From NCBI GenBank assembly GCA_964016885.1, contig OZ024751.1, positions 17,794,001 through 17,858,000 on the forward strand: a DNA stretch of 64,000 bases. The letters run 5' to 3'. The notes beneath the pieces were generated by a model, which did no database searches, was not told the DNA's origin, and was given only the letters and a program-made list of their open reading frames with translations. Position numbers and translations under genes: made by a program. Positions 1 to 64,000 of the stretch are shown one piece after another; position 1 is the first letter of the stretch, and every line of letters starts with the position of its first letter. The DNA comes from Eledone cirrhosa (Eukaryota).

Positions 1-329
1 AACAATGGTGGGAGGTAAAAAAGCAAACAGACATGAATAAGAATTTTATAGGGAGAAACACGCTGCTCAGTAAATAAATGTATATTGATAAAAATGTTAC
101 AAAGACATTAAAATCAACGGAGAAAACGAAATATGGATAGCAAGTTAAATGACACAAACATAAAAAAATAAACGAACGAGAAAACGAAAATAATTTCATC
201 GAATCCAATTGAAAGATGGATGACAAAATTCATCAGGATATGTCCAAATTAAAATGCCATCATAAAATAATAGTGAAGTAATGGGTCGATTTAATCGACT
301 TTCCTACTGTCTCAAATTGTTGGCCAGAG

Positions 330-712
330 TAGATAGGTTAATGAACAGATTGTTTATATTGAAAATGAAAAGGGCATGTAATGCCCAATGCTATTTCATA
401 AATTTTCTAGAAACCATTAATGGAATCGGAAATGTTTTTGTCCACAGCAATGCGAGGGGACTAACTAGTGTGTGCTGCAAATTTCGAAGAAATCGGCTAG
501 ATTATCTTTAAGTTACGCCTAAAAAAAGGTCTAAAAATGACTAAAAAATGTGGTTTTTCGCTTAGGGCAGAAAAGATGAACATTGTTTTAGCCTATTGCA
601 CTTCAAGAAATATAAGTGACGCATGTGTAAAGTTTGAAAAAAAATCGGTCGGGTACTTCTCGAGTTTTAGGGATTTACACAGACAGACATACATCCTCTG
701 TTTTATATATAG
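330..712 (+). mobile_element. Probable non-autonomous Helitron/Helentron (DINE-1/HINE-like) element
   Basis: Ends in aagtttgaaaaaaaatcgg...gagttttagggatttacacagacagacatacatcc...ttttatatatagag: an (ACAG)n microsatellite followed by a TTTTATATATAG terminus, as in DINE-1-like elements. The 5' boundary is uncertain. Confidence 0.4.
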
Positions 713-735
713 AGAGATGTGTGAGAGAGAGTGAG

Positions 736-926
736 ACCGGTTTCAATCGTGGGTAATCACAGTTACTAACGTACTCAATACATTAGTAGAGTCTAAACAG
801 CAATTTAGTCCTGCTGAAGCAATTTCTATATTAAACTTTATATATATATATATATCAAATTTAATATAGAAATTTCTTCTGCAGGACTAAACTTGCTGTT
901 TACACTCTACTAATATTTTGAGTACT
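736..926. mobile_element. Fold-back family A, rearranged copy whose palindrome is centred on a (TA)n tract
   Basis: Tail ccggtttcaatcgtgggtaatc; gtactcaatacattagtagagt...ctatattaaa is mirrored by tttaatatagaaat...ctctactaatattttgagtac. Shares sequence with 8837, 17592, 19678, 40575 and 40874. Confidence 0.7.
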
Positions 927-939
927 TCATATACGTGTG

Positions 940-1014
<75 letters not shown>

Positions 1015-1134
1015 GCAATAAACTGAAAGGATCGTTAGACTATAAGATTACATGTTCCGTTCAAGTACTTTTCGGTTTGAGTTAAGATCTGCTGAGATCA
1101 ACTTTATTTTTCATTATTTCTGGATCAACAATGA

Positions 1135-1350
1135 CGGTAGGTTGACAGTATCAGTAGAGCGTCGGACACCATCCTTTGCAGCATAGTTACGCCCATTTAT
1201 GATCTGAGTTCAAATCCCGCCGAGGTCAACTTTGCCTTTCATTCTTACGGGGTCGATAAAATAAAGCACCATTAATGCACTGGGTTCGATTTAATCGACT
1301 TTGCCCTCCCTCAGAATGGCTGGCCTTGTGCCTATGTCCGAAACCATTAT
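1135..1350 (+). mobile_element. tRNA-derived SINE (octopod-type), one of about 17 copies in the window
   Basis: B-box-like gagttcaaatcc followed by cgccgaggtcaactttgcctttcat...ggggtcgataaaataaag and a tail gctggccttgtgcc. Confidence 0.85.
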
Positions 1351-1556
1351 TTCTAGGTCAATAAATAAAGGACATATGCATGTTCGGTAGAATAACAAGC
1401 ATGATAGGCGATAACTAAAGTCCTTGGGCTAATTCAGCATGTTGTTTGACTTCTGTCATTGGAAAAGCAGTATCGTCTCCATCCTCAATTGCTACCAAGC
1501 AATAGAAGGACCAATGAGGAAGCACTTTTCTTATATATATATATATATATATATAA

Positions 1557-1750
1557 AACGAAGGAAATGTGGTAAGGAACCAGATGGACCATAACGCACC
1601 AAAGTACTCAATACTTAGGGTAGTAGAGTTGGTAATAGGAACGAGTGGGACTCCGACTGTTGAGCTCAAGCCGTTTCGACACCTTTTTAGTCCAGAATTA
1701 GCTGTCGAAACGGCTTGAGCTCAGCCGTCGGGGTTCCACTCGTTCCTATA
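1557..1750 (-). mobile_element. Fold-back family B (tail plus palindrome) between (TA)n tracts
   Basis: ataggaacgagtggg...gccgtttcgaca is mirrored by tgtcgaaacggc...ccactcgttcctat. The ~75-bp tail recurs at 17455, 20261, 28120, 44900 and 62084. Confidence 0.85.
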
Positions 1751-1759
1751 TATATATAC

Positions 1760-2135
1760 ACGACCGTGACCTCTGGCGTCACGCAGTAATACAGAGTACT
1801 CGACCTCCCATGGGTACAAGCTGAAGCATATAGACAATATGCCCCCACACCCTCCCACTGCAAAGTGGTCGTGGAGGTGCCACGGCAAAAAAGCACACAG
1901 CCCACACTGTAAAGTGGACGTGTAGGCGCCACGAAAAAGCACCCAGCACTCACTGTAAATGAGGTTGGTGTTAGGAACGGCATCCAGCTGTAGAAATCAA
2001 GCCAAATCAGTTCCTGCATGAGCAAGGCATGGTCAGCCGACCAGACACTGCCCACAACAGGACCACCCGTCTAACCCATGCTAGCGTGGAAGAACGGACG
2101 TAAAACGGTGATGATGATGATGATGATGCTGATGA
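1760..2135 (+). mobile_element. 3' end of an RTE-type LINE, or an RTE-tailed SINE, ending in (GAT)n
   Basis: Tandem gtgccacg..aaaaagcac..actgtaaa subrepeats, then gttaggaacggcatccagctgtagaa...aacccatgctagcgtggaagaacggacgtaaaac(gat)n. Family assignment is from recall. Confidence 0.6.
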
Positions 2136-2149
2136 TATATATATATACA

Positions 2150-2332
2150 CTATCCAGGGGACTCCAACCGTGAAGGTTGCATTTTTTCAGGCTATCTCAA
2201 TAATTATTTATAAAACTAATCTATATTATATTTTATCTGATGAAAGCGCACCATAATCTGCCTTGGTGGCCCTTGAAATATGTATAATGAAATAAATATG
2301 CTTTTATTAATATAGTTTCCATTTGTTAATAT

Positions 2333-2340
<8 letters not shown>
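2150..2340 (+). mobile_element. Family F hammerhead element, single arm
   Basis: Near-identical to 62895-63085 and homologous to 8148-8417, 37210-37350, 52305-52450 and 57480-57975. Flanked by (TA)n. Confidence 0.8.
2229..2294 (+). ncRNA. Type I hammerhead ribozyme (family F)
   Basis: TATTTTAT-CTGATGA-AAGcgCACCA...TGGTGgccCTT-GAA-ATATGTAT-A-ATGAAATA: 8-bp stem I (one G.U), intact core, near-palindromic stem III. Confidence 0.8.
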
Positions 2341-2369
<29 letters not shown>

Positions 2370-2444
2370 AATATAACAGGATAAAATGTAATACTTTATA
2401 GCCATAAACACGAACAAAATATAGCATAATTAGTATACATTAAA

Positions 2445-2630
2445 TAATTGTTTCTACTTTTGGCACAAGGCCAGCAATTACAGAGTGCATTACTGGTACT
2501 TTATTTTATCGACCCCGTAAGTATGAAAGGTAATGTTAACCTCGACGGGATTTGAACTCAGAATGGCAAGGGCCGTAACTCTATGCGTCAAAGCATGACG
2601 TCCAACCCTCTACCGATACTGCCAATCCAA
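2445..2630 (-). mobile_element. tRNA-derived SINE copy
   Basis: Reverse complement of the 1135 family. Confidence 0.85.
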
Positions 2631-2677
2631 TAATATAACCCGTTATTGTTAATGCATCGTAACAACTAGTAATCATA

Positions 2678-2798
<121 letters not shown>

Positions 2799-2833
2799 TC
2801 CATATGTATATATATAAATCCATATATATATAT

Positions 2834-2904
<71 letters not shown>

Positions 2905-3509
2905 ATTTCTTTTCATCACATATTTTTCTACCAGAGGCTTTCCAGAGATTGTTAGCAATATTTATAGAAATATATAGAAATGCTCTCTCCTCAGGTGACG
3001 ATTGTGCAAAATATTATTTCTCCTTTTTCTTATTTTTCTTTATTTTCTCCTTTATATATTTTATTCTTTACTTATTTTCTTCCTCCGCCAAACCGCCCCA
3101 AACAGCCTGCAACTAAAAGTTATTTTATTTTTTCTATTTATTTTTTTTTATTATGGCTGCGGACCTAAACCGGAAATGATGTATGCTGTAAAATGGAAAA
3201 TCTTTATAATATTTCGACAATCTCTGCAGAAATGCCCTGGCTAACATTTAGCTCGGTGCCACGGGGCGCAATCGGAATAGCATTAGTGTAGTTTATTTAC
3301 TTGTTTTTCAATGACTTAGGAATGGTTCGTAATGGAGAACAGGTTATGTTTTCTTTGTATGTTTTTTTTTTGTTCTGTTTATTTATTTATTTATTTATTT
3401 TCTTTCTGTATTATGTTTCTTGGGGTGGCTGCCCCAACTAAAAAGCTATTAAAAGGTTGCGCTTCTGGTTTGCATTATAGTAACTGTGAGGCGAACAACA
3501 CCGTCGACC

Positions 3510-4113
3510 ACCAACCAACCAACAACACACTATTACCACTTTCCCTACCAGCAACCACGTCACCGCAGCCGGCGCCACCACTACTACCACCAATACCATT
3601 ACAATCAGCTTTACTGTCACTCACCACAACCACTACTATCACCAATAACACTACCACTACTATCACCATCAACAACATCACAACTACCACACAATCACCA
3701 CACCACCACTATCGATATCATAACCATTACCACCACCACCACCACCACCACACTAACACCACCACCACCACCACCACCACCACCAGCACACACCACCACC
3801 AACACACTAACACCTGAACCACCACATTAACACCATCACAACCACATTAACACCAGCACCAGCACCACCACCACCACCACCACCACCTCTACTAGCAGAA
3901 GGTTGACCTGGGGATAGGTAACAACAATAACAACAATATGACTATAAGCTCCATCATCAACAGAAATACCACTAACGTGGACTACTACTACTACTGCTAC
4001 TACTACTACTACTACTACTACCACTACTACTACTATGCCTAAAACCATCAATCTCAGCCACCACTAAAACCACACTGACCACCAAAATCACTTCCAGCGT
4101 CATAACTACTTCC

Positions 4114-4160
<47 letters not shown>

Positions 4161-4338
4161 TACCACCACCACCAGTACTACTACTGGCACCACTACCACT
4201 ACTTCCAACACCACCAACACTACAACTACTACCACAACTACCACCACCACCACCACCACTACTACAACTACTTCCACAACTACCCCCACCACCACCACCA
4301 CCACCACCACAACCATCACTACCATTACGATCACCTCT

Positions 4339-4390
<52 letters not shown>

Positions 4391-4680
4391 ACATCACCAT
4401 CACTTTTAATCAGCAGCAACATCAGCATTACAAGAATTACAATCATTAACGCCATCTACACCACCACAATCACCACCACCATAGTCATCACCAACAACAC
4501 CAACAACAGCAACATCATTAACACTAAGATTTCACCCAACACCCACCACCAACCACTACATCACCATCAAACAACAACAACCACCATCAACAACAACAAC
4601 AACAACAACATTAACACCAACACCACAATCATAATCACCACTACCTCCAGCATAAAACCACTAATACCAACTCCTCCATC
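3510..4680. repeat. (CAC)n/(CTA)n low-complexity tract
   Basis: Degenerate trinucleotide repeats. Confidence 0.9.
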
Positions 4681-4740
4681 CTCTCCCAGTGTGTGTATGT
4701 GTGTGTGTGTATGTGTGTGTGAGTATGTGTCCGTGATGTG

Positions 4741-4805
<65 letters not shown>

Positions 4806-4907
4806 TATGTGTCCGTGTGTATGTGTGTGTGTGAGTGTGAGTGTGTCTAGGATGTGTTAAGTAAATGTAGATGGATGAATGAAGCATGGGATCGAATGAA
4901 GACGTGT

Positions 4908-4969
<62 letters not shown>

Positions 4970-4995
4970 AAGAGAGAAAGAGAGAGAGGGAGAGA

Positions 4996-5050
<55 letters not shown>

Positions 5051-5476
5051 GAGAGAGAGTGAGGGGAGAGAGAGAGAGAATGATGGAGGTGAGGCTGTAC
5101 ATAATAAACTGTGAAATGGCGATGTACGAATGTCTTAGGGGAGAGACAAACAGTTTGAAGGGTACGTGGGTGCCAGAGAATTGGGTCGGGGTATAGGAGA
5201 GAATTGTTTCAATGGGAGGAGAGAGAACAGGGCAAGCAGAAAGGAAAGGAAGGAAGTGAGGGGATAAGGAAAGGAAAGAGAAGGGGACAAAAGAAAAGAT
5301 AATGTGCAGAATGGTGTGAGATAAAGTATGGGGGTAAGTTTCATAATGAAAGAGAGAGGGACTTCATTTTAGAGTGAATAACGATATTTGAATATTTACA
5401 TATCTTATTCTCTCTCTCTCCCTCTCTCATATATATATATAATCTTCATATATATATATATGAGTGTGTGTGTGTT

Positions 5477-5526
<50 letters not shown>

Positions 5527-5608
5527 TATATATATATATATAAATGAAAATATAGAAATTAATACATATATATTTATATATATATATATAAATATATATA
5601 TATATATT

Positions 5609-5643
<35 letters not shown>

Positions 5644-5652
5644 ATATATATT

Positions 5653-5716
<64 letters not shown>

Positions 5717-5886
5717 ATATATATATATATAATATCCATACATAAATGTATTTAGAAATAAACAAAGTGAAACAAGAATAAAACAAAAAGAGAGAAAGAT
5801 AAACAACACCACCACCACCACCCACCACCAACGACGGCAACAATACCATCAGTCCCACCACCGTCACCACCACCATCACCAGCTAT

Positions 5887-5921
<35 letters not shown>

Positions 5922-6906
5922 TTAGAAATACATTAAACAAAACAGGGGGGGGGGGGAGATGTTTCACTAAGGGACATAATAGAAGAATGTTTTGTCCATT
6001 TCGAAGTTGGAAGTCCCGCAGTGAATTTTAGCACGACACCTGGGAGAACTTCCGTTAAGTTAATGTTCGGACGACACCAATATTGTACTAGCATTTCCTT
6101 ATATGGTCATCACCTCTGGGCAGTACTTAGCGAATTATCTCTGCTAAAAGGTGCATGGAATGGTTGCAGCTTATTGATGGTGATATTGGTGGTGGTGGTG
6201 ATAGTGGTTGTGATGGAGGTGGTGGTTGAGGTGGTGGTGGTGGTTGGTGTTGGTGGTGATGGTGTTGGTGGTGATGGTGGTGGTGGTGGTGGTGGTGGTG
6301 GTGGTGGTGAAGGTAGTGAGGGTGGTGTTGCTGGTGGTGTGTGGTGGTGAAGGTGGAGATGGTGGTGGTGAAGGGATGGTGGGTGGTGGTGATAGTGGTT
6401 GTGATGGTGGTGGTGGTGATAGTGGTTGTGATGGTGGTGGTAGTTGAGGTGGTGGTGGTGAAGGTGGTGATGGTGGTGTTGGTGTGATGGTGGTGGTGGT
6501 GGTGGTCGTGGAGGTGGAGATGGTGTTGGTCGTGCTGAAGGTGGTGATGGTGATAGTGGTTGTGATGGTGGTGGTGGTGGTTGAGGTGGTGGTGGTGTTG
6601 AAGGTGGCTGTTGTGGCGGTGGAAATAGAGGGATAGTGAGGGTTTTATAGATTTACTGGAAAATACTAGCCTTTCATAGATTCGCACACTGGCATACTGT
6701 GTTATAGTTATACATATATGCACATAGAGACATACACGCATACACATAAACACACACATATATATTATATATATATATATATATGTGTGTGTATATATAT
6801 ATACATATATATATATGTACACGTATATATATATATGTGTATATATATATATACAATATATATATATATATATATATAAATATATATATATACGTGTACA
6901 TATATA

Positions 6907-6960
<54 letters not shown>

Positions 6961-6984
6961 CATATATATATATATACGTTGTAC

Positions 6985-7051
<67 letters not shown>

Positions 7052-7159
7052 ACATATATATATATATTGAAACACCCATTGAAACCTGAGACACATTCAC
7101 TCGAATAAGTAGATATGTGTTAAAGGTTATAGGAAATAGTAAAGAGACTTGGTAAAATG

Positions 7160-7470
7160 GTGTGTATTGCGCTGTGTAATGTGGTGTGTAATGTGCTGTG
7201 TAATGTGGTGTGTAATGTGCTGTGTAATGTGGTATATAATGCGGTGTGTGATGTGCTGTGTAATGTGGTGTGTAATGCGGTGTGTGATGTGCTGTGTAAT
7301 GTGCTGTGTAATGTGTTGTGTAATGCGCTGTGTAATGTGATGTGTAATGTGATGTGTAATGTGGTGTGTAATGCGGTGTGTAATGTGCTGTGTAATGTTG
7401 TGTGTAATCTGCTGTGTCATGTGGTGTCTAATGTGCTGTGTAATGTGCTGTGTAATGTGATGTGTGTAAT
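7160..7470. repeat. Minisatellite, ~12-bp unit TGTAATGTGCTG
   Basis: About 25 degenerate tandem units. Confidence 0.9.
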
Positions 7471-7629
7471 GTTAATGTTTAAAGTTGTGGAAATGAAATA
7501 AACGTGGGTAAAGTATTGTACTACAGATAGAATGGGGTATAGGTGGTAAAATATTGGTAAATGGTGGGCAAAATTGTATATCTTGATTAAATATACGGGT
7601 TAATAAATAGTTGATAATTAAAATACATA

Positions 7630-7662
<33 letters not shown>

Positions 7663-7671
<9 letters not shown>

Positions 7672-8119
7672 GTATAGAAATTTTGTATTCGAAAGAAAAA
7701 CGATTTTAGGAAGCCGTAGCTATGAGAACACCGGGGAGGGGGGGGACGATCGCCCTCTGGTGTTGTCCAGCAGAAGCAAGGGGGACAACCGTCTATGCAT
7801 TTCAGGTTTGACTGGCCTTCGTCAGGACGATCCCTCCCACTGCTCTGCGACTGCTGGACTTGAAAACAGCCGAGAATATATAGTTTTCTCGTCTGTGACA
7901 ATGAGGTGATTAATCTCATTTGCATATGAAGCTGCACAAGTTAAGCTCAAATTGTCAAGCCTGAAATGCATAGACGGTTGTCCCCTTTGCTTCTGCTGGA
8001 CAATACCAGAGGGCGTTAACCCCCGGTGTCCGCATAGCAACGGCTTCCTAATATCCTATTTCTTTCGAAATACGAAATTTCTATACATATTGTATAAAGC
8101 TATGCTTGAAGCGAAATCC

Positions 8120-8125
<6 letters not shown>
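7663..8125. mobile_element. Fold-back family E: ~145-bp inverted arms, ~140-bp centre, ~30-bp tail, inserted in (TA)n
   Basis: 7663-7812 is the reverse complement of 7954-8095. Confidence 0.9.
7790..7829 (-). ncRNA. Minimal type I hammerhead ribozyme (family E)
   Basis: Minus strand reads CGTC-CTGACGA-AGGccagtcaaaCCT-GAA-ATGCAT-A-GACG: perfect core, 4-bp stem I, palindromic stem III ATGCAT. Confidence 0.88.
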
Positions 8126-8147
<22 letters not shown>

Positions 8148-8152
<5 letters not shown>

Positions 8153-8500
8153 CGATATTAAACAAATGGAAACTATATTTATAAAACCATATTTATTTCA
8201 TTATACATATTTCAGGGATACCATATTAGAAATATGGCATGCCTTCTTCGGATAAAATACAATATATATGCAGTTTTATAAATAAATTTGACGTACCATA
8301 AATATTGTTCAACTTCCATTTAAAAAAGTTGGTTTCTAATACGGTATCCCTGAAATATGTATAATGAAATAAATATGGTTTTATAAATATAGTTTCCATT
8401 TGTTTAATATCGTATATCTACTCCAAAACTTGTTGAGTGCTTTATATTAGTTATAAAATATTTACTCGTTGTAACCCAACAATTTTAAATAAAACTTTTG
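8148..8500. mobile_element. Fold-back family F copy with tail; variant hammerhead (core CCGAAGA) on the minus strand at 8194-8259
   Basis: 8148-8222 mirrors 8343-8417. Minus strand reads TATTTTAT-CCGAAGA-AGG...CCT-GAA-ATATGTAT-A-ATGAAATA. Confidence 0.8.
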
Positions 8501-8501
8501 C

Positions 8502-8563
<62 letters not shown>

Positions 8564-8606
8564 ATGAGAATAAACGTGCTGCCTGGTTGCAAATGGGTTA
8601 CATATG

Positions 8607-8680
8607 AATAAAGTGGTCCTTCGTCAGTGACCTTCCAGCCTGTGATGGTTGGAAGATCACTGAAGAAGGACCACTTTATT
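8607..8680. repeat. Short fold-back (family L) with CTGANGA in each arm; relatives at 59441-59492 and 61095-61152
   Basis: aataaagtggtccttcgtcagtgaccttcca is mirrored by tggaagatcactgaagaaggaccactttatt. Confidence 0.7.
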
Positions 8681-8682
8681 AA

Positions 8683-8778
<96 letters not shown>

Positions 8779-8836
8779 TGTATGTGTGAATATTGATCTA
8801 ACTATCTATATATGTATATATTATATATATATACAT

Positions 8837-9024
8837 ATAAGTTTATCCCGGGTTCAATCGGGGGAAACAACAGTAAGTAACGTACTCATTAGATAGCAGA
8901 GTATACATATTTAATATAGAAATGGCTTCTACAGAACTAGAACTGTTTCATTCAGGAGAAATCACCAGGAAGTCCTGGTGACTTCTACTGAATGAAACTG
9001 TTCTCGTCCTGTAGAAGCCATTTA
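8837..9024. mobile_element. Fold-back family A
   Basis: Tail ataagtttatcccgggttcaatcggg followed by the palindrome aaatggcttctac...gtagaagccattt. Confidence 0.8.
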
Positions 9025-9040
9025 TATATATATATATATA

Positions 9041-9087
<47 letters not shown>

Positions 9088-9089
<2 letters not shown>

Positions 9090-9272
9090 GGCGGTGAATT
9101 GGCAGTATGGGTAGAGGGTCTGACGCCATGCTTTCTAGCATAGTTACGTCCCTTTACATTCTGAGTTCAAATCCCGCCGAGGTTAGCTTTGCCTTTCATC
9201 CTTACGGGGTCGATAAAATAAAGTACCAGTAATGTACTGGGTAATTGCTGGCCTTGTGCCTAAAGTAGAAAC

Positions 9273-9276
<4 letters not shown>
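9088..9276 (+). mobile_element. tRNA-derived SINE copy
   Basis: Full match to the 1135 family. Confidence 0.85.
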
Positions 9277-9321
<45 letters not shown>

Positions 9322-9400
9322 TGGAAAGGTGTTACTTTATGTGTGAGTTAGTGTTATTGAGATGATAGTAGTAGTAGTAGCAGGAGTAGCAGAAACGGCA

Positions 9401-9433
<33 letters not shown>

Positions 9434-10017
9434 GGGAGATTTACTGGGGTTTTTTAACGTACTATGAATCAGTATTTGTACCAATTGAACGCAGAGATTA
9501 ATAAACTGGTCACGTGGTGAACAAAAACTAGTTTGTTTCACACCGAACATAGGTAGGTATGAATGGTGGAGCGGTGTATGGTGTCTGTATGATTTCGTTT
9601 TTTTTTTTTTTTTTTTTTAAAGGGTGGTGCATTGTGCCTATGCCTATGTGTTTTCGTGTGTGCGAAGTACAGGGCGGTATGTGGTGCTGATGTTGTGTGT
9701 AAATGGTGATCATGGTGGTGGTACGGGTGAGTGGGGTGTGGATAGGTATCAATGTACAAACATATACAAACTTGTACTTTATATCCTTATACAAATAAGA
9801 TATTTGTACACACGCAAACACACATATAAACGTAATTATATTTGTGTATGTAACACTCAGATATATATATATATACGTAGTTCCATATGTCTATATATAT
9901 TTATGTATATTCAAAAACATACAAACACTTTTATATATATATGTGAACTTATAAAGGCACACACAGACACATATATGCGCTCACACACACGCACACACAC
10001 ACACACAGAGAGGCAGA

Positions 10018-10051
<34 letters not shown>

Positions 10052-10070
10052 TCTGTATGGTGTGTGTGTC

Positions 10071-10528
<458 letters not shown>

Positions 10529-10976
10529 GGAGTCTTACTTTTTCGCCCTAATCACATATACTGTGCTATGTGCCATTTTTCACTTTGATAGCTTTGTTAC
10601 CCCTCATCGTCTAGGTACGTAGTCTAAACCGGAAGTTGTGTTTTATTCCGCCGTCATTTCATTTCAATAAAACAATGGCGCTTGTTCTAACGCCGCTTTC
10701 TTTTCTCGGATTATAATCAAATTACTGGTCTCTATTTATCCAAAAAATTGTATCCTATCTACAAATCCCTTTGCACACCTAGTTTACTCATTTTTTTCTC
10801 AGTCCCTTTCTTCATATTTAACATGTTTTCATTTATTATATGTTTACTCATAGGTACGTTTATCGTGCGTTTACTACTTATGTATACAGTGTTTGTCTCG
10901 TTTGTCTGAATGAAATGTGCTCCCAGATCCAATCCAACATACACTCGGACACATTCGCATGTATATATATAAACAT

Positions 10977-11135
<159 letters not shown>

Positions 11136-11257
11136 CACTCACCTGCACATCACATATGTGTGCGCATGTGTAAACACACACACATACACACACTACATGT
11201 ATAACTATATGTATATATATATATGTTTGTCTGTCAGTCTCTCTCTCTCTCTCTCTG

Positions 11258-11288
<31 letters not shown>

Positions 11289-11481
11289 TTACATATATAC
11301 ACACACACATATGGATATATACAAATTTATATATACACACACATGGATATATACATATATATGCATCTGTATGTATATATATGTATATATCCATATGTGT
11401 TTGTATATATATATATGTAAATGTGTGTATTTATATATATAGAGAGAGAGAGATATTTAGACACACACACATATATGTGTG

Positions 11482-11512
<31 letters not shown>

Positions 11513-12097
11513 CTCTATGTGTGTGTGTTTATATACATTTGTGTGTGTACGATTGAGTTCCTCTCTGTTTCAACTGGGGTGTTTCTTATTCCAGGCCCGT
11601 TCCTTCCCCTACTCACCCATCTCTACCCCTCCACACATTGTGTATGTTTTCTATATATGCTATACTTATGCTATATATTGTAATCGGGTTCAAGAAGTAT
11701 GAAAACACAGTTCAAAGGGTTATATATACGAGTTCAAACGATCTGGCCACTATTTTCACTACTGTGCGTCACCTGCCATGTTTTACCGTTCAAATATTGT
11801 TTTTTCCTCCCTATTCTTGTCTTGCTGTAGTACTTTTTATTCCTATTCTTTTCATTTTGCCTTTCTTATTTTCATCATGATCATCAACATCATCATCAAC
11901 ATCAACATCATCATCATCATCATCATCATCATCACCACCATCATCATCATCGTCGTCGTCATCATCATCCATATCACATTCGTCATCATGATCATCATGA
12001 TCATTATCATCATCAAAATCATCATCCATCATCATCATCAAAACATCATCCATCATCCTCATCATCACCGACAGCATCATCATCATTCTCGTCATCA

Positions 12098-12625
12098 TTG
12101 GATTGGCAGAATCGGTAGAGAGTCGGACGCCATACTTTGCAGCAAAGAGTTACGTCCATTTATGGTCTGAGTTCAAATCCCGCCGAGGTTAACTTTGCCT
12201 TTCATCCTTACGGGGTCGATAAAATAAAGTACCAGTTATACACTGGGGTAATTGCTGGCCTTGTGCCAAAAGTAGAAACAATTATTATTATCATCAATAG
12301 CGGTGAATTGGCATAATTGGTAGAGGGTCAGACATGCTTTCCAGGGTAGTTACGTCCCTTTATGATCTGAGTTCAAATCCCCCGGAGGTTAACTTTGTCT
12401 TTCATCCTTACAAGGTCGATAAAATAAAGTACCAGTAATATACTAGAGACGATTTAATCGACTTCTCCTCCCCCAAATCACTGGCCTTGTGCCTGACCCT
12501 TTACGTTCTGAGTTCAAATCCCGCCGAGGTTAACTTTGCCTTTCATCCTTACGGGGTCGATAAAATAAAGTACCAGTAATATACTGGATAATTGCTGGTC
12601 TTGTGCCAAATGTAGAAACAATTAT
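12098..12625 (+). mobile_element. Three tandem tRNA-derived SINE copies (the third is 5'-truncated)
   Basis: ctgagttcaaatcc at about 12167, 12367 and 12508. Confidence 0.85.
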
Positions 12626-12707
12626 TATTATTATTATTAATAGTAGTAATAGTTGTAGTAGAAGTAATAGAAGTACAAGCAGTAGGAGTAGTAGCAGCAT
12701 CAACATC

Positions 12708-12767
<60 letters not shown>

Positions 12768-13710
12768 TTATTGGTTTCTTTTCATCTAGGGTTTACATTG
12801 TTTCTTTTTCCTTAATGAACACGTTGAATCAATTAGTGTGACTTAGTGTAAGGTGGAGTGCGGCTAATACTCCGGACAGTTCGGTGTTTTAGCTTCAAGA
12901 CGGCTTCGATTTACTGTTGAGGTGATAAAATATAATGAGACACACACTCATATCTTTCACACGTACGCACACTACCTACACACATACACTCGCCCACACA
13001 CATACTATGAAATATGCGTCTTATTTGTGACAGAAAGCTCGAAAGAATAAGATGAAAAGCAGAAACGAACGAGTGAATAAACGAGAATATGAATGAAGTG
13101 GGAAAGAAAAGGAAAAAAAATGGTTAGAAGAAGAAGAAGAAGAAGAAGAAGAAGAAGAAGAAGAAGAAGAAGAAGAAGAAGAAGAAGAAGAAGAAGAAGA
13201 AGAAGAAGAAGAAGAAGAAGAAGAATACCGTGCGACATTGAAAGAATCAGTGTAAAAAAGTTTTTTAAAAAATGATTTTGAAACCATTTAAAAAACATTT
13301 TAAAAATAGATTATAAAATAATAGCGATAAAAAATAATAAAACGGCGAAAAATAAAGTAATAAGAAGAAAGGAAAGAGAAAATGGACAAAAGAATGGAAT
13401 AAACGCATAAAGAGAGAAATTTGCAGAAGGAACAAGGAAAGAAAAGAAGCAAAACGTAGAAAATGTTAAGCAAATTGATAGAAGAAATATGGCGGCCATC
13501 TTAAACTAGTTAGTTAGAAGTTGGTATGTTTGTTTAGCTTTCTGTTGTCATTCAAAAATACAGCTTCGCTATTGATTCAGTCACACCTTTTATGTACCGC
13601 CCAACGGGTCTGTTTGTGTGTATGTTTGATTGTCCGCTTGTCAGTCAGTCTGTTGCGTGTATATGTCTGTGTGACTGTGCGTATATATGTGTGTATATAT
13701 GCATATATGA

Positions 13711-13788
<78 letters not shown>

Positions 13789-13829
13789 TTATTTATATTT
13801 ATATATATAGATATTTATATATATATTTA

Positions 13830-13874
<45 letters not shown>

Positions 13875-14204
13875 TCATATATAAACATATATACATATAC
13901 AAACTCATATATATATGTATGTATATATATATATATATGAGTGTATATATATATATGAGTATATGTGTGTATACGTGTGTGTATGTATTCTCCAGTGCTT
14001 CTTTTTGTATGAGTGTTTTTGTATGTATGTTTATATAGATATGTGTGTGTATACTAGCGTGTCTGTATGTTTACATACATGTGTGTATATATGTTAAGGC
14101 GCGTGGTTGTGTATGTGCGTTTATGTGTATGTATCTGTGTTTATATATGCGCATGTATCTATATGTGTTTATGTGAAGTGGCATGTTTTTTTGGTTAGGG
14201 CTTC

Positions 14205-28256: not shown

Positions 28257-28555
28257 TATGTATACATATATACATACATGTGTGTGTAAAACTAAATGAT
28301 AAATCAATAAAAATAAACAATAAATCAATCAGTAAATCAGTAAATAAGTAAATCACAGCAATGCTCCAGAAAGTTCAAACTTTAGACGTAACAGCCACCT
28401 TCGCGAACTCCACTAAGACCGTTTTCTGTTTTTTACGTGTGTCTTCATATATTTGTGTGCCCCTCTCTCTCACGCCTTCTTTTTTATAAACACACACATA
28501 CACAATCACGCGAGTACACATACAAACACCACACACACACACATACACAACACAT

Positions 28556-28619
<64 letters not shown>

Positions 28620-28645
28620 TTTAAGAAGCTAGTCAAAAGGAATCG

Positions 28646-28680
<35 letters not shown>

Positions 28681-28872
28681 GTATATAAAAACACACACAC
28701 ATATATGCATATACATACATTTTAAGAAGCTAGTCGAAAAGAATTGTAAATATATATATATATATATACGTGTGTGTGTGTGTGTGTGTGTACAAACATA
28801 TATATATATATGTGTGTTTATATATACATATATATATATATATTTATAGGTTTAAGAAGCTAGTCGAAGAGA

Positions 28873-28925
<53 letters not shown>

Positions 28926-30189
28926 CATATACACGCACTCACATACGAACACAGGCTCAGACACGCACGCGCACACATATATATCCAACATACACACAAA
29001 CACAAACACCACTAACACAACTGCTGCCACGGTCCATGGCCCCGTGACCTGTCGTCTGCTTGCAAATTTACCCCTTGAAATTTTGGCACCTCGCCCATCG
29101 TTCTATACTCCACGTATACACACACGCACAAACACTCACCACACACTGAGACATGCACACATATACACATAAAGAGATATACACCGACAAGTACATACAC
29201 ATACACACACGCACACATATTCAGACACACAAAAATATTCTCACGCACAGACATGCACACCAAATGTCACGTTTTGTATCCACTCTCAACCATCAATGTA
29301 TACGCATGCACACACACAAACTCACACACATAGACAACAGAAAACAAGAACACACACATACAGACAAACTCACACACACACACATACAAACACGCACACA
29401 TACAAACTCACACACACATCAACAAAAACACGAACACACACACACAAACTCATACACATGGACAACAAAAATACGAACACACACACAAACTCACACATAG
29501 ACAACAAAAACACGAACGCACGCACACACACAAACTCACACACAGCAACAAAATGTCAAACACACACACAAACAAACTCAAACACATAGACAGGAAAAAC
29601 ACGAACACACACACACGCATACGTACATTCACTCACTAAAATTCACAGACGCGCACATATACTCACGATCACATGGACACATAGATATATACACATACAG
29701 AGAGAGACACACACACTGTCATACAGATATATGCACACCAAACGCCATCTTGTCCCCACGATTATAAAACCGGATTTATAACACTTATCCTTGCTATTCC
29801 TAAACACGAACAATTTTTGTTTAAATTACTGGTTTAAGTGTCGCTCCTGACTCTCATCCCCACCCTCTCCCGATATCTCTCCCTCGCCCCTCTAATGCTC
29901 CTCTCTCTCTTCCTCTCTCTCTCTCTCCCTCTCTCTGTTTTTCTCTAGCGACTGATTTTGTTTGTTTTACACACATACAAGCATAATATACATGCATGTA
30001 TAAATTATTGTAGTAAGTATATATAATATAATATAAAATAAAACAAGGACGAGTGGTTACGCCTTCATTATGTTTATTGGTTGGTGACGTGCGTTTCGCC
30101 ACCGATCAGCTCAAGGTTCGATCTGCATAGATCTAGCCCCCATTCTATAATCCGCAGCTCGTCAGACCCTCTTAGTGATAATAAAAAAA

Positions 30190-31580
30190 AATATTTGATC
30201 GGGGTCTGGTTCGGACCGGACCTCCAGGTGGAGAAAAACTGGAACGAGGTCACGGCCAGGGAATTTGCGCTCACCCAGAAGTGGGCAGAGTGCAAACTAT
30301 CCTTGAAAGGTCAAGCGGAGGTGGTGAACACTTTCATAGCGTCCGTCATCTACTACCGCTTGACCGTCGTGCCTTGTTCCCGTGAATACCTCGCCAAGAT
30401 GGAACGCATGCTCTTCCAGTTCCTTTGGAAGTAGAAGGCTCCACTGGTGGGGAGATCCGTCTGCTGCCAGCACCCTTCCAACGGAGGGCTGGGGATGCCG
30501 TGGCTGATGATGCGCAAGCACGCTCTGAGGCTACGGCATCTCCAGGTATTCCTCACCGACCAACCGGTGTGGGCCCCGTTTGTGAGACAGGCCTTCCCGC
30601 AACATGTCTCGCTGACGGAGCTGCAGTCTTGCGTCAAGCGGAGACCAAAGAAAATGGGCGCCTGACACATTGAATGCGCTCAGGCGCTCACAGTTTTCTG
30701 TTAAGCAGGCACAGCAATCAGTGGTGATTCCATGTTGTCATTCTATAGAGGGATGATATGTTACAAGTGCGACGACGTGCTCGGAGAGACTCTGGGCGTC
30801 GAAGACGATGAGCTCACCTGTCTGTTTGGTAGGACTTTCCGCCCGGGATCTATGGATAATTTCCAAAGGACTCTGGCCTGGCAGGGCTACCGAGGAGCTC
30901 TCCCAGTACGCAATAAGATCTACACGCACGGGCGCCCTCAAAGAGGACGTTTCCAGGATGTGAGCGCGACATTGAAACCACTCTGCACGCAATTGTACAC
31001 AGCCCGGGCGTAACCGACCTGTGGAACTACGCAGAATAAATGCTGTCGCGTGTGGGACAAATCCAGTTGACTGCCGAGTCCATAGTAAGGATCAAACCGC
31101 TATCTTCATTTAAAAACGAAAGAGAGGCGGTTTTCCTCTGTATAGTGGCTATGGTAAAAGAGGTTATATGGTGGACAAGATTGAGCGGACTGCGGACACA
31201 TACCTTTCTCTCCCTGACAACAACTGATTCCCTTCTTTAGGTACCACTTTAGATGGAGAATCAGAATGGCGAGAGAGCACTGCACCCCAGTAAATTTACT
31301 GAAAGGTGGGTGAATGTGGCAAAAATGGCCCGAGTGATTAGGTCTTTGTTTATAAGCCTGAAGGTTGAAGAAGAGAGCAAAAGGAAGAAAGGAGCACTTG
31401 AAAAACATGCTCCTGGAGTTGAGGGTTGTTCTATCGACGGGATATACGCCTCCCCTCTATTGGGGATTTGATTGTTATATTTTAATGTTAAAACTTTTTA
31501 CACGACAGTATGTAAAATCCCCACCATAAGTCTTTATATGATCCCCTTTTCTTGTGCGCCCTTGTTGCAAATAAAGAAAT
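30190..31580 (+). pseudogene. 5'-truncated, decayed Tx1/L1-like non-LTR retrotransposon (ORF2 post-RT region and 3' UTR)
   Basis: LIGVWFG...LSLKGQAEVVNTFIASVIYY...FQFLWK*...GGLGMP matches the LGxxF, LSxxG+, FxW and GGLG motifs of L1/Tx1 ORF2. Several stops and frameshifts; ends in AATAAAGAAA followed by (TATC)-like repeats. Confidence 0.88.
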
Positions 31581-32052
31581 ATATCTATTTATCTATTTAT
31601 CTAATTATCTATCTACCTATCTATCTACCTAATTATCTATCCATCTCAGTCACTCCCAAACTCCCATAATTAATTAATTAATCAATATTGTCTTTTGTCT
31701 ATAATTATTACTATCTCTCTGACACTGTTCCTCCTTCTTCCACTTTCCCACTTGTCTAAACCTATCATTGTTTCTCTCTGTCAATCTATTTAACTTTCAT
31801 CTTTCTACCTATTCTCTCTCGTTCGTTTTTAATTCTTCAATTCCTTTATCTTCCCTCTCTCTATAATAGACTCTTTATTTCTCTCTATTAGCCGTCTTTT
31901 TCTAAGTTCTACACCTCCCTCAATATCTATCTATCTATCTATCTAGCCATCTACCTATCTATCTATCTACCTACGTATCTATCTATCTATCTATCTATCT
32001 ACCTCTATCTATCTATCTAGCTAGCTAGCTATCTACCTATCTATCTATCTAT

Positions 32053-32372
32053 TGGGTGAAAGTGGCGAGAATGGCCCGTGTGAATGGGCCTTCACTCTAC
32101 ATCAGACTATAGGTGAGGAAGATGAAAGACCAAGACAGCACCCCTTCTCTGTGCTCCTGAGGAAAAGGGTTGCACACTTTTTTCGGGGGGTGGGCGAACC
32201 CCCAAGGCGCCTCCTCTCTATTGAGGATTTTGTTATAAATTTTATTCTGTTATATTTTATTTTATTTTTATATTTTGTTATTGCCTCCTCCTTATTGAGG
32301 ACGCCTTGTTTTGTAAACTCCCCCCATTGTACTTGTCCCACTTTTGATGCCCTGGTGGCAAATAAAAGAAAC
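32053..32372 (+). mobile_element. Short 3'-end fragment of the same Tx1-like family
   Basis: gggtgaaagtggcgagaatggccc...ggtggcaaataaaagaaa, nearly identical to 33279-33510. Confidence 0.85.
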
Positions 32373-32380
32373 ATATCTAT

Positions 32381-33511
32381 CCTTTGGAAGAAGCGGGCTC
32401 CTATGGTGAGGAGATCCATCTGCTGTCAACACCTTTCGAAAGGAGGGCTGGGGATGCCGTGGCTAATGATACGTAAACACGCATTAAGGCTACGGCACCT
32501 CCAGGTATTCCTCACCGGTCAACCGGTGTGGGCCCCGTTTGTGAGGCGAGCCTTTCCCAGACTCGTCTCACTCACCGAGCTGCAATCCTGGGTCAAGCAA
32601 AGACCGAGAAAACTGGGCGCCTGGCACACCGAGTGTGCCCAGGCGCTCACGGCTCTCTGGCAGGCGGACCCGGCTGTCAGTGGAGAATCCACCTCGTCAT
32701 TCTATAGAGGGCTGGTGGTTAGCAGGTGCGACGACACCCTCGCAGAAGCCCTAGGCATGGAGGAAGACGAACTTGACAACCTGTTCGGTAGGACATTCAG
32801 CCCGGGACCCATGGATAACTTTCAGAGGTCCCTGGCTTGGCAGTGCTACCGAGGGACTCTGCCCGTTCGAGAAAGGCTCTACAGACACGGGCGCCCGGGT
32901 AGGGACCCCTCGAAAAAGATCTGTCCCAGATGCGTGTGCGACGAGGAAACCGTTGCACACGCATTGGTACACTGCTCGGGCATTGCCGATCTGTGGGGCT
33001 ATGTCGAACAACTGCTGTCAAGGGTGGGACCGATCCGGTTGACCACCGAGTCTATTGTAACGATCAAGCCACCTCCCCTCTTCAAAAACGAAGGAGAGGC
33101 GGTGTTTCAGTGCGTAATAGCCATGGCGAAAGAGGTTGTATGGTGGACGCGTCTGAAAGGACTGAGGTCAGACATCTTTCTCTCTGCCAACAACTGGTCC
33201 TTTTCTTCCGATACCATTTCGGAAGAAGGATCAGGATGGAGAGAGAGGTGCTGCACCCCAGCCGTGTTTATGAAAGATGGGTGAAAGTGGCGAGAATGGC
33301 CCATGTGAATGGGCCTTCACTCTACATCAGACTATAAGTGGGAAGATGAAAAATCAAGGGAGCACCCCCGCTCTGTGCTCCAGAGGAGAAGGGTTGTACA
33401 CTTTTTTATACATTGTTATTGCCTCCTCCTTATTGAGGACGCCTTGTTATGTAAACTCCCCCCATTGTACTTGTCCCACTTTTTGATGCCCTGGTGGCAA
33501 ATAAAAAGAAA
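32381..33511 (+). pseudogene. Tx1/L1-like ORF2 C-terminus with CCHC zinc knuckle, plus 3' UTR
   Basis: LWKKRAPMVRRSICCQHLSKGGLGMPWL...CPRCVCDEETVAHALVHC...LWGYVEQ. Frameshift near 33195. Confidence 0.9.
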
Positions 33512-34654
33512 ATTATCTGTCTATCTGTCTGTCTGTCTATCTCTATCTTCATGTATCTTTCCCATTCTGTTTTATCCTTTCCTTCTCTCTCTCTTAAATT
33601 CTTATTCCTCTCCCCCATCTTATCTCCCTCCCTCCCGCCTCTTATTGTCTCCTCTCTTTCACCCTCTCTGTATGTGACTACCACCCACCACTTCTTTCAC
33701 AATCTGTCAAGCGCTCACCATCCCTCCCCTCCTCCCTCTCTCTCTCTCTCTCTATCACAATTTGTCCCTCACCCTTTCCTCCTTTCTCCCCTGCCACTAT
33801 CTCTCACCCTTCCTCCTTCTCCCTCTCTCTCTATCAATAATTTGTCCTTCACTCTTTCGCCATTCCCTCCATCTCGCTCTCTCTCTCTATCTATCTATCT
33901 CCCTCTCTCTCTCTATCTATCTATCTATCTCCCTCTCTCTCTCTCTCTCTCTCGCTTTCTCCCTCCCTCTCCCCCCTACTCCCCCTCTCTCTCAATCAAT
34001 CTCTCCCTCTCTCTCTATCCCCCTGTCTCTCTCTCTCTCCTTCTCCCCCTCTCTCCCTCAATCGCTCTGCCCCTTTTTATACGTCTGCTCCGCTGAAACC
34101 CAAACAAGCGCGTACGGTCACGTGTCCCATCACGTGCACAACACGTAGGAGCGTACGAAGCACTCGTACGTCATACAGTAACAGGCCTCCTGCCACAACT
34201 GAAGTAGGGTTCCCTATTTTCCTTCACTCAAACACTACTTTATACTTGCACTATGTTGCCATATGTGGCCCCTGGTTCACTCGTTCTTCACGCTTTCCTT
34301 TAAACACTTCCTTCAGGAGAGATTAAGCACACACGCACGCACATGCGCATGACTGCGCACACATGCAAACACATATATACATTCACCGAATCGTGCAAAT
34401 ACTGACACGAGTAAACATACGCACATAGACAAACAATGCAAGCAATGTGTGTGTGTGTGTGGGGGGGGGGGGGCATTTGTATATGTTTGTATTTGTATCT
34501 TAAGTTTTTTTCATTTATTGTATTGGTCAGGAGGAAGCATCGTTGTCTATATCTTCGACAGGCTCTCCAAGACTGGCGAGATTATCCTGGTTTAACCCTT
34601 CCCTTAACAATGAAACACACGGCCTGTCCTGTGTTATTCAAATTATAATAGAGG

Positions 34655-35003
34655 TTCCAATACTCAAGTTATGGCTTCAAAAATGTTCACGATTGGGGGT
34701 TTAATCCCCATTAGGGTATCTTAATATTATTGAAATTTGCTGAAATTTTGTGAATAGGCATGATATCTTGTCATTTATCAATGGTTTAAATTTCATATAA
34801 ATCGAAGGGAAAAATGTTCATCGGGGTGTGGGCCCCCGGGGAAACCTTTGATTAAAATGAAATATACTTATCCAGGTACCCAGGGCAATGTAGTTTCAGA
34901 ATATATATGGTTATGTGGGTTTATCTCCAAAACCATAGGAGGAGTTCGTGGACAAACAAAGAAACAAACAAACAGACAGGAACTACAACTTTTTATATAT
35001 AGA
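34655..35003 (+). mobile_element. Probable DINE-1/HINE-like Helentron derivative
   Basis: Ends in ggaggagttcgtggacaaac(aaac)n agacagg...cttttatatatagat. Confidence 0.4.
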
Positions 35004-35740
35004 TGTGTGTGTGTGCGTGCGGTGTGCCCATGAATGTTTGAGTATCTATACTTACTTGATATAAATAAAGTGATTTTTTAGTCGGTTCATATACTATCCA
35101 ACTGCCACGTCAATTGCAACTATGTATTATGAAGCCAAACCTGTAACTGTAATTAATTGAACGTTGGCTGATAGGCGAATAAACTTCGAAACGTCTAGAT
35201 ATCTCTCAAGGTAATGAGACATTATCAGTGATAATATATCTCGCTTGAATGAACTAAAATTGTATAATCTAAGTTTATGTAAGGCTGTCAACAATAGATC
35301 TCCAGGTATGTAATGAATCTAAACATCACAATTTATTATATTTTCACCAGTGTCTGAATACATGTTTCAATGAAATTCTGAGGTAGATATTTATTTTCCA
35401 GAAAATATAGACTGACTGCTTAGTTCATTTGATAATTCTTGCTCGATATTATTTGTCAGACAATTGACATATAAACAATTGCGATATATCTGATGGTCAA
35501 CTAGTTCAACAGCGGCTGAGGAGATGAATATAGACCAGAGCATCTACTAATTAAATGTTCTATATTTGAGGTTCATTCTTCCCGTTTGTTTAATTCACAA
35601 ATTTATAGGTATCTACAACATGTTGCATCATTGTACACTGTTAGTAGTTAAATACACCTAGCTGAGATGAGGAAAAAGTAGCACCGTCAAAATATATTCG
35701 AGTATAGTATAAATATAAATTAGATAAATATAAATAAATA

Positions 35741-36890
35741 AAAATATAAATAGATAAATAGATATATATATGTATGGATGGATATAGATAAATGAATAAA
35801 ATATAAATAGATAAATAGATATATATATGTATGGATGGATATAGATAAATGAATAAAATATAAATAGATAAATAGATATATATATGTATGGATGGATATA
35901 GATAAATGAATAAAATATAAATAGATAAATAGATATATATATGTATGGATGGATATAGATAAATGAATAAAATATAAATAGATAAATAGATATATATATG
36001 TATGGATGGATATAGATAAATGAATAAAATATAAATAGATAAATAGATATATATATGTATGGATGGATATAGATAAATGAATAAAATATAAATAGATAAA
36101 TAGATATATATATGTATGGATGGATATAGATAAATGAATAAAATATAAATAGATAAATAGATATATATATGTATGGATGGATATAGATAAATGAATAAAA
36201 TATAAATAGATAAATAGATATATATATGTATGGATGGATATAGATAAATGAATAAAATATAAATAGATAAATAGATATATATATGTATGGATGGATATAG
36301 ATAAATGAATAAAATATAAATAGATAAATAGATATATATATGTATGGATGGATATAGATAAATGAATAAAATATAAATAGATAAATAGATATATATATAT
36401 GTATGGATGGATATAGATAAATGAATAAAATATAAATAGATAAATAGATATATATATGTATGGATGGATATAGATAAATGAATAAAATATAAATAGATAA
36501 ATAGATATATATATGTATGGATGGATATAGATAAATGAATAAAATATAAATAGATAAATAGATATATATGTATGGATGTATATAGATAAATGAATAAAAT
36601 ATAAATAGATAAATAGATATATATATGTATGGATGGATATAGATAAATGAAAAAAATATAAATAGATAAATAGATATATATATGTATGGATGGATATAGA
36701 TAAATGAATAAAATATAAATAGATAAATAGATATATATATGTATGGATGGATATAGATAAATGAATAAAATATAAATAGATAAATAGATATATATATGTA
36801 TGGATGGATATAGATAAATGAATAAAATATAAATAGATAAATAGATATATATATGTATGGATGGATATAGATAAATGAATAAAATATAAA
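35741..36890. repeat. Highly homogeneous 57-bp minisatellite, about 20 copies
   Basis: Unit aaaatataaatagataaatagatatatatatgtatggatggatatagataaatgaat. It explains the 19-aa repeat in ORF 35720..37024. Confidence 0.95.
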
Positions 36891-36951
36891 TGTATATATG
36901 TATATATAAATATGAATTGCTTTACGTTCTCTAAGTTTATCATATTATTTG

Positions 36952-37146
36952 TGGCGGTTGATTGGCAGTATCGGTAAAGGGTCGGACGCCATGCTTTGAC
37001 GCATAGAGTTACGGCCCTTGCCATTCTGAGTTCAAATCCCGCCGAGGTTAACTTTGGCTTTCATCCTTACGGGGGTCGATAAAATAGAGTACCAGTAATG
37101 TACTGGGTATTTGCTGGCCTTGTGCCAAAAAGTAGAAACAATTATT
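36952..37146 (+). mobile_element. tRNA-derived SINE copy
   Basis: Match to the 1135 family. Confidence 0.85.
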
Positions 37147-37243
37147 TGTGTTATATAAATGTTGAGTGTTGGGGAATTAACTTACTACCACTACAGGAAT
37201 TGAAGATTCAAGACCTCAGCGGTATGTTGTATAACCAATCTCA

Positions 37244-37310
37244 TATATTTTATCTGATGAAAACGTACTGAAACACCAATGTACCTTTGAAATATGTATA
37301 ATAAAATATA
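37244..37310 (+). ncRNA. Type I hammerhead ribozyme (family F variant)
   Basis: TATATTTTAT-CTGATGA-AAAcGTAC...GTACcTTT-GAA-ATATGTAT-A-ATAAAATATA, with a 10-bp stem I. Confidence 0.82.
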
Positions 37311-37476
37311 TACTTTGGTTATGATAATATTTCTCATTTATTAATATTTAGAATATTATATATTTATATATATATATATGTGTGTGCGTGTGTGCGTGTG
37401 CGTGCGCGCGTGTGTGTGTTATATACATATATATGTATATTATATATATACATAATATATTTTATAAATATATATA

Positions 37477-37521
<45 letters not shown>

Positions 37522-37736
37522 TATGTATACATAAATGCGTACACACAAAAAACATACTTAAATGTATACCTTCATACATACATATATACGTGCATACATA
37601 CATACATACATACATACATACCTACATACATACATACATACATACATACATACATACATACATACCTAGAAATGTAAAACATGTTCCCTGTTGCTGATTG
37701 AGCGAGGTGTGACAGATACGTGCAGTCACTCGTATA

Positions 37737-37772
<36 letters not shown>

Positions 37773-37883
37773 ACATATACACACATACACACATACACAT
37801 TCAAGCATACATACACATCATATATCCTACAACACTGTCATTAAAGTGAGATAACTATATATCTGATTGTATATGACTATATC

Positions 37884-37925
<42 letters not shown>

Positions 37926-38146
37926 TCCTTATACATAAACACACACAAACATATACATATATATGTGTAAGTGCGTCTCTCTTGCTCTCGCACTCTATGT
38001 CTCTCTCTCTCTCTTTCTCACTCCCCCCCCCCCTGTCTCTATATATATGCATATATATAATATATATATATATGCACACACACACCAACACACATACATA
38101 TATGTATATATATATATATATATATATACATACATTATATATATAC

Positions 38147-38199
<53 letters not shown>

Positions 38200-38215
38200 T
38201 ACACACATGTATATA

Positions 38216-38246
<31 letters not shown>

Positions 38247-40574
38247 CTATTTACACACATATACACACACATACATATATATATATTATATATATACACT
38301 ACCAAGTAGTAACATATACCATTCGTTGTCATCGATACAATTATAGAATTGAGATAAAATTTAAGGTGACGGGTGAAGGGTACCGAACTAATCTGGCTAT
38401 GGCATCTCTTAACAACAACAACAACAATAACATCAACAATAACATCAAAAATAACAACAACAATAACAACAACATTAACATCAACAATAACAACAACAAT
38501 AACAACAACAATAACATCAACAATAACATCAACAATAACAACAATAACAACAACATTAACATCAACAATAACAACAACAATAACATCAACAATAACAACA
38601 ACAATAACATCAACAATAACATCAACAACAACAACAACAATAACATCACAATAACAACAATAACATCAACAATAACAACAACAAAACAACAACAAAACAA
38701 CAACAATAACAACAACAATAACATCAACAATAACAACAACAAAACAACAACAATAACATCAACAATAACATTAACAATAGCAACATTAACATCAACAATA
38801 ACAACAACAACAACAATAACATCAACAATAACATCAACAATAACATCAACAAAAACATCAACAATAACAACAATAACATCAACAATAACAACAACAAAAC
38901 AACAACAATACAAACAATAACAACAAAGACAGCAGCAACAACTTCAACAATACATCAACAACAACAGCAACAATCCCATCATCATCAACAACAACAACAA
39001 CAATGACGACACCAACAGCTATAGCAACAACAACAACAGCAACAACGACACCAACAGCTATACCAACAACAACAACAATGACGACACCAACAGCAATACC
39101 ACCACCACCAACAACAACAACGACACCAACAGCAATACCAACAACAGCAACAACAATAACAACAGCAACAGCAATACCACCACCAACAACAACAACAACA
39201 ATGACACCAACAGCAATACCACCACCACCAACAACAACAACAACAACAATGACACCAACAGCAATACCACCACCAACAAAAGCAACAACGACACCAACAA
39301 CAACAACGACACCAACAACAATACCAACAACAACAACAACGACACCAGCAGCTATACCATCAACAACAACAACGACACTAACAGCTATACCACCACCACC
39401 AACAACAATACCAACTCCAACAACAACAACAACAATGACGACACCAACACCAATAACATCAACATCTCTTGGTGATAGTTACGTATGGCTGGTTGATAGT
39501 GGTGATGGCATGTTAGGTAGAAGAGGGCATGGGTGGAGCGGTAGGTTAGTTGAAGGGTGGGAGAGAATCAAGTGGGGGGGATAAGATAGCAGATTGTAAG
39601 GAGGGGTGAGGCATGGATTGTAAGGTGAAGGAGCGTGGATTGTAAGGAGGGGGGCACGGGTTGTAAAGAACTGTAAGTAGACAGAGAGGGGGGGGGGCGA
39701 CTCTAAGGAGAGGAGACGGGGTTGTATGTATAGAGATGATAGTGTGGTATTGATAGAGAGAAGTAGCATAGGTGGTGATAGTTGTGGTGGTGGGTTGGTT
39801 GTGGTGGAGGTGGCAGTGATAGTTGTGGACGAGGATTGATTGTGGAGGTGGTGGTGGTGGTGGTAGAGGTGGCGGTGATAGTTGTGGAAGAGGGTTGGTT
39901 GTGGAGGAGGTGGCAGTGATAGTTGTGGACGAGGATTGATTGTGGAGGTGGTGGTGGTGGTGGTAGAGGTGGCGGTGATAGTTGTGGAAGAGGGTTGGTT
40001 GTGGAGGAGGTGGTGGTGATGGTATTGGTGGCAGTGGTGGCGGTGATAGTTGTGGAGGAGGATTGGGTGTGGAAGAGGTGGTGGTGGTGGTGGGGTTAGT
40101 CGTCGTCAAAACATATATACATTTATATATAATAGGGAGTTGACGGACCCAGCATATTTATTAATTTCTCTGTCTGCATATGTTATACAACAATGCATAA
40201 TCGGTGTATGTGGCTTCATCAGCGGGTATCGCCTAATCAATAACCAATGGATCGACAGAATCCAAACCCCAGCCCAAGCCGGCTATGACTGTTTGTGACG
40301 GCCGTACAGAGTAAAGTGATTAGCAACTGGAATCCGAAACAATTCTGTCTCTCGACCAGCGACCGATTTACAAACTTTACATGGTGGCGGAAGAATAGAA
40401 AACAAAGCTTTTCGTTCCCGTCAAAAGCTCTCAGCCAACGTTATATATACACAAATATTGGTTCGTCAAGTATGAAATGTGTAGAAATTTATATTTAAAA
40501 AAATAGAAATTTCTACAAGTTTCATACTTGATGACCCTATACATACATTACATTATACATTACATACCTACATG

Positions 40575-41137
<563 letters not shown>

Positions 41138-41193
41138 CTACTACTACTTTGATCTTGTCTTCTCTAGATTTTAGTCTTCATATATATATATAT

Positions 41194-41470
41194 ATATTCA
41201 TTTAGGTTTGTTGGTTCACCAATGGATAGAACTGGTCATTCCGTATGGTCAACCTCGATGTAATATTAGGGAGAGCACTCGACGTAATGCAGTTCACCCG
41301 TCTTCGTTTGTATTGTTGGTGGTGCGAGTACGAAGTTAATTATTATAAAACAACATGAGGTTGGACTGGTGGAATTCCTTAAAGGTTTAGTATACTAGGA
41401 ACATTTCAATGACCGGGTTCAGTATGAATCCGGTGACATCCTCAGGTATTCGAAATTTAACATTTATTTT
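41194..41470 (-). mobile_element. Family D single arm with a decayed hammerhead (core CTGAGGA) at ~41390-41449
   Basis: Homologous to 53442-53712. Minus strand reads ATAC-CTGAGGA-tgtcACCGG...CCGGTcatt-GAAAtgttccT-A-GTAT. Confidence 0.75.
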
Positions 41471-41694
41471 ATAATATATATATATATATATTATATATAT
41501 ATATGTATGTATGTATATAAACGCACACACACAACACATTCTAGAGGTTACACGCTATCTTTAAGATAGTGTGTTGGCAGTGCTATAAGCTATTATATTG
41601 AGATATTCCTGTACATTTTTACATGAGAGTGACTAAATAACGTAAGACATGAGACCAAGGCGATGTTTGGGATGTGGAACCGAATGTCGTATTA

Positions 41695-42035
41695 TAGTGG
41701 TGATGGTTATAAAGAGGTGGATGGTGAAGGTTATAGTGTTTGATGGTGATGGTTATAAAGAGGTGGGTGGTGAAGTTTATAGTGTTTGATGGTGATGGTT
41801 ATAACGAGGTGGATGGTGAAGTTTATAGTGTTTGATGGTGATGGTTATAGTGTTTGGTGGTGATGGTTATAGTGTTTGGTGGTGATGGTTATAGTGTTTG
41901 ATGGTGATGGTTATAACGAGGTTGATGGTGATGGTTATAACGAAGTTGATGGTGTTTGATGGTGATGGTTATAACGAGGTGGATGGTGAAGTTTATAGTG
42001 TTTGGTGGTGATGGTTATAACGAGATGGATGGTGA
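41695..42035. repeat. Degenerate minisatellite (ggtgatggttata subunits)
   Basis: Tandem units of 20-45 bp. Confidence 0.8.
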
Positions 42036-42333
42036 TTGTTTTTACGTTGTTGCAGTTTGATGTTTTTTTGTTGCTTGTTGCACCGAAGTTATTGCAGCAA
42101 TGAAAAAGCAATGATCGAACTATCTTCAGCAATGTGTCGTTAACAATCTCACATCACTTCTTCTGATTCCATTCACACCTTCCCACCTTCTCCTACTACT
42201 AAACCTCATCATCATGATCATCACCATCATCTTGATCATGATGATGATGATCACCATCATCATCATCATATCATCATCATCATCATCATCATATCATCAC
42301 TATCACCACCATCATCACCATCCTCATCAACAC

Positions 42334-42364
<31 letters not shown>

Positions 42365-42915
42365 GTCACCACCCCATCATCATCATCACCATCAACACCA
42401 TCATCATCCTCATTACCATCACCAACATCATCATCATCATCACCATCACCATCATCATCATCATCACCATCAAACATCATCATCACCATCATCATCATCA
42501 TGATCTTTGTCTTCTACCTTCTCATTTCCCTAATTGCCCTCTTCCAACCCTTCTTCAATTTCCCTCCTCCTACTCCTCCTCATCTCCATCGTTGTCTCCC
42601 ACCTCCTCCTCTCACTAATTGTTCTCTTCCGACCCCTCTTAGTTATCCTCCTCCACCTCACCCCACCCCCTCTCCATTTGTTCCTTTCTCTAATAAGGTT
42701 CAATCATTTTTTTTTTGTTTTTATGTTATTAACATAGTTGCACTTGTGACCAATAAAAACCTACGTCGTGTGATTAATGGCCTGAGAACTCACTGGCAGG
42801 AAGAAGGGAGACTTCGTAGACACATGAAACACTTAAAAACTGAAGGACTTATACTGGTAATACACAATACTACTACTACTACTACTACTGCTACTACTAC
42901 TACTACTACTACTAC

Positions 42916-42954
<39 letters not shown>

Positions 42955-42958
<4 letters not shown>

Positions 42959-43305
42959 TGTTTCTACTTTAGGCACAAGGCCAACAAATATCCAGTGCAT
43001 TACTGGTACTTTATTTTATCGACCCCGTAAGGATGAAAGGCAAAGTCAACGTCGGCGGGATTTGAACTCAGATCGTAAAGGGACGTAACTATGCTGGAAA
43101 GCATGGCGTCCGACCCTCTACTGATACTGCCAATCCACCGCCCTGATTTCTAGTATAGGCACAAGGCCAGTAATTTTGGGGGAGGGGAAAGTCGATTAAA
43201 TTGACCCCAGTGCGTGACTGGTACTTTATTTTATCAACCCCGTAGGGATGGAAGGCAAAGTTAACTTCGGCGGGATTTGAACTCAGACCATAAATGGACG
43301 TAACT
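42955..43305 (-). mobile_element. Two tandem tRNA-derived SINE copies
   Basis: ggatttgaactcag at about 43058 and 43273. Confidence 0.85.
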
Positions 43306-43307
43306 CT

Positions 43308-56498: not shown

Positions 56499-57218
56499 TA
56501 GGTATTAGGATTTGTGCTCTGAAATAGCGATGTATACATGATTGTATGTATAGTATATTTGGCAATATACCGTATGTTTAATTAAAAACATTTTGAAGAC
56601 CATACGCTATCGGTTTTAAAGTAGTGACTATGTCACTTACTTCTTTTCTGTGAAAGAGGGGAGAGAAGCTGACAGTCTGTTTCAAGCTGTTGGCGATCAA
56701 CAGAGCCACGCACTCCTTGCTTTCGCCGAAAATTATAGAAGGTGGATTCTTATAGAATTCCAGTAATAATCAGGGGCTGATTATACAGAGCGATTGAAGG
56801 TCCAGCAAAAATTATGTATTAGGATTGGTGCTCTGAAATAGCGATGTATACATGAATATGTATGTATAGTACATTTGACAATATACCGTATGTTTAATTA
56901 AACATGTTTTGCTGGACCGGCAGTCGCTCTGTATAATCAGCTTCTGATTCTTACTGGAATTCTATAAGAATCCAGCTTCTATAATTTTCGGCAAAAGCAG
57001 AGAGTGCATGGCTCTGATGATCGCCAACAGCGTGAAACAGACTGTTAGCTTCTCTCCCTTCTTTCACAGAAAAGAAGTAAGAGACATAGTCACTACTTTA
57101 AAACCGATAGCGTATGATCTTCAAAATGTTTTTAATTAAACATACGGTATATAGCCAAATATACTATACATATATTCATGTATACATCGCTATTTCAGAG
57201 CACCAATCCTAATACCTA
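56499..57218. mobile_element. Fold-back family I: ~310-bp arms; the centre is a direct repeat of the outer ~85 bp of the left arm
   Basis: 56499-56810 mirrors 56907-57218, and 56816-56902 repeats 56502-56587. Confidence 0.92.
57010..57050 (+). ncRNA. Type I hammerhead ribozyme (family I)
   Basis: GGCT-CTGATGA-T-CGCcaacaGCG-T-GAA-ACAGaCTGT-T-AGCT. The mirror copy at ~56667-56707 has a mutated core (CTGTTGA). Confidence 0.85.
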
Positions 57219-57479
57219 TATATATATGTGTGTGTGTGTGTCTAGAGTGTGTAACTTGGAGTTACTGTAGGTTCATCCAGGTGAGCACTCTGTTTACGTT
57301 CACTTCAGTGTCGAGATGTAGAGCTATACAGAATGTATTATAGTTAAAAAAATACAAGGACGATTGGTTACTCCTTCATTATGTTTATTGGTTGGTGATG
57401 CGCGTTTTGCCACTGACCAGCTCAATATAAACAATGAGTTATATGCTTTGTTGATGAATATTCAATAGAATTATGTTCA

Positions 57480-57975
57480 TAACAGATATGAAGCACTCTA
57501 CAATGAAATATTTTTATCTGGAGTATTATAATATTAATAATAGTAATAAATGGAAAATATCACTATAGCATCATATTTATTTTATTATACATATTTCAAG
57601 GATACCAAATTACAGTATGCTTTCATCAGATAAAATAAACATTTGATGTATAAGATAGTGGCATACACAAAGTATAAACTTCCAACGCCAGCTTACAGTG
57701 GGTGAACCCAACATAAGCGTCCGAAGTCGTTCATCAGAAGGACATCCATATTAAATTTTCCTTCTGATGAACGGTTTCGGACACCTCTGTTGAGGTCGCC
57801 TGTCTTCGTGAAACATGAACTTCACTGAACTTATAACATGAAGTTATATCTGTCGAAAGCATACTGAAATATTAGTACCCTTGAAATACGTATGATAAAA
57901 TACGTATGGTTTTATAAAGATATTTTTCATTTGTTGATACTCCGGATAAAGCTGTTGAGTGCTTCTAATCTGTTG
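57480..57975. mobile_element. Old, diverged family F fold-back with an internal second hairpin (57721-57780)
   Basis: aacagatatgaagcactc...tttcaaggatac is imperfectly mirrored by gtacccttgaaatacgtat...gagtgcttctaatctgtt. Confidence 0.65.
57576..57639 (-). ncRNA. Type I hammerhead ribozyme (family F)
   Basis: TTTATTTTAT-CTGATGA-AAGcATAC...GTATcCTT-GAA-ATATGTAT-A-ATAAAATAAA. Confidence 0.8.
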
Positions 57976-58007
57976 TAAAAGTAAAGGAAAAGAGAGTGCT
58001 CTATGTT

Positions 58008-58071
58008 ATTCATTCTGACGACTGAAGACAGATATAAATATCTGTCTTCAAGAAACCACTGGTAAATGAAT
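58008..58071 (+). ncRNA. Type I hammerhead ribozyme with a long perfect stem II
   Basis: ATTCATT-CTGACGA-c-TGAAGACAGATAT-aa-ATATCTGTCTTCA-a-GAA-ACCAcTGGT-A-AATGAAT. Confidence 0.85.
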
Positions 58072-58096
58072 TAATTATCTTATGTTGTTTATTAAA

Positions 58097-58187
<91 letters not shown>

Positions 58188-58310
58188 GGTAAGCAGAAAT
58201 AACAACACAATCGGTGAGAGAGGGAGAAAGATAGAGCGGGGGGAGAGAGAAACAAAGACAGGGAAAGTGACAGATACTCAGGTAGATAGATACAAAGATA
58301 GATAGATATA

Positions 58311-58559
58311 TTTCTTTATTAGCCACAGGGGCACAAAAGAAGGGGACAAATACAAAGGGGGAAGTTTACATACAATAAAAACGTGTAAAATGTTATCACA
58401 GATGGAATTTAAAAGTTAGTCGATTTTCCCCAATAGAGGGAGACAGTTTATATGGGTAACACATACCCCCGAAAAAAATGTGCAACCCTCATCTCCAGGA
58501 GTACGAAGAGCTTGTACTCCTTTCCTCTCCTCCTCCTTTTCCTCAATCTACAGGCTGAT
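58311..58559 (-). mobile_element. Tx1-like 3'-end fragment inside (GATA)n
   Basis: Near-identical to 49793-50041, with GATA repeats on both sides. Confidence 0.85.
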
Positions 58560-58561
58560 AC

Positions 58562-58592
<31 letters not shown>

Positions 58593-58605
58593 TATAGATA
58601 GATAC

Positions 58606-58636
<31 letters not shown>

Positions 58637-58638
58637 CG

Positions 58639-58712
<74 letters not shown>

Positions 58713-59302
58713 TCGCAGCGTATCGTTCTTTCCTCAACATTGATGGTAATAACATTTTTTTTCTTTCTTTTATTTTTCTACTGCAGTGTGTATGTATGCA
58801 AGGCTAAAGAGATATTTGCACGATACAAACAAATTAAGCGACAATCCAACACGAATTTCTGTCATCCGTCTTCATTGCTGATGTCAGCGTTAAGCAGACG
58901 ACAGCCAGGAAGTAAGCAGAAGACATTGCTGTACATACATTATGGCTTCCGGTCAAAGACAATAGCCAGCCTGGAACAAGCTCCAAGGAAACTTTACTCA
59001 CTAATTAAGCAATGTTGATATTTTGCATGTAATAGATTTATTTTTTAGTTAGCTGGTTAGTTAGTTATTATTATTTTTGTTATTGCTGTTGTTGTTATTG
59101 ATTTTGTTGTTGATGTTGTTGTTTGGATTTTTAATCCTTCTTTTGCTTCGTTTTCTTTCACTGTTTATTTCTCTGTTCCTAATCTTTCTCTCATCGATTC
59201 TTTCATTTCGTTCCCTATCACATATATGCCCTCTCCTCTCATCCTTCTTCATATATCTATCTATCAATCTATATATATATATATCTCACTATCTCTCTCT
59301 CC

Positions 59303-59442
<140 letters not shown>

Positions 59443-59552
59443 GATGAAATACCAATGATGGTTGGCAAATCACTGATGAGGGACTAATTTTATAATATGT
59501 AATCCATGTGCAACCATGCAGTATTCTTCTCCCCATGTTTTTCATATATATA

Positions 59553-59599
<47 letters not shown>

Positions 59600-60035
59600 G
59601 TATGTGTTTGTGTAGGTGTTAATGTCTGTATTTATGGTCCTTTAAATCCTGATGGAGTGATAGGGGCTCCGTTGTTACACAAAGTATGACTTGCGTATTT
59701 CACACTTAACGACTCCCATCCCCTATCAGGGTTTGAACACAACCGATTACTTCCACACACGGAGAAAGAGTGGAGAAGGGGATACAGAGGAATATACTGG
59801 ACGGATACATTTTATATCGACACCGAAAGCTGACTGCGGCGAGATTTGAACTCAGGGAGCAGAGAGTCGGAATGAACACCGCAAATACCTAAATATTCTG
59901 CCAATTTTCCGCCCCCCTCTCTCTCTCTCTCATATATATATATTTGTTTTTTTTCATTCGCACCGTTCCCTTTCGCTATATGTCTCTCCACCACTCCCCT
60001 ACACACCTTTTGAACTCTGTTCCCACACACTTCTC

Positions 60036-60067
60036 ACCTGAGGAAGGGCTTATGCCCGAAACGTCGT
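60036..60067 (+). ncRNA. Minimal type I hammerhead ribozyme with GUC site (stem I weak)
   Basis: AC-CTGAGGA-A-GGGCttatGCCC-GAA-ACGT-C-GT. The downstream flank resembles that of 50816. Confidence 0.72.
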
Positions 60068-60157
60068 CCCCCACCTACCCCCCACTCTCCTGAGCGTGAA
60101 ATTAATAAACATTTATTGTACTGCCTCTCCGTTTTATCCCTGTTCAAATGTTTCCAT

Positions 60158-60232
<75 letters not shown>

Positions 60233-60239
<7 letters not shown>

Positions 60240-60498
60240 TAAACGGAATAGAAAATGCTGACAAATTGTTCACAGTTGAAAAATGGTTTAATTAGGAATA
60301 AAAGAGTATTAGTGATTGTATGGGTTAGTATTCAGTTGTGGTTTTAAAAACTTAAAACCACAACTGAATACTAACCCATACAATCACTAATACTCTTTTA
60401 TTCCTAATTAAACCATTTTTCAACTGTGAACAATTTGTAAGCATTTTCTATTCCGTTTACCAATATATAATAACTTGTGTGTTACACCTCTATTCTTT

Positions 60499-60500
<2 letters not shown>
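60233..60500 (+). mobile_element. Fold-back family J, short form: ~115-bp arms with almost no spacer
   Basis: 60233-60348 mirrors 60351-60467. The tail aacttgtgtgttacacc is shared with 63555. Confidence 0.9.
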
Positions 60501-60543
<43 letters not shown>

Positions 60544-61207
60544 GTAACCCATTAGCAACCACGCAGCACGTTTATTCTCATATTTACACATATTTTTTCC
60601 CCCGCTGTGACCCGTCTATTTCGTTCTTACTGCTTCCTCTTTCTCTGTATCTTTACCCTCTCTAACAGTCACTCTCTCTGTTAGCCTCTTCCTCACCCTT
60701 CACTCACTCACTCTCTGTTACTACCTCTCCTCCTCCTCCTTCTTCCCGTTTGACCTGTGCGTAATTCTTTTCTTTCGCACCCTTGGTCAGGCAGATCGCT
60801 TTTTTTCTCTTTCTCGTCTACGATTTCACAGACTAGATCCCTTCTTCCTCCCGTTAGACCTGTACGGAATTCCTTCCTTGCTCACATTCCAACCAGGTTT
60901 GATGGTCTTTATTCTCTCTCGTTCACGATTTCACCGAACTTATATTCATGGAAATTTGGGACTTGACTCCTTCTTCCTCACTTTTCGTTGCTTCACCATC
61001 TTTGTTTATTTACACTCTTGTGTCCCCTCTATTTACGTGTCCCAATGATTTTTTTAGCCGTGTCTCGCACTAACCGGAGGTATATGGTCTTTAAAGCGAT
61101 GAAATACCAATGATGGTTGGAAGATCATCACTGATGAAGGACTAACTTTATTTATATATATATATATATAATCTTCTATAATCTTCGGCGAAAGCGGCGA
61201 GTACGTT

Positions 61208-61250
61208 GCTCTGATGATCGCCAACAGCGTGAAACAGACAGTTTGTTAGC
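61208..61250 (+). ncRNA. Type I hammerhead ribozyme in a family I single arm (61172-61385)
   Basis: GCT-CTGATGA-T-CGCcaacaGCG-T-GAA-ACAGAcagTTTGT-T-AGC. Confidence 0.85.
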
Positions 61251-61410
61251 TTCTCTCCCTTCTTTCGCCGAAGAAAAGAAGTAAGTGACGCAGTCACTAC
61301 TTTAAAACTGATAGCGTATGGTCTTCAAAATGTTTTTAATTAAGCATATGGTATATTGCCAAATATACTATACATACATTCATATATATATATATGTATA
61401 TATATATTAG

Positions 61411-61453
61411 ACCGAGCTGAGGATCCGAATAAGGTGAAATAATTGTTCTCGGT
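61411..61453 (+). ncRNA. Type I hammerhead ribozyme from a separate family
   Basis: ACCGAG-CTGAGGA-T-CCgaataaGG-T-GAA-ATAATTGT-T-CTCGGT, with a 6-bp stem I. Confidence 0.8.
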
Positions 61454-61897
61454 ATGGTGAACTAACTGTTGTGGATCTACTTACACACACACATAACATA
61501 TATATATATATACGCACATAAACACACAGACACACACATACAGTCACATTCACACACAAATACACACATACACACAAAAGTATATGTGTATATGCAAGTT
61601 TGGATATTTGAAAATCTGTTTTTATTTGGAAAGTGGCGGCAATGCATATGATATTAAAAAAAATTCGGATAAATCGACTAAATTACTACTGGAGATGGAA
61701 AAGACCTGAACAGAACCGCCTCCGTGGGTCGAACCACGCATCTACCGTGAATCAGATGATAGTTATATGCACCTGGTGGCTTCAAATATATACATTTGTG
61801 TGTGTAAATTAACCAGGCTTTAATACAGTGACCATAAACTGCTATTAAAAAAGGAACCCGACTCTGCGTAGGTTACTATTTTTAGGGTAATCCTATA

Positions 61898-61992
<95 letters not shown>

Positions 61993-62038
61993 AGCGGGAG
62001 ATGCATACATACACATATATATACACATATATACACAC

Positions 62039-62083
<45 letters not shown>

Positions 62084-62086
<3 letters not shown>

Positions 62087-62297
62087 CAAAGGAATTGTGG
62101 TAAGGAACCAGATGGACCATAACGTACCAGAGTACTTAATACTTAGTTCCAGAGTACTCAATACTTAGAGTAGTAGAGTGGGAAAAAGTATGACCCCTAC
62201 GGCAGAACTCATGCCGTTTCGACGGCTATTTCTGGACTCAGAGTCCAGAAATAGCCGTCGAAACGGCTTGAGCTCTGCCGTCGGGATCATACTTTTT

Positions 62298-62301
<4 letters not shown>
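62084..62301 (-). mobile_element. Fold-back family B with a small internal duplication in the tail
   Basis: Palindrome centred on ctggactcagagtccag. ccagagtact.aatacttag is duplicated. Confidence 0.85.
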
Positions 62302-62349
<48 letters not shown>

Positions 62350-62975
62350 TATATATTTTTACATAATACAGAAACAGAGCCCCTTTTATTTGCTCTAGGT
62401 TGAAATTTACATTGTATAATATCTGAATAATTAAAAGGGTCTATAACCCCCCCCCCCCCACACACACACACACAGATATTCAGGCATATACATACACAGA
62501 ATGGAGACACATACTTAATCGCACACACATGTCCAAACGTATACATTTGCAACAGCAGACAAAATTCATAAACACAAACACACAATCACATTTAAACATA
62601 TTTACACATAGGAGCAAACAAATATCAGACATACATACAGTAAGAGACACATAGTCATAGACATAAACTCGCACGCAATCACACGCAGATTATATGCATG
62701 CATATTTATAATCACACAGTGAGAAACACGAAGGCTTATAATAAATGTAATAGCGAGGTTTGTGAGCAAATTTGGACTTAGTGGGAGTTATATGTTTTTA
62801 TTTATGCACAAATTGATATACCAACCACGCACATACATAGGTACAAACCCATATGAATAGATAGATACATGCATATATATATATATATATATATACTATC
62901 CAGGAAGCTCCAAGCGTTAAGGTTGTATTTTTTTCAGGGTATGTCAATATTTATTTATAAAACTAATCTGTATTG

Positions 62976-63041
62976 TATTTGATCTGATGAAAGCGCACCA
63001 TAATTTGCCTTGGTGGCCCTTGAAATATGTATAATAAAATA
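62976..63041 (+). ncRNA. Type I hammerhead ribozyme in the family F arm 62895-63085
   Basis: TATTTgAT-CTGATGA-AAGcgCACCA...TGGTGgccCTT-GAA-ATATGTAT-A-ATAAAATA. Confidence 0.78.
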
Positions 63042-63158
63042 AATATGGTTTTATAAATATAGTTTCCATTTGTTAATATATTGTATATATATATATATAT
63101 ACGTATATATGTATATCTAGTATGTATATGTATATTTTAATAAGTATATATATATATA

Positions 63159-63580
63159 TATTAGTAAAAAGGAAAAGAAAATGGTAACAAATTTTTCCCA
63201 GTGAAAAATAGTTTAATTAGGAATAAATATAAATTAGTAATAAGTATTGGTTAGTATTCAGTTTTAGTTTTAAGTTTTTACCGGTTGCGCATTTCTAATG
63301 CTTTTCAAAAATAATTTTGAGATAGAGCGCTCGTGATTTTTTGCTCTAATTTTTGCTCAGATTAGAGCAAAAATCACGAGCGCTCTATCTCAAAATTATT
63401 TTTGAAAAGCATTAGAAATGCGCAACCGGTAAAAACTTAAAACTAAAACTGAATACTAACCAATACTTATTACTAATTTATACTTATTCCTAATTAAACT
63501 ATTTTTCACTGGGAAAAATTTGTCAGCATTTTCTTTTCCTTTTACCAATATATCACAACTCGTGTGTTACACCTGTATTT
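63159..63580 (+). mobile_element. Fold-back family J, long form: ~190-bp arms with a decayed hammerhead at 63399-63435
   Basis: 63159-63350 mirrors 63361-63551. The hammerhead relic reads TTT-TTGAAAA-GCATTagaAATGC-GCA-ACCGGT-A-AAAA. Confidence 0.88.
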
Positions 63581-63671
63581 TTTAAAATATATATATATAT
63601 ATATTCCTCAACTTCCAACAAGCATGAACTATGTAGAATTGTCTCCTGTGTTTTGTTCGTTCATTTTCAAC

Positions 63672-63778
<107 letters not shown>

Positions 63779-63857
63779 TAATTGTAAAGACTATTTTGAG
63801 TTTCTAACTCATTATATACCTTTGATATATACATATATACATACATATAAGAGAGAC

Positions 63858-63890
<33 letters not shown>

Positions 63891-63900
63891 GTTAGAGACT

Positions 63901-63936
<36 letters not shown>

Positions 63937-63937
<1 letters not shown>

Positions 63938-64000
63938 TTCTTTATTTACCATAAAGGCATAAAAAGAAGGGACAAATACAAAGGGGGAGTTTACATATAA
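63937..64000 (-). mobile_element. Tx1-like 3' end abutting (GATA)n, running off the window
   Basis: tttctttatttacc...aaaagaagggacaaatacaaagggggagtttacata, similar to 58311. Confidence 0.8.

What the first reader, a model, noticed from the sequence alone, without database searches (positions are those of the whole stretch)
7663..8125. Asymmetric fold-back: complete ribozyme in the tail-less arm, ribozyme truncated inside stem II in the tailed arm
The minus-strand arm has a perfect minimal hammerhead (7790-7829). The plus-strand arm starts at 7954 within the stem II loop (gtcaagcctGAAATGCATAGACG), lacks CTGACGA and carries an extra 3' tail. This suggests that first-strand reverse transcription stops in the ribozyme fold and a second, inverted copy is then made.
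Basis: partly seen in the sequence, partly recalled or inferred. Interest (0 to 1): 0.75.

Follow-up and report, generated by a model that had tools for sequence, protein, structure and literature searches.

The report
Head-to-head Penelope-type retroelement scar
This 460-base stretch is two shortened copies of one repeat joined head to head, one with a whole hammerhead ribozyme motif and one starting inside it; it matches the known insertion pattern of Penelope-like jumping genes, was likely made by two reverse-transcription events on one RNA, and the idea that the ribozyme fold sets the break point stays unproven.

Summary
Observation largely confirmed. A minus arm (7953 to 7662) and a plus arm (7954-8096, plus a 29-34-nt tail) are joined head to head inside (TA)n. 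The minus arm holds a full type I hammerhead core, though not a 'perfect' one (stem II mismatch); the plus arm starts in loop II. Reads show a high-copy family and that the 141-nt 'spacer' is the minus arm's own 5' part, with octamer and TATA motifs. An inverted truncated copy, a one-sided tail and a hammerhead are published hallmarks of Penelope-like elements; the scan noted such fold-backs before on other genomes. Best model: twin priming on one RNA. Clustering in the ribozyme is undecided: 14 of 17 window fold-backs end in or at a hammerhead, but the informative subsets are not significant (3 of 6, P 0.35; 3 of 5 family junctions, P 0.12-0.35). One lead: the tailed arm is the 5'-shorter one in 7 of 8 assignable cases.

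The parts
7632..7667 (.). (TA)n left flank, inferred target microsatellite; merges with the tail-less 3' end
   Evidence: sequence
7662..7953 (-). Long, tail-less arm (292 nt), 5'-truncated at 7953; pLTR-like or mini-element copy
   Evidence: alignment; depth over 7813-7949 and loose ends running on past 7942 in X1, X8, X9
7918..7925 (-). Exact octamer motif ATGCAAAT (candidate promoter element; motif recalled)
   Evidence: only exact copy in the window; 1.3% chance in shuffles of this arm; function untested
7875..7882 (-). TATA-like motif inside a small hairpin; a start near 7850-7860 is predicted
   Evidence: fold; a TATA plus Inr is described in a rotifer pLTR (PMC3846280); function untested
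7765..7859 (-). Long predicted hairpin that encloses the hammerhead (extended stem I)
   Evidence: -39.1 kcal/mol, z -2.9 for 7760-7860
7787..7832 (-). Type I minimal hammerhead: stem I 7832-7826 / 7793-7787, core 7825-7819, stem II 7818-7804 with loop II 7814-7808, GAAA 7803-7800, palindromic stem III, predicted cut between 7794 and 7793
   Evidence: compensatory stem II in another subfamily (loose ends at 7803)
7953..7954 (.). Head-to-head junction; no overlap with the family's continuation on either side
   Evidence: (loose ends behind 7942)
7954..8096 (+). Short, tailed arm; starts in loop II, 9 nt 5' of GAAA; keeps GAAA, stem III and the uncut site
8097..8125 (+). One-sided 3' tail, 29 nt (34 if counted from 8092)
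8126..8151 (.). (TA)n right flank, shared with the next fold-back (8145-8450)

Best explanation
The locus is a head-to-head pair of 5'-truncated copies of one high-copy hammerhead-bearing repeat with a tail on one arm only, likely a decayed Penelope-like (PLE) insertion that was probably made by twin-primed reverse transcription of one uncleaved RNA. Shown: the geometry, the family membership of the spacer, the tail, the hammerhead motif, two rare letters shared by both arms, no overlap at the junction. Inferred steps: a PLE protein supplied in trans nicks both strands of a (TA)n target; one 3' end primes at an inner site (tail-less arm) and runs ahead to 7953; the other primes about 30 nt further 3' (tailed arm), trails behind, has to displace the first cDNA and stops earlier, here in loop II; the two cDNA ends are joined bluntly and filled in. 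On this model the ribozyme is a passenger: arms end near it mainly because it lies 40-140 nt from the 3' end and close to the RNA's likely 5' end, and any added pausing in the fold is unproven.
For: Anatomy equals the published PLE unit: inverted 5'-truncated copy, 30-40-bp tail at one end, microsatellite targets (PMC8557442); inverted pLTR, 31-bp tail and TATA (PMC3846280); minimal hammerheads 100-700 bp apart on opposite strands (PMC4209133). A purified PLE protein nicks and extends both strands, starts at two internal sites that bound the tail, is a predicted dimer and uses uncleaved RNA (PMC11167929). One source: both arms keep the window's letter at 7703 and 7763, where about 92% and 97% of X1 depth shows another letter; other fold-backs have arms up to 99% alike. 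The tailed arm is the 5'-shorter in 7 of 8 assignable cases (one-sided P 0.035; 6 of 7 by family, P 0.06). Two of these have a tailed arm that is the tail alone, abutting the other arm's 3' end in family coordinates (53235-53310 with 53323-53392; 735-806 with 801-844), the non-overlapping pattern of twin priming. No arm examined begins at the predicted cut.
Against: No PLE reverse transcriptase or GIY-YIG ORF lies at the locus (one search lists no ORF of 120 aa or more over 7662-8125), so the mobiliser is inferred. Displacement by a trailing enzyme is my proposal; I found no paper showing it. 12 of 22 fold-backs have spacers of 10 nt or less, which snap-back explains as easily. The fold-back at 24882-25200 breaks the tailed-short rule, and 16 of the 22 were near-symmetric or could not be assigned. 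The length shuffle (14 of 17) suggests more clustering at the hammerhead than a pure passenger model predicts. Shared rare letters could also come from gene conversion between arms. No target-site duplication can be read in (TA)n.
Confidence: 0.55

Rival explanations
1. Snap-back or self-priming: one long strand (cDNA, or an antisense RNA as Arkhipova proposed) folds back, primes a second strand that copies out through the tail, and endonuclease resolution trims the tail from the long arm. The break in loop II would be the re-priming site, not a stall.
For: PMC3846280 reads junction palindromes as self-priming; PMC8557442 ascribes the tail to endonuclease resolution; 12 of 22 spacers are 10 nt or less; it also predicts a shorter tailed arm and one source; snap-back junctions occur at low frequency with R2 (PMC11331408).
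Against: This junction has a 141-nt loop, no palindrome and no overlap with the family's continuation; fold-back 1557-1749 likewise shows none against a longer family copy. Tail-only arms that stop at the tail boundary are not predicted. In vitro both strands are primed directly.
Confidence: 0.25
2. One reading: the folded or protein-bound hammerhead stalls one reverse transcriptase, so breaks pile up inside it.
For: 14 of 17 hammerhead-bearing fold-backs have the shorter arm starting within the motif or at its 5' edge; length shuffle P 0.0003 per copy, 0.012-0.056 per family. The three clearest asymmetric cases (this one, 8148-8417, 55128-55353) have the ribozyme 142, 66 and 70 nt from the 3' end, and the break follows it. 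In this family 3 of 5 other junctions break at 7798, 7799 and 7806.
Against: Informative subsets are not significant: 3 of 6 against 2.1 expected (P 0.35), 2 of 5 without this locus (P 0.65), 3 of 5 read junctions (P 0.12-0.35). For 11 of the 14 hits no copy with upstream sequence exists in the window, and two families' 5' edges were set from the data. X1 depth is as high 5' of the ribozyme (203,204 at 7902-7913) as at it (194,062 at 7782-7793). Breaks lie in loop II or on 5' strands, after the helices are unwound (inference). Hammerhead mutants left insertion size unchanged in vitro.
Confidence: 0.15
3. Explains the clustering only, and is compatible with the best model: short arms are the norm, and several families' RNAs simply begin at the ribozyme's 5' edge, so arms run off there.
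For: Median shorter arm 67 nt over 22 fold-backs; those with no visible hammerhead span 41-189 nt. In one family 8 of 10 arms, read from my hand-set centres, start 21-26 nt 5' of GAAA; one more does so apart from an internal deletion and one starts at 18. In this family a TATA motif predicts a start 20-30 nt 5' of stem I.
Against: No RNA 5' end was mapped. It does not explain breaks inside loop II in families that extend far upstream.
Confidence: 0.5
4. Two independent insertions into the same microsatellite, or an assembly artefact.
For: Arms are only 84-89% alike with a 9-nt indel; the junction itself was not seen among the joints shown.
Against: The arms abut with no target DNA between them; they share two rare letters; 22 like fold-backs occur in 64 kb; 5 other inverted junctions of this family occur in X1 contigs; arms 11% apart are not a read-through artefact.
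Confidence: 0.05
5. Run-off at the ribozyme's own cut: the short arm is a copy of the 3' cleavage product.
For: The break lies only 19 nt from the predicted cut.
Against: The plus arm holds 19 nt 5' of the cut, including GAAA, so its template was uncut; no RNA ends at the cut were seen for the anole element.
Confidence: 0.02

Closest known systems
Inverted insertion units of endonuclease-bearing Penelope-like elements (Penelope/Poseidon, Neptune, Nematis; e.g. Pen2a_Av, PMC3846280; Fig. 2 of PMC8557442)
   Same: Head-to-head inverted 5'-truncated copy, tail of about 30 nt on one arm, hammerhead and TATA in the repeat, microsatellite target
   Different: No ORF at this locus; both arms are very short; clade cannot be assigned; no junction palindrome here
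PAc (Poseidon, Anolis) in vitro reaction, PMC11167929
   Same: Two internal start sites bounding the tail, both target strands primed, uncleaved RNA used: all fit the two arms
   Different: In the parts read it does not describe inverted products or where 5' ends fall relative to the hammerhead
PLE minimal type I hammerheads, PMC4209133
   Same: Intact core, tiny palindromic helix III (dimer type), dual motifs on opposite strands
   Different: This copy has A-U at the foot of stem II and a decayed fourth pair; another subfamily has G-C
Metazoan non-LTR retrozymes and newt satellite 2 (PMC7229834; bioRxiv 10.64898/2026.07.22.740005; promoter via PMC2220036)
   Same: Non-coding, high copy, type I hammerhead; octamer and TATA recall the snRNA-type promoter reported for newt satellite II
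   Different: No tandem array or circular RNA shown; monomer length unknown (a unit near 330 nt is only hinted at)
L1 twin priming (Ostertag and Kazazian 2001, seen only as described in PMC2246262)
   Same: Both ends of the break prime on one RNA and give a head-to-head inversion
   Different: L1 arms do not overlap (recalled); here they overlap by about 150 nt, which needs displacement or a second template

Membership tests
EN+ Penelope-like element insertion | Adjacent inverted, 5'-truncated copy in head-to-head orientation | tested here: met
EN+ Penelope-like element insertion | 30-40-bp tail on one end only | tested here: met
   29-34 nt at 8092/8097-8125
EN+ Penelope-like element insertion | Type I hammerhead in the terminal repeat | tested here: met
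EN+ Penelope-like element insertion | ORF with telomerase-like RT and GIY-YIG endonuclease, or homology to such an element's pLTR | not testable with these tools
   no ORF of 120 aa or more at the locus; no host genome held; sequence beyond 7953 seen only as 30-letter loose ends
EN+ Penelope-like element insertion | AT-rich or microsatellite target | tested here: met
   (TA)n on both sides
EN+ Penelope-like element insertion | Target-site duplication (variable in PLEs) | tested here: inconclusive
   cannot be read inside (TA)n
Type I minimal hammerhead | Core CUGANGA, GAAA, A15.1-U16.1, H17 | tested here: met
Type I minimal hammerhead | Stems I and II with compensatory changes in the family | tested here: met
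   stem II AGGC/GCCT in this subfamily, GAAC/GTTC in loose ends of X1; read from printed consensus letters, not from an alignment
Type I minimal hammerhead | G10.1-C11.1 pair | tested here: not met
   A-U in both arms' subfamily; G-C in the other subfamily
Type I minimal hammerhead | Rfam hammerhead model match | tested here: not met
   no hammerhead model hit anywhere in the window
Type I minimal hammerhead | Self-cleavage (as a dimer) | not testable with these tools
   monomer fold with stem III closed is only -0.8 kcal/mol, as expected for a dimer type
Non-LTR retrozyme | Tandem 170-400-nt monomers, each with a hammerhead | tested here: inconclusive
   no other copy in the window; the tail's last 9 letters match 8 of 9 letters of my by-eye majority of three loose ends beyond 7942, a weak hint of a circular permutation
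Non-LTR retrozyme | Expressed circular RNA | not testable with these tools
   no RNA run was available to lay
L1-type twin priming product | Non-overlapping inverted segments | tested here: not met
   arms overlap by about 150 nt here; met in two other fold-backs
MITE or foldback DNA transposon | Fixed terminal inverted repeats with constant internal ends | tested here: not met
   junctions differ from copy to copy and one arm has a tail

The most novel reading that the evidence does not exclude
PLE fold-backs record a race between two reverse transcriptases on one RNA: the tail-primed one always trails and tends to stop inside the uncleaved, protein-bound hammerhead. The ribozyme would then have a cleavage-independent job, as a stop or hand-over point in integration, readable from thousands of genomic scars.
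Probability: 0.15. Interest if true: 0.6.

Novelty: new member of a known kind. Interest (0 to 1): 0.25.

Why it matters
As one locus it is an ordinary decayed retroelement scar. Its value is as a pointer. How PLEs make inverted, one-tailed insertions and what their hammerheads do are stated open questions (PMC8557442, PMC11167929). This genome holds very many such scars (22 fold-backs catalogued in 64 kb), so two rules can be tested by computation alone: whether the tailed arm is always the 5'-shorter, and whether stops are enriched in the ribozyme. A yes to the first would favour twin priming with displacement; a yes to the second would give the ribozyme a role that needs no cleavage.

Tried and rejected
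Whole-genome mapping of breakpoints: no genome held. Exact-pattern scans of metagenome contigs for this family and for the neighbouring family: 0 matches each. Rfam: no hammerhead hit. Sequencing runs: no RNA holder listed. Run X4 gave 1 contig only; it begins at the letter homologous to the plus arm's start, which is one observation and was not counted. Joint rows marked 'skips, between: not known' (8 of 15 shown) and 2 skip rows with letters between were left out of the breakpoint count, as likely diverged middles or deletions; the 2 unshown rows were left out too. The row 7806 to 7959 was re-read as a fold-back with both arms starting in stem II and counted. The microhomology count is zero by construction (the alignment is extended as far as it matches) and was discarded; only comparison with family continuations was used. 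The octamer-plus-TCACC pattern was designed from the sequence, so its shuffle value is no evidence; the PSE reading is weak (spacing to TATA 27 nt against about 35 recalled for human genes; no usable consensus in the passages). Depth dips at 7734-7757 and 7842-7853 follow this copy's own indels and were not read as truncation. Earlier scan notes: nothing by sequence, place or two word searches. ARAGORN found no tRNA gene.

Full report
Setting. The window is eukaryotic and rich in simple repeats (34% masked); no genome is held.

Observation. The minus strand 7812-7662 aligns to the plus strand 7954-8096 (83.6% over 152 columns, E 5.6e-42), and the family has no other copy in the window. The minus arm carries a type I hammerhead: stem I, CTGACGA (7825-7819), stem II, GAAA (7803-7800), a palindromic one-pair stem III and a predicted cut after 7794. 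It sits in a longer predicted hairpin, 7765-7859 (z -2.9). The plus arm starts at the third letter of loop II, 9 nt before GAAA, and has a tail of 29-34 nt. Both flanks are (TA)n. Rfam finds no hammerhead.

Reads. I laid 4 of the 10 listed runs on 7650-7980 at 80% likeness: 2792 contigs from X1, 1 from X4, 1070 and 837 RAD reads from X8 and X9. The family is high-copy. The 141-nt spacer is part of it: X1 depth is 203,204 at 7902-7913 and 194,062 at 7782-7793 (the tool warns that this is no copy number, and RAD depth follows restriction sites: X8 394 against 581, X9 266 against 448). Other copies run on past 7942 with letters that match the window to 7953 and then differ, so the minus arm is itself truncated at 7953, with no overlap at the junction. 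Loose ends at 7803 show a subfamily whose stem II differs at three pairs on both sides and still pairs, which supports a selected structure. Both arms keep the window's letter at 7703 and 7763, where about 92% and 97% of X1 depth differs: likely one source RNA, though conversion between arms is possible. Of 15 joints shown (17 in all), 5 are inverted junctions: 7798/7834, 7799/7877, 7835/7895, 7864/7942 and 7806/7807 (the last re-read from a 'skip' onto the second arm). This locus's own junction was not among them.

The spacer, read on the minus strand, holds an exact octamer (7925-7918; the only one in the window; 1.3% by chance in this arm) and a TATA motif (7882-7875), which would put a start near 7850-7860. 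PMC3846280 describes a TATA and Inr in a pLTR, and PMC2220036 cites an snRNA-type promoter for the hammerhead-bearing newt satellite II (the original was not read). Promoter function is untested and the PSE likeness is weak.

Window-wide control. From self-comparison I picked 22 head-to-head fold-backs by hand and aligned their arms; 17 show a hammerhead-type GAAA region and 5 do not. In 14 of 17 the shorter arm starts within the motif or at its 5' edge. Against shuffled arm lengths this gives P 0.0003 per copy and 0.012-0.056 per family. But 11 of the 14 belong to three families with no upstream sequence in the window, where the RNA may simply begin there, and two of those 5' edges were set from the data. 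For the 6 fold-backs whose families provably extend upstream, 3 break inside against 2.1 expected (P 0.35; 2 of 5, P 0.65, without this locus). For this family's read junctions, 3 of 5 (P 0.12-0.35 depending on the detectable range and on which of two narrow spans is used; P 0.28-0.67 for the long hairpin). A second pattern: where the 5' extents differ and the spacer can be assigned, the tailed arm is the shorter in 7 of 8 (5 of 6 among the 22, plus two further pairs whose tailed arm is the tail alone); one-sided P 0.035, by family 0.06. The exception is 24882-25200. 12 of 22 spacers are 10 nt or less.

Mechanism. Neither arm can be a plain copy of the other, since each has sequence the other lacks. 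Both include the uncut site, so the template was uncleaved. PMC11167929 shows a PLE protein that nicks and extends both strands, starts at two internal sites bounding the tail, and gives the same insertion size with dead hammerheads. The simplest fit is twin priming on one RNA, with the tail-primed enzyme trailing and stopping at or behind the other (inferred, 0.55; the displacement step is my proposal). It accounts for one source, tail asymmetry, tailed-short pairs, tail-only arms and near-symmetric pairs. Snap-back or antisense self-priming with endonuclease resolution (PMC3846280, PMC8557442) predicts much of the same and stays a real rival (0.25), though this junction has no palindrome or overlap. 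A stall caused by the fold is less likely (0.15): by loop II the enzyme has already copied the 3' strands of all three helices (inference).

Comparison and novelty. The inverted truncated copy and one-sided tail are described in PMC8557442 and PMC3846280; opposite-strand hammerhead pairs in PMC4209133. It works like an EN+ PLE insertion and meets the DNA-level features that I could test; the protein-level feature could not be tested. Retrozyme membership is open. In six searches of the held library I found no paper that maps PLE inversion points relative to the hammerhead or relates tail state to arm length; subscription papers and older Penelope work are not in that library. Earlier scan notes on other genomes call such fold-backs ordinary PLE scars; I did not check them.

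What I read. PMC11167929: parts 1-2 of 4 (main text and start of methods). PMC4209133: parts 1-2 of 4 (results, discussion). bioRxiv 10.64898/2026.07.22.740005: part 1 of 5. Passages only: PMC8557442, PMC3846280, PMC7229834, PMC11331408, PMC13282606, PMC2220036, PMC1796607, PMC3499247, PMC2246262. No supplements were opened; Fig. S2 of PMC11167929 (genomic coverage of insertion ends) may bear on where 5' ends fall.

Verdict. Real, a new member of a known kind, interest 0.25. The ribozyme-stop reading has probability about 0.15 and would deserve about 0.6.

Noticed in passing
window 24882-25200: Fold-back with 94% alike arms and a short tail whose long, tailed arm begins with a tRNA-like head (Rfam tRNA 25003-25073, 31.4 bits; ARAGORN negative); the tail-less arm starts in the T-arm. 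A tRNA-headed element that seems to insert in PLE fashion, with no hammerhead seen.
   Followed up: partly
window 8145-8450 and 55128-55400: Two more fold-backs of other families with the same asymmetry as the finding: whole hammerhead in the tail-less arm, tailed arm starting inside it; arms 99% and 96% alike.
   Followed up: yes
window 53235-53392 and 735-844: Head-to-head pairs whose tailed arm is the tail alone, with no or 4 nt overlap with the other arm in family coordinates.
   Followed up: yes
window 1557-1634, 8834-8916, 20525-20600, 53446-53587: One-sided tails of about 70-140 nt in four families, well above the 30-40 bp usually quoted.
   Followed up: no
window 8834-9026, 17594-17800, 19679-19860, 40574-40755, 40871-41073: Five fold-backs of one family in which nearly all arms start 21-26 nt 5' of GAAA, at the edge of stem I: a likely fixed RNA 5' end.
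   Followed up: partly
window 57545-57990: Complex fold-back with a second CTGATGA core near the junction on both arms, upstream of the main hammerhead.
   Followed up: no
window 8558-8690, 59443-59493, 61098-61151, 60539-60585: Family with a CTGANGA core close to its 3' end and an octamer-like motif in its tail; hammerhead topology unclear.
   Followed up: no
window 8097-8125 with loose ends beyond 7942: The end of the tail resembles the far end of the sequence that precedes the minus arm in other copies (8 of 9 letters, by eye), hinting at a tandem unit near 330 nt.
   Followed up: partly
window 50820, 60038, 61417 (+): Solo minimal hammerhead cores from three further families.
   Followed up: no
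window 9088-9275 and about 15 other places: Abundant 190-bp SINE; its central part resembles the Nin-type domain of mollusc SINEs (recalled, untested).
   Followed up: no
window 30042-33511: Duplicated GC-richer block with a 419-aa open frame at 32025-33284 that looks like the C-terminal part of a non-LTR retrotransposon ORF2 (by eye, not scanned).
   Followed up: no

Follow-up and report, generated by a model that had tools for sequence, protein, structure and literature searches.

The window, a 64,000-nucleotide stretch of Eledone cirrhosa contig OZ024751.1, is N-free and rich in microsatellites, and it carries at positions 56499-57218 a fold-back made of two arms of 312 nt each (56499-56810 and 56907-57218). 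The arms are 93% complementary, differ by 21 substitutions in 312 positions with zero gaps, and have 96 nt between them. A previous sequence-only reading had described the locus as a fold-back whose spacer is a direct repeat of its own terminus, a description borne out by self-BLAST, alignment and shuffles. By BLAST, the spacer matched the left terminus (56807-56911 vs 56493-56595) with 90.5% identity and an E value of 9.5e-36, and the local score between both segments was 150, vs a highest score of 33 among 1000 shuffles. Because of the extent of this match, the repeat, hereafter X, is about 100 nt long rather than the ~85 bp given by that reading, whose coordinates did lie inside the repeat and in register.

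Architecture of the fold-back and its context in the window

The period between X anchors was 314 nt, rising to 316 nt beyond a 2-nt insertion. If the strand with the hammerhead is taken as sense, the left part of the locus reads X-body-X on the minus strand, as had been proposed, and its 413 nt correspond to 1.32 units of 314 nt, that is, to more than one unit length. This partial tandem is joined 5'-to-5' to one inverted unit, which reads body-X on the plus strand, so that the 5' ends meet centrally and both 3' ends face TA/TATG/TG microsatellite (Table 1). Both the hammerhead site and the unit junction are included in the left arm, which at its outer end exceeds the usual long end of the family by 6 nt (56493-56498), taking in the first bases of the next unit. 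The right arm terminates in TA/TG microsatellite, and its start is at most a few bases away from the unit boundary, a position that random truncation would rarely give. At the inversion junction, a perfect 16-nt palindrome (56890-56905) is overlapped by a 10-nt palindrome (56900-56909), and about 5 nt (56907-56911) are common to both arms. The search for target site duplications returned low-complexity 10-nt matches only, none of them abutting the left end, the flanks being microsatellite, and TRF revealed no 314-bp array at the locus.

Table 1. Coordinates of the features described at and near the fold-back (window positions)
Feature	Position	Strand	Basis or remark
Left flank, TA and TATG microsatellite, likely target	56300..56492	.	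repeat content
Left arm, partial tandem: X (5'-truncated upstream unit)-body-X-tail	56493..56905	-	413 nt, 1.32 units
Outer X copy with tail	56493..56595	-	alignment with spacer
Left hammerhead, type I, decayed	56660..56716	-	core at 56703
Spacer X copy: 3' ~100 nt of upstream unit, pseudo-LTR equivalent	56807..56911	-	BLAST, alignment, junction bridged in other copies
Inversion junction	56890..56911	.	palindromes and bases common to both arms
Right arm, inverted copy with 312 of the 314 nt of the unit	56907..57218	+	terminates at the long 3' end of the family
Right hammerhead motif, type I	57001..57057	+	motif mapping, constrained fold
Optional 3' tail, 39 nt	57180..57218	+	on both outer fold-back ends, absent from arm 3
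Right flank, TA then TG microsatellite	57219..57241	.	repeat content
Arm 3, separate 5'-truncated family copy inside a TA run	61173..61383	+	BLAST

A third arm had been placed at 61172-61385 by the sequence-only reading, and the presence of a family copy there was confirmed. The BLAST match extends over 61173-61391 with 88% identity, although the element sequence itself ends near 61383 and the remainder corresponds to the TA run. Arm 3 ends at a short, tail-less end and the right arm at the long end, the difference being 39 nt. A letter of arm 3 at 56649 (left-arm numbering) is an alignment artefact arising from a 3-nt insertion, and it was disregarded. A short repeat with half a hammerhead core is found at 61098-61170, 59443-59493 and 8643-8698; its copy at 61098-61170 lies directly upstream of arm 3, with a TA run between them.

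Self-BLAST detected 22 fold-backs in the window, 18 of which have microsatellite on at least one side, indicating that fold-backs of this style are routine in the window. When these fold-backs and that at 7627-8158 were tested, a loose hammerhead-core pattern was present in 6 of the 23, and a spacer repeating its own arm in only one of them, that at 56499-57218 (among spacers of 20 nt or more). It is thus the partial tandem that distinguishes this locus. A second fold-back family has four copies (1532-1758, 17252-17591, 27922-28269 and 62015-62345) with arms of 50-75 nt and a variable loop; each copy is bordered by a TA run on one flank and by a ~80-nt extension, common to all four, on the opposite flank, a fixed asymmetry that exceeds the usual 30-40-nt tail. 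The spacer of the fold-back at 24778-25283 overlaps the sole Rfam match at gathering score, a weak tRNA at 25003-25073. In addition, the window contains two 3' fragments of a non-LTR retrotransposon (30042-33339 and 49778-50194), which are 74% identical to each other, with a zf-RVT domain just under the Pfam cut-off (E 9.4e-06). An abundant repeat of ~190 nt, with more than 10 copies at 80-95% identity (1124-1335, 2329-2829, 9020-9318, 12099-12726, 18593-18783, 42946-43928 and others), is presumably a SINE.

The 314-bp unit and its copies in public reads

The unit is 314 bp long, with a GC content of 0.37-0.38. It contains no ORF of more than 63 codons, its longest stop-free stretch being of 63 codons, and an RT or GIY-YIG ORF is absent. 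The unit was also considered as a tRNA-derived SINE, a candidate that was rejected on finding no Pol III A and B boxes and no tRNA within it. Self-pairing of the unit was better than that of 60 dinucleotide shuffles, with z values of -3.2 to -5.6.

Family copies were analysed in four of the eight listed public runs, using as alignment reference the permuted unit 56596-56911, in which the X-to-body junction is internal. Sequences aligned were 5027 contigs of contig set X1, 2 contigs under a second organism label (X4), and 4140 and 3451 reads of the RAD runs X6 and X7, respectively. The family is thus represented by thousands of sequences in public reads, mostly 90-99% alike. Pieces, loose ends, joints and variants are described here from the 10 of 5162, 20 of 535, 15 of 45 and 40 of 118 listed, respectively. 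No loci were found by pattern scans in metagenome contigs or in viral contigs.

Among the loose ends listed, the 3' ends of the family fall at two TA-joined sites about 39 nt apart. Loose letters ending in TA were found before 56813 in 73 of 5027 contigs (X1), 327 of 4140 reads (X6) and 309 of 3451 reads (X7), and before 56858 in 44, 377 and 257 sequences of the same sets, respectively. Since the reference has a private 2-nt insertion, the real long-end boundary lies near 56853 and not at 56858. The ends of RAD molecules, which all fall at AATT sites (56731-56734, 56756, 56813 and 56899), were read as restriction cuts and rejected as biological ends, and loose ends located before 56756 and behind 56813, with an agreement of 0.34-0.36, were taken as ligation chimeras. 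Because of these library artefacts, the RAD runs are no measure of the share of copies with the tandem junction.

The X-to-body junction was bridged by at least 31 letters on each side in at least two pieces among the 10 of 5162 listed. Piece 8 of contig set X1 bridges it gap-free with 17 differences in 129 letters, and therefore comes from another locus even if X1 is the source of the window. Piece 10, from X4, bridges the junction and then continues into body-end letters. Furthermore, in at least 24 contigs among the loose ends listed, the body gives way to diverged letters resembling X. Other copies with X ahead of the body, on which the sequence-only reading had made its interpretation depend, are therefore observed, and the recurrence of the junction in two other contigs indicates that the spacer is not a one-off duplication. 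Piece 1 of contig set X1 covers the whole body, stops at 56814 and has unaligned letters beyond, and it may correspond to a copy that lacks X on its upstream side. Among the 10 of 5162 pieces listed, there was neither a full dimer carrying two hammerheads nor a piece spanning the unit. Regarding orientation, at least three other strand-change joints (56684/56889, 56857/56902 and 56648/56739) among the 15 of 45 joints listed indicate that inversions recur in the family.

These data bear on whether the locus arose by a one-off local event, either the duplication and inversion, during DNA repair, of a solo copy, or a chimera produced in assembly. Fold-backs are indeed common in the window (22 by self-BLAST). 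However, the 21 substitutions and zero gaps between the arms are unlike a chimera, the three X copies show the same degree of divergence (5, 4 and 5 mismatches in 89), the spacer copy being no closer to the outer left copy than the third copy is, and the junction is present at other loci and under a second organism label. The bridging contigs largely refute an origin of this kind, which we consider highly improbable.

Depth over the hammerhead lobe in contig set X1 was 5,000 vs over 200,000 at its flanks (summed contig depth was not taken as copy number), indicating that much of the family differs there. The lobe (56651-56727) is the least covered and most variable segment, with the flanking hairpin regions and the tail being well covered. 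From these alignments, subfamilies seem to differ mainly in the hammerhead lobe. The low lobe depth would also be in line with a unit that is the terminal repeat of a longer autonomous Penelope-like element (PLE), of which the three arms would be 5'-truncated stubs, and such an origin is the usual one for scattered hammerheads in animal genomes (PMC4209133). On the contrary, the tail is followed by the hammerhead and then by the tail again within 314 ORF-free nucleotides, and at least six single-contig joints among those listed link the 3' body directly to the 5' body across the variant lobe. The unit may descend from a PLE terminal repeat, but an origin of the arms as PLE stubs appears quite unlikely.

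Hammerhead motifs of the family

Motif mapping placed all type-I core positions and the three helices of a hammerhead in the right arm, with the core from 57014, and in arm 3, with the core at 61211. Both motifs have a 3-bp helix II on a U-U pair, a short and near-palindromic helix III and an internal loop in helix I, and in both of them N17 is U (57046 and 61247, respectively). The two ribozymes had been described as intact from the sequence alone; core and helices do map, but the term has to be qualified by the minority U17 and by the U-U pair at the base of helix II. C17 is the majority letter in the family, and U17 represents 3% of the depth of contig set X1 and 26-29% of RAD reads. An A at position 10.1, closing the U-U pair, was present in 5% of contig-set X1 depth and in about 30% of RAD reads.

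The left motif retains C17 at 56671 and has decayed by a change of A6 to U at 56700 and by a change at 56685 that breaks a helix II pair. Both changes are private, the other letter being found in 99% and 97% of contig-set X1 depth. Most family sequences retain the hammerhead core and C17. A subfamily with a different distal helix I retains the cleavage triplet and the proximal helix I; the loose end behind 56647 that marks this distal variant was found in 28 contigs and 291 reads. No hammerhead family was retrieved from Rfam at gathering score, nor among the 38 matches at E up to 10. Matches to miRNA families at E up to 10 fell far below gathering and were rejected, as they reflect the long hairpin and the TA runs.

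Other hammerhead-like sequences occur in the window. A family with an 8-bp AT-rich helix I is present at 57545-57935, 2237, 37254, 52404 and 62881-63116, and one of its copies is a fold-back located 330 nt from the 56499-57218 locus. Full or half hammerhead-core-like motifs were also observed in the arms or loops of the fold-backs at 53585-53983, 7627-8158, 55128-55353, 19751-19858 and 8599-8688. In the isolated hammerhead-like cores at 50820 and 60038, helix II is preceded by one additional base, a feature reported for the minimal hammerheads of PLEs (PMC4209133).

The letters of the two arms were compared with those of the family. The left arm departs from most of the contig-set X1 depth at 13 listed places of the body; at 8 of them the right arm carries the majority letter, and at the other 5 it shares the minority letter of the left arm, including letters found at 1% and 8%. 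These two minority letters break the stem closing the hammerhead lobe on the left and on the right, whereas this stem is intact in arm 3. The pattern fits a single insertion derived from one source lineage and followed by about 4% decay per arm. N17 is discordant, as the right arm shares its minority letter with arm 3 and not with the left arm, and it conflicts with the one-template reading at that single site.

Insertion mechanism, template and comparison with known elements

PLE insertions have been described in which a full copy is preceded by a truncated copy, with an inverted copy adjacent at the 5' end, a tail of 30-40 bp and a bias towards TA microsatellites (Craig et al., PMC8557442). 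Their inverted junctions carry palindromes, for which self-priming has been proposed (Arkhipova et al., PMC3846280). In vitro, a PLE protein cuts and extends both strands (Frangieh et al., PMC11167929), and, on unprocessed RNA, it begins synthesis at two internal positions, one on either side of the tail (PMC11167929). All four structural marks of these insertions, namely partial tandem, inverted copy, optional tail and microsatellite target, are present at the locus studied here. Since a partial tandem plus an inverted copy and an optional tail is the standard PLE layout, the arrangement is unsurprising and a circular template is not required.

On balance, we favour the reading of the locus as a decayed insertion of the 314-bp repeat into a microsatellite, likely made by a PLE enzyme acting in trans on an uncleaved RNA template longer than one unit. 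The PLE endonuclease would cut AT-rich DNA, and reverse transcription would begin internally, at the tail, some 172-178 nt 3' of the hammerhead site, proceed across this site and the unit junction, and end after copying about 100 nt of the upstream unit. For the inverted arm, a template of the same lineage would have been used, with synthesis primed at the second cut end or by a cDNA that folded back on itself. A short microhomology or palindrome would have joined the two arms, each of which would subsequently have decayed by about 4%. As template, we consider most likely a transcript reading through a source locus in which the unit is in tandem or partial tandem.

The hammerhead site is crossed by each of the three arms, with 3' ends located 133 and 172 nt downstream of it; therefore, the template was not a ribozyme-cut linear monomer. 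The sequence-only reading had proposed reverse transcription of a tandem or circular RNA, and a template longer than one unit agrees with the 1.32-unit left arm, but the layout by itself needs no circle. The extra X could also have been acquired from a linear unit-length RNA if the reverse transcriptase, at the 5' end of one RNA, jumped to the 3' end of a second molecule, in keeping with a right arm of almost exactly one unit that starts at the unit boundary. Nevertheless, the junction sequence at the internal site is identical to that at the left outer end, which includes 6 nt of the next unit, and the junction is bridged gap-free in piece 8 of contig set X1, whereas independent jumps would be expected to produce variable joints. 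We consider template jumping unlikely.

The same element and the same PLE-type integration could also be reconciled with a ~314-nt circular RNA, made through cleavage and ligation by the hammerhead, as in the cycle of non-LTR retrozymes, and copied for more than one turn. The crossing of the hammerhead site and the unit junction by the left arm, with its outer end 6 nt into the next unit, is compatible with such a template, and when folded as a circle the unit gave z values of -3.5 to -5.6, with 0 of 60 shuffles as good. The core and C17 are retained in most of the family, and units of similar size form circles in mussel, coral and axolotl (PMC7229834). However, a circle would leave the same DNA footprint as a multimeric transcript, and the antisense strand folds comparably (z -4.2 to -4.8). 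In addition, the hammerhead fold costs 8.9 kcal/mol over the best fold in the right arm, 10.2 in the left arm and 3.0 in arm 3. Hammerhead cleavage was dispensable for insertion in PMC11167929, and only one of nine tested retrozyme dimers was cleaved in a 2026 preprint (10.64898/2026.07.22.740005). A circular template is thus possible but doubtful, and the uncleaved multi-unit RNA used by a PLE enzyme remains our preferred reading.

The likeness of the unit to non-LTR retrozymes, also put forward from the sequence alone, holds for size, GC and hammerhead type. With animal non-LTR retrozymes (Cervera and de la Pena 2020, PMC7229834) it shares a non-coding monomer of ~300 bp with GC under 45%, a type-I hammerhead, a self-paired fold and a head-to-tail junction. 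Its U-U pair at the base of helix II resembles that of axolotl HHR_Amex2 (PMC7229834), and the axolotl retrozyme hammerhead with this pair reached 22% cleavage in an hour (PMC7229834). On the other hand, the retrozyme tandem comprises two complete hammerheads (Li, Clavereau and Pollet 2026, 10.64898/2026.07.22.740005), whereas the locus has 1.32 units. It also contains an inverted copy, a word ('inverted') that is absent from the main text of PMC7229834, and neither tails nor 5' inversions are described for retrozymes in the accessible text of the 2026 preprint. As the PLE marks are present and the defining two-hammerhead tandem was not found at the locus, we designate the unit as retrozyme-like and PLE-mobilised, and not as a proven retrozyme.

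In the literature searched, which consisted mostly of papers outside subscription and of sources other than repeat databases, there was no paper on the 314-bp family, and in the same mostly non-subscription papers no PLE-type tails or inversions were reported on retrozymes. The family appears to be new and is explained by known biology, and repeat databases may already catalogue it. A more speculative proposal, which we regard as rather doubtful, is that the family is a circRNA-forming retrozyme whose genomic copies bear a full Penelope footprint, comprising two internal start sites 39 nt apart, a 5' inversion, a partial tandem and a TA target. If true, these copies would provide direct structural evidence for the mobilisation of retrozyme circles by PLE enzymes, with the 39-nt tail region as the cis signal that identifies the partner element; the retrozyme repeats described in PMC7761336 show no conserved motif indicating a partner. 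As to the enzyme that moves animal retrozymes, the link to PLEs has so far been argued from shared hammerheads, co-occurrence and terminal-repeat homology, the last two in the 2026 preprint (10.64898/2026.07.22.740005). A retrozyme-sized unit with PLE-specific ends adds a third type of evidence, and the unit offers a 314-nt substrate for in vitro PLE assays. The one useful point is the PLE-type footprint on a retrozyme-like unit, the locus itself being an old decayed copy with a known layout.

Compared with endonuclease-bearing PLEs (PMC8557442, PMC3846280, PMC11167929, PMC8969392), the locus has in common the pseudo-LTR partial tandem, the 5'-joined inverted copy, the junction palindrome, the optional tail (39 nt here), the TA microsatellite target and a hammerhead near the 3' end. 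It differs from them in its unit of only 314 bp without an RT or GIY-YIG ORF, in its nearly full-length inverted copy, in a tail present on both outer ends, whereas PLEs often have it on one (PMC8557442), and in its hammerhead, which has a helix III and a longer helix I than the minimal form of PLEs. The Chlamys PLEs of algae, such as MRC1, resemble the unit in being putatively non-autonomous and in having pseudo-LTRs and head-to-tail insertions, but they mostly lack canonical hammerheads and show 3' similarity to an autonomous partner (PMC8557442). Altogether, the locus matches the layout of PLE insertions but is no autonomous PLE.
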